Shown here: positions 1 through 64,000 of the stretch, piece after piece
Layout: every line of letters starts with the position of its first letter
How positions within the stretch are numbered: the first letter of the stretch is position 1
DNA from: Octopus vulgaris
Taxonomy: Eukaryota
DNA length: 64,000 nucleotides
Reading direction: 5' to 3'
Assembly (NCBI GenBank): GCA_951406725.2
Contig: OX597835.1
Location: 44,826,001-44,890,000, forward strand
Notes under the pieces: model-generated
What the model was told of the DNA's origin: nothing
Database searches by the model: none
The model's input: the letters and a program-made list of their open reading frames with translations, nothing else
Program-made: the position numbers and the translations under genes

Positions 1-319
1 ACGCGTATGTGGTTAACGACAGGCGTGTGGATTCGTTATTTTTTCCCTATACCTACGTAAAATAAGAGTATTGCTGTCTGGGAGATATCGTATGGTTGAG
101 GAATATTATCTTAAATGCTATTTCTAATTCTGTATGTGGTGAAGCAATGTGCTGAGCTCCAATTATAATTATGCCTATGATTATAGAATTTTTGTATAAG
201 GTTACCGATAAAGGTTGTTTTAACACACCGAACTACTTGGTAAAATTATTAATTATTAATTACTTAATTTTACCCTTTATTATTATTGAAAGTATATATA
301 TATATATATATATATATAT

Positions 320-512
320 TACGGAAATGTACTTGCATAGCAAGTGATTTGATCTGAGATCGTGTGCTGAAACGAAAACAATTGCAGCGTAGAAGGTGTT
401 TGTAAGCCATTTAAGAAACACACAAAAGCCATTCGATTCACTTCAACATTTAAGTTTAATTTGTCAAAATATTTTCGTCGCTTTAAGACCGCGGCCTATT
501 CACTGACAAAAA
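320..512 (-). mobile_element. ~190 bp hammerhead-bearing dispersed repeat (Penelope pLTR/retrozyme-like), copy 1
   Basis: Aligns by eye along its full length with 39018-39210. Both copies start at TACGGARATGTACTTGCATAGCAAGTG next to a dinucleotide microsatellite and end at CACTGACAAAA. Confidence 0.75.
460..510 (-). ncRNA. Minimal type I hammerhead ribozyme motif, G3.U8 variant (slightly decayed)
   Basis: Minus strand: UUUGUCA GUGAAUA G GCCGC ggucuuaaa GCGAC GAAA AUAU UU UGACAAA. Helix I is 7 bp, helix II has one mismatch, helix III is palindromic AAUAUU. Confidence 0.6.
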
Positions 513-522
513 TACAAAAAAG

Positions 523-1174
523 ACAGATGATACAAAAGAAGGACAAGAAAGAACACGGACGGGTCATTTGAGGTTTTATTTCTTCAGTCGAGTTCCAGAT
601 TATCTTTGCAATTTGGGCTGGTTTTATTCGAGATTGCTCCAATCTGGTCAGCCCCAAGGAAAAACTAACCTAAGAGCATTAGATTTCTTGGAAGAAAGCA
701 GCGAATGTTTACGAAAACAAGGAAGGGAAAAAACGTAGAAATGGTACACAAAGACAAATGCAAATAACAGGACATTAACAACAGGTGTCTTTCGACTAAA
801 GACGAATTAAATTAAGCTGGCGTGTGTGGAAATGAAGCCTAACGACAGAGACATAGGAGATGACAGGCATGGGGAGGAATATAGATGTTGCACGGATGGT
901 AGTCGAACTAAGAAAGAAAGGTCAGGCTTGGCCGAAACCGGTCATGTGGAGAGAGATGAGAGACGAAGAGGCAGAGGGTTGGAAGAATTAGGGAGGGATG
1001 AGAGAAAGAAAAAGGAGAGAGTGAAGTGAAAGAGGAAGGAAGATGGGAATGAAGAGGAAACCAGAAATTGTGAGCGAGGGGAACAAAAGAAAGGAGAGTG
1101 GAAAGAACGAAGTATGTTTGAAGGGCCTGATAGAAAGAAAGAAAGAAAGAAAAATGAAAGAATAAGAGAATCGT

Positions 1175-1230
<56 letters not shown>

Positions 1231-1369
1231 CGTACTTACATATAAGAGACCAAAGTGTACGTACGTCAACATTTGAGCGAATTTGCAAAGATAATCTGGA
1301 ACTCGGGTTAGAAAGAAAACTTCGAATGACCCGTCCGTGTCTTTTCTTGTCCTCTTTTTTTATCGTCTG
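523..1369. repeat. Inverted ~90 bp arms (523-613 / 1280-1369) of an unclassified repeat flanking a purine-rich spacer
   Basis: TTGCAAAGATAATCTGGAACTCG...AATGACCCGTCCGTGT is present on + at ~1282-1340 and as reverse complement at ~553-611. Confidence 0.7.
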
Positions 1370-1444
1370 CCTTGATGTTTTGAGTTCTTGTCCCATGTTT
1401 AGTATTCCTTTTTATATATGTATGACGGCGCACGTACACGTTGA

Positions 1445-1485
<41 letters not shown>

Positions 1486-1486
1486 T

Positions 1487-1523
<37 letters not shown>

Positions 1524-1869
1524 GTATATATATATATACGTGCGTTAAATGACTCACTATACAATGTGGTCCTGTGTTTATTGTGATACAATTAGTCGTT
1601 CAATTTTCTTCCATTATACAACTGTTATATTATTTTCATATGCAACGAGACGACAACAATAACGAGACATTATGAGCAAAATATTTGCCGTCCCAATGCA
1701 GGAAAATCGACTGAGGACGAAGAGCGGACGAAATGCTTTCGAATTTGTCAGTTAATGAATTTGGAACACTGGGTACACTACAGCAGATGAGGAAAAAACA
1801 TAGATAAAGCACAAGAAGGAGCCATTCCATGAAATATCAGTCCAATATGAACGTTTCATTTGAATTTAG

Positions 1870-1887
1870 ACAACTACGACAACTGCA

Positions 1888-1929
<42 letters not shown>

Positions 1930-2065
1930 GATGAATATGATGATGATGATGAGGAGGAGGAGGATATAATGATAATAATATTGAAAATAATAATAATAAT
2001 AATAAAAAAAATAGTAGTAGTAGTAGTAATGATGATAACACAACGTAAGCAGCAACAGCAACGTC
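1870..2065. repeat. Compound trinucleotide microsatellite (ACT/GAT/AAT/AGT/AAC)
   Basis: Directly visible. Confidence 0.9.
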
Positions 2066-2569
2066 AACACATTATCGGATGTGAAAAGATATTATCATTT
2101 CAACCAGTTTCTTAATTACATAACCTAATTTAATTGCTTGATTAAAAGACGATAATCTTACCATGACAATCGCTATAATTATTTATTTATAATCTAAAAG
2201 GGTAAAAAAAACCCAAAAAAACATTAAACTATGTTACGAAATAAGGTTGCTGAAAATGAAGTTTTAGTATTTCTACATTTTCGGGAATGTGGAAAATGTA
2301 TTGCAAGTTTAGAACACGGAACTTTTTATTGAGAAGATTTCGATGAACAATTTCACTGAAATGCTTCAGCCGGAAGCACGATTTTATGGTAAATTACTGC
2401 TAATATACAACCTTGTTATAAGTGACGAGAAGTGAGGACAAGTGGAGATGCAGACATTCTGTTGATGTTTTGTGCATGATTTGTAGTGTGAAAACCAGAT
2501 AATAACATTTTAAACAAGCGAGAAACAAAGGCGCAACAGCGTGGAAGAAGCTAAATCTGCAGAGATAGA

Positions 2570-3429
2570 AAGATTATATGAATGTATATACGTATACACC
2601 TATATACATACATATATATATATATAAACAGAAACAGAGAGAGACCGAGGGAGAGAGAGGGAGAAGGGTGAAGAGTGTGTGAGAGGGGAGAGAGAAAGAC
2701 AGTGAATGGTGATAGGGATAGAAGAGGTTTCTTGAATGAAATAAGACCAATCGGGAATAGTCACCTCACTGCAAGCAACAATTTATCGGAGATTAACTCT
2801 AATATATGGCGTTTAATACTAATTTACATAAATGTTTAAATGCATATGTATATGTATATACGTAAACATGAAGAAGGGCACACAAATATATATATGCATA
2901 TATATATACATATATATATATATATATGTATATATATTATACACATATACATATATATACTTATATACATATATATATGTATACATATATATGTATATAT
3001 ATGTATATATACATACGTACATATACATATATACAAATAAAACTAGACATATAGATATGTTTATATATATATACACCTATATACATATAAATATATATAT
3101 ATATATATATGCATATAGGTATGTATATATATTTATATCTATATATATATTTATATGTACATCTATATACATATACATGCACATGTATATGTGTAGTTAT
3201 GTACATTTCATACACACACATTATGCACCATGATTTCCATAATCGTTTCATGTTGTGAACCGCACTTGAGTGGGAAGTATTACCGGGGGACAAATTTTAT
3301 CTTTCGATATATGTATATATATATGCGTGACATCTAAATGTAAACAGCGAAAACAAGCGTATAGTGTCGCACAAACAGACTTATGCACATAGCCACTCCC
3401 GCACAATCACGCGTCAATTTGTACCATTC

Positions 3430-3516
<87 letters not shown>

Positions 3517-3650
3517 TATATACATACATAGATACATGCATTTATATATATATATATATATAGGTGTATATATACACATGTATATGCATATACAAATATA
3601 TATATACATATACATATACATATGTATCTGTGTGTGATGTATATGTTTAT
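2570..3650. repeat. (TA)n/(CA)n/(GA)n low-complexity tracts
   Basis: Directly visible; source of spurious YI/HT ORFs. Confidence 0.9.
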
Positions 3651-3954
3651 GTGTCCTTTTAAACAATGAAAAATTGGAACGCCCACCAAAACCATGATAA
3701 TCTTTGAATTAAGCTGGGTAAATAAGATTTATCGAAGTTAAACAATCGTTACTTAATTATTCATTAATGTTTATCAAATGTTTTGTTAGTGAAAGTTCAA
3801 TGGAAGTGACATGATAATGTGAACTCATTTCTTTTCTAATGTCGTTCATATATTTGTCGGTGATGTACGTACGATACAGAAAATGGCGGAAGAATAAAAT
3901 CAGCGAACGCTATGTTCCATCAAATCATGACCTTGTTTTTTGTACAAAGAGAGC

Positions 3955-4737
3955 AATTACAAATGAGAGGTTAGTCGATCCCATCGTTCTCATTACCACA
4001 GCGGCACGGTATTTTATGAACCCATGAAAAATCAAAATCGACACCTACGGAAATTGAACTCAGTAACTAATGCATCAAAAGAAGTACATCAAGGTATTTT
4101 GTCTGACACTTTAGCGGTACTCGTTTTTTTTCTGTAGGCACAAGTCCCGAAATTTTGGGGGAAGGTGTCAATCGATTAGATTGACCCCAGTACGTAACTG
4201 GTACTTAATTTATCGACCACGGAAGGATGAAAGGCAAAATTAACCTCGGTGGAATTTGAAGTCAGAACGTAATGATTGACGAAATACCGTAAAGCATTGC
4301 GCCCGGCATACTAACGTTTCTTATTTCTTTATTGCCCACAAGGGGCTAAACGTAGAGGGGACAAACATGGACAGACAAAGGGATTGAGTTGATTACATCG
4401 ACCACGGTACGTGAATTGTACTTATTTAATCGACCCCGGAAGGATGAAAGGCTAAATCGACCTCATCGGAATTTGAACTCAGAACGTAACGGCAAGCGGA
4501 ATACCTATGTCTTTACTACCCACAAGGGGCTAAACACAGAGGGGACAAACAACGACAGACAAACGGATTAAGTCGATTACATCGACCCCAGTGTATCACT
4601 GGTACTTAATTTATCGACTCCGAAATGATGAAAGGCAAAGTCGACCTCGGCGGAATTTGAACTCAGAACGTAACGGCAGACGAAATACCTCTAAGCATTT
4701 CGCCCGGCGTGCTAATGTTTCTGCCGGCTCGCCGCCT
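3955..4737 (-). mobile_element. Cluster of 3-4 tandem SINE copies (family D, Nin-domain-like core)
   Basis: Repeated CTGGTACTTAATTTATCGACCCCGAAAGGATGAAAGGCAAAGTCGACCTCGGCGGAATTTGAACTCAGAACG. The tRNA-like B-box (GTTCAAATTCC on minus) and head GGCGGCGAGC end at ~4737. Confidence 0.85.
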
Positions 4738-4879
4738 CACGACACACTAGTGAAACTGACGTCGCATACAATCGCTAAGGTCGATGTCTTTTCATCGAGA
4801 GCCTAAATATTTGAAGAAAACTTTTTTTTAATCCGAGATGTAAAGAAACTTTTTTATAATAGTAGATGCAGTTTTCTGG

Positions 4880-5290
4880 TCTAATCATATAATAGAATTT
4901 CTCCTGTGGATCGTCGTTTCAATACGCTACGAGGTGCGAAATAATGGGATAATAATTTCGACATTTGACCACAAATTCGGATATCTGAGAAAATACCCAT
5001 ACTTATCCACATGGCTTTATGACCTTTTTCTTTGGCATTTTGGCTTCAGAATTATACCGCAACTGAGAAGGTGTTCAACGATGTTTGGATTCGGCACGCA
5101 ATCCTCATGAATAAGGAAATGGATCAAATATCCAATCGGGATATCTATGTTAATGATGTCCAGAAATCGTGATTCAAAGTTATTTGAAGCAATATTGAAA
5201 TGATTGCTGCAAAGGCACGCAACAAATGTCTAAAATTTCCTCTATAACACCAACCGGTTGTGCAAAATAATGCAAACCCTTCCGTAGGAC
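4880..5290 (-). pseudogene. Decayed hAT (Buster/Charlie-like) transposase C-terminal fragment
   Basis: Minus-strand translation fragments FESRFLDIINIDIP..WIFDPF and RYPNLWSNVEIIIPLFRTS resemble the RFxDxxxxxIPxWIxxPF and YPxLW...FPTSY motifs; frameshifts and stops are present. Confidence 0.5.
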
Positions 5291-5349
5291 ATGGCTATGG
5301 TTAAAGTGACCTTTTTCTCAAATAAAACAAGTAAAAAGGTGACAAGGTG

Positions 5350-5650
5350 CAAGAGTCGATAGAACCTTGGTAAAATGTCTCTTATAATATTATTCCGTCT
5401 ACTTACTTTCTGAATTCAAATCCAACAGAGGTTAACATTACCTGTAATTGCTCCTGGTCCAATAAACTAAAGTATGTCATGTACTGGCATTAATGGGGGT
5501 ACAATAATCCTTTCGTTCACAAATTTCTTGCTTGTGGTTACATCAGATATTAAATGCTCTGCTTTATGTTTCAGTTTCTGCCAATCTGAGTTCAAATTCA
5601 GCGACGCCGACTTTGCCTTTCATATTTTCAGACGACAAAACAAAATCCCT
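5350..5650 (+). mobile_element. Two old, degenerate family D SINE fragments
   Basis: TTCTGAATTCAAATCC..GAGGTTAAC and TCTGAGTTCAAATTC..GCCGACTTTGCCTTTCAT match the family D core in sense orientation. Confidence 0.55.
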
Positions 5651-6199
5651 TTCAAATAATGGGGTCGACAACATCGACAATCACAATTCATAACATTGTG
5701 CCTGTATCAGAAAAATATTGAGAGAACTCTTGATATGATTAGCATCAATAAAGATAAACTTCTTTCCTTTATACGGCAGATGGAATTAATTAAAAATATA
5801 GAAAGATATCTCTCACGTACAAAACATCCCTTTTAACCTTGGTTTTAAATTTCACTCTAAAGAAAGTTAAAACATTGTAAAAGAATTTAGCCTAGACATA
5901 TGCCTCGTTAAGATCCATCTAATGAAGGTTTAATGTTTTAAATTCTTTCCCATCGGCGCCTCATCATTGAAATTTTAATCGCATTGTTCGTCTTTGCTGG
6001 AAAATGCCAGAATGTGTTGTGTTGTTTGCCACGAATTGTTGTCAATGGATTCGGCAGAGAAACGCAGTGCGTTATGAGGCTTCACATGGACAAGCAAACA
6101 AAAAGCTGAAACCGCTGCACAACAAATTTTTGGAAAATTGTGTAGAGTAGATATAGAAAGTGATATATAATCGTGAGCAACGTAACAAGAAACGAAAGA

Positions 6200-6420
6200 A
6201 AGAACTCCCACATTTCACAAATTTGTTATTCGCTCGTAGCTTAGTTAAATGCTGACGATGTCTGCATGTAACCATAACTGCATGGATTCTCTTCTCTATT
6301 TCTCTTATTGTTTCTCCTATGGCACACACATTACATTTCCTTTGTACGCGAAGCAATTTTTGCCTCTCCTTCCATAAAACCGCATTTTATTTGTTTTCAT
6401 TTCATGTAAAACAAATCACA
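6200..6420 (-). pseudogene. Possible Penelope-like GIY-YIG endonuclease relic
   Basis: ORF 6072-6356 contains CNVCAIGETIREIEKRIH, similar to CxxxYIGETxRxLxxRxxEH of PLE GIY-YIG domains. Confidence 0.4.
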
Positions 6421-8639
6421 TTTGCTTTTGAAATACATAATTTTGTTCTTAGAATATTCGCTTCGCCAATGATGCCGGGAGTGTTCTTTAAAACTCACGA
6501 AGAATATATTCTTCATCTGCAGATGTAGAGGATATCCTCTTCTTGTTAATTATTACAGTAAAGCATCCGTATATTATATTTAAATATCTTACAGATGCTA
6601 TCCATATATTGTATTTAGATATCTTACCTAAACTATTATTAATGCAATACAATGAAAAACCGTAGGCTGATTGTGTATGGAGAAAAAACTTCCGTTTACG
6701 AAATATTTAACCAATATTGCAATATTTCATTGATCTCTCCCACTCTGACTGTTTCAGCAAAACAGGTCACTTGCTCATAGTGCCAGCTCAGGTCGCTAAA
6801 AACTATGGTAAATACACAGTAATTACACACACATACATGTATCGTATAACTACATATCTTATGTAGGTGTATTCGTCATATTCGATGACTGTGGCCAGCG
6901 TATCTTGGTATGTATTCAGTTCATATTTAGGTCTAGATTGGTACGATATACAATATATGCGTTAACTAACTAAATAATAATTAACAGGAATAGGATATAT
7001 CTGGTACCCGCAAATGTAGACTAGATTCTTCAAGAAGTTCGAAGAACAATCCCGACATCATTGTTTTTATGTTGGCGATGGATGTATTCTAACAACAAAA
7101 GTTAACTTCGATAACTTTTTTTACAGACAACCTCATAATATCTTTCTAGTGGAACAATTGACTTTCTTTCAGTTGCCATGTATTTATTCATAAAGTATAA
7201 CCCTTAGGAGGAGAATTATATAGGCCTTCTTGTTCTGCGAACTTGTTTAAAATCAGATACAACTAACATATGCATTCACTTGAGACGAAGGTTTACAAAA
7301 TTCCAATTGAATGTTTTCTATAAGTTTCTATATCATGGATGGTGTAAAATTAGATGAAGCAGCGCAAATTAAATTTAAAAAAAAGAAAGAGTACAAAAGC
7401 AGAGGAAGCTACCATTGTAGGTGACAAGGTGATTCGATATGTTATATCAAAGGAAAATAAGAGAACCATTCCTATTGGACACATTTCAAACCGAAATAAC
7501 GAAATCGGCAAACATATATTTGTGCGCATATGTATTTCTATAGATACACATATACTCTCATCCACACGGACGAATATTTAAGCATGGATATATCTATGTT
7601 CTATATACATCAGCACACGGATACACACAAATACACGCATACATATATATCCATATATAACTGCGCTTACAGAAATGATAAAATTATGTTTGTACACACA
7701 GACACACACACATACGTGTATATATAACTATATCTATCTATATATATTTATATATACGTATACATATACGTATATGTGTGCGTCTGTGCGTGCGTGTGTG
7801 AGTGTGTGTATGTGTCTATGCGTGTGCGTGTGTGTGTGTGTGTCTATGTGTGTGTATAAATTTATATATGTATATATAAACATATATACATATATATGTA
7901 TCTATATATATATGCGTATATATATATGTGTGTTTGTGTGTGTATGTATGTATGTGTGTGTATGTATGTATGTGTGTGTGTGTATATACACGTAAATATA
8001 CGTAATAATATTTACACCAGATCTTGATATCAACCCAAACATACGCCTAAATATACACAAACAAATGCATAAACATCGAGCAATTGAAATATATTTTCTA
8101 TGAGTATCTGGGAGGGAGTGTTTTGGTCTGAGTTGTGTCGCAGATCCATTTATTTCAATGGCATCAAAACAACCAAAGCCTCGTAGCATTGAATTTTTAC
8201 AGACAAACAACATAGATCAGTTTCATAATATTATCTCTGGTGAATTCTGAAATGTGGAGAATATTTTCTTTGATGCCGCTATTTATTTTCCTTACAACAA
8301 CCTCCGTCTATATGAATAACAATTATTCTGTTTTCTATTTAATTGTCTGGCAGGCTAGATGGCTCGTTCATGTAAATCACAACTTGGAGATTCTATCATT
8401 ATCTATGTATCTTACCTTACAATATTTTGAAGTGATTTTGTTTCCTCCATCTCTCCTCCTATTTCAAAATTCTATGATTTTCTCTATCTCACTTCTCTCT
8501 CTCTCTCTGTCACCCTTTTCCCCTCCCTCTCTCTCTCAGTCAGTCGTTATATTATCTTATGTAAGAATGTATGTATTATCAATAGATCAGACTTTTGCAA
8601 AAAAATCATGACGATGTCTTTCCGCTGTGCAGTAAACGA

Positions 8640-9612
8640 GAGAGCTCAGTAAGGTCATAAAAAGCTGTAACTATTATGATTATCACGGTCGGGTTCCAAC
8701 CCGGGCCACAGCAGTGATGATAGACCGAGAAGTGTGACAGGTGGACGCACCAAAATTCTTGGTCCATCATCACGGTTTCTCGGTCCTAGATACATTCCAG
8801 GAAAAGGTCTGCGACCAAGTTATCGATGTAAGCGTAACGAAGTACGCTTCTGCTTACATCATCATGAAGAGGGTTCCACAAGATTAATTTTGATGCCTCC
8901 AAGTTCAGGTGGCGCCCTCTTTCACCAGATACTCGCTACCGTCTTTGCCTCTTTGCCTAATATTCTCGCTAACTTTTGGCTGCTCTCCATAAACGCATTC
9001 ATTTGTCATATATTGCTGTCATTTCACATTTAGTTACATTCGCAGTATCCTTGAGTAGCATCCATTTAACCTGTTTGATAATTTCTTTGTCAGCGTCCAT
9101 GTTTCACTGTCATATAATAATAGCACTGATTTGACAGTTGCAATGAACAGTTTGGTTTTGATTTGCCTGGAAATTTTGGAGTTTCAGATCTTTAGTTTGT
9201 GACAATCAGTCCATGTTTGTGCCTACCTGATCTTCATGTCTGCTTCCGAACTGCTCACCAAACCACTCAAGTATTTGAAGTCTTCAGCAACATCCAATTT
9301 GGAACCGCAGAACCGAAATAATTCAGCATCACACAATTCGTTGAAATACATACATTCCATTTTTTGGACATTTTTGAGCTGTCCAAGTATAGCAGTTGTG
9401 TCCACTCTCTGCTGAGCAGCACTTATGCTTGATCTGTTTCATTAGATGAGTGTTATATCATCTACGAAGTCTGGATCTGCGATTCTTACTGTTGCTATTC
9501 TCTGCGGTCTTTGCCAGTTTATGGTGAAACCAAGACCTTCCTCACTGTTGCACACAACCTGCCGAATTCCATAATCTAATACAAGTGCAAACAGGTAAGG
9601 TGCAATTCTGAC
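8640..9612 (-). mobile_element. 5'-truncated RTE-clade LINE (RT C-terminal half), pseudogenised
   Basis: IAPYLFALVLDYGIRQ...GLGFTI..QRPQRIATVRIADPDFVDDITLI (FADD motif), then EDFKYLSG and KTKLFIATVKSVLLY, with frameshifts. Confidence 0.85.
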
Positions 9613-9791
9613 TACTTCTAGTCCTCCAACTAGTACTTGAGAGTGCTGTAACAAATTTGAGCGAATAACGTGGAGCAAATAATGTGGAAACAAAGACACA
9701 AATAGAGTCAATTCAATGCACGCGCGCACACACGCACACACGCACACATACACACATACACACACAAACACACATACACACACACACACAT

Positions 9792-12262
9792 TAGGATGTC
9801 GATTTTGATAATTTACTAAAAATCTAATTTGGTAGTGAAATTATTGTGCCTTTTTACTCCCAGACTTGAGATATATATATATACCGAAATGGATTAAAAT
9901 GACTGTAAACGAAATCAATTCTCACCTAAATTTTGAATATGGTGTTATTTTGAAAGAATAACTGAACATTTATATGAAATACTGATTAGACTCTTAAATG
10001 GTTAAATGAATTTGTGAAATGAATGTTTACTATTTGCAGATATTCACAAGATGTAAACGCTGAAGACTAGAGGCCAGATATCATTCCACTTGAACCTGTT
10101 AATTGGTACAGGGAAAGAGTTTCCAACAGTGAGAGATAGTTTTAAGACTTGGGTTACTACTTCAGGAACAAGATTCCAAAGACAGAAGGAACTCATACAT
10201 TATATAATTTCCCATCATCTGCGCCAGTGGGCAAAAGCTAATGCACAACTCAAACCACCAGTGATCAAATAGTATCGAACAATTGAACTAAAACCAATGG
10301 GATTGTGCCAGAAAGCAGTACACACTTGACCCGGTAAAAGAAACTTGGCAATGAAAAATGCTTTTTCTACACTCACTTGGTACACTGTTCGAGATTTTGA
10401 GCTGCAAGTGTTCTACAATTTTGTGTTCAAAAGAGGATTGTTCTTCCATTGGTAAGAGAGGAAATCATTCCCACATTGACTGTTGTTGCCCTCCTGAAAA
10501 GAAGATGCTTTTTCTAGAGTTAGATTTCATAAGCTAACAGAAGAGGAAAGCAGGAGGCCAAGGCCGTATGTAAATGGGCTCAACTCATTATAAAGAAAGT
10601 AAGAGACAAATTTCAATGGAAAAAAGGAAAGGGATTGTCAAAGAGAGGGAAGAAGAGAAGAGAATAAAAAGTGAAATCATGCAAAGAGAAGAACAGCGCT
10701 GACATGATGTTTATCAGTTGTTTAATAATCCTTTTGAAGAAAATGAAGTAATTTCAGATGGAAATTCTAAAGAAAGAAAACACAATACAAGAGGCATTTC
10801 AAACATTCGTCACCATACTGGACTCCGTGAGGCTGCTGTAATTGCAGCTGCCGCTTGGATAGATGTAGCCCTCATCAGTGAAGGGGATTCATCGTTGGTT
10901 ATAGACCATATACTTAGAAGAGGGCAGGAAAAATTAATGAGTGAGATATCTGATCAGCGAGACAAAAAAATGAAAAGGAAGTCTCTCCTGTCTTTTGTTT
11001 GATGGAAGAATAGATGAACCCAAATGGCTGAAGTAGATGGAATTTCCAAAACATGTCCAAGTCTAAGCAAGGAAGAGCACAACAGTTATTTGGATTGTAT
11101 GTGATTTGCATACAGGTGAGCCATTTCATCATCACCTCAACAAGAAATTGATGGTATTATAAAAAGTAGTAAGTGGTCAGGTCCATTCCAAACTTTCCAA
11201 AGATTGATATAGGCCCTCCTATTCCAGTGTTGCCAGAAGAAATTGTCAAAGACCTCTGCAAAGATCAGTCCTATGCTTATCACATTGCTCAGGCAATAAG
11301 ATCAGGTGAAGTATCTCAATCGTTAGCTCCCTTGGAGATTGGATCCGCTAGTCACAGCCGTTGGTTAACTACAGCTATGTGCTTCTGCAGGGTTTGGCAT
11401 TCCAGACACCAATTAAAGGGAAAGGCTCTGATGAATTTGAGACGATTTCTTGAATTCATAGTTGCAGTCTAACTTCCCAACTGATTTAATATTAAGCTCA
11501 ATCCAAAATGTGTGATGGTCCCAACCACCTTTCGTTTCAATTGCAACTTGTAAGAACCCAAAATAAGTGATGGATATCGTGTTACCTGTGGTAAGAAGGT
11601 CTGCATGCTATTCTCGATCAGAAGCAGTATTGCAAGAAACGCTTTCCAGCCAATGTTCAAATCTTCGTACTGAGGCTATTAGAAACCGTTCTAAGGATTA
11701 GAGGTATCCTGTTTGAAGAGGACCAGTTTGAGACTGCTCATTTAGTCAAAGAAAAGTTGTTCAATTAAATGCCAATGCCACCAAGCTGTCTGAGTTCTGA
11801 GGCCTTGGAACCACTATTGACAACATCTTTAGCTAGTAACAATCTCAAAAGCTTTAAAGACACCAATGATCGTACACAAATAGCCATCACACACACACAA
11901 AGTGTTGAGAGGTGTGGTAAAATGGCCACTGAAGCTAGGAGTCCTGCTTACAGTCACGAGAGGCGAGAGGGTTACATCAAAGCACAAGCAGTCAACCGGA
12001 AACTGATGAAAAGAAACAACAGCAAGATGGAATGTATTATAGTATAAATGAAATTTGAAACAGAACGGTGCTGGCAAAAACTAATTATTGTCAAAAGTTT
12101 CAAAACATATCAGTTTCAAGCCCTTATTGGTGAGTTAGGAGTTATTTAGAATTGGTTTTGTTTGCAGAATTTTGTTTTATATGCTAAAAGCCAACAATAA
12201 ATTACTACCAATATTAAAGATTATGAGTTTTCCTATTTACTCCCCAAAACTGACACACCCTA
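9792..12262 (+). mobile_element. Near full-length decayed hAT-superfamily (hATm-like) DNA transposon
   Basis: Imperfect TIRs TAGGATGTC.. / ..GACACACCCTA; flanking 8-mers ACACACAT / ACACACAC in a (CA)n tract; transposase motifs FDGRID, HSRWLTTA, HTQSVERCGKMATEA. Confidence 0.8.
10050..12047 (+). pseudogene. Fragmented hATm-like transposase
   Basis: ORF pieces 10090-10272, 10718-11002, 11173-11472 and 11769-12047 are collinear parts of one transposase broken by stops and frameshifts. Confidence 0.8.
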
Positions 12263-12311
12263 ACACACACACACATCCATACATATATTTCATACATACG
12301 TATATATATGA

Positions 12312-12393
<82 letters not shown>

Positions 12394-13539
12394 AACACAC
12401 ATACACTTAAAGGCAGTCTTACCGTTTTAAGTGCAATGTACGTCATTGGGAAAATATTGTAGTTTCTCAAATATTATATTTGTTATTAGAAATAACGTGA
12501 AACAAAAAGGAGATGCCTCGGGGCTTCATTATTTCGAAGATATAAACCCCACTACGTACTGGAGAATAATATAACGTTACTGTAGAGGAAATAGAGAAGT
12601 GCGATGAGTATTGTATAGATTTGATTGGTCATTAGTTTGTATATATATAAATATTACTTTTAAACATGTTAAATGCCATGTCATGATCCATTGCTTGTTA
12701 GTCTTAATGAGACTAACAGTGACAATGAAATAGGAAGGACTAAATAAACAATGACAGTGTGGTTTGTGTTAAAAAGTATATAAACAAAACTAAAAAAATA
12801 TAACACTTATGCTTGTCATGTACACGAACGCAAATGCATTATTTTGTCCGGTTTTACCTGGAAAAAGCCTCAGTTGAATAAACCCTGCCACAGGTTACAC
12901 ATACATACACGAAAAATGGCGCCGGGGACGCGTCACCATAGCATTGGGGAAGCATGGGAAAGGCTTTCTTAACAGAAAAGTGGGGAAAATAAAGGATGTA
13001 AAAAATGTACAGCTCTACGTATTGCCATTAGAGTTCACAGAAAATTCTCATTAAAACATAAATGACTGGAGCAAAATTCATGTTCCATTTCTACACAATA
13101 ACAACAGATTTCAAAGAAGAAAGAATCTCTGCACGATTACACTGTTATAATATATTAATTAATAATTCTGTTTAGGTATGAGACTGAAGCTTATATCAAG
13201 GCAGTAATGTTCTTTTATTCTTTTACAGTTTTATCACTTTTACTTGGCTCTTGCCATATTGGAACAAAACTCTCAAGACTGTAATCAGGAGATATGGATC
13301 TCATCATACATTTCAACTGGGCATTTCCCCAATGCAAAATTAAATGATGTTAAACGTATGAAGTTCTATCAAAAACTTTCTGTCGAAGAAATAATATAAT
13401 GTAGATAAAATTTGAAAAACAATGAATATTATAAAAAAAGAGATTATTTAACGCACCAAATTTCTTAGTCAAAATGCTACATTAGAGAAAAACAAAATAC
13501 TATGAACACGAGTGTGGCCCTGTATGGATACGTACTGTT

Positions 13540-13800
13540 CTACGCCGAAGCAGATCAGTCAGTAGATTTACGGCATTTGCATATGAGTTAAGGAGCGGCG
13601 ATTCACTTCGTTTCGAGTTGATCCAAGCGAATGTATTGATACGTCATCCTCAATAACGGTGACACAGTGGTTATCTACCACTCTCAGTGATTCCGAAGCA
13701 GTTGCCTCTCCTTGTCTGTCACATATAGCGGATGTTCTTTAAAAACTCTGTGTCCTCTGGGGAGTATTCCCCGAATGCTATCCTGAGGAACTATCGAAGC
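13540..13800. repeat. Unclassified old dispersed repeat, homologous to 52630-52860
   Basis: Shared collinear words: TYCGTTTCGA, TCATYCWCAATAAYGG, CCRCTCT, TCCGAWGC, CCCGAAT..TATCCT. Confidence 0.5.
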
Positions 13801-13901
13801 ACATGCTCGTGCAAACGATATATATATATATATATATACATCTAATATAGGATAAAATTAATATAGGATAAATCTAATATAGGATAAATATGATTATAAT
13901 T

Positions 13902-13938
<37 letters not shown>

Positions 13939-14239
13939 TATATGTGTGTATGTGTGTGTGTGTGCGTGCGTGCGTAAATTTTTTATTTTCCTCTCTTAAG
14001 TTATTCATGAAGTATACTACCATGTGAGTTTACACGTCAATCGCATTCGTGTTATGTTCCTCCTTGCTTGACCTAATTCCCTTCTGCCACAGAACAAAAT
14101 GTTTTGTTGGAAAATGTTTTATTGGAAATCTTCTTTTCTCCACGCGTTTCCATAAATTATTCTCACTCCTCGTCTTTCCTTCAGCTCTCAGTTTTTCTCC
14201 ATCTCCAAGTCAAAGTTTCTCTTGTTTATACCATCCTCT

Positions 14240-14512
14240 ACTTATTTATCTATTTATCTACCTACCTACCTACCTACCTACCTACCTACCTACCTACCTA
14301 CCTACCTACCTACCTACCTACCTACCTACCTACCTACCCACCCACCCATCTACCTACCCACCCACCTACCTACCTATCTACCTATCTATCTATCAATCTA
14401 TCAATCAATTAATCAATCAATCTATCTAAATATATATATGTATATACGTATACATACACACACACACACGCACATACACACACATATATATATATATACA
14501 TACATACATACA

Positions 14513-14548
<36 letters not shown>

Positions 14549-14600
14549 TATATATGGGAGAGAGAGAGAGAGAGAAAGAGAGAGAGATGCGTGTGTGTAT
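14240..14600. repeat. (CTAC)n/(CTAT)n/(TACA)n/(GA)n compound microsatellite
   Basis: Directly visible. Confidence 0.9.
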
Positions 14601-14961
14601 GCATATTTAATTTGTCTATACTTACAATATCTATCAATCCTCATTAAATTAAATTTAGATTTTCGCATCTAGAGAATTTTAAAGAAAAGGAAGTAATTAG
14701 AATAAAGAAAGGGAACTGAATTCGAAATATCTGAAAATGGTTGAGTATTTTTGTCTATCAAATACACTGCTATACTTACACATATAGATCAACAGAGAGA
14801 GACCTATGAGACACAGACGCAAACACATAACTACTGGTATATGCATTTATGTAACATCTATCCACCTATGTACACACATATATACAGACACGTGTTTATG
14901 TACTCATGTATAATCATATACGTCCAGAGACATGCACGAATGCACACACACACAGACACAC

Positions 14962-14992
<31 letters not shown>

Positions 14993-15143
14993 AGAAATAT
15001 TGAGTTTCTAAATCTCTCGTAGAGAGGTGTACGGTGGTGGAGCGATATAATGGTTGTATACTGTCAATCTAACAAGAACGTGACAGTATAACGGTGGTGT
15101 ACCCCCTACTGTCACGTTCTTGTTAGATTGACAGTATACAACC

Positions 15144-15244
<101 letters not shown>

Positions 15245-15302
15245 ACACACATATATATATACACACATACACACACATATATATATATATATATACACAC
15301 AT

Positions 15303-15350
<48 letters not shown>

Positions 15351-15602
15351 ATACATACATACACATACATATATATATATATATATACATATATATACAC
15401 ACTTATGTTGAAGAGATATATATCTAAATGCATTCTATTTTCCTTTGACGTTTGTAGAGCCTTTTATGTATTTATCTCAGACATATACAAGATTGTTATT
15501 TAATGTGGTGCGAATACGTAGATATGCTGTTGATAATCAAATTGGTAAGCCACGTATGGAAACACACACCTAAATACAAAACATCCATCAGACATGCGTA
15601 TA

Positions 15603-15634
<32 letters not shown>

Positions 15635-16159
15635 CCCGCCTGTTGTGTGTATGGGTATATGTGAAAGTCATTTTAACAGACGCATATAAAGAGAAAGATT
15701 TGTGCTGTAGAATGGCATCGAATTAGAATACTAAACCCAACTGCATGCAATTTCCCTTTTGTGTTGCAACGGCAGAAGAGAGATGAATGTTATGAAATGC
15801 CTCATCTTGGGCGACTGCAACGCATAAATTGAATAAAGCGGGCGCTTCTATATCCTACGATTGAAAAGCATAGTCGACAATGTATCTTTTTTGTTGAATC
15901 TGGTCTTCGTAGCAGCATGTAGCTGGGGGAAAAATATCATCAAAATTGTGAGGGGTTCCGAACTGTTCCAGTTCCTTAATTAAAAATTTCCTCTGCCGTT
16001 GAGCAAAGTCTCTCAGTAGCCCAACAAAATTCCATACTGCAAGATTATCCAATCTATGAATTCCCTCGGAACTGTCTGACTCTAAAACTTGTGTTTCACC
16101 TACCAGATCTGATTTGTGTTGAAACTAGTGGGCTACGACTGAAAGTTTTATTTTGTACT

Positions 16160-16395
16160 GGGGAGGCAGCGTTGCTTAATGGTTAGGGCGTTGATCTCAT
16201 GAACTCATCATCGTAAGATTGTGGTTCAATTCCAGGAGAGGGTGGTTGGTCGCGTTCTTGAGTAAAACAGTTCATTTCATTCAACTGCCAAAAATGAGTC
16301 ACCCTGCGGCGAATTGGCGTCTCGACCAGTAGTGGCATATTTAGGCTACGAAATGCAGGAAACCGGAAAATTGACCCTATCCCTCTTGAAGGATC
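16160..16395 (+). mobile_element. tRNA-derived SINE, family C, older copy
   Basis: A-box TTGCTTAATGGTTAG, B-box GGTTCAATTCC; homologous to 29136-29383. Confidence 0.75.
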
Positions 16396-17063
16396 TTGAA
16401 TATTTTGTGTTATATAATTTGTCAACGCTTAAATTAGACTTTTTATTTTTTTAAGTACTTTATCCCCAGAGATGCTGCTGAAATTTTGCCACTCTTAAAT
16501 TAAAAATTTTCTTCAATAAATTTCTTGCAAAAATTCGGATAATAACATTGATATTTCCTACACCATTTTGTCAAATGTACACAAACGTATTTCGGTGCAT
16601 GATATAACCAAGACTGTTATCATTATACGAAGATTAAGTTTTGGTATGGAAATATAGAAACAATAATAGTCCTTACTGCCCTTTTATGGGTATTGACAAT
16701 TACCTTACGAATCGTTCCTTGCTCACAATTTTGATAAATATATGTAGTAAACAATGCTCCACAATGCATATGCTTATTCATACTCGGATATATATTATGT
16801 GTGTGCGCGTGGATGTGTGAGTTAGTGTCTGTGTGTGTACCTATAGACGAGTGAGTTGACAAACCAAAGACAGAGGCATTCAACTGTTCCCGTTTGGAAG
16901 GAGCTATTTATATTATTATTTAGAAACAGTTTGATTTTACCCTACCCAGCTTAAAGATTGTGTTCCCTGACGATCTCCGACCTTCTGAGTAGCCTACGTA
17001 ATTTTAAGATGTAAGGGCCAAAAGCATTGTTTTATAGGCACACACATACATGCATGTAAACAC

Positions 17064-17123
<60 letters not shown>

Positions 17124-17205
17124 GTGTGTGTGTATCTGTGTACTGTGTAACTATTACAGTATATAAATGTGTCCATACATGTACACATATATACACATAT
17201 GTGTG

Positions 17206-17271
<66 letters not shown>

Positions 17272-17436
17272 TAATAATAATTATTATTATTATTTCTAAG
17301 TTTCTCTAAAGGAGACTACCCCAGCGGGGTATTAATTAATAGTTAATTAAAAGTTATCGCCAAGTTAATATGGCAGTCCATAAATATAGGACTAAAGCTG
17401 CCGTTGATTAGCTCCAAGAGGCCATCGCCTCTAATT

Positions 17437-17474
<38 letters not shown>

Positions 17475-18357
17475 ATACATATCGACATACAGGTATTGTT
17501 ATGTATATGGAGAGAAGTGCGGACGAGAAGTAGATAGATAAGGATAGATACTGGTCAACTTAAAAGAGAGGAAAACGGAGAGATGAAAGAGAAACAATGG
17601 AAAGATAAAGATGAAAGGCAGACAGAGAAGGAAGGACCATAAATACTCACCAATACAGGGAAACGTACGTTCAAGCAATAAAAACATAAATTAGCAAGTA
17701 TTGAGTTCTTCATTTATCTAATGCTATACTAAATAACCAAGACCTGAGGCATATATAAGATAAAAATGAATCTATATTATGGTTCACAGCTAATGAAACA
17801 GTTAATATACGGTACCTTTTTTTAGACATGCATAAATACAATTAACATAGATTAATAACCTCATTCCTATGCTAACACAATGGCTTTCAGCGATACAGTT
17901 CGAGAATAATTAAGTACGCATGAAAGCATTGAAAATTCTACCATGCGAAATGAAGAACAAGAAATGGAAAGAAAAAAATGTATGCATATGTGTGTGATTG
18001 CGGGAACGCGTATGCGTTGCATGCCTCTATAAACACGTACAAAAAAATTGATGTGTATATACATAAAACATAATGGGATGTGAATGAGCAACAAGCGCTG
18101 TGTATTCGTTAAATGCTCAGGAGAAATGAATTGCTACGCATGCGTATATTTAACGTATATATATGAATGCCAGAGTGAACAGAAATGAAGACACAATGAA
18201 ATTTATCTCAATGCAGTTTATAAATACACGTATATATATATATATATATATATGTACGCATGTAAAAGATACGAAGATTAATAGTGCAATTAGAAACACG
18301 GATACGTATATACATACACGCACGTAGGTACTGTCATTGTGTTATATATATATATAT

Positions 18358-18666
18358 CATCATCATCATCATGTGACCGACCAGTCCATCAGATGCAGTT
18401 AAACATCGCTGGTCACAATGCGTTTGCATTGTTTTAGCCTTCGAATGACGCCACCCCGCTGGCTAAGCGAGCAGGCCAACAGAAGAAAGAGTGGGAGAAA
18501 GAGTGGTGAAAGAGTACAGCAGGGATCACCATCCCGTGCCTGAGCGTCGTGGAGCTTTTAGGTGTTTTCGCTCAATAAACACTCACAACGCCCGGTCTGG
18601 GAATCGAAACCGTGATCCTACGACCGCGAGTCCGCTGCCCTAACCACTAGGCCATTGCGCATCCAC
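18358..18666 (-). mobile_element. tRNA(Arg)-like SINE, family B, with (GAT)n tail and TSD
   Basis: Reverse complement of 61672-61973; flanked by GTTATATATATATATAT on both sides. Confidence 0.9.
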
Positions 18667-18734
18667 GTTATATATATATATATACATATACATACACACA
18701 CACACAAACACACACATATATGTGTATTTGTTTA

Positions 18735-19088
18735 ATTGTTTCGGTCACTGAAGTGCAGCCATACTGGAGCACCGTTTGTAGTCCAAGAAATTGTAAGCTT
18801 AGTACTTATTCTGTCGGTCTCTTTTGCTGAACCGCTAAAGTACGGGACATAAACGCACCAACATGACGGGGGACTAAGACAAACATACACACATATACAC
18901 AAAAACGCATGCAGACACACACACACGACTGGTTTCTTTCAGTTTCCGTCCACCAAATCCTCTCACAATGCTTCGGTCGGATCGAGCCTATAGTAGAAGA
19001 AACCTGCCCAAGGTGCCATGCAGTGTGCCTGGACCTGGAACCATATGGTTAGTATAGCAGCTACTGACCACACAGCCACTGCCGCGCC
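18735..19088 (-). mobile_element. tRNA-derived SINE, family A
   Basis: Reverse-complement homolog of 32764-33180, more diverged. Confidence 0.85.
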
Positions 19089-19143
19089 TATGTATATATA
19101 TATATATAATACACACACACACACATATATATCTATAGATATA

Positions 19144-20027
19144 TATTCGTAGTCTGATCAATAAGTATCGGGACTGTGGCCATAGCAACGAAGCTAAATC
19201 ACACACAGTAACGCTGCCTGACAGAGATTAACCTTGACCCCTGCTGTGCATGCTCACTAAGGTTTAACGTTCTACCTCACTACCGGTATTTACTGCAGTT
19301 CTTGGAAATAACGCGTGTACCGTGTGTTCGTCGTCTTGTCAATGACAGCGAAATTTGACCAGGATACTTGCATCAAATGTCGTCAAAGGTTTGGTGATTC
19401 CTGCTCTCAGAGGCCTACGCAAAGTTTCCAAAAAGTTTTTTTTCTTGATCGTTCTAAATACAATCAAGGAGATTTTGTGCAACTGAAACCCGAGAGCTGT
19501 TTTGGTCAGATGGAAGCAGTTTCGGCAAAAAGTTTCCAGACACGCGTCTCATACCGAAATCGTCAGTGACTAATCTGCACCTCCTCTGATAACTCACGGA
19601 TAGTGATTCGACGATTTCCCCTCGCAGATACAATCACATCTGCGATGCTTTTCTTAGCTTTGCTGGTTGCAGCCCTCCCAGAACTTTTGTCATTATCGTC
19701 ATTTTTCCGACCATCTCGGAAAAATCTTACTCACTCGTACACTTGTGTTATCACAATACACTCCTCTCCATACACTTTCGGCAATATTACGTAGGCCCCT
19801 AAGCAGGTATCCCCATGACAACTTTCTCTGACATAGTCAATGTAGATCACACGTTACACGCCTTCATTCTAACACTGCTGTAAACAGCAGAACTGTGCTA
19901 GAACATAAGAACTCAGGGCACGTGCACAACAAAGGTGAAGGTCAACATGTACCAAACGGCTTCACTCTGCATGCTTTAGCTTCGTTACTATGGCAACAGA
20001 CTGGACATTTATTGATGAGACCTCGTA
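19144..20027. mobile_element. Mariner-derived foldback element made of two inward-facing 5' ends
   Basis: TIRs of the TACGAGGTCT.ATCAATAA.T.TCC type at both ends. Left arm encodes MTAKFDQDTCIKCRQRFG on +; right arm encodes ..QVYE.VRFFRDGRK..GR..RRITIRELSEEV..GMRRVS..PKLL on -. Confidence 0.8.
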
Positions 20028-20059
20028 TCTATGTCTATGTGAATCCAGGCTTTTAGATA

Positions 20060-20094
20060 ATAAATATATTTCATATGCGTATATATCTATCCGC

Positions 20095-20172
<78 letters not shown>

Positions 20173-20221
20173 CTCTCTCTCTCTATCTCTCTCTCTTTAT
20201 ATATATATATATAAATATATA

Positions 20222-20257
<36 letters not shown>

Positions 20258-20320
20258 TCTATCTATCTATCTATCTGTGTGTCTATCTATCGATATATCT
20301 GTATATTTATCTATCTAGTG

Positions 20321-20384
<64 letters not shown>

Positions 20385-20460
20385 ATTTATACATCTATGC
20401 GCACGCATATATATATATATATATAAATCTATATATATATATACACATATATACATATAC

Positions 20461-20507
<47 letters not shown>

Positions 20508-20700
20508 TACATACATACATACACACCTGCAGCCATATACGTATATATATATATATTTGTTTATGTGCATGCATGCATACATAAATATATTATATGCATG
20601 TATCTATCTGTTTATCTGTCTGTCTGTCTGTCTCTCCATCTGTCTCTGTATCCACGTATCTCTCTTTCTATCTCTCTTTATATATATACATATAAGTGTT
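20060..20700. repeat. (TATC)n/(TA)n/(TG)n compound microsatellite
   Basis: Directly visible. Confidence 0.9.
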
Positions 20701-21150
20701 AATCTTATTGTGTTGTGAAATTCACCCAAACAATTAATATTCCAAGACTTGGCACTTTACCGAATCCATATAACTTAGAGGAATATAACAAAGATAACCT
20801 TTAGAATTCCATTAAGCTAGGAAAATCTCGCCTACACTGAAACAAAAAGAAAGAAACAAAAAAACACATAAAGTCGCCCGCAAGGTTGCTAGCAATTTGA
20901 ACTTTTGCTCAATAAAAGAATTCGTTAATTTAATCAAGATTTGAATATATATATCTTCACGCACAAACACCCATAAACACACACATACGTGTGCACACAC
21001 GCACACATACATATACTTATATTTATATATCATCTATATAGGTATGTATGTGTATATATATGCATATATATATATATACATATATATGGATATATATGTA
21101 TGTATATATACACGCATATATATATATACACATAATCTAAGAGTACAAAA

Positions 21151-21206
<56 letters not shown>

Positions 21207-23392
21207 ACTCATGTATATATGTATACATATACATTTATAAATACATACATATATATATGTATATATGTTATATATGTGTGTATATATATATATACTTATA
21301 GATAAATAGATAGATCGAAGATATATACATGCATACATACATATACATACATACATACATATATGTATATATACCTGCATGCAAACAAACGCACGCGCCT
21401 CTAATAAACGGCTCCAAGGTTGTTGTCATCGAAGAACGAGGGTCAATAACAGAATGAAATAAGGAACTTGTGATTTTAACCACGAACACACACATATATA
21501 TATATCTATGCATATCTCATGTTTACATACATACGTATAAATACATATGCATCGGTAATGTCGCCGAGACGCATATATTTGCACAATTAATTCTAAATTT
21601 TTGTGACATTTCTCCACGTGTACTTATAATCTAAAGAATTTCATATTCGAATAAATGTTATTGTTTCTTGTTTTTTTTTTATTCATTCCATCATTTATAT
21701 CTTTACTTTGTGTGTGAGTTTATCGGTGATTCTTCGCACATCGACGACGACGATTCGGTATATCGGTAACCATTTTAATTACTTCTGAATTCACGTGAAG
21801 ACCGTTGGAGTATTCCCCAGACTCGTGTACTCTTAGATTATTTTATTATATGTCGGCTACAAACGTTGACTCATATATATCTGTATCGAAATCTACGAAT
21901 GACCGAAGGGAATACTAATTTTTGAATTTGAAATATGTGAACCTTATACTGTCTGTGCTGAATGTAAATCTGAGAGTGCCATAGGAAGTGAGTATACTCT
22001 GAAAGGCAGTCACTGCGAATCCTTCCTTCTGCAATTTCTTCGTATGAGGAAGTTTCAGGATAATTTCCGAATGCTTGATAATCAATGGCGAAAGACGTTT
22101 CAATGAGAAGGCGGAATTCTTTATATTGCTGAAGATTAATGATCTGTATTGTAGTCCATAGATCATCAATTGTGTATCCCAAACACCCATGTGTCTTGTG
22201 GTTATTATTGCTGTACTACTTAAATGCTTTGAACTATTCAAACCATAATAACTTCGGTTCATGCATAATAATGGCATTCCAGAAGATTCTATGCATCAAG
22301 CAGAACAGATTCATCCTGATATAGTGAATACTGGAATAAAGGGATGGAATCAACAATGCATCCCTCATCGAAAATTCCAACGACTCAGCTTAACTACACT
22401 GAAATCAATATAACAACAGCTATTTTGAAAATAACACCATTTCACGTTTATGTTGGTGAATAGTATGTTTCATAGATATGGTACCCTAAAGCACGGTGCA
22501 CTGCAAGGCAGCCTATTCTGCTATTTTACAGGTTTTGGTAGCAAGAAAGTGAGATTTGTTTCCTTGGTGTTCATGGTACCACGGAAAATATATTCGTTAT
22601 TGATCTATTGGTTGCCAGTGCCCGTCATATATTTTTGCTGATGATTCTTTGGATATTACTAACACACCGTCCTTTCCATGGATCCTTAAAATACATTCGG
22701 CCTTCAAGCTACTCGAGAATATTGGCGAAAATTATCACCCTAATGGAATGATAACAATAATTCGAGATCTGGGATAAATTCTTAACAGATGTGAAATGAG
22801 GATCTGAAATGAATGCGCAACGAAAACAAAGGATTTCTTGAAGACCTGCAGTGACATTGCAGGACATGTGAAAAAAATAATTCGATACCGTAATGGTCCG
22901 CAGTAATTTTTCAAAAATTCAAAGGGGTAAAAAGAAATGGTAGCCTCTAAAATCTGCAAATAAGAGATATTCAATACTTCAGGAGAAGCAGCATCTTTAT
23001 AATAGGCGAATAATTATGCATCTTTGCAGTATCGGTCATTGATGTATCGTTACAGTATCGATTATTTTCATTTCAACAGAATAATTTCCTCCGCGTTGTC
23101 ACCATTTTCATCATTTGCTTCTTAATTGCGAAAAATACGTAAGACTAAAAAACAAAGACAAAGAAAGACAGTCCATGTACATAAAAGAAAGCTTCAAATG
23201 ATTTCTGAGGCAGCTGCCATAGACGCACACACACTCATAAATATATCTGCACACACATACGCACACACACACATATATACACACACAAAAAATACATGGA
23301 TGTGGGTGCTCATTTCTGTATACATAAATGTGTTTATACGTACATATGTATAATATAATATAATATAATATAATATAATATAATATAATATA

Positions 23393-23475
<83 letters not shown>

Positions 23476-23703
23476 CTATCTATATGTATATATATATATA
23501 TATATATGTATATATCTACCTACCTATCTATTTATCTCTCTATGTCTCTATCTATTTATCTATCTGTCTATCTATCTATATATACATACAGGCACACAGT
23601 CAAATTCTGATGTTTGAACGTAAACTCAGCAATTTCAAACTGGTGTCTGGTGCAGAAACGAATCTTATATTTTGCATTTAAAGAATTTTGTATCATTTTG
23701 ACG

Positions 23704-23803
<100 letters not shown>

Positions 23804-24174
23804 CGGCGAGAAAAAGATAGAGAGTGAGAGATATAGAAAGAGAAAAAAAGAAGCGACTCTCTAGATATTCAAACGAAGGATAGATATTGCATGCAATAAT
23901 AGAAAAAATATATACTCTTAAACAAATATATCGGAAATTAAAATGGCGTACTTACATTACGTACATCCTACTTGTTACCCTGCAACCAAAATCATTCTTC
24001 TATCGACCATTCTTCAACTTCATTTTTCACTTACTTTATATAATTTTTGTAAAGTCTCACATTGCTTTTTTTTCATTTTTTTTTCTATCGTTTATTTTTT
24101 TTACCTTGCAATAATACGATTTTTTATGTTTATCCTTTCAAATATTTTCGTTGTGTTTTAAAATTTTAACATTA

Positions 24175-24228
24175 TCATGATGATGATGATGATGATGATG
24201 CTTATCATCATAATCGTCATCATGCACA

Positions 24229-24302
<74 letters not shown>

Positions 24303-24305
24303 ACT
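24175..24305. repeat. (GAT)n + (ATT)n microsatellite
   Basis: Directly visible. Confidence 0.9.
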
Positions 24306-24583
24306 ATTATTTGGGGCTGTTTGGCTTTCAAATAATTGCCTCTATGATTCGAAACAACGCAGTGAAAAATTCGTCTTTTTCTTGTTGTTACAGAAAAGAA
24401 AAAAAAAGTCGGATCGAACAAAAAAAGTCTAAAGAAACAATTAATAAAAAGTAAATGAAAAATGTCAATAATATCATTGACAAAAATCCGAGGCAAATCC
24501 GGCAAAGATAAACGTCAGGAACGTAAACAAGAATAAATAACCTTTTAAAAAAATAATATTGATGTGATATTGTTAAAATAACA

Positions 24584-24660
<77 letters not shown>

Positions 24661-24790
24661 CATACATATGAAACAAGCATAAACAGGAGAATATATAGAT
24701 GCATTTAACTATATCTATCTATCTCCCTATCTATCTATATCTATATAGATACATACATACATATATACATACACACACACAAACACACAT

Positions 24791-24840
<50 letters not shown>

Positions 24841-24937
24841 ATTACGTTGTACATACAGTCAATCATATAAACATATATGCACACATACATACATACACAC
24901 ATATACATATATATATATATATATATACCTTTGCACT

Positions 24938-25166
<229 letters not shown>

Positions 25167-25199
25167 TTCCGTTGCCGCTGGCGGAGGCTAAGAAGCTGA

Positions 25200-25679
25200 A
25201 GACGACGCTACTGCCGCTGCTGTTGATGATACTGAAGTCGTGGATGGGGACAGTGGTAATAATGATGATGATGATGATGATGATGATGAAGACGATGACG
25301 ACGGTGACAACAATTCTGATAATGAGGATGATGAAGATGAAGACAACGTCGACGACATCGATGCTGACGATGGTGATAATGAAGCTGTAGGTATTTACGA
25401 CCGTATCTATAATGATAACGATAACGAAGATGGGACTCGAATATATATTTTGCCGAAAATATGTATTGCCATCGTCATCATCATCATCATCATCGTCATC
25501 GTCATCGACGCTGACGATGTCATTGATGATGAAAAGGTAATGATAACGATCCTGATAATGAACAGCATCATAAAGATGGCGATATCGTCGACAAACATGA
25601 AGATAACAATGGCGACGATGATGACGTTAGCAATCCTAATATAATGCGTCAGCGGTAGCTGTAGCGAGATTAGTAGTAA

Positions 25680-25711
<32 letters not shown>

Positions 25712-25879
25712 TTAGTAGTTGTAGTAGTAGTAGTAGTAGTAGTAGTTGTAGTAGTAGTAGTAGTAGTTGCTGTTGTTGTTGTAGTATTAGTAGTATTAGT
25801 AGTAGTTGTTGTTGTAGTAGTAATTGTTGTAGTAGTAGTAGTTGTTGTAGTAGTAATTGTTGTAGTAGTAGTAGTTGTT

Positions 25880-25914
<35 letters not shown>

Positions 25915-25967
25915 TGTAGTAGTAGTAGTAGCAGTAGTAGTAGTAGTAGTAGTTGTAGTAGTAATAT

Positions 25968-26009
<42 letters not shown>

Positions 26010-26035
26010 AAGAAGAAGAAGTAGAAGGAGAAGGG
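25200..26035. repeat. Cryptic (GAY)n tract followed by long (GTA/GTT)n trinucleotide array
   Basis: Directly visible; yields poly-D, poly-V and poly-L ORFs. Confidence 0.9.
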
Positions 26036-26397
26036 GTAATATCAATGCTAATATGGTTGGCAGTGTTGGTGGGGATTCATTTCATATGTTTCAGTATATA
26101 ATCTCGACGCTTTAAAGCCAGAGGTATATTAGCTTTAGCTTTGTATCTGCCGACACGTACGAGGACACAGACGCAGACACACTCACACACATACACACAC
26201 ACGAACACACACAAACACACACGCACACGCACGCACACACTCACACATAAACCGGATAGACACATGCTCTCAAGCACGTCGATATTGTCTTACGCAGACA
26301 TGCACAATATATTTTGAAAGACAGCAGAAATGTGAGCAATTAACCATACCATACACAAACGTACATCCCGCTCCGTAGAAGATGACATACATACGTA

Positions 26398-26442
<45 letters not shown>

Positions 26443-26445
26443 ACA

Positions 26446-26533
<88 letters not shown>

Positions 26534-26638
26534 CACATATATATACATATATATACATATATATATGTTTATATATATATAAGCATGTATATATGTGTGT
26601 ATGTGATTGTATATTAAAATATATATATTGCGATAGGC

Positions 26639-26759
<121 letters not shown>

Positions 26760-27550
26760 ATGTATATATATATATATTAGCATATCTACACGTATATATA
26801 TATATATAAACATATATATTTGCGTGTGTATATATAATTGCTACCGCACACTTCTACAATACAATGTGTATTGTGACTTCCTCGTTCTTCACGTTTTTTA
26901 CTCTCAATTTCCTTTTAAGAAAAGGAATGAAAGGAATCTAAAAATCTATTCAGGAAAGCTAAGTGATTTGGAAAAAAAAAAGTCTCTACGTATTTATATG
27001 TTTATTTATTTCTATTCTAAATACACGAATGTATTTTAATGTTTACCAGGAAATGTTGACAATGTCGGAAATTGTAAGCTGAGCTTAGTGTTCGTACATT
27101 CTACGTACATGATATTTTGCTGTGCCTATGGTTACTAAGATAAATTTGCGTCAAAGTCCGTCGTTTTCATCCTCCAAGGAGTCGAGAGTCATAACAAGAT
27201 GGAACTCATAAACAGAGACACTTTAGTTTTTAATTAATGACTGCCGCGACTCACCCATTAACGTCTATGTGCCGAAATAGTTTAATATTGTTATAATTTT
27301 GTTATTTTGAATCGTTTGGTTGTGTCAGTCATTGGACAACATCCATGCTGGGGCAACCAAATACTTGACAGGTTTTAGTTGAAAAGAAATTGGTCCGAAA
27401 ACTTATTTTGGTCCAACTTGCTGATTCGCTAAGTTGCGAGGACGTAGGGACAAACAAAATATAAGAGCATACACACTCACTCACACGCACACAGGCGTAC
27501 ATGCGCACACACGCACACACACACACACACACAATCATATATATATATAT

Positions 27551-27750
27551 TCTTTATTGCCCACAAGGGGCTAAACATAGAGGGGACAAACAAGGACAGA
27601 CAAAGGGATTAAGTCGATTACATCGACCCCAGTGCGAAACTGGTACTTTATTTATCGACCCCGAAAGGATGAAAGGCAAAGTTGACCTCGGCGAAATTTG
27701 AACTCAGAACGTAGCGACAGACGAAATACCGCTAAGCATTTCGCCCGGCA
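27551..27750 (-). mobile_element. Family D SINE, 5'-truncated, with long flanking duplication
   Basis: Matches 4510-4710. Flanks ~27474-27550 and ~27749-27815 are near-identical. Confidence 0.9.
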
Positions 27751-27798
27751 CTCACTCACACACACACATGCGTACATGCGCACACACGCACACACACA

Positions 27799-27846
<48 letters not shown>

Positions 27847-27862
27847 TATATATATATGTATG

Positions 27863-27917
<55 letters not shown>

Positions 27918-27919
<2 letters not shown>

Positions 27920-28041
27920 GACTGGCTTCTTGCAGTTTCTGTCAGCTTGATCCACTTTTAAGGAAATGTCGAGCCAGGGGTTATAGTGGGAGTCACATAT
28001 CTTAGATGACAAGCAGTGGAACTGAACCTAGAACCATGTGA
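27918..28041 (-). mobile_element. Family A SINE 5' fragment, decayed
   Basis: TACGACTGGCTTCTTGCAGTTTC...GCAGTGGAACTGAACCTAGAACCATGTG matches family A reverse complement; its 3' part probably lies at 27310-27460. Confidence 0.65.
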
Positions 28042-28315
28042 TAGGCTAGCACACAACCCCAGTTGGACCTATGCGATTTAAAATCTTTGTTCTTCTCTGA
28101 GTCGAAGGGTTAATAAAACCAGAGTATCTGTCAATTTCCATCATCTCTGACAGAGATTGCAACACTCTCCCCCTCCATCCCTTTCGAGCAGTTCAACCTT
28201 TTGCCAACATTATATTCGAATTTCCTTCCGTCGAGTGGGCTCTTTTTGTTTTCATTATTTCTTTTATTGAAAATATTAAAAGAAGCCTTCACTTTCATCG
28301 CTACCTGGTGGTTAC

Positions 28316-28358
28316 CGCCCGTTGACGAGGGACAATAATCCCGAAACTAGTTCGAGCG
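28316..28358 (+). ncRNA. Minimal type I hammerhead ribozyme motif, U3.G8 wobble
   Basis: CGCCCG UUGACGA GGGA caauaa UCCC GAAA CUAG UU CGAGCG. Helix I is 5/6 bp, helix II is 4 bp, helix III is palindromic ACUAGU. Confidence 0.75.
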
Positions 28359-29135
28359 TATCACTCAGGCTTGCGAGGAAGGGATGGCCTCCCCTTGCAA
28401 ATACTCCAAGGACACTGATATTGTGTCTAAAGCCAGCTTGAGACGAAGATCTCTTGGGGCTATAAAGCTACAGTAACACCCCCTCCCCAATGTGGTTAGC
28501 CATGATAAGATGGCTTCTATACTTTACATTATCGAGCGATTACTGTTTCAATCTCATTCTGAGATTTAATTATGATTAATTATAATAATTCCTGGGATTG
28601 TGTTTAATCAACTGTTGCATAACCTACTTACCATCCCAAAATAATATATGTGCCATTGTTTGTTATCTTAAAATTCGTCCCTCATCGAATGTCTTCCTTC
28701 ATCTTACCAAAAGGTGATGAAAAATAAACTGACACTCAAATATTTGAAAACGTTTTGATCGCTTTTGTAGTGGAGTATTCGATTTTGTTTCTTTGGGTTT
28801 CGAAGCGTAACGCTATCAAATTTAGCTTTTTATCCTTGGAAGGATAAATAAAAGAATATATAGACATATCTCTCCTCCCATTCTCTGAATGTGGCTTGAG
28901 TTGGAATCCAAATTTTACACCGAATAGCAATATGTTAATATAATGTGTTTGCTGACCAGGATCCGAAACCGCATTTCTGGATTTAAACTGAGCCGATAAC
29001 ACAGGCAACGTTTTATTCCTCACCTCCGGCGAAAAGTTAAGTGACAGTCAATTATAAGAAACAATTCAATCGATTATTCTCTGTTTCCAACATATTCCTC
29101 TTTCACTAATTAGGTGTAACTAAACAGTGATAAGT

Positions 29136-29383
29136 GGGGGCGCGTGGCTTAGTGGTTAGGGTGTTGAACTCATGATCGTAAGCTTGTGGTTTCGATTTCT
29201 GGACCGGGCGATGCGTTGTGTTTTTGAGCAAAACACTTCATTTTCACGTTGCTCCAGCCCATTCAGCTGACAAAAATTACTAATCCTGCGACGGACCGAC
29301 GTCCCGTCCAGCTGGGGAATTTCTACGCCACCAAAACTGGGAAACCGGCCCTTATGAGCCTGGCATGGCTCGAGAAGGAACAT
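29136..29383 (+). mobile_element. tRNA-derived SINE, family C, with 13 bp TSD
   Basis: A-box TGGCTTAGTGG, B-box GTTTCGATTTC; TSD TAAACAGTGATAA at 29121-29133 and 29387-29399. Confidence 0.9.
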
Positions 29384-29896
29384 TTATAAACAGTGATAAA
29401 ACAATATAGAAATGTGTACAGTTGTATTGAAACGTTCGTATACAATCGGACGAACGACCTTTGGTGTGGATGAAATCACGAAAATGAAATATTCTATATG
29501 CAGGATGTTCGAAGAAGAAAAGGGGTTATGGATTGTAATGATGCAGCAGCCCCTATCCAACGGATGGCTCAGTAACGGGATTTCACAAACATTGTCTATA
29601 AGGAGTATTTCTCTCAGACACTCTATCCACAGAGATGACCTTATAATGATTGTGTGTACAGACATGTTAAATACTATCATATATATATATATATATATAT
29701 ATACTGCCACAGCTAACCTGCTTCAACCCCAACCACCACCACGGTTACTACTACTACGACCAACAGTCACTGCTGCTACTGCCTTTTCAGCCGCTGGTCA
29801 TTCGGACACATAAGACAGCTAAAAACAACAACGTGGATTCTGTTGTAACCATTAAGAAACAATTATGATCATTTTTATTACACTTAACTTTTTAAA

Positions 29897-29948
29897 ATAT
29901 TTTTGATAAGGTTCGTCTTTTCATGAAGAACCGAAACATGTAAAATTT
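29897..29948 (+). ncRNA. Minimal type I hammerhead ribozyme motif, U3:A8 variant
   Basis: AUAUUU UUGAUAA GGUUC gucuuuucaugaa GAACC GAAA CAUG UA AAAUUU. Helix II is 5 bp, helix III is palindromic ACAUGU, helix I is a weak 4-5 bp. Confidence 0.65.
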
Positions 29949-29999
29949 CTAAGAAAATTAAAATTTATCTTATATAGTGGCGTTTTCAAACTTCTTTGT

Positions 30000-30077
<78 letters not shown>

Positions 30078-30090
30078 TAAACATAAATGC

Positions 30091-30154
<64 letters not shown>

Positions 30155-30341
30155 GTGTGTGTGTGTGTGTGTTAGGAAAGTAGTGAGCATTTAAACGCAA
30201 AGAAGTGACATCAACAGGAAACCTAGCATGCTAGAAGGAACAGTTAGGATGCAAACCATGGTTAGGGGGAATTTCGAAGGGAATGAAAAATAAAAGTACT
30301 TACCATATTTTCTCACGAGACCGAGGTTTGCATTCTGATAT

Positions 30342-30343
30342 AT

Positions 30344-30431
<88 letters not shown>

Positions 30432-30451
30432 TTATCTATCTATCTATCTAC

Positions 30452-30523
<72 letters not shown>

Positions 30524-30595
30524 TTATCTATATATCTATCTATTTATCTATCTATCTATTTATCTATCTATCTATTTATCTATCTATTTATCCCT
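30342..30595. repeat. (TATC)n tetranucleotide array
   Basis: Directly visible. Confidence 0.95.
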
Positions 30596-31039
30596 CTCTC
30601 TCTTCCTCTCTCGCTTTATATATATATATATATATGTATATTAATCATCGCGGCTGAGTGTATTTATTTATTCATTTCTGCTTGATCACTATGTGCACCC
30701 GACAAAAGATGTATTAACTGTTGCCTAAAAATAAGAACTAGTTTTGATTAGGCTATAAACGTGAGTCTGTAATTGACGAAACAACTAATGCATACGGATC
30801 CTAATGTACGAATACAGTATATGTTGGAATTTCGCACACATTGTACATAAGGGACTTTCATTCCCAAGACAGTATCCGCATGTTTCATCTTATTGCTGGA
30901 ATTTAATTGGCGCCAGGTAAACGTTTATCTCTTAAATACCCAAAACGGAGAAAAATTTTGTATTTAGCTTATATTTTGGATATTTTGTTTCTATTACATA
31001 TTATTAATATAATGCAATAAATTAATACAGTTTATAATT

Positions 31040-31215
31040 TAGGTTTCAAATTTTGGCACAAAGCCAGCAAACTCAAGTGCGGGGTGGGGAATAAATCGTT
31101 TAAATCGACCCCAGTACTTGAGTGGTATTTCTTTTATCGATCCCGATAAGATGAAAGGTGGGGAAGGCAAGGTTGGCATCGGAGGAATATAAGATTCTTA
31201 GACATTTGTATTCTT
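31040..31215 (-). mobile_element. Family D SINE fragment
   Basis: TTTTGGCACAAAGCCAGCAA..ATCGACCCCAGTACTTGAGTGGTATTTCTTTTATCGATCCCGATAAGATGAAAGG. Confidence 0.75.
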
Positions 31216-32059
31216 CGGGCCAGATAACGCAGACCACATGATTTGTTCATTTGTCTTCACGATAACTCAATGTCAAGCGGTTAAGAAATCCCTATAACCC
31301 CTTTCAGTATCTCCACAACTGTCTGATCAACGGAAGGAAGTTATTGGAATGTTTGCAGAGCATTGTACTCCGCTAAAGGAACTCAACGGTCAGATATGCT
31401 AAGAAACCGATGAGAATCCAAGTGATGGCGTTTTTGAAACTAGTTACCATAATTCTCATTCCAATTTTAATCATCTAAGGTCATGATACAGAAAAAATAG
31501 GTGCTTAATTATAAGAGTACTTTTAGCGTTTAGGGCTAAGTGTCGGCTTATAGATGTTTAGAGGAAGGATTTAGAAGTCTGTGGTCAGGGTGTACATATT
31601 CAGGTTTACACTTGTATTAGAGTTAGGGATAGTGCTTATGTATATGGTATAGGTTTTAGGCCTTCCTTACTTTTAAGCTTCAATTTGGGGCCAGGAATTA
31701 GAGCAAGATTCAATAGGGAAGTGATGATTCAAAGATGAATTGTTAAATGAAATTTGGTTTTTAGAATCGTTAGATTCAAAACGTGATATTATTTAATTAC
31801 TTTGTGTGATTTAAGACATTGTTTTAGAATTAAAACTTTATGAGGATGGGCTTTATTGCGAGACTTTTTCAAACTTTTACTCGGAACTGCCTTTTATGAT
31901 TTGAGAGAAAGATTAACTAAATCAGTAAAATTCTACAAAATAGTATTTTTCGCAAAATATTCTTTGAAAAATAAATTCGATATAAAGTCCTTTCTATAAA
32001 ATGACATTGACTTAAATGCAATTTCAACAGCACCATTAGATCAAGGAGTCTTAAATACA

Positions 32060-32215
32060 ATAATTTCAAATTTTGTCACAAGGTCAGCATTTTCTAGGGA
32101 GGATTACATTGACCCCAGTGTTCAACTGGTACATATTTTATCGACCCCCGAAAGGATAAAAAACGAAGTCGACCTCAATGGAATTTGAACTTAGAACGTG
32201 AAGACAGACTAAATG
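32060..32215 (-). mobile_element. Family D SINE fragment
   Basis: ATTGACCCCAGTGTTCAACTGGTACATATTTTATCGACCCCCGAAAGGAT..GTCGACCTCAATGGAATTTGAACTTAGAACG. Confidence 0.8.
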
Positions 32216-32763
32216 TAGTCTCAGATATATCATGTGTGTAAAGCAAAACAATAAAACAACGTCTGTTGAAATGCGAAAGATCATAGGAAATCTGCTTGAT
32301 CAAAGCTGACAAGCGGTTTCATAAAAAGTGTCCTCAGAGATAATAGAGTTGAAAAAGCAAAAGAGTGTTTCCGTTACTAAATTCCATGGATATTCAACGT
32401 TAACCGAAGGTTCTCAGTGCATTATAAATTTTATTACATCTGTGGTATCCGTGCGTATCTAAATAAGTATTTAAGCTTGAAAGTAAAATGAAGCAGACAG
32501 AATTATTATGCAAACAACCCGGACATCATTAGTTCCTGAATGGTAGAATTAATCAACCAAAAGATTTAACTCTTTCTTGTGGCATCCACTCTGTTGCAAG
32601 AACGAAATCCAGTTATGGACACTTACGCATGCGCTGCTCCCTACATTAGCAAACAACCAGTTATCGTTCCTTCCTAACCAAACCCATTTCAGAAATCACG
32701 AATGTGTTATGAGCGAGGTTCTCATCTCCGTCAAAATATTTTTATAAAATCAATCAAGATATA

Positions 32764-33180
32764 GGCGCAGGAGTGACTGTGTGGTAAGTAGCCTGTCTAC
32801 CAACCACATGGTTCCGGATTCAGACCCACTGCGTGGCACCTTGGGCAAGTGTCTTCTACTATAGCCTAGCCTCGGGCCGACCAAAGCCTTGTGAGTGGAT
32901 TTGGTAGACGGAAACTGAAAGAAGCCCGTCGTATATATGTATATATATGTATGCATGTGTGTGTTTGTGTGTCTGTGTTTGTCCCTCTAGCATTGCTTGA
33001 CAATCGATGCTGGTGTGTTTATGTCCCCGTCACTTAGCGGTTCGGCAAAAGAGACCGATGGAATAAGTACTGGGCTTACGAAAGAATAAGTCCCGGGGTC
33101 GAGTTGCTCGATTAAAGGCGGTGCTCCAGCATGACCGCAGTCAAATGACTGAAACAAGTAAAAGAGAAAGAGATAAAAGA
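32764..33180 (+). mobile_element. Full-length tRNA-derived SINE, family A (internal microsatellite, AAAAGAG-type tail)
   Basis: A-box TGACTGTGTGGTAAG, B-box GGATTCAGACCC; at least 6 further copies in the window. Confidence 0.92.
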
Positions 33181-33542
33181 GATGTGCCTATCGGATATTT
33201 TACGAAACTGCTTTGTAATAAAATCTCAGATGTCTCGGGGATCATATTTTATTTTTCTCAAGGTTTCTCCAAAACGAAATTGATAAAAATTCGTAGTCCT
33301 ACAAAAATAAAGTTTAAAAAGTAAAACAACGCATGGAGAGGTTTACAACAAAATTCTTTTGATCATAAGTTTGTTCAATAAAGTTTGGGCTGGGTGCAGA
33401 TATAATGAAGACCAACAAACCAATGAGAAAAGTCGTTTCCACCCTATCAGTTTCCCAAATCAATATATAGTTGATATTCTATTAAACTGATATTCTAAGT
33501 CATTCTTTCTCTCTCTCCCTCCCCTCTCTCTCTGTCTCTGTC

Positions 33543-33578
<36 letters not shown>

Positions 33579-33746
33579 CCCTCCTTGCGATTGAACTGTT
33601 CGGTCATTTGGAAAGATACAATAACAGAGATCGTTATGCGGATGTAATACTGAAACAATATAAGAGGAGACACAGGAAATATACAATGGCTAACAACAGG
33701 TTGAATGAGAAACACACTCACACACAAACACACACTCACACACACT

Positions 33747-33780
<34 letters not shown>

Positions 33781-35389
33781 TATATACATATATATACGCG
33801 TGCATTATGCACATATGCAGATACATACAATAAAGTGAATACGTATATATACACATGTACATACGTATATATGCATACATCAATACACATACGGTCATAC
33901 ATGAACACGTGTGTGTGCTTATATGTTTGCACAGTCGAACAGCCATGTCTAACTACAACTCATATGTAAGGGACATTAAAGAGCAAACAAACATTGCACC
34001 ATTTAAATATTCGGAAAAATTGATTAGAAAGGAATTTTATGCGCTCTCTTTTATTCCGGTGTGTTTATATCGGGGTGTATATGTGGGTATGTGCTTAAAT
34101 GCTAGAGTACTTGTAACTATGTGTGTGTGTGTATGTGTTTCTCTTATTATCAAATCAAGGCAGAAATGAATGCAATAAAACCTGATTTCATAGTCTGGCG
34201 ACTATCAACGTCTATGGAGAGAACTGCAAAAAAAATGGTTACTTGTTATTTATTCTTCAATTGTTTTGAATTCAAGTCTTATGATTGCGTTTTTTGAAAT
34301 ATTTTATTTATAATGGTAAATACCAATGCTGCTAGTGTAACAGTTGATTCTGCAGCTGTTTATTGTATTAGTCTCAGGCTAGATATGAGTGAGCGACTCC
34401 ATTATCAAAGCTTTATGTCCAAGAGTTTCCCGTCTGTACCAACGTGTATTTAGAAACCGAGGATTTCGTTATAAACTTATCAAGTTGCTTCCTATTTGCA
34501 AAAACTGTCGAGCATAATTTGAAGTAAAAATTAAGCTGTATTTCTGATTAGAAACAGCAGCTAAATTTCCCTTCAAATTACTCTTGATACACTACGCAGA
34601 AACTCTGTTCTACGTTGTTCTTTTTTTTCTTGTCGTTAATAATTTTCTCTCCAGGACATGCAAAGTTTTCCGGTCATGACCGCCCCATCGATTTCCTATA
34701 TGAAATGAAAAGCATCACATCACGTTCTCCATTGTCATGTTTGATAAGAGAGTGAATATAAAAATAAAAAGATCTGGCAACTATGTATGTAACAAATCAA
34801 ACAGACTATTGTTCGCTCATAAATTCGTTCATGGCCATTTCCAGAGCACTTGCTTTTGATGGTATTGAAATTTGATACTGTCAATTTTGTCAGTTAAATC
34901 GCTCGCCAAGACCTTTGTAGCCTCCTTCCAAACGAAAGATTAACTTCTTTTAATTTCCTCATGTATAGCATATTGCCATTTGACCCAGCTCAATCAATTT
35001 CATGACATTTGTCTCAGGGCCCTCAACTCGTTGTTGCTATGCTAGGCTGATTCGATCGTACAAATCCTTCTTGATAACTTCCTAACACATGCTGCCTCAA
35101 GTCGTCCCTCACGAACCATTCGCTTATACTTCAATACAAATTTGGAGACCAACCAGAGATCAACGTTGAGTCTAACGTTCCACTTCCTTCCCCTTCTTCT
35201 TTTCTGCCTCATTTACTGTGCTGAAAGTGTATGAGTGGAAGAATATCTCACTTTAAGTAGTTTATATTCTGACAATTCCCCCCGCTTCTGGAAGTACAGC
35301 AAACACTGCGCCCGCTGTCTACAAAAAATATTACTATATATTTCGTGTAGTCCTTATTTTAGTTGTTGTTCTTGAAGTATTTAGGTGGT

Positions 35390-35902
35390 TGGGCGAGCAG
35401 TTTGGAAGCAGACATCAAGATCAGAAAAACACGAGCATGAACACGCACAAAACACAGAAACTCTGAAACCAAACTTTCCGAGGCAGATCTATATCAAGCT
35501 GTTCATTGCAACTGTCAAATCGGTGCCTTTTTGTGGTAGCGAAGCATGGACACAGAAAAAAAAATTATCAAACGGGCCAGATGGTTGAGCCATAAGGATG
35601 CTACGAATGTCCCTAAATATGAAATGGCAGCAGCATATGACAAGTGTATGTCTTCATGGAGACCTGCCGAAAGGTAAGAAGAAGATAAAGAAAAGATGGC
35701 TGCGGTTATTTGGTCATAGAATGCGCCGCCCTGAACTGTAGATGTCCAAATTATGGCTGTTGATGGAAGGGGAAGAAAACGTCGTCACACCTACATCGAC
35801 AAGTTGATCGCAGACACTGGCTGTGAGGTTGTGATGCTGGACCGAGTATGGTGTGTGGACTTTGTTGCTGCGGCCCGGGTTGGAATTCGGCCATAATAAT
35901 AA
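35390..35902 (+). mobile_element. RTE-clade LINE 3' fragment with (TAA)n tail
   Basis: IKLFIATVKSVPFCGSEAWT, RMLRMSLNMKWQQH, LRLFGHRMR; ends CCATAATAATAAT; same clade as 8640-9612. Confidence 0.8.
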
Positions 35903-37123
35903 TCCAGGCTAGATACAAAAATCTTTCAAGCTTTTAAAAAACATATCTGTTTTATTTCATTTTTTTCTTTTGCACAAACTTCCTGTAATATCTAAGGCAA
36001 TATTTCATTAAAATTTACAAATACTTACAAAGTTCCCATTTAATTATTTTTAGTGGGAAATTTGCTAAATGTAAACTCTGAATGTTATGACCAAGGCAAA
36101 ACTGGCTCCTATACACATACAGGTTCATGCTTTCTTTGATATAAGTGTATGTATGCCAATGTTGTAACTATTTTTATTACTGCTGTAAAAGGTTCCAAAG
36201 AAAAATTTTTACAACATATTTTTAATTAAATGTTCATTGATATTTTTTTTGTTTTCGATATAAGTCCTAATTCGACATCGGAGTTTGAATCTATACTACC
36301 ATTTTCTCTATACTGCTTGGTGTTCTGATTTAACATTGTTCACTGGCGTATCAGGATTTATTATTCAGAATATATTCTGAAGCGCAACTTTATGAAGATG
36401 TTAAAAGCAATGAAATATAAAATATGTAAGGATACACGTCTGTTGTACGTTCGTATAGGAGACGATGCACTCATATCTAGCACCGAGATATAATCACAAT
36501 TGAAATGCAATGGGCCGTAGGTGAAATCTACAGAATAATGTAGTAATTTAATTACTTCACATCGAAGGCAGAGGTAATTGTGGTTTTTTAATGGAAAGTA
36601 AATACTTGATGTAGTGTGTGTGTGTGAAGGTGAATATTTGTGTGTGTTAGTGTGAACGCATGTTTGAGGGTACATGCATACATACAAGGTATGTATAAAT
36701 ATTTCTTCGTGTGTGTAATTGTATGGAAGATATGGGTGTGTTTGGTTGGGGAGTTTAACTGTGCCTCTGCGCATGCGTTACGTGATTGCTTGTTCAGTCC
36801 CGATGCCTGGCATCTCCGGCATCTGTCTTCTTCTAGAGTCCGCGACCGACCAATGATTTACGAGCGAATGTCATCGATGGAAGTTCACCGTATGGGTGTG
36901 TGTGAATGTTTGCGCGAGTGTCTTTCTACGAATGTGTGCGTGTGTCTGTGTCTGTGTGCATGTCATTCTGTTCCTGATCGTTCCCTCAAACACTAGACAG
37001 AGCTAGGTCATTTATGTCTCCATAAATTAACAGTTAGAGCAAGAGAAGGAGCCAGAGACAGAGACAAAGAGACGGAGAAATGGGGGGGGGGGGAGAGCCA
37101 ATGAATAAGTAACAAATTAAGGT

Positions 37124-37172
<49 letters not shown>

Positions 37173-37271
37173 TTTAGAGGAATGACCACTAAGTGGACAT
37201 CTATATGCTAAACCACTGATTTTAAATTTATATTAATCAAATTAATATTCAATTTTCACCCTTATACATAT

Positions 37272-37478
37272 ATATATATATATATATATATGGGCACAGG
37301 AGTGGCTGTGTGGTAAGTAGCTTGCTTGCCAACCACATGGTTCCGGGTTCAGTACCACTGCGTGGCACCTTGGGCACGTGTCTTCTACTATAGCCTCGGG
37401 CCGACCAATGTGACCAATGTGAGTGGATTTGGTAGACGGAAACTGAAACAAGTAAAAGAGTAAAACAGTAAAAAGAGT
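37272..37478 (+). mobile_element. Family A SINE with internal deletion
   Basis: Head identical to 32764 copy and joined directly to the tail at ACTGAAA. Confidence 0.9.
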
Positions 37479-38490
37479 ACGTAAACTCAGGCACACGGAC
37501 ACACACGCACACACATAGGTATGTATGGTAATGACACTTTGATGCGAAATTTCGTCACATTTTGAAAGTAAATGCAACAAATTCGCACCTAAACTTGAAT
37601 AGGATGTATTGTGTTTGGTTTGAAATCGCTATCAATATCTCAATTCCCAAAATATGTCAAAATAAAAATAAAATAAAAACGCTAGGAAATCGAATCTAGG
37701 TTTTAATATTCTGTCTGCAACAAGTAAGTTTTATTTGGTATTTATTGAGTATTTATTGCCATAATGAATCCCGATTCAACATCATTCATGATTTATTCAT
37801 TAAGATCTCCACGGTCTTCTATAATTTGTATGAATTCGCTAGAATATCTGGCGACTCTACTGTCATCTTGACTTTTTTCCTTTCTCTAAACTCCTAATGT
37901 CTTAAAAAAACCCTGCTTAACGATCCAGAACTGTTACCAAATATTTCATTAGTTTTCTTTTCTATTTCGTTTCTTTGGATTGCAAGAAACCGAATGCCTG
38001 GCTTCGTCCTGATGCTCCTTAGACAACAGAACAAATAAACTTTGATTGCAATTATCGATTCAAATTCAGGAAATGTTTCACTTCAATCATTGCAATGATT
38101 CGGTTTATTCTTGCTTGGAGATTAGACGATGGTCAATCAATTTATCCCTTTTGTTTTCTTAATATGGATTCATTGTATGAAAAATAGATAAAACGCTCTG
38201 TTGCTTCACCAATATGCTAACTTGGACTATAACAATTTGGAATTCCTTTGGAATTTGTTTCCCGGTGCTATTTTTTTTCTATAGGTAGCACCAATCTTCA
38301 GACTCATAGTGTAGCACAGAAATCTTGGAGAGAGTAGGAGCAGAACAAAATTCTGCATGATTTAGAATAATATTGATCTAACAAGAGGGGTTTTGTAAAA
38401 TGACACCAAAATCCAAGTTTCACGATTTCATAAATATTCCAAAACATACAGACAGACAAATCCCACCCCTACCCCAAACGCACGCACACA

Positions 38491-38538
<48 letters not shown>

Positions 38539-38540
38539 CT

Positions 38541-38650
38541 TTTACTTGTTTCAGTGCTGTCTTTTGTCGAACAAACCGACCCCAGGACTTATTCTTTGTA
38601 AGCCTAATACTTATTCTATCGATCTCTTTTCCGGAACTGCTAAGAATAAG
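38541..38650 (-). mobile_element. Family A SINE 3' fragment
   Basis: TTTACTTGTTTCAGT..GACCCCAGGACTTATTCTTTGTAAGCCTAATACTTATTCTATCGATCTC. Confidence 0.8.
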
Positions 38651-39017
38651 GAGAAATTAAAATTACTGGCTGCTTTCATAGCAAGTTGATGCTGGTTGTT
38701 TATCATGTCCCCTTCCGACTCGAGATCATGCAGTTGGAAAAACTGCTTTATTTATGGGATGACACATATATGTCATTTATGGGGTGACACAGGAAATATA
38801 GATATGTGTGTGTGTGTGCGTGCGTACTATATTCATTTACTCATTAAAATATAGATATTCACAAACAGAAAATATATATACATATGTACGTATGAATATA
38901 TGTATATATTTATGTATGGATATATGTAGGTGTGAGAATGTGTGTGAGTGTCTGCGTGTATATATATATGTGTGTGTATGTGTGTGTGTGTGTGCGAGTG
39001 TGAGTGTGTGTGTGTTT

Positions 39018-39210
39018 TACGGAGATGTACTTGCATAGCAAGTGACCTGATCTGAGATCGTGTGCTGGAACGAAACCAATTGCAGCGTGGAAGTTGTTTA
39101 TAAGCCACTTTAAAATACACAAGTACCGTTAGATTCACTTCAACATTTAAATTTAATTTGTCAAAATATTTTCGTCGCTTTGAGACCGCGACCTGTTCAC
39201 TGACAAAATT
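39018..39210 (-). mobile_element. ~190 bp hammerhead-bearing dispersed repeat, copy 2
   Basis: Homologous to 320-512 with the same boundaries. Confidence 0.8.
39157..39207 (-). ncRNA. Minimal type I hammerhead ribozyme motif, G3:C8 variant (intact)
   Basis: UUUGUCA GUGAACA G GUCGC ggucucaaa GCGAC GAAA AUAU UU UGACAAA. Helix I is a perfect 7 bp, helix II is 5 bp, helix III is palindromic. Confidence 0.75.
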
Positions 39211-39262
39211 CCGTGCTGCATAAACACACACACACACACACATACGCACACACACACACATA

Positions 39263-39310
<48 letters not shown>

Positions 39311-39645
39311 TATATATCTACGGGTTATGAGTGTAACCCACTATGGGATATCAGTTATCCAATATACTGCTGGTGAAGCACCCAAATGCCAAATGCATAA
39401 ATGCTTATAATTGCAATGCAATTTATTTATTTAATGTGTTCGATGCGCGAAATATTTTACCTCAAATACATAATACAAATAAAAAAAATGGAGGAACAGA
39501 TTCATTTCAATCATCGACTTACAGATATTAACAATTCATATTATTTATTAACTACATAAATAGGAACATCTAAATCCAACAAAACAAAAGAATATACATC
39601 AATATGTAAGATAATAATACCATAAGAATAATACACATAAAATGG

Positions 39646-40144
39646 ATCTTGCAGTTGTTTCAACCTGCAGATAACGGTATCTCATTCTGCCTATATTAGT
39701 CAGATGTATTGAGGTAATATGCTGTTAAAAATGAGTTACTTATATATTTATGTATCTCAGGGCCTCGTCATTATATTATACTATATTGTATTATACTATA
39801 TTCTATGTGGTATTTTCCATCTACTATGTCTTGTGAATAGCGGAATGCACATAATCTAATATTGGTATTATTCATAATTATAATAATAATATTAATAGTA
39901 TTGGTAGTGTAATGAACTTTGTATATGTACCCATTGATGTGGATGTATATGTATACTCCAGTATATATATTTCATTATCTGTAACCTTATGTGTATGAAT
40001 ATCATTATACATATACGTATATATATGTATATATATATATGTATATACACTTATGTATATATATATATTCTTGTGTATGTATATTTTGTTTCATATTTAT
40101 ATTTGCATTTTTATAATTGCACTATATAATCTCTGACGAGGCCT

Positions 40145-40181
<37 letters not shown>

Positions 40182-40250
40182 TAACTCATTTTTAACTGCA
40201 TATTACCTCAATGCATATGACTAATACCTTTATCTGCAGGCTGAAACAGA
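39646..40250. mobile_element. Inverted pair of Penelope-like terminal repeats, each with a decayed long-helix-II hammerhead
   Basis: 39646-39770 (-) and 40129-40250 (+) are reverse complements. The + copy reads AUCU CUGACGA GGCCU ...~90 nt... AGGCU GAAACAG. Confidence 0.7.
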
Positions 40251-40559
40251 TACATTTGGCGATGCATTTGGGGATGCATTAATTCTGTCGCAATTGTCGT
40301 TGAACTCTCTTTACGTTTTTCTATTTTTTTTTTACATAAATATAGTTAATTTACCCAGATTGAAATAACACGCAATAACTAAATACCGCTTCGTACACTA
40401 TTTTCACCAATTTTACTACTTTTTACTAATTTTGAGTATACTAGGAAAGAGAGAAAACACACACACACACATCCAACCACACGCAAGCAAATGGACGACG
40501 GGCAATCTTACGACTTACACTCATGATGTGTTGGTTGCCAAAATATTGTACACATGTTA

Positions 40560-40990
40560 CACGCCTAAACAGAACTACTGACCAAAAGATGGCACATAGA
40601 ACTGTCTAAGTACTGGAGTACAGTGAATATGGAGAACCACTTCGAATGACGGATATAGTCAGAGGGCAGAGGTGAAATCTGTTCAGTTTTACATCAGGAA
40701 AATATAAAGAAATATGTTTCTGATGTGGAAAATGTCGTCTCTATATTTTACGATAAAATCGCGAACACGCCTGTATTTGATTCAGAAATATTTCACCTTA
40801 TTTTACAATTAACGTGAAGCTGTATGGATGAAATATTTTTAAAAAATGGATATACACTCACCAGTATTTACAGATTTTGCCAAACAAGGTCGAGTTCCGT
40901 ATTGGAAATGTGGTGTATCGCAGGTCCCGAATTTTTGGAATGGACCTTCAAATTGCAATAAGAGACAAGGCTTTCAGCCATTGACATATT
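40560..40990 (+). pseudogene. Possible MULE-like transposase relic
   Basis: Scattered peptide words DGT, Q.IWR, V.FYIRK, F.YF and WN in MULE order, but heavily degraded. Confidence 0.25.
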
Positions 40991-41406
40991 CTGTCGACCT
41001 TCCATTTCATTTTAATCGGGAATACCTAAGACATAGTCATACATTCACAATTTCTGGAATAATCTTCTGTCTGGATACGTATTATAAACCAAGCCTTTTT
41101 TACGCTTGAAATACATGCATATATTTTGTTCCCAACTTTGACCCTCCATAAATCCTAAATTTTCTTTTAGAATTTAGGGGAGCTACTGACTTTGAAGATT
41201 GATATAATCGTTTGAATACTCGAAATGAGGAGTAGATAGATAGCCGACAACTTATGAAGGGTCCTTTCTCTGTGCTAACTTGTCCTGTTTTCCATTTTTC
41301 TCGTTGTTTACCCATTTTATTCCTTTTTGTCCTGCAATTACTGTCCACGACTTGTATCTCCCGTGCGTATATTATTTGCAGCATTGCTGACGTCATGTAC
41401 CCATAT

Positions 41407-41479
<73 letters not shown>

Positions 41480-41537
41480 TATATTATATTATATTATTTA
41501 TTTAATTGAACGCGACGCATCCATTCCCAGCTAAGTG

Positions 41538-41617
<80 letters not shown>

Positions 41618-41995
41618 TATGTATACATATATTTACACGCACAGTCATATATAGACAAAGATAGATGAATAGAGAGAGAGAGAGAGAAATAGGTACGAAA
41701 AGAGAAACGTCGATCGATACGCACATATATCTAGATATGTGTATAATGTGTGCGTGCGTATATATACCGTGTTTGTGCGTTTATAAGCCAAATCAAGGTA
41801 AGGGAGAACAAAAAACGAAATGGAGAGATAGGTGTACGGGCACATGAGTAGACACAAATTATTCTAGTTCAATCATCCATTTATATAAACATAAATAAAA
41901 ACGCACCTGATGCGTACGTCTCTGCATTGCAAGAGGCGTAAACATTGCAATACACACGCACGTTCGCACACAGCTAATGACGTATACATACATGC

Positions 41996-42061
<66 letters not shown>

Positions 42062-42217
42062 GTGTGTATCTATGTATACAAAAACACATGGTAAGGCATC
42101 GACACGCATGGTAGCAAAAAAAATTATATGACATAAAGCCATTAATCTGTGACGCATAAATAACTTCAGACAAATATTTTTGTATGTATATATATACGTA
42201 TATATTTAAACATATAT

Positions 42218-42271
<54 letters not shown>

Positions 42272-42330
42272 TATATATATATATATATATACGTATATAT
42301 ATACGTATATATATACGTATATATATAAAC

Positions 42331-42363
<33 letters not shown>

Positions 42364-42562
42364 CATTCATATGCATACATGTGGTTATATATATATATAT
42401 ATATGTACATATGCAAATGTTTATATTCTTATATTCTTACGTATTATATATGTATGTATGCATTACTTATCTATCTATATACCTGTCTCTTTATCTCTCT
42501 CTCTCTATATATATATATACATATGATCTATCTATCTATATATCTATCTATCTATCTATCTA

Positions 42563-42622
<60 letters not shown>

Positions 42623-44769
42623 TAAATAGATAGATCAAATGAACGAGAGAGATTGAGAAAGTGAACGAGAGTGAGAGAGAGAGAGGGAGGGGATGAGATA
42701 GAGAAACAGAAATAGAGTGGGAGATGGAAGTGAGAGAGAGAGGATATTACCAACTGTTTGACCACTTGCAACAAATATGCACATGCGCAGAACAAACACC
42801 GTTCCGGTTGGTTTCTTGCGCTAAGCAATTATTAAATCTTTAGATGGCAGTAACTCCTTCATACATGGAAATTATTCCGCTAATATTCAACTTCCTTCGT
42901 ATTTAAATAATGCATCCGCCAGTATTTTTTCTTTTGTAAAATCGTTTCCTTTATGATTTCTGTTTTTATTGCTTCGTTTTCCGTTATATATGGAATTTGG
43001 TTTTGTTATAACCGTTGGCAACCTTTTCTACTTTCTTTTCCTTCTTAAAATTTTGCAAGGGAGATAACCGGTGCAACACTACAGCACACGTGACGTGAAT
43101 AAATATAAACTGTAAGTGCAGAATGTATATTAAGGCATATAAGAATGCGTACATCAATACAGGTATAAACACATATTTATAGACATATATAATTAGTCTG
43201 ACACACGCACACAGACACACAGGCATACATACACACATACATATATATATATAGATACATTATATTTACGCAGACACACATATAAGAATTTTGCTTTACA
43301 GTCGTGTTTTCTGGCTTCTACTGCAATGTATAACCCATTGCACTAATCACTTTTCGTCTGATGTCAGCAGGGACACTTTCAGAGGTTGCGTGCAGGTAGG
43401 TTTTGTTGTTTGGTTTTCATACGACTAATAACCAGACAGCTTTTGTTGTTCATCACTGGGTCATGTGTTTTTTTAGTGTTCTGATTTCTGTCAGACAGAA
43501 CCCAAATACTAGGCAGACAATTATCTCCAGACCTGAGCAGTTGAACTTAAAGTGTGCTGTGGTTCTCCCTGGTTTCATTTGGATGTTGTTTGCCGAATCA
43601 ACTTTTAGTTTGGACCTACAAGCTTTATGTTTCTTTCTTTCCAGTTTTTAAAATTTTTTTATCGTATTTGTGACTTGAGTATTCCTACTCCTATTTCAGT
43701 GGAACGGCAAATGTAGCTGTTTTTCTGTGTAACCTCAATGACTGCAACAATAATTTATCTTATCTTGTTACTTTGATATTTGTTTCTGCGTTTAAGAATT
43801 CTGGTAGACTTGTCTGCTAACCTTGATCATTCGTTTCTATTTTTACTGTTTAATCGTTGATCTTTATGTATACGTGTACTTCCTGGGGCCATAGGAAAGA
43901 TCTTTTATTCTTTTCAATCTTGGAATTACGCATAGTTTTAAGTTGTCAGAATGAAGATTTCATTCTTTGTAACTCCTATTCTTAAATCTTATATTCCATT
44001 CTAGTTATACTTTTATTTACGTTTTACATTTTCTTTCAGTTTTGCGTTCGTCATTATCCGTGGGTGTTCTAAGACTTGCATTTGACGTGTCTTGTTATTT
44101 ATTTATTGATTTTGCAAATGGTGCTTATATCTCAGTGGTATACATTCTGAACGTTTTCTTTGTTGAGTTTTGTTGTGATTTTCGCATGAGTTTTCATCAT
44201 TCTTTCATTACTTTTTACATATGTTTCTATTACACATTATTCCATTTAACTCTCATATTTCAATCTCTAATGTCTAGTTTTCGTTTTAAAAATTTATCTT
44301 CATAAGTTCGATAACCTGCTCCTGTCAAGTGTTACATTTCCCTGTTAGCTTTTGCAGCTTGTTATTTCTCTATTTCTTCTTATTGGACTGGGGATCATTG
44401 TTTCTCTAAAATATTCATGGAGAATTAAAAAGAATTCCTCCTGTGTTTCTTTCCGACGTTTTCTGTTTTAGTTACGTGACTTGAAATGTAAAGACCGATA
44501 ATTTGTATAGATTTTCCATAATTTTCGTCGGGTACGCTTACTGTCAATATTGGCACGTATGATCTCTCCGTCTCTTTTTTGGCTCTCATCAAAACTATTC
44601 AGCCATTATCATTCAACTTGTACTGAATTTTATATGAAATGCTGGTTAATTTTTGCTGGTGGATGGTGGGTGGACGGATCGGTTTGTTATCGATATAGTG
44701 CATGTAGCAGTAGACTGTTTACGCCTGGCGGACATTACAGAATTACCTGAATATTTGAAATCCTGTTTC

Positions 44770-45147
44770 CTTTTTTACTTGTTTCAGTCATTTGACTGCG
44801 GCCATGCTGGAGCACCGCCTTTAATCGAGCAAATCGACCCCGGGGCTTATTCTTTGTAAGCCCAGTACTTATTCTATCAGTCTCTTTTGCCGAACCGCTA
44901 AGTGACGGGGACGTAAACACACCAGCATCGGTTGTCAAGCAATGCTATGGGGACAAACACACATACACACATATATATATGCATATATACGACAGGCTTC
45001 TTTCAGTTTCCGTCTACCAAATCCACTCACAAGGCATTGGTCGGCCCGGGGCTATAGCAGGAGACACTTGCCCAAGGTGCCACGCAGTGGGACCGAACCC
45101 GGAACCATGTGGCTGGTTAGCAAGCTACTTACCACACAGCCACTCCT
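44770..45147 (-). mobile_element. Near full-length family A SINE
   Basis: Reverse complement of 32764-33165 at high identity. Confidence 0.92.
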
Positions 45148-45634
45148 TATTTGAAGAAATGATGAATACATTTTACATGTATTACTTATTTATGCACCAA
45201 TATTTTTTCGTAATATTTATGCAATGTTTTGCTGTGAATTATTCTGCATCGGGGATAAATTTCGGAGTCTTACAGTAATATTTATTTTAACCAATCATTA
45301 CTTGATAAACGTTTCCAGGAATTTAGACCTTGTCTTATGTTAAACAATCCAGATGTTTCCTTTGCTTACTCAGACATAGTTTAAGGTCATCCAATAATTT
45401 AAGAGTTTCTAATACCTGATGTTTATAATGCATACATTATTTCTTAGACATTTTAAAGATTACAAGGCTCTGTGAATAAATCTAGCTACTTTTCCGTACA
45501 GAATCCAGTGACGAGGTAGACACATGTGCCATTATATACTGCATTCAAGTAAATAATATTAAATAATGTACATGATCTTAAATGAAAAAATTACAAACAG
45601 ATACATACACATACACCCACCCACACACACACAA

Positions 45635-45681
<47 letters not shown>

Positions 45682-45758
45682 TATACATGTATATACATAT
45701 ATATATACAGACATACATACAGACATATATATATACATATATAGATATAGATATATGT

Positions 45759-45821
<63 letters not shown>

Positions 45822-45860
45822 CATATATACATGTATATGCATATATATATACAGACATAC

Positions 45861-45893
<33 letters not shown>

Positions 45894-45936
45894 GATAGAT
45901 AGATAGATAGATATAGATATAAATATAGATATATGT

Positions 45937-45968
<32 letters not shown>

Positions 45969-46366
45969 ACACACAGAGAAGTGAAATCTTGTAAATAACG
46001 TTTGGTGGAGTTCGCACTTAGTCAATACAAGAGAAGTCAATGTGACCAATGAAATGGTCTCACAGAAGAGACATGCTCAATGATTCCTATTGTTTTTGTG
46101 ACTAATAACAATAGCATCAAAGGGGAAATATATTTAATTTGGAGGAAAGCGATAGCAAATTGGGTATTCAACAGGAGTTACCTATCAGCACTTTTTGACT
46201 AATGAATAAAGAGTGACGAGTATGTAGAACGGTCGGCGCGTGGGAATGATTGGACAAGTAGGAAATTCTGATGTCATTTGGAGGCCGAGGTTGAATCCAA
46301 TGGCGTGTTTATTGAATAAAATTAAACTTTAGTATTTCGAGATAATTCTATCTAATTTTGGTAATG

Positions 46367-46737
<371 letters not shown>

Positions 46738-46785
46738 CCCCTCTGTCTGTCTGTCCGTCTCTCTGTCTCTGTCTCAGACTCTCTC

Positions 46786-46824
<39 letters not shown>

Positions 46825-47429
46825 ATATATATATATATACGCATACATATAAGTGTGGAGTGTTTCCGCGTAATTATAATATGCTAATAAAATCAATATG
46901 CTGCATACTGAATCGCATCAACTTGTTCAGCTTTTTCTCAATGTGGAAATATCCTGTTTTATACTCTTCTATTCCCTGGTTACTTCATATTTTCGTTGAT
47001 CTGTGCAAAGCAATTACCTTAATTTGTATTGTTCTATTCCCATGCTGCCTGCTTTATCTGTTGTTTGGGGATATGCTCTATAAGATGTAATTACAATCTA
47101 CATAGATTAAGGCAGTCGACGATGACTTACAAACAGCGAATTCTTTTTTTTCTTTTATCGATAGCGAAACCTCACCAGTGACTGTTCACATCAGAATTAT
47201 ATAAAACTATGAAAACACACACACACTCGCATGTATACATATATATATATATATATGTGTGTGTGTTTGTGTGTGTTTGTGTGTGTGTGTGTGTTGTGTG
47301 TGAAAACTGACTCTTACTAACCCTGAATCTCTCATACACATCTCTCATATGTCTGCACACACATACAAAATCAGAAGCGATAATATGCTGTACTGAGGAA
47401 AGCATTTCATCAATTATGTGTGATATAGA

Positions 47430-47487
47430 TTCTTCCTGCCTTCCTTCCTTCCTTCCTTTCTTTCTTTCTTTAATTCTTTCTTCCTTC

Positions 47488-47528
<41 letters not shown>

Positions 47529-47600
47529 TTTCTTCCTTTCTTTCCTTCTTTCCTTCTTTCTTTCGTTCTTTCTATCTTTCTTTCTTTTTCCTTCTTTCCT

Positions 47601-47643
<43 letters not shown>

Positions 47644-47900
47644 CTCTTTCTGTCTTCTTCTTCTTTTTGTTCCTCCTCCTCCTCCTCCTCCTCCTCCTCC
47701 TCCTCCTCCTCCTCCCCTCTTCCTCTTCCTCCTCCTCCTCCTCCTCCCCTGTTCCTCTTCCTCCTCCTCCTCCTCCGTCTCTTCTTCTCTTCTTGTTCTT
47801 TTTCTTCTTATTTTTCTTTATACTCTCCTCCTCCCCTCCTCTGCTTTCCTTCTCATTCGGTTTTTCCTTTCTTCATTTTCCTCCTCCCCCCCCTGCCTTT
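47430..47900. repeat. Polypyrimidine (TTTC)n/(TCC)n tract
   Basis: Directly visible. Confidence 0.92.
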
Positions 47901-48309
47901 TATATATGTATTAATAATGTCAACATTCCTTTTTTCCTGGTGAAAGAGTGCATCGAATCCTTGAAATTCTTCCGGGAATATTTTCTTCCCTTTTTAACCG
48001 AAGCCTTTTCTATCCTCTTATTAAATAAATTATCCTGAGCTAAATGGCGCAACACAACTATTACATCATGGCCAAAATAAGCATAAAACAAAAACAGCAA
48101 TGATGCTCCTTGGTTTTATCAGCCAGTGAAGGACTTTGAAGAAATAAGGAGTTATATGTCTGTTGAAGATCTCCGGAGGGTACGGAGAAAATTCAATGAA
48201 TGGAAATCACTCGAAAAGGATAATAACCTTAAATTTTGGTCGAATACCTTCCCAAAATCTCATGATTAAGAGACTAAGATCTACAATAGAAATGTACTTA
48301 ACCGTATGC

Positions 48310-48361
<52 letters not shown>

Positions 48362-48401
48362 GTGGAATAAGCAGAGCAAGGGGAGACACGGAGATAGAAA
48401 C

Positions 48402-48446
48402 TGCCACCGAAGAGGTCACAGATGTGTGACGAAAGATTTCCGGGCA
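48402..48446 (+). ncRNA. Degenerate minimal hammerhead motif (U4 to C)
   Basis: UGCCA CCGAAGA G GUCACA gaug UGUGAC GAAA GAUU UC CGGGCA. Helix II is a perfect 6 bp. Confidence 0.6.
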
Positions 48447-48777
48447 AGGGCATGTGCCTTAAGTGGACTCACTTTTCTTATCCCCCCTCATCTGTTCCCT
48501 CCTCCTTCTCCTCCTCATCATCATTTTTGTGACTTTTTCTTCTTTCTTCAATCCTCTTTCCAATTCTTGCTGAATATCTCCCCAACATTTGGCGCAAAGA
48601 ACGATTTTAAAACTTTTCTCACACGAAGTGTTTTCCGTAAGATTTCACTTTGTTCAAAATAAGCCAATATCTAGAACTTCTGGCGTATTAAAGTAACCAA
48701 TGAATGCATACTGTAATATTAATAACCACAAAATTAATATTAATAGCAACAACAGCAAAAACAACAATAGTAATATC

Positions 48778-48833
<56 letters not shown>

Positions 48834-49406
48834 GTATGTATGTATTTATTATTTGTTAATGGTGTTTTTATTATCGTAGATATTAACATTGTAAGATGGC
48901 TGGTTAAGGGGAAAAGTGTTTGAAAGCCATTAAGTTGAGGTAAACGTATTGCAACTTCAAATTGAAATACAAAATAGAAGAGACCTTCGAAGTACACGTG
49001 TGGGTGGGACAATAATTGAAGGTAACGTAATGATATCCAGACGAATATACATACACGCACACACACACACACACATACACACACATACACACATACATAC
49101 ATATCCCCACATATAAATGAGTGAGTGTTTGTGTGACTGTGTGCAAGTGTACGTATATGCATGTATATATATATATATGAATGGGAATATTCCTTGTATT
49201 GTTTGTGTTATACTCTGTTTTTTTCGTTGTCAAAAAAAAGTCCGTTTCCTTGTTTTTTTTTATGTTTTCGTTTCTCGTTGTGTTCTACATTTATTTGTGT
49301 GTCCTGTACTCTTATATATATATATATATGCATGTATATATACATATAGATGTAGGTATGTACATATATGTATGTATGTATGCTTATGTTTTATTTGATA
49401 AATTGT

Positions 49407-49437
<31 letters not shown>

Positions 49438-49532
49438 CGTATACATACATACATATATATATATGTATATATATGTGTGTGTGTGCGTGCGTGTTATTTA
49501 CGTTTATTAAAGCATGTGCTTTAATAAACGTA

Positions 49533-49569
<37 letters not shown>

Positions 49570-50203
49570 ATATATTAATATATATGTGTGTGTGAGAGAG
49601 AGAAAGAGTATGAGTATTCGTGTGTGTGTGTGTGTGTGTTTGTGAGTGTTCGTGTGTGCGTCTGAGTGTGTGTGTGTGTGTATTGTGGTAGGTTATTTAA
49701 TGCTTGGGAAACATGTAAAAGAGTAAAACAGTTTGCATAAATCAAGCAAATATCTTTGCTTGAACTACTCTATTCATGTAACAAATAATTGTGAAGCAAA
49801 GCCTCGGACAAATTCTACATCAATTACGCAAATCACATTCAAAGCACTTCTCAAGGATTTTCCACAACGATGTTCTGGGAGCGCAACGTGGAAGATTTAA
49901 GAATGTACTGTCGTAGGAAATCCATGTTAAGCATCCAATGCCTATCGAGTTTGAAATTTTTCAAAGTTGACTGATCTCAATTCAAAAAGATATCCCGACA
50001 CAAAATTTGCCCGGAAGTTATCTATACAATATAGCTGCAAATATCCCACGCTCATTCTGTAGCGTAATGGCTCAATACTGTAACGTCTTACGGTTCAAGG
50101 GCAACAGACCTTCAGAGCCTCTGCAAAAATCTACATAAATCTGCAAGGTGCAAATGTGGAGGCATTAAAATATCTCGGCAATTAATCTATCTATCCCTCT
50201 CTT

Positions 50204-50234
<31 letters not shown>

Positions 50235-50254
50235 ATGTATGTATCTATCAATCA

Positions 50255-50373
<119 letters not shown>

Positions 50374-51296
50374 TATACAAAGGTTTTGGTGGCCCGAGAC
50401 TATAGTAGAAACATATGCTCAAGATGACACGTAGTTAGAATGAACCCGGAATGTGTGTGTGTGTGTGTGTGTGTGTGTCTGTATGTGTTTGTGTGTGTGT
50501 GTGTGTGTTTGTGTGTGTGTCTGTGTGTGTATGTATGTGTGAATGTGTGCGCGCATATATAGTTTTGTATGTATATGAATCTACATATCAGCTTTACGTT
50601 GTTTCTCTGCTGGTCTCATTAGCCAGTCTACAAGTATTTACAAAACCAGTGAGTATTTCGACAAATAGTGAACCATAAAATATTTATCAACTCCACTAAA
50701 ATCTCTACGTTATACTGTAATGCTACCGTACTGAATTTCCTTTAGCTAATATATTAATACACACTTTATACAAAAAGACTGCATTTTATACCGACTTCCA
50801 CTTTTCTCTTTACTCTCATTACTCAAACTCTTAAACTGAAATTCATATCTAATTTGACATTTCCATATACATTACATAATTCTACAGCAGTGATTACACA
50901 CTACAATATCTTGTAATCATAATACAAGGGTCTATAATTTTCTTCCATGCTTAACAGTTACTTACGTATCACTATGATGTGTATTTACATTCTATCTGGT
51001 TATTACAATGGCAATCATACAGATATGCTAACTTTCGGTGAGGATCAAATTGAACCAAGATACACATAAACGTTTCTAGCAAAACTAGATAATTTCATTC
51101 TAATTATTAAACAATATATGATATAATATAATTTTTTTTTTCAGTTTTTTTTTTTTCCCGTAAAATTTATCTTTGATCTAGCTTTAACATAATCTGATAT
51201 GATTAAATTTCCATTATTTTTCCTATTTCTTCCTTTCTGAACGTTCATGAACTTCAATGCAATATATACTAGATGCGGTTATCTGGTAGCTTTATC

Positions 51297-51421
<125 letters not shown>

Positions 51422-51728
51422 ACGTACATATATATATATATTCATACATATGTACATATGCATATATATACATATATATATAATATATATGTATATATGC
51501 ATATGTGAGTGTATGTGTGTATATATATTTATATTTATTAATATAAATATTTATACTTGTTGATATATTAATATATATATACATACATAATATATATATA
51601 TATATGTGTGTGTGTATGTATGTAGGTAGGTATACATATATATGTATATATTTATATACATATATATGTATAAATGCATATATATATACATATATATATA
51701 TATATCATATCAGCAAATGCATATGAAA

Positions 51729-51773
<45 letters not shown>

Positions 51774-52629
51774 TGAATTTTTATATATATACACATACAC
51801 ACACACACATATATATATATATATATGCATTTATATAGGTATATATATATGTTTGTGTCTGTGTCTGTGTTTATGTGCGTGTGCCTCTGTTTGTGTGTGT
51901 GCGTGTGTGCCCGTGTATGTACGTACCCTTTCCTTTTTACGTTCAACGTAACCTTTCCGCAATGTAACAAGACAAACTTGTTCTTCATACTCTCTCCATT
52001 TCTCTAAACTCAAATTCTGAGTTCGCTGATAAGCTTTAGTTTTTCACGTGTTATTCGCTTAATCTATTTTTTAACTTTTACATCTGTTCTGTAATCTATT
52101 AGGTATGAGCTTGTTTTCCGCGTGACTCATGTCAGGAAGTTATTAGTGAAGGATTATTAATCCAGGAAATATATTTTGTAAAGATGTTTGTAAACTGTCT
52201 TTTAGTATACCAGGCTGACACTTGTTTATGTTACTAATGTACTTCACGTTTTCTTGTGGCAGTTTGCGAGGGTCTAATTCCCTCCTGATTGAAGACAACA
52301 TAGACGATGGCCGAAATCAAAGAGGGGTCCATAAAAAATCGAACAAAGGAGGATAATTTGCTACGGAATAACATTTAGGGAAACTCCCTAATAATGCTGG
52401 CTATTAAAATAACTGAAAGACATAGATCACGTGAGAAAACTCGTCTCGGATCCAACCTAAAAGTAATGGATCCAAATATTTCACCATTGTTGTGACTCAT
52501 CAACACCACGCGGAAGCTCCAACCGAAGACGAACAGAATCCCTGGTCTCCCACTCTATACAAATAGTTTCCAAACGTACCTGCCACGTCGATGTACGTGG
52601 AGATATATTAAATTACGTCTTAAAAGCTA

Positions 52630-52860
52630 TTTTATTTTCACACTTTGTACATAGTCAGACACCAAGTCTCCAGTTAATTTCCGTTTCGATTCCAGTGCGT
52701 GGGGATGATCATTCACAATAATGGCGAAATATATGTAGCCAGCCGCTCTTGGGTGCGATCCGATGCTGACTTGTCTGGCGTAGTCTATAACTTTCAGGCG
52801 TTTTAACATCCAACGTTGTTAGAGAATCTCCCGAATTGATATCCTTCAGCACCTTCAACG
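52630..52860. repeat. Second copy of the unclassified repeat at 13540-13800
   Basis: Collinear shared words, same orientation. Confidence 0.5.
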
Positions 52861-53119
52861 AATAAACAAAGGACATACAGCCTGTTTATGCGATCGATAA
52901 TATTTATATATTTATAATACGCAAAAACAAAAACAAAGACAAAAATAAATGCAAAAGCAACAAAATACAAAGGGACTACACAGGTTAAGATGTAAAAGGG
53001 AGGGCGTGTGACGTGTAGTGTGTTCTATAATTATATACATACATACATACATACATACAGGTATATACATATGTATATGTACATACACACACATATATAT
53101 GTATGTAAATATATATATA

Positions 53120-53189
<70 letters not shown>

Positions 53190-53197
53190 CATACGTA

Positions 53198-53303
<106 letters not shown>

Positions 53304-53454
53304 TGTATAAGGTTAACGAAGTTAGAGGTTAAAATAACCATCTTAGAGACAGAAGTATACATTATACTATACGGGTATATTACCTATGCTTAACTATGGA
53401 CATATATATGCAAGCGTATTGTGCTCTTAAATTATAGGTAATTATCAAAAATCG

Positions 53455-53913
53455 AAATTTAAAGAAAACAGAAAATGGAGAATGAACAACAATTGACTTA
53501 CATAAATTATTATTTATTAATTCTATATAAATAGACTGCATCACATCTAACAGCTGTTCCTTCTTCCAGTGTTGTATGGTATGCTAAAAATATTTATATT
53601 TATTACTGAAACCGATTTGAAACATGGAGCTTCTTCAGAGGGAAGAATACATATAAAAAGAAGAGCCTTTTTCTTGTCTAGGGTCTTAGATTTTATTTAT
53701 TTTTCACTCTAATGAAGCTCCATGTTTCATATGGGTTTCATTACCAAATTTGGTAAATAGTTTTAGCATATAAATGGGAATGCCATACAACATCGAAGCA
53801 GAAACAGCTGTTAGATGGGATGCAGTCTATTTGTATTGAATTAATAAATAATAATTGATGTAAGTCAATTGTTGTTCATTAATATTTCTCCATTGTTTGC
53901 TTTCTTTAAATTT
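53455..53913. mobile_element. ~460 bp palindrome: two inverted Penelope-like terminal repeats with long-helix-II hammerheads
   Basis: 53455-53655 is the reverse complement of 53690-53913. Cores CUGAAGAAGCUCC (-) and CUAAUGAAGCUCC (+); both end G(A/G)AACAGCUGUUAGAUG. Confidence 0.8.
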
Positions 53914-53919
53914 ATATAG

Positions 53920-53958
<39 letters not shown>

Positions 53959-54089
53959 TGCACCCACCCACACACACACACATTTGCTTGTGTATACTCT
54001 ATTTTCATGAATAAACACGCACATACACTCACACGCATATAAATGCAAGCATATATGCGCACACAAATATGTGTATATATATGTGTATA

Positions 54090-54135
<46 letters not shown>

Positions 54136-54785
54136 GATATATATATATATGTATATCTATGTGTATACACATATATATATATGTGGTGTGTGAGTATATA
54201 TGTGTACCCGTGCGTGTGTGTATGTTTCTGTGTGTGTGCGCGTGAGTAAACATATATGTATGAGTAGCAACTACAATATAAATATTTTTCAGTTTGTTTA
54301 ATGATATAAAATTTACATAACCTCTAACATAAGGGTCGACTAATGAAAAATAAATACTTCCTCACCGACGAGTAAATACAGTCAAGGATCGCAATAAATA
54401 TTAACATTAACCGGATTTTAACAACGTGAAACTGTAAGATCTTTTAATAAGCGTTTTAATCTTAAAGTCTCCTCAATAACTGCCATTAGATTTCTCCACC
54501 TATTTATCATTGGGATTTTTATATTAATAAATATTTTCAGACGACAAATTAGATAAAATGTATTGATCGACCGTTTATTAGTTACATGTTAATTTTTATT
54601 ACGTGTATAGGCTTACATACATGGATACTCACTCAAATGCGTATATGTACACACCTATATGCATTTAAACACGTAAATATTTGTGTGCGCATGCGTATAT
54701 ATACACACACACACACATACACACACACATATATATATATACAAACATACACGTATATAGTATATTGACATGTATTTTGATATAG

Positions 54786-54822
<37 letters not shown>

Positions 54823-54903
54823 TATACATACATATATACATACATATCTATACATATATATACATATATATTCTACATGCATGTATATATATACACGTAT
54901 ATA

Positions 54904-54941
<38 letters not shown>

Positions 54942-55000
54942 CACACACACATTTATATGTGGATATATATATATATATATATATACATACATATATATAT

Positions 55001-55043
<43 letters not shown>

Positions 55044-55329
55044 TACATACATACACACACATACACACACATATATATATATATATAGTTTAAATATGTG
55101 CATTCCAAAATGTTAATATACCCTTGTATCTAATATATTTCACAAGGTAGATTTTGATTTAAGCACTTTAAATTATCCTCACTACATATTGCTAATGGGT
55201 TTGACATATTCAAATTGTTATGATTGCGTCGCGTCCGTTGCATAAGAAAACTTTCTGTCTGAAGTATAATATATTGGAAAGCGAAGAAGGAAATCTCATT
55301 CATTAATATCCGAATGTGTTTAATGATTT

Positions 55330-55500
55330 TATCGCTTACTTGTTTCGGTTATTTAACTGTGGCTATGATGAGGTAATGAGCTGAAGACTGTGGTCAAGCA
55401 AACTGACCCCTGTACTTAACTGTAATTTGATAATTATTTTATCGGTTGCATTTCCCGAGCAGATAAGTTCGGCGAATACAAAGAAACAAACTATCACACA
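55330..55500 (-). mobile_element. Decayed family A SINE 3' fragment
   Basis: TTACTTGTTTCGGTTATTTAACTGTGGCTATG..GACCCCTGTACTTA..TATCGGT. Confidence 0.55.
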
Positions 55501-55697
55501 CATATACCCCAACAGACACACACACATACACGTACTTACACACACATATTGTGTCAGGCTCCCTTCGGGGACTGGAAAACTTGAAGTAGCCCGGAACCGA
55601 ATCAAACTATTTTAAAACTCCCAATAAAATGTGTGGATTGTCCCATTACTTTCTTACGTTCACTCACACGCATATGTGCATATATATATATATATAA

Positions 55698-55728
<31 letters not shown>

Positions 55729-55766
55729 AATATAAATATATATACATATGCGTGTGTATGTGTGCC

Positions 55767-55800
<34 letters not shown>

Positions 55801-55846
55801 TGTATATATATATACAAACACGCACACGCAAAGACACACACACACA

Positions 55847-55879
<33 letters not shown>

Positions 55880-56274
55880 CCACACATGAAAATTGAACAA
55901 AGAGACGAACTCTCGAGATGTTCTTAACCCCTTTATATCTTGAATCCTCTTTTACGTATGTTTCGACGGATGCACTCCAAATTGTTCGGCAGGATGAATA
56001 AACGGTCAGCAATGCATCAATCACATCGGAAGGGATATAAATGACAAATTCATCAAACAGACATGTTAACAGGAACAGAAATGTCCTGTAAAACGTAAGG
56101 CATTTATATTCATGTGCACACACGCCAACACACGCTCAAATATGTGACCTGTAAATATACACATTACATACCTACAAAAATGCACAAAAATACGCACACT
56201 TATACATACACATATACATAGATACACATTAATATACATACAGATTCACAAAAATATAGTCGTATTATACATAT

Positions 56275-56325
<51 letters not shown>

Positions 56326-56381
56326 TATAAGAAAAATAAAAACAGAAAATTCGCATAGTATAATTATAGTATAATTTTTAA

Positions 56382-56418
56382 TGTATCGACCGGTTTCGCA
56401 ATCGCTATTCATGATACA
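56382..56418 (-). ncRNA. Minimal type I hammerhead ribozyme motif, A3:U8 variant (intact)
   Basis: UGUAUC AUGAAUA GC gauu GC GAAA CCGG UC GAUACA. Helix I is a perfect 6 bp, helix III is palindromic ACCGGU, cleavage triplet is GUC. Confidence 0.75.
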
Positions 56419-56454
56419 ATGTTTAATTTATATGAAAATATATTTTCTTAAGAA

Positions 56455-56584
<130 letters not shown>

Positions 56585-56585
56585 C

Positions 56586-56629
<44 letters not shown>

Positions 56630-56735
56630 TATATGTTTGTTTGTTTGTTTGTTTTTCCATAGCTCTTAAGCTGTATGCTGGGGCACCGCCATATATATAG
56701 CCTCGTATATATATATATATATATAATTGCGCCTC

Positions 56736-56772
<37 letters not shown>

Positions 56773-57000
56773 CCATATATGAATATATGTATACATACAG
56801 TCATAAATAGGCAGAAATATACTTATGTACATGTGCATATATATAAACATATATACCCGTACATATTCTCGTGGCAGCAACATAGAAACATATTATGCTT
56901 AAGTATACGTTTACGATCACATACTAATGCACATAAACAAACGATCCTATACATACACAAGAGCAGAGACATCCCAAAACATCGATAGACATAAACACAT

Positions 57001-57070
57001 AATTGTATACACATAATTGTATACACATAATTGTATACACATAATTGTATACACATAATTGTATACACAT
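57001..57070. repeat. 14 bp minisatellite x5 (AATTGTATACACAT)
   Basis: Five perfect units counted. Confidence 0.95.
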
Positions 57071-57155
57071 ACACACACTTAAACACATATACGTTATCGT
57101 TTATTCACAAAACACATATGAAACTGGAACGCTACAAATTTAAAATATATCCATA

Positions 57156-58008
57156 TATGATGTACTCAAAAGTAACCGGAAACGCTGTCTGTAGGTGAAG
57201 CCTGTTGTTGTTGTTCGGACTTCCAAAGCTAGAAGACACATTGATGCGACTATCAGGCACGTGTCTGCCGATCGGAGTCTTCAGTTAAGGTCGCATTGCA
57301 ACCTGGTGCGTTCTTGTTTTGCAGCGCTTCTACTCTATCCCTCGCTGTTCTGAAACAATTGTCATGCTTGAAACAGCTTAGAAGGACGCTTCTATGAGCA
57401 AAACACAAGTTTACGAGGGGTTCCCATGCTTTGGGAGTGGCCACTTGTCCCTTGAATAACAATCTCGTTTTGCACGACCGTCCATTTTCCGGAGGAAATA
57501 AAACATCATGCATATTCGTGACCTGATCTTGGAGTACAGTCACAGAACAATTGACAAGCATGTTGATATGGCTGCTGTGTCCTGGAACTCCTACCAACGA
57601 ATTTTGTGCGAGGAATTGCGAATGAAAAATGATGCATCAAAATTTGCTCCTCGTTTGCTGAAGAGAGGTTGGAAGCAATCACGACTGAATGCGTGTCATG
57701 AACTGAAAGACCATTTGGAAGTTGATCAGGACCTGTTTTCTAAAGTCCTCATTGGTCACGAATGCTGGCGCTATGGAATTTGCAGATGCGGAAAAGGTGA
57801 AGAAAAAAATTTTAAAAAACGACGGCAGGTGTTAAAAGGTATCATTTAGCAAGAATTCCAGGAGTGCTTTGAACAGTGGAGAATGAGCCTGGACGGATGC
57901 TCTCTGCTTGAAATGGAGAACACTTTGACGGCGATAAAAGTGTAAACATTTATACTAAGTTGATAAAATAATACTGCAAAATTCCAGTTTTCTTTTTGGT
58001 ACCCCATA
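57156..58008 (+). mobile_element. Internally deleted mariner element
   Basis: ORF 57508-57849 QRILCEELRMK..ASKFAPRLL..QSRLNACHEL..DQDLFSKVLIGHECWRYG (WVPHEL-like and GDExW motifs), C-terminal FQECFEQW; imperfect TIRs GTACTCAAAAGTAACCGGAA / TTCCAGTTTTCTTTTTGGTAC flanked by TA. Confidence 0.85.
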
Positions 58009-58082
58009 TATATATATATTATTATGTATACATTATATATATAATAATATATATATATTATATATATATTATTATATTATTG

Positions 58083-58405
58083 TTCAGAAAGTCTCTCCGC
58101 AGTGAATTTTTCCATCCTGCGTGGATGGCCGGGTGTCAGCCATTGTCCATCATAAATTGTGTACCCTTCACCGTGTTGACATGCTAACCATTGAAGAAGG
58201 TATGTTTTTAGTTTAGAGGATGTTTCGAGCTGGAAACAAATGCACAGATACCATGAAACAGAAGTTCAGCGAAACTCTTCCAAATACTTCCAAATACACG
58301 TCGCGACACTGTACGAGATTTGATAAGAAAATGTAGAAACACAGGCTCAGTGGAAGACGCAGCAAGAGGCAATAGGGCTGCCGTACTTTTAGACGAAACA
58401 ATCAG
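58083..58405 (+). mobile_element. Tc1/mariner (DUF4817-type) 5' fragment
   Basis: MLTIEEGMFLV..QKFSETLP..TVRDLIRKCRNTGSVEDAARGNR matches the KFxxTGSVxDxxRSGRP HTH signature. Confidence 0.7.
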
Positions 58406-58875
58406 CATTCATATTTAACTCTATTGCAATCATCTTTGTATTCGATTTACATTTCTTTATCATGTCTTGTTCTACAAGATTTTAGAGGTTTTGTTTAACA
58501 GAAAATTGAAACTTCCGCTATAAAATTTTAAAACAAAACGGGTTAAGGTAAACGACAAATCTTTCAGCGTGTAATTATTCAATATGATGTGGTATCGCAT
58601 GCAGATATTAATATGGATTTTAGACTACCGCATAAATAAACAGGTTTTAAAATTCAATGTGTATACCCATTCTTTTCATCTTTTAGATGTTTCATAGAGT
58701 ACATGAACGAAATAAGCAAAACAGTGATAAGTAACAAATAATCAGGTAATGTTAATGAGTCATAGGCAAGACAGCGTTATTAAATGCTATAAACAATCTC
58801 TCATACTTCATTTCACTTTACACACACGCTCACACACACATACACACATACTCACACTGCTATACACACATACAG

Positions 58876-58917
<42 letters not shown>

Positions 58918-58971
58918 ATATAAAATATTAGAAAAAAATTATAATATATATATATGTATATGTATGTATAT

Positions 58972-59019
<48 letters not shown>

Positions 59020-59035
59020 TACGTATGTGTGTATG

Positions 59036-59066
<31 letters not shown>

Positions 59067-59533
59067 GTGTGTGTTTGTATTACGTATGTGTGTATGTGTG
59101 TATGGGTGCAGAAAATATGGCAGCTTTGAATGACCGAATAATCGATACTCAGATATTCAAATATTCGATCGACAAGCCATCAACATATCATTCGAAGCAA
59201 GGCTGTCTCTGAATTAAGAATGGGTCAGATGGCTAGCATTAAATTACTTCAGTGTGTATATTTAATAGAGATTTAGTCCAGAATACTTGGGGGATTGCGA
59301 AAATACATCACACGTGAAATATTTGAATATTAGCCAAATTGATCTGGAATAATCCCACGATTTGTTACAAAACACAGGTATTACAGATGATCAATAGCCG
59401 TTACGTACCTAAGGGAGTGACACGCGCGTTTGATATGACGCGTAAAAGTGCACTAGCACGTGACACTCATTACTCATGTTTAAATGAAAAAAAGAATGAA
59501 AATTTACCTTGTAGCAATGACACACTGAAAAAT

Positions 59534-59686
<153 letters not shown>

Positions 59687-60070
59687 CCTTTACATATACA
59701 TATACCTTTACATATACATATACATATATATACATACATATATACGTACACAGATATATATATATATATATATATGATGAAATACAGATTTTTGACAATG
59801 ATATTTAGTCTGTCGATTGGTAGACTGTAATACATTGCTGGGTAACTGAGTAGTGCTGGGAGCCTGGTGTATTTCCTTTGATGTCTCAATTATAAGCAAG
59901 TAGCGACACAAGTTAATAGCTTCATCTATAATCTACTGATAATAGATAAGTTGCAGTGACTAGCATGAATAAATTCAATCAGAAATCAATAACCCACGTG
60001 GGCAAATACCAATACTGAGACTTGTATACACATAAACAAGTGTATAGATACATAGAAGAATCTACAGGTG

Positions 60071-60101
<31 letters not shown>

Positions 60102-60124
60102 CACATATATATATATATATACAT

Positions 60125-60198
<74 letters not shown>

Positions 60199-60205
60199 TA
60201 TATAC

Positions 60206-60257
<52 letters not shown>

Positions 60258-60607
60258 ATACATATATACATTCGTATATATATATATATATGTGGATATA
60301 TGCATATGCGCAAGAATTTGTATAGGTAAATGTATGTGCTTCTGTTTATACGTACATACACAAGTATACGTATCAAAGTATATATATATATATATGCATG
60401 TGTATTTCTATATACATGCATGTGTGCGTGCATGTATATACATCCGTTCATACATGCATGCGCACACACACCTATACAGACACTTAGATATACACGCACA
60501 TACATTTATGTGATGTAAATAAAAAGCATTGAAAATCACTCATAAAACCACGTCATGCATGGCTGTGCTTACCAGTGAGGATAACGCCACCAATGGTGAA
60601 TTTTATC

Positions 60608-60668
<61 letters not shown>

Positions 60669-61129
60669 TATATATGTATGTATATATATGTAAACTTTTA
60701 CTTTCACTTTCCGTCGCTTGCTAGACCGTATTGTTATGTATGGCAGCTATCACCATTTATTTAATGTGATAACAGCTTGGTGTTGGTTGTTTCTACTTGG
60801 AGATTATGTGTTGTGTTTAATAAATCATTAACATGTTGTTTTTTTTTCTCTAAAAAGAAATTTGATTTAATAAAATAAATATGTGCCTCGACACGTCATT
60901 TTAATTAAGATATTATGTTGCGGAAGGACAATGGAAAACATAAGGAAGAAGGGGCGTGGAAAGGAATATGTTGTAAAAATAACGTGTGATGTAAACTGGA
61001 TGAGATTAAAGGGGAGTGGACATGGTCCTGAATGCTTATTGAAAGCAGAAAGGTGAAGATCAGTTACATAATTGGTAAACATAGAGTTCGTTCTCTGTAA
61101 TAACTTTCTTTAATAAAATGCGCAGCTCG

Positions 61130-61360
61130 GAGATTATGGAGACTCAATGTGGCGTCAGTTCCTCACACTGAGATGTCATAACTCCACGACTTCGGACATG
61201 TACCTGGAATGTCACTATAAAATATCTCAGATCTGATCCTTCAAGTAAAACCAACTGGAAGAGACCTCGCACAGTAGACAAAGCACTAGACAGTTGCATC
61301 AGATCCTTGGTGTTAGATTTTGACGCTTGGTAAACCATCTGGGTATACGCATGACTGTGC
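61130..61360 (+). mobile_element. Degraded RTE-like LINE 3' end
   Basis: FGHVPGM and NWKRPR peptide words in the expected order. Confidence 0.4.
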
Positions 61361-61621
61361 TTCTAATACAATCTTGTGAATGAGTTATCTTAAGACTTTG
61401 CCCTCGCTATTCTTCGTGGAATTAAAGGCAGTGAAAATTTATGGATTGAAATTATTGAGTCCAAATGTTTCATAAAAAATTTCTGTAACTAAGATAGTTA
61501 CCCTGGATTTCCATGTCACTTATCCTAATGTTTGCTGTCATTCCATGAACAAAGAGATCCACCTGTATCCTACATAAGATATCAGTTGTCTTTGCAGCAA
61601 ACTGAGAAATGCATATATATG

Positions 61622-61671
<50 letters not shown>

Positions 61672-61674
<3 letters not shown>

Positions 61675-61970
61675 AGGCGCAATGGCCCAGTGGTTAGAGC
61701 AGCGGATTCGCGGTCTTAGGATTGCGGTTTCGATTCCCAGACCGGGCGTTGTGAGTGCTTATTGAGCGAAAACACCTAAATCTCCATGAGGCTCCGGCAG
61801 GGGATGGTGGTGATCCCTGCTGTACTCTTTCGCCACAACTTTCTCTCACTCTTTCTTCTGTTGGCCTGCTCGCCTAGCCAGCGGGGTGGCGTCATTTGGA
61901 GGCTAAAACAATGCGAAGCGCATTGTGACCAGCGATGTGTAGCAACATCCAATGGCCTGGTCGGTCATGT

Positions 61971-61973
<3 letters not shown>
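61672..61973 (+). mobile_element. tRNA(Arg)-like SINE, family B
   Basis: A-box TGGCCCAGTGG, anticodon-like TCG, B-box GTTTCGATTCC; homolog at 18358-18666. Confidence 0.9.
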
Positions 61974-62045
<72 letters not shown>

Positions 62046-62363
62046 TATATCCCGAGTCAGGAGAGCTGGTATTAGACACAAAATATGATACTTGGATAAT
62101 ATCCTTACTCTCTTAGGAATCTCGTGCGTCCAAGGATGAATTATTCAAACTCAACAGAAACCTGCTCAATAGATGGCTTTGACATTCCACCACATCTCAT
62201 GTTGTACATATGCTACTAAAGAGTTAAGCTAAAGCAACTGACAAGCAATTTTGTGGTACTGGGCAGAATATTTGCTGTAGGCCATTTTTTGTACAGCAGA
62301 ACGTAATATGTAAATATTCGCACGTTGATTCAGTTAAGGAACTGTCTAGCATTGCATCATGGC

Positions 62364-63360
<997 letters not shown>

Positions 63361-64000
63361 TCTCTTTATAACGGGTTTTGTTGGAACGCCTGCAGTCTGA
63401 CATGCGTAGCCGTCTAGCTATCCGCAGCCTACAGTACCATGCTCTTTGTTCTTTTCAGGTACTTAATACTTTCCTGATTATTCTGTCCGTGCCAAGGAGG
63501 CAAATCTTTTGTAACTGTTATACTGGGCACTCTATTGCAATTCCCTTTATATTCCTCTTTATTCCTTCTGCTACTGTTCCCAAAGACACAACAATAATTG
63601 ACACTATGTTCACCTTCTTCATTTTCCATAGCCGGGCGATTTCGTACTTAAGAGGGTTGTATCTATCTATCTTTTTGCCTTCCTTCTTGACTATTCGTGG
63701 GTCAAAGGGACATGCATCATCAACTATATAGCATCGATGGTGCACCTATGTCCACCACCACGAGGTCCGATCTGTTATGCTCTGGCACCTGTTCTGTTTG
63801 TTTTGGGAAATCCTAGAGGATTTTGCGAGTCTCCGATTCCACCACACTCTGCGGTTTGTGATCATACCACGTCTTGCATCTCACTAGCCACCACTTTTCG
63901 CACAGTTTCCAATGTAGCACTTTCGCTATCCGATGGTGTCGCCACACCATGTAATGGTTTTGGGGCAAGTCAAGAGCATTTTGTCGTGATATGGTCAAAG
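63361..64000 (-). mobile_element. Second R4/Dong-clade LINE 3' part (different subfamily), runs off the window
   Basis: RHHRIAKVLHWKLCEK..WYDHKPQSVVE..KIL, DDACPFD..KIDRYNPLKYEIARLW..IIVVSLGTV, CLLGTARIIRKVL; frameshifted. Confidence 0.9.

Follow-up and report, generated by a model that had tools for sequence, protein, structure and literature searches.

What are the two short units, each headed by a hammerhead ribozyme motif, that lie on the minus strand of a 64-kb stretch of the Octopus vulgaris genome (contig OX597835.1, positions 44,826,001 to 44,890,000; hereafter the window), and how did they get there? A first reading, made from the sequence alone, had described a mobile unit of 190 bp with an intact G3:C8 hammerhead and no ORF, and had proposed a non-autonomous ribozyme-headed retroelement or a solo pLTR. 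The answer touches on questions that are open for Penelope-like elements in general: whether the sense or the antisense RNA is the template, where solo pLTRs originate and what role the hammerhead plays.

Two hammerhead-headed copies and their family

Positions 320-511 and 39018-39208 of the window align over 192 nt with 89% identity (E 7e-66), both on the minus strand, and the hammerhead is the first part of both copies, as the sequence-only reading had it. The 3' end abuts (TA)n in copy A (320-512) and A(CA)n in copy B (39018), likewise in agreement with that reading. Of the two boundaries said to be common to the copies, the 3' boundary is; the 5' boundary differs, since the right copy, B, reaches 39221, 11 nt past the earlier limit of 39210. 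The absence of an ORF is correct in that none is complete, but the last 92 nt of the unit encode the first 30 residues of the reverse transcriptase (RT)-endonuclease ORF of a parent element described below, and the left copy, A, still reads MAYKHLLRCNCFRFSTRSQIKSLAMQVHFRN. The start codon position holds GTG in copy B and ATG in the family. Coordinates are collected in Table 1.

Table 1. Features of the two short copies in the 64-kb window
Feature	Position	Strand	Basis or remark
Short copy A	320..512	-	about family position +14 to the long end, then (TA)n; ATG at 410-408
Short Penelope-like copy B	39017..39221	-	family position +3 to the long (tail) end; alignment, family ends
Target sequence 3' of copy B, rich in (CA)n/(TA)n, outside the element	38870..39016	-	sequence
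First ~30 codons of the parent RT/GIY-YIG ORF in copy B	39017..39108	-	sequence compared with parent
Tail, ~59 nt between short (+143 to +152) and long (+198 to +209) 3' ends	39017..39075	-	family ends; PMC11167929
Predicted minimal type I hammerhead, copy B	39157..39207	-	sequence, fold, family conservation
Stem I (7 bp)	39207-39201 with 39163-39157	-	UUUGUCA / UGACAAA
Core G3-A9, GUGAACA	39200-39194 (C8 at 39195)	-	sequence
Extra G after A9	39193	-	sequence
Stem II (5 bp)	39192-39188 with 39178-39174	-	GUCGC/GCGAC
G12-A15.1, GAAA	39173-39170	-	sequence
Palindromic AATATT (AAUAUU in RNA)	39170-39165	-	sequence
U17, predicted cut after it	39164	-	sequence

How widespread is the unit? The copy number, which the first reading had proposed to determine, was obtained with a 24-mer lying 3' of the ribozyme: the genome (2.8 Gb, 227 contigs) holds 15,525 matches when one mismatch is allowed (control: 0), a figure that counts arms, one inverted insertion being counted twice. 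As a repeat, the short unit is an ordinary part of the genome. The whole ribozyme is matched exactly 520 times with an older version of loop II and 1,790 times with a younger one. Ends and conservation were read from the first 100 exact 24-mer matches listed, all on contig C1, with the anchor outside the ribozyme and each arm aligned to the parent, in which +1 denotes the A of AGATG; all locus samples are the first listed places on contigs C1-C2.

In copy B the lowest-energy fold consists of stems I and II (z -2.6; not one of 200 shuffled sequences reaches its stability). Both window copies have G3 and an additional G behind A9, as first reported. The G3:C8 hammerhead is indeed intact in copy B but not in copy A, which retains G3 and in which position 8 (window 498) is U and stem II contains a C-A mismatch; its lowest-energy fold is a different hairpin. 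The proposal that G3 is a family trait stands: among the 67 arms that cover the ribozyme G3 occurs in 66, C8 in 64 and both in 63, all 11 core positions are intact in 56, and the core together with both stems in 50. A 2-nt loop prevents stem III from closing within a monomer, and pairing through AAUAUU is weak (-0.2 kcal/mol). The motif is predicted to be a minimal type I hammerhead that would cut slowly after U17 as a dimer through AAUAUU. Since the part of the core that precedes the cut site is retained in the copies, the RNA that served as their template was uncut, as with the lizard element.

Searched against Rfam, the ribozyme alone gave no hammerhead match even at E up to 10, so the hammerhead is called here from its anatomy and from comparison, not from a library match. 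The whole window gave 404 Rfam matches at E up to 1, and the 150 of these that were listed are all microsatellite look-alikes below the cut-offs. Because Rfam does not see the G3:C8 core, ribozyme censuses would undercount such families.

Which of these traits are new? An extra base at 9/10.1 and a palindromic stem III are standard for Penelope-like hammerheads (PMC4209133); the extra G after A9, the palindromic stem III and the tail are already known Penelope traits. The natural covariation at 3:8 described there is U3:A8 (Cervera and de la Pena 2014, PMC4209133; Perreault 2011, PMC3088659), C3 and G8 are found in every core listed in File S2 of PMC8557442, and an engineered C3G/G8C exchange partly restores cleavage (PMC11167929; PMC8495972). 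In the literature searched we found no natural G3:C8 hammerhead, although Lunse et al. 2017, on hammerhead variants of Penelope-like elements, may cover it. The G3:C8 core indicates that nature keeps the 3:8 pairing and not its letters.

The parent Penelope-like element

Where does the unit come from? The route to its parent led through the loose ends of RNA reads, which showed a common extension upstream of the unit. A 27-mer across the start and this upstream sequence has 1,002 matches in the genome, and the extension, followed further, crosses about 1 kb of (CATA)n-rich sequence and arrives at the stop of an ORF with a terminal GIY-YIG domain. Of 30 loci anchored on the ORF, with a flank of 1.5 kb, 26 have the unit at a distance of about 1 kb past the ORF stop; in the remaining four it lies outside this flank or is absent from it. 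A search with the 5' stretch of the ORF found 26-27 places in the genome, and in 8 of 27 loci (L195, L196, L197, L200, L211, L213, L214, L215) unit or tail is continuous with the ORF N-terminus, which bears out the suspected attachment to a Penelope RT/GIY-YIG ORF. The unit, which follows the ORF stop at about 1 kb and runs into the ORF N-terminus, thus represents the junction between pLTR and ORF in an endonuclease-containing Penelope-like element and comprises hammerhead, start codon, 30 codons and a 59-nt tail. We are nearly certain that the short unit derives from this autonomous element of the same genome. Both loop II versions of the short copies are also found in ORF-linked copies, the young one in L182 and L143 and the older one in L200, L214 and L215.

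A complete arrangement is that of L182 (contig C4:22952000-22961900), where an inverted truncated copy of 3 kb is followed by a 1.1-kb pLTR, the ORF (with stops), a second pLTR and the tail; the two pLTRs (3804-4921 and 8081-9182) are 98% alike. An inverted 5'-truncated copy is present in L143 as well as in L182, and 18 inverted pairs occur among the 100 arms. The reading frame P0002, from L179, has 1,025 open codons and lacks the N-terminus. Its residues 915-1005 match PF01541 (GIY-YIG) over the cut-off (E 1.8e-5); RT motifs were recognised by eye, and the Pfam RT profile gave no match to P0002 at E 0.1. Named homologues of the parent protein are labelled reverse transcriptase domain proteins, the best being a hypothetical protein of Octopus vulgaris (57%). 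Among the ORF copies read none is intact from start to stop, L182 having stops and L179 lacking the N-terminus. The parent protein is predicted to measure about 1,080 aa and to contain a long insert that separates RT motifs. Its linker contains CQSNCAVC, seven residues and a C four residues before the GIY-equivalent, in addition to CCHH residues, and thereby resembles the Nematis rows in Fig. S2 of PMC8557442 (CX2-5CxxC linker, short spacer, CCHH), unlike the long Neptune spacer; by this by-eye reading the parent is likely to be of Nematis type. In sum, the traits of endonuclease-containing Penelope-like elements found here are an ORF with RT and C-terminal GIY-YIG domain, pLTRs, an inverted truncated copy, a tail and a hammerhead in the pLTR.

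The solo-pLTR alternative of the sequence-only reading therefore came close, as the unit is a Penelope-like pLTR tip plus tail, but it represents only the last ~205 nt of a pLTR of about 1.1 kb, overlaps the start of the ORF and has an autonomous parent in the genome. A fragment of an unrelated DNA transposon or a MITE was dropped as a candidate, since the inverted arms vary in length and junction where such an element would have terminal inverted repeats of constant length, and since the unit belongs to an RT element. Two other leads were also abandoned. A full-length element at L141, proposed from two direct repeats, is a local duplication of 3.5 kb without an ORF, and a search for the pLTR by way of the GIY-YIG family gave 30 loci of other Penelope families, none with the unit as its pLTR; at one of these (L109) a unit copy lies nearby through insertion.

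A fixed start and the origin of the short copies

Why do so many copies begin and end at the same places? The 3' ends of the 100 arms are short (+143 to +152) in 48 cases, long (+198 to +209) in 50 and elsewhere in two, and 17 of the 18 head-to-head pairs combine one long with one short arm. From the two 3' ends two sites of reverse-transcription start may be inferred; the tail is explained likewise in PMC11167929. At the other side, 52 arms have their 5' end at -5 to +9, one is at -12, where it aligns via the inverted arm, and only four extend 13 nt or more upstream of the start. With five of six arms removed that stem from one segmental duplicate, 47 of 95 remain at the fixed start. The 5' ends of another 43 arms lie at +11 to +116, so that many copies never reach the start.

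Could the short units be ordinary 5' truncations that began at the 3' pLTR and stalled at a structure or at (CATA)n, with the G described below arising from template switching at the near-palindrome TCTCAGA? Truncation combined with inversion is usual in such elements (PMC8557442), 43 of 100 arms stop within the unit, and some copies begin CTGAGATG (L283, L289, L317). Yet the wall stands at +1, about 24 nt before the repeat tract, and the drop-off rate within the unit, estimated by hand, predicts that about 50 of 57 arms should pass -13, where four were observed. Moreover, the sister family lacks such a wall: its 5' ends are spread, 16 of 30 copies running at least 148 nt upstream of the ribozyme, and the fixed start is therefore not a general result of truncation. 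As the palindrome also fails to account for a G that follows (TA)n or a unique target duplication, we consider this explanation improbable.

The base before +1 is the second distinctive trait. In the parent it is C; 933 copies have another base, and among the 100 of these 933 that were listed it is G in 83, A in nine and T in eight. In 70 fetched loci G was found in 26 of 31 solo and 32 of 39 inverted copies, with unrelated flanks before it. At six loci (L236, L378, L380, L390, L400, L307) the G stands between the duplicated target and the unit and is absent from the other target copy; at three (L232, L239, L397) it also occurs within the target duplication. The proportion of 83 in 100 therefore overstates untemplated G, as G also occurs in some target duplications and may derive from the inverted arm in many inverted copies. 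In LINE-1 insertions an untemplated 5' G is a known trace of a copied cap, and the G at the fixed start is likely to be such a trace here. In the literature searched we found no report of cap-copied short pLTRs.

In the parent, TATATAT lies at about -30 to -24 and an initiator-like TCAGAT spans +1, and similar TATA and initiator motifs have been noted in a rotifer pLTR (PMC3846280). From the DNA we infer +1 to be the transcription start. The bases just before the start also look like a 3' splice site, with a branch-point-like CTAAC, a pyrimidine run and CAG immediately 5' of ATGCAGCAC, and the motif is acceptor-like at +1 to +2; furthermore, the intron of the D. virilis Penelope ends at helix I (PMC4209133). 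The fixed 5' end might accordingly mark a splice acceptor, the copies being made from spliced RNA with a very short or lost first exon. Against this, the copies retain the AG that splicing removes, no common upstream exon is found and the sequences that flank the G differ from copy to copy. Because the copies keep the AG, the idea that an intron ends at the unit start was dropped as the best reading, and a splice site as the cause of the fixed end is highly improbable.

Do the short units, finally, replicate as a family of their own? A non-autonomous family, SINE-like or retrozyme-like, would be transcribed and recopied in trans by the protein of the parent. Short arms exceed ORF 5' ends several hundred-fold and their ends are fixed, the D. 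virilis Penelope has an internal promoter (PMC2377424), so that the unit could keep its own, and retrozymes have been argued to derive from pLTRs (bioRxiv 10.64898/2026.07.22.740005). Rare tandem arrays, which are described below, point in the same direction. On the other hand, both loop II versions occur in ORF-linked copies too, the units lack a TATA-like run upstream of +1, and they lack the stretch of about 55 nt of ORF beyond the start sites that the anole element needs (PMC11167929). Nor do short copies share flanks beyond segmental duplicates, and no head-to-tail joint was seen among the rows listed for the RNA run X24. Nothing shows the unit to replicate as a separate family, and we regard this reading as unlikely, if less so than truncation.

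Tandem arrays, for which a check had been suggested, are absent among the 100 sampled arms, where no head-to-tail units occur, and one was encountered by another route. On contig C28, L215 (1-1314) and L214 (994-1773) hold at least eight short arms head to tail, with (TA)n and a common 10-nt spacer between them, a possible seed of a retrozyme-like array; each of the two loci also holds a unit that continues through about 190 nt of the ORF. At inverted junctions in L061 (1172-1692) and L402, incomplete pieces of the ribozyme (about 100 and 64 nt) are repeated in tandem, which suggests repeated template switching. Copies have also been multiplied with their surroundings: on contig C17 (L009-L017, L027-L029) a single insertion recurs in a larger duplication with 7.2-kb spacing, and on contig C1 (L304, L341, L342, L346, L347, L351) one insertion recurs with more than 1.2 kb of common flank.

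How, then, would most short copies have formed? They are probably dead-end cDNAs of the first ~146 or ~205 nt of the capped RNA of the element, as judged from their ends and from the G. RNA polymerase II would start at the fixed A in the upstream pLTR, 23 nt before G3, directed by the TATA-like run at about -30 and TCAGAT. The element protein would nick AT-rich DNA, and reverse transcription would begin inside the RNA at one of two sites within the first 30 codons. From the junction close to the RNA 5' end, only 146-205 nt would have to be copied, so that the cap would be reached and often copied as an extra G. The cDNA could then join the target or switch strand, giving rise to solo units with target-site duplications or to head-to-head pairs of a long and a short arm. 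A start at the downstream junction would lead to ordinary 5'-truncated or full-length copies. The hammerhead stayed uncut in the RNAs that gave short copies; in the anole work, ribozyme cleavage is not needed for insertion and two internal start sites explain the tail (PMC11167929).

A fixed start together with an untemplated G speaks for a sense template that was capped, and it would lend genomic support to the internal initiation shown in vitro with one lizard element. It could further be imagined, though we hold this only tentatively, that all these traits belong to one account: some 15,000 fossils of a Penelope RT that starts in its own capped sense mRNA near the 5' end and copies the cap, a promoter mapped from DNA, solo pLTRs left behind as a side product of initiation inside the RNA, and, for the first time in nature, a G3:C8 hammerhead shared by a whole family, in a genome that also has C3:G8 and U3:A8 cores and a thriving sister family with A9 changed to C.

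RNA reads, related families and known systems

In a raw RNA run (X24; 6% read; possibly from another species than that of the genome) 1,684 reads contain the unit, with first mates about equally on both strands, and 86% continue into unlike sequence. Among the rows listed no piles of starts or ends and no head-to-tail joint were seen, in this 6% of a run whose standard library would miss short RNAs. The pattern is as expected if copies were read through as part of host transcripts, and it lends no support to circles; a capped short RNA it neither shows nor excludes.

The sister family (P0003), which is 54% identical, has a C3:G8 core and stem II GUCAC/GUGAC, so that between the two families the 3:8 pair and one stem II pair are changed on both sides. 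Two 3' ends recur there as well, the long one at the homologous codon. The sister ribozyme has 5,454 matches, and in 97 of the 100 listed A9 is C (core CUGAUGC), suggesting that fast cleavage is not needed to spread. This family, seen for example at L191 (7887-8090, contig C15), is abundant and apparently young, and its frame of 1,312 codons includes a long insert rich in asparagine, as has been reported for rotifer Penelopes. Another Penelope group, with open frames of 781 codons (L087, L092) and a long linker of Neptune type, has a U3:A8 hammerhead-like motif downstream of its GIY-YIG matches (L088, L090, L091, L094, L099, L105). Together the three families would provide this genome with C:G, U:A and G:C versions of the 3:8 pair.

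How does the octopus family compare with known systems? As in other endonuclease-containing Penelope-like elements (Craig et al. 2021, PMC8557442; Arkhipova et al. 2013, PMC3846280), there are an ORF with RT and C-terminal GIY-YIG domain, pLTRs that include the first codons and carry TATA- and initiator-like motifs, an inverted 5'-truncated copy, an optional tail, (TA)n targets and solo pLTRs. In contrast to these, the tail measures about 59 nt instead of the usual 30-40, the 3' region is about 1 kb long and (CATA)n-rich, and the short copies that predominate share a single fixed start and an extra G. The rotifer paper ascribes some solo pLTRs to recombination or deletion and raises an antisense template (PMC3846280). 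Poseidon of Anolis carolinensis (Frangieh et al. 2024, PMC11167929) likewise has its ORF start at or near the hammerhead, two internal start sites and an uncut RNA template, but its natural core is C3:G8, C3G/G8C being only an engineered partial rescue, whereas the octopus family is naturally G3:C8. The minimal hammerheads of Penelope-like elements (PMC4209133, PMC3088659) are also of type I, with an extra nucleotide at 9/10.1, G10.1-C11.1, palindromic 15.2-16.2 and mostly single motifs from truncated elements, the natural covariation there being U3:A8 instead of G3:C8. Non-LTR retrozymes (PMC7229834; bioRxiv 10.64898/2026.07.22.740005) share the small size, the non-coding character, the type I hammerhead and the link to Penelope-like pLTRs, but are defined by tandem units and circular RNA, whereas the octopus copies are solo or head to head and contain an ORF start.

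The window holds further repeats. Positions 505-614 and 1280-1392 form another, inverted repeat (81% alike) that directly adjoins copy A at its 5' end. A dispersed repeat that is very common, reaches up to 400 nt and is likely a SINE occurs at 32759-33169, 37288-37452, 44767-45147, 18728-19091 and 38561-38644 and also in many of the loci. Further repeat families, and an imperfect palindrome of 460 nt, are found at 4172-4722, 27550-27750, 32102-32214, 18374-18666 with 61671-61967, and 53455-53913. Finally, a stop-to-stop frame of 115 codons on the plus strand (57502-57849) presumably resembles a fragment of a mariner-type transposase.

What the first reader, a model, noticed from the sequence alone, without database searches (positions are those of the whole stretch)
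56382..56418. 37-nt ultra-minimal A3:U8 hammerhead in an island between (TA)n tracts
Perfect 6 bp helix I, AUGAAUA core, 2 bp helix II, GAAA, ACCGGU palindrome and a GUC triplet in 37 nt. The motif is the only structured sequence in a ~135 bp island (56326-56460) bounded by long (TA)n. The palindromic helix III predicts intermolecular (dimer) cleavage.
Basis: partly seen in the sequence, partly recalled or inferred. Interest (0 to 1): 0.75.

Follow-up and report, generated by a model that had tools for sequence, protein, structure and literature searches.

The report
Penelope hammerhead with A-U core pair
The flagged 37 bases are the hammerhead ribozyme motif in the tail of a Penelope-type jumping gene with hundreds of copies in this genome; the family carries an A-U pair where the usual core has C-G, is predicted to cut only as a pair of molecules, and this lone truncated copy is likely inert.

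Summary
The motif is real and lies on the minus strand (56418→56382). It is not a unique island: the 136-bp segment is the 5'-truncated 3' end (pLTR) of a Penelope-like retroelement (RT, CX5CXXC linker, C-terminal GIY-YIG; Neptune/Nematis type) inserted in (TA)n. Its 17-mer has 168 exact copies (control 0). A3:U8 is fixed in the family (21 of 21 motifs at loci picked by the coding region), and helix I covaries across related families. Unconstrained co-folding of three sister A3:U8 copies gives exactly the double hammerhead. Dimer-type minimal hammerheads in Penelope pLTRs, 2-bp helix II and U3:A8 are published; A3:U8 was not found in the papers I could search. Genome-wide, ACCGGU-type motifs use all four Watson-Crick 3:8 pairs (U:A 11,567; A:U 1,794; C:G 188; G:C 173), so the textbook core is about 1%. 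Cleavage is untested, copies show no pile-up of 5' ends at the predicted cut, and no intact element was found. The scan has noted A3-U8 before on other DNA (a likely frog Penelope family, a phage). Verdict: new variant of a known kind.

The parts
56326..56461 (-). 5'-truncated 3' end (pLTR fragment) of a Penelope-like retroelement, Neptune/Nematis type
   Evidence: Matches other genomic copies over positions 2-136 at 91-93%; longer copies continue upstream into GIY-YIG and RT coding sequence; private changes 3' of the ribozyme versus copy L041
56382..56418 (-). Minimal type I hammerhead motif, A3:U8 core
   Evidence: Sequence; identical 37-mer at 15 of 30 distinct sites in L001-L030
56413..56418 (-). 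Helix I 5' arm UGUAUC
   Evidence: Pairs with 56382-56387; all 6 pairs show double-sided changes across 23 motifs
56406..56412 (-). Core strand A3 U4 G5 A6 A7 U8 A9 (A3 = 56412, U8 = 56407)
   Evidence: A3 in 83 of 85 and U8 in 86 of 86 aligned copies; 21 of 21 motifs at coding-region-picked loci
56398..56405 (-). Helix II, G10.1-C11.1 and C-G with GAUU loop (GAUA, GAAA, GAAG in sister subfamilies)
56389..56397 (-). G12 A13 A14 and palindromic helix III A15.1-CCGG-U16.1
   Evidence: Sequence; forms a 6-bp intermolecular helix in the double-hammerhead model
56388..56388 (-). C17; predicted cleavage 3' of it (between 56388 and 56387)
   Evidence: Inferred from hammerhead numbering; not tested
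56382..56387 (-). Helix I 3' arm GAUACA
56266..56329 (.). (TA)n at the element's 3' end, likely the insertion target
   Evidence: TRF; 45 of 99 copies run directly into (TA)n at this point
56461..56634 (.). (TA)n at the truncated 5' end, likely the other half of the target
   Evidence: TRF

Best explanation
This is the minimal type I hammerhead motif at the 3' end of a Neptune/Nematis-type Penelope-like retroelement family, with an A3:U8 pair fixed in place of C3:G8; it is predicted to cut after GUC only when two copies pair through ACCGGU, and the window copy is a 5'-truncated solo remnant in a (TA)n target that is likely inert. Shown: the family, its RT/linker/GIY-YIG coding region, the motif about 265 nt after the stop and again about 170-190 nt before the ORF start (tandem pLTR layout), fixation of A3:U8 and helix I covariation. 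Inferred: a read-through transcript of a tandem element holds two sense copies that form a double hammerhead; cutting would release unit-length RNA that could be circularised; reverse transcription would be primed at TA-rich microhomology 65 or about 125 nt downstream of the cut, giving the (TA)n-flanked, 5'-truncated and inverted copies. The A-U pair likely keeps the 3:8 geometry at a lower rate (recalled from mutagenesis papers I could not open).
For: 168 exact 17-mer copies, control 0. Upstream homology runs to GIY-YIG (Pfam E 2e-7 and 4.8e-6, above cut-off), a CGRPNCGTC linker and RT (RVT_1 E 0.004, below cut-off) in RT-then-EN order. A3:U8 in 98 of the first 100 of 213 pattern matches with 3 and 8 left free and 21 of 21 motifs at 20 of 20 loci picked by coding DNA. 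Genome-wide A3:U8 1,794 vs control 333, A3 with non-U8 617 vs control 847. Helix I: 77% of cells paired, covariation 0.54 vs 0.16 shuffled, 0 of 500; A3:U8 arm sets 2.84 vs 2.0 pairs, 0 of 5000. Unconstrained co-fold equals the double hammerhead for 4 of 7 copies tested (L132, L123/L119, L130, L093 sequence types; 5 of 7 rows). Motif in the same orientation just upstream of the ORF start in 7 of 16 stretches, EN-motif-ORF-start junctions in L328 and L331. Same layout and dimer model published for PLEs (PMC4209133).
Against: No cleavage data. 5' ends of 99 copies do not pile up at the predicted cut: 2 within 2 nt, among 15 ends spread over -21..+35. 3' ends lie downstream of the cut, so a linear cleaved RNA is not the template. 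For the window's own subfamily a dimer through GCGAUUGC (-20.6) beats the double hammerhead (-18.1), and the monomer MFE pairs A3-U16.1. No intact element with two motifs flanking an open ORF in 16 stretches. Published PLE minimal hammerheads cleave weakly even as dimers (PMC4209133). Related sequences can beat shuffle controls without structure (tool caveat).
Confidence: 0.72

Rival explanations
1. The fold is kept by the element, but as a dimerisation or RT-recognition signal rather than as an active nuclease; the hammerhead shape is retained while cutting is negligible.
For: No 5' end pile-up at the cut; weak in vitro activity of PLE minimal hammerheads and the authors' own caveat about other functions (PMC4209133); weak A-U core pair, 2-bp helix II, no tertiary contact identified.
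Against: Catalytic positions G5, A6, A9, G12-A14, A15.1, U16.1 and H17 accompany the motif across families with unrelated helix I, and 3:8 stays Watson-Crick in all four forms; that pair matters in the active conformation (PMC3884650, passages). The core letters were imposed by my patterns, so only the excess over reversed-pattern controls counts.
Confidence: 0.2
2. The motif is a decayed relic: A3:U8 arose by AT-biased drift in a founder element and was copied passively.
For: Copies mutate after insertion; within one young family conservation shows nothing about selection; the family looks largely dead; one A3:U8 match (L121) is a degenerate copy of a U3:A8 family picked up by the pattern.
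Against: A3 goes with U8 and not with other bases (1,794 vs 617 for three letters, the latter at control level); A3:U8 persists across subfamilies whose endonucleases differ down to 57-74% identity while helix I changes compensatorily; within the family the common subfamily differences fall outside the core, including a G-C to A-U change at pair 2.5/1.5.
Confidence: 0.06
3. The window copy itself is a functional, host-adopted ribozyme.
For: Its 37-mer is intact.
Against: Identity to 15 of 30 sites is what a young insertion gives; no second family copy in the 64-kb window; monomer fold is non-productive.
Confidence: 0.02

Closest known systems
Minimal hammerheads (min-HHR) of metazoan Penelope-like elements, including the U3-A8 variant of Schistosoma Cercyon (Cervera and de la Pena 2014, PMC4209133; read: main text parts 1-2 of 4, supplement file 2 parts 1-2 of 3)
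   Same: Type I, in pLTRs, palindromic helix III, G10.1-C11.1, mostly solo or inverted copies 100-700 bp apart, dimer-dependent model, non-C:G pair at 3:8.
   Different: A3:U8 instead of C3:G8 or U3:A8 (none of the 56 rows of Fig. S3 has A3; two have U3-A8, one U3-G8; no cephalopod); helix II only 2 bp, no extra base after A9, 4-nt CCGG insert.
Small PLE-associated hammerheads that cleave as dimers (Lunse, Weinberg, Breaker, RNA Biol 14:1499; seen only as a title in a reference list and as summarised in PMC6765202 passages; paper not held)
   Same: Reduced stem III, PLE association, dimer cleavage.
   Different: Cannot say whether that collection includes A3:U8; not read.
Neptune/Nematis Penelope-like elements (Craig et al. 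2021, PMC8557442; passages and supplement rows)
   Same: C-terminal GIY-YIG with CX2-5CxxC linker, (TA)n targets, 5' truncation, partial tandems, inverted 5' copies, optional tail.
   Different: Tail here is about 60 nt (paper: 30-40 bp, for Naiads); core variant not in the rows searched; Neptune versus Nematis not resolved.
Natural 3:8 covariants and 2-bp stem II hammerheads (Perreault et al. 2011, PMC3088659; section 8 and passages)
   Same: 3:8 stays Watson-Crick; stem II of two pairs is described as common.
   Different: Reports U3-A8 only in the text read; here A3:U8 and G3:C8 are fixed in whole element families.

Membership tests
Hammerhead ribozyme (type I) | Core C3UGANG8A, GAAA, UH | tested here: inconclusive
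   All positions met except 3 and 8, which are A and U: the literal consensus is not met, the Watson-Crick pair is
Hammerhead ribozyme (type I) | Helix I closing the 5' and 3' ends, with covariation | tested here: met
   6 bp; 6 of 6 pairs with double-sided changes in 23 motifs
Hammerhead ribozyme (type I) | Helix II with G10.1-C11.1 | tested here: met
   2 bp; G-C in 17 and G-U in 2 of 23; no compensatory change seen
Hammerhead ribozyme (type I) | Stable helix III in a monomer | tested here: not met
   Only A15.1-U16.1 around CCGG, +1.1 kcal/mol; supplied in trans by the palindrome, as in PLE min-HHRs
Hammerhead ribozyme (type I) | Rfam hammerhead model match | tested here: not met
   No hit at gathering or E<=10
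Hammerhead ribozyme (type I) | Self-cleavage 3' of H17 | not testable with these tools
   Only contigs available; no 5' end pile-up in genomic copies
PLE minimal hammerhead | Located in pLTRs of a Penelope-like element | tested here: met
   265 nt after the EN stop in L065; just upstream of the ORF start in 7 of 16 stretches
PLE minimal hammerhead | Palindromic helix III allowing a double hammerhead | tested here: met
   ACCGGU; double hammerhead -18.1 vs -10.0 for two monomers; is the co-fold MFE in 5 of 7 rows but not for the window sequence
Neptune/Nematis Penelope-like element | RT followed by C-terminal GIY-YIG endonuclease | tested here: met
   (GIY-YIG above cut-off; RVT_1 below cut-off on a fragment)
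Neptune/Nematis Penelope-like element | CX2-5CxxC linker upstream of GIY-YIG | tested here: met
   CGRPNCGTC in L062-L064 translations; definition from PMC8557442
Neptune/Nematis Penelope-like element | RT phylogeny placing it in Neptune or Nematis | not tested
   No reference RT set was aligned
Non-LTR retrozyme | Short non-coding tandem repeats, each with a hammerhead | tested here: not met
   Copies are truncated pieces of a coding element

The most novel reading that the evidence does not exclude
Penelope-like elements of this genome have largely left the textbook C3:G8 core: whole families have fixed A3:U8, U3:A8 or G3:C8, they are active dimer ribozymes, and CUGANGA-based searches miss about 99% of the ACCGGU-type hammerheads here. 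The families form a natural panel in which the 3:8 pair tunes cleavage rate and is coupled to the cleavage-site base (G3:C8 families use A17, avoiding a G3-C17 trap).
Probability: 0.4. Interest if true: 0.55.

Novelty: new variant of a known kind. Interest (0 to 1): 0.36.

Why it matters
It extends natural covariation at the hammerhead 3:8 pair to A-U (and G-C) in multi-copy animal retroelement families, shows that standard descriptors undercount PLE hammerheads in this genome by up to two orders of magnitude within the ACCGGU class, and gives a ready set of natural variants to ask whether PLE hammerheads are selected to cut or only to fold. The single window copy matters little.

Tried and rejected
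Rfam: no hammerhead hit. Plus-strand reading: no core. Expression: no RNA holder listed on record; contigs of four coded runs cover the pLTR but cannot show ends or strand, so no evidence either way. 5' ends at the cut: no pile-up (the cluster at 146 nt is an artefact of the two reference copies). Intact full-length element: none in 16 stretches (the N-terminal query was translated off-frame and served only as a position marker). Endonuclease tree (40 fragments of 65-118 aa, midpoint root): A:U rows group apart from U:A and G:C rows, but support is weak and L119 is mislabelled by a neighbouring element, so no order of 3:8 changes is claimed. 3:8 covariation in alignment A1 was not counted because my patterns imposed it. 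Helix I pairing was not above shuffles within the G:C (10) and C:G (8) arm sets. A general 'no 3-17 pair' rule fails: U3:A8 families often have A17. Literature: A3-U8, A3U8, G8U+C3A, 'positions 3 and 8' found nothing relevant; U3-A8 gave only PMC4209133. Lunse 2017, Przybilski and Hammann 2007, Nelson and Uhlenbeck 2008a/b and Martick and Scott 2006 were not held, supplement file 1 of PMC4209133 was not searchable and bioRxiv supplements are closed; any of these may already report A3:U8.

Full report
Observation. The 37 nt at 56382-56418 read, on the minus strand, as a type I hammerhead: helix I (6 bp), AUGAAUA core, GC-GAUU-GC helix II, GAA, palindromic ACCGGU, C17 and the 3' arm of helix I. 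(TA)n arrays lie at 56266-56329 and 56461-56634. A relaxed descriptor (4-bp helix I, any Watson-Crick 3:8 pair, 2-bp helix II, palindromic helix III) hit the window once, here, and 0 times in 60 resampled windows. The single strand is not unusually stable (z 0.19) and Rfam has no hammerhead match.

It is a repeat. The window lies in a 2.8-Gb genome that looks octopus-like (my recall of its SINEs, and earlier scan notes; not tested). The island matches other copies over positions 2-136 at 91-93% (40 of 1,276 candidates scored). The exact 37-mer is at 15 of 30 distinct sites in L001-L030. No second family copy lies in the window.

The parent element. Homology among copies extends upstream to variable lengths, the pattern of 5' truncation. 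[quoted passage not shown] By the definitions in PMC8557442 (passages) this is a Neptune/Nematis-type Penelope-like element; I did not build an RT tree. The motif lies 265 nt after the stop in L065 and, in the same orientation, about 170-190 nt before the ORF start in 7 of 16 stretches; L328 and L331 show endonuclease, motif, ORF start in a row, a head-to-tail junction. Of 99 copies picked by a pattern downstream of the motif (99 distinct sites from the first 100 of 499 matches), 45 run directly into (TA)n at the point where the window copy ends, 51 continue into a tail of about 60 nt and 3 are neither (crude pattern classes). So the island is a truncated pLTR that split a (TA)n target. No intact element was found.

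A3:U8 is a family trait. With positions 3, 7 and 8 free, 213 matches were found; of the first 100 all have A3 and 98 have U8. At 20 of 20 loci picked by coding DNA, 21 of 21 motifs have AUGAAUA. In the 99-copy set A3 is in 83 of 85 and U8 in 86 of 86 aligned copies; variants at 10% or more inside the 37-mer fall at 2.6, 2.5, loop position 4 and 1.5, with 2.5/1.5 going from G-C to A-U. Genome-wide, with N-UGA-N-N-A, 6-22 nt and GAAACCGGUH: A3:U8 1,794 (reversed control 333); A3 with A, C or G at 8, 617 (control 847); U3:A8 11,567 (82); C3:G8 188 (39); G3:C8 173 (62); all non-A3 13,974 (717). C3:G8 is thus 188 of 13,722 Watson-Crick matches. These are match counts, not families; they can double-count, cover only the ACCGGU palindrome, and most U3:A8 families were not assigned to an element type. 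U3:A8 motifs with the same 2-bp helix II sit behind endonucleases 59-65% identical to ours, G3:C8 motifs behind ones 32-36% identical.

Structure. In 23 motifs with an 8-nt helix II region (alignment A1; window copy plus 22 from L086-L186), helices I and II were not constrained by the search: 77% of cells pair, all 6 helix I pairs change on both sides, covariation 0.54 versus 0.16 shuffled (0 of 500) and at most 0.16 for slid partners; helix II shows no compensatory change. Among 48 distinct arm pairs the mean is 2.62 of 4 pairs versus 1.54 shuffled; significant within A:U (19) and U:A (11) sets, not within G:C (10) or C:G (8). Related sequences inflate such tests. The double hammerhead of the window sequence is -18.1 kcal/mol against -10.0 for two monomers, and is the unconstrained co-fold minimum in 5 of 7 rows (L132, L123, L119, L130, L093); for the window's GAUU-loop subfamily a dimer through GCGAUUGC is 2.5 kcal/mol lower, and for L182 another fold wins. 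The A3 monomers fold with A3-U16.1 paired and C17 bulged, a predicted off state.

Mechanism. Inferred, following the model in PMC4209133 (main text parts 1-2 of 4): a transcript through a tandem element carries two sense motifs that pair through ACCGGU and cut after GUC; the unit RNA may be circularised; reverse transcription starts downstream of the cut at TA microhomology, which fits copies whose 3' ends lie beyond the cut and whose upstream pLTRs extend past it. The same picture would arise from uncut RNA. Against cleavage leaving a mark: 2 of 99 copies begin within 2 nt of the cut, among 15 starts spread over -21 to +35. Inverted pairs put the motifs on opposite strands and cannot dimerise in one transcript. 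The window copy is alone and likely inert. RNA data were uninformative.

Known versus new. Dimer-type minimal hammerheads in PLE pLTRs, their solo and inverted copies and a U3-A8 variant are published (PMC4209133; dimer summary in PMC6765202 passages); 2-bp stem II and natural U3-A8 are in PMC3088659. None of the 56 motifs in Fig. S3 of PMC4209133 has A3; two short A3 core words had no hit in the supplement of PMC8557442; full-text searches for A3-U8 and variants found nothing relevant. Lunse et al. and the 3:8 mutagenesis papers were not held, so priority is uncertain, and that A-U supports reduced activity is recalled, apart from the statement in PMC3088659 that covarying 3:8 pairs are active in vitro. 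Earlier scan notes report A3-U8 in a likely frog Penelope family and in a phage; I did not check them.

Verdict. Real motif, new variant of a known kind. PLE hammerhead identity about 0.95; active as a dimer in the parent element about 0.7; this copy functional about 0.02. Interest 0.36.

Noticed in passing
L039:1450-2900 (minus), L148-L154, L159-L161: A 359-360-bp tandem repeat with one ACCGGU-type hammerhead per unit (4-bp helix II), retrozyme-like; most arrays have C3:G8, the L039 array has U3:A8. It accounts for most canonical C3:G8 matches listed.
   Followed up: partly
G000, one search list (L175-L186): G3:C8 families exist; about 90 of the 100 listed matches have A17, 8 U17 and 2 C17 (counted by eye), which would avoid a G3-C17 pair.
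   Followed up: partly
G000, one search list: U3:A8 ACCGGU-type motifs number 11,567, about one per 240 kb, in several unrelated families; most were not assigned to an element.
   Followed up: partly
window 905-950 (+): A second GAAACCGGTC preceded by a 5-bp hairpin but without a recognisable core strand; possibly a decayed motif of another family.
   Followed up: partly
L089:1500, L110, L173: An abundant repeat with C-U at 3:8, no helix I and the same GAAACCGGTC; probably not a type I hammerhead.
   Followed up: no
L063:1-2124 (+): Long open frame that looks like a Helitron Rep protein start, next to a family copy (resemblance recalled, not tested).
   Followed up: no
window 4322-4690: Two tandem 184-bp copies of a common SINE-like repeat.
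   Followed up: no
L061:4337-4907: 572-bp perfect-type palindrome inside a rearranged near-full-length copy of the element, with the upstream pLTR inverted.
   Followed up: partly
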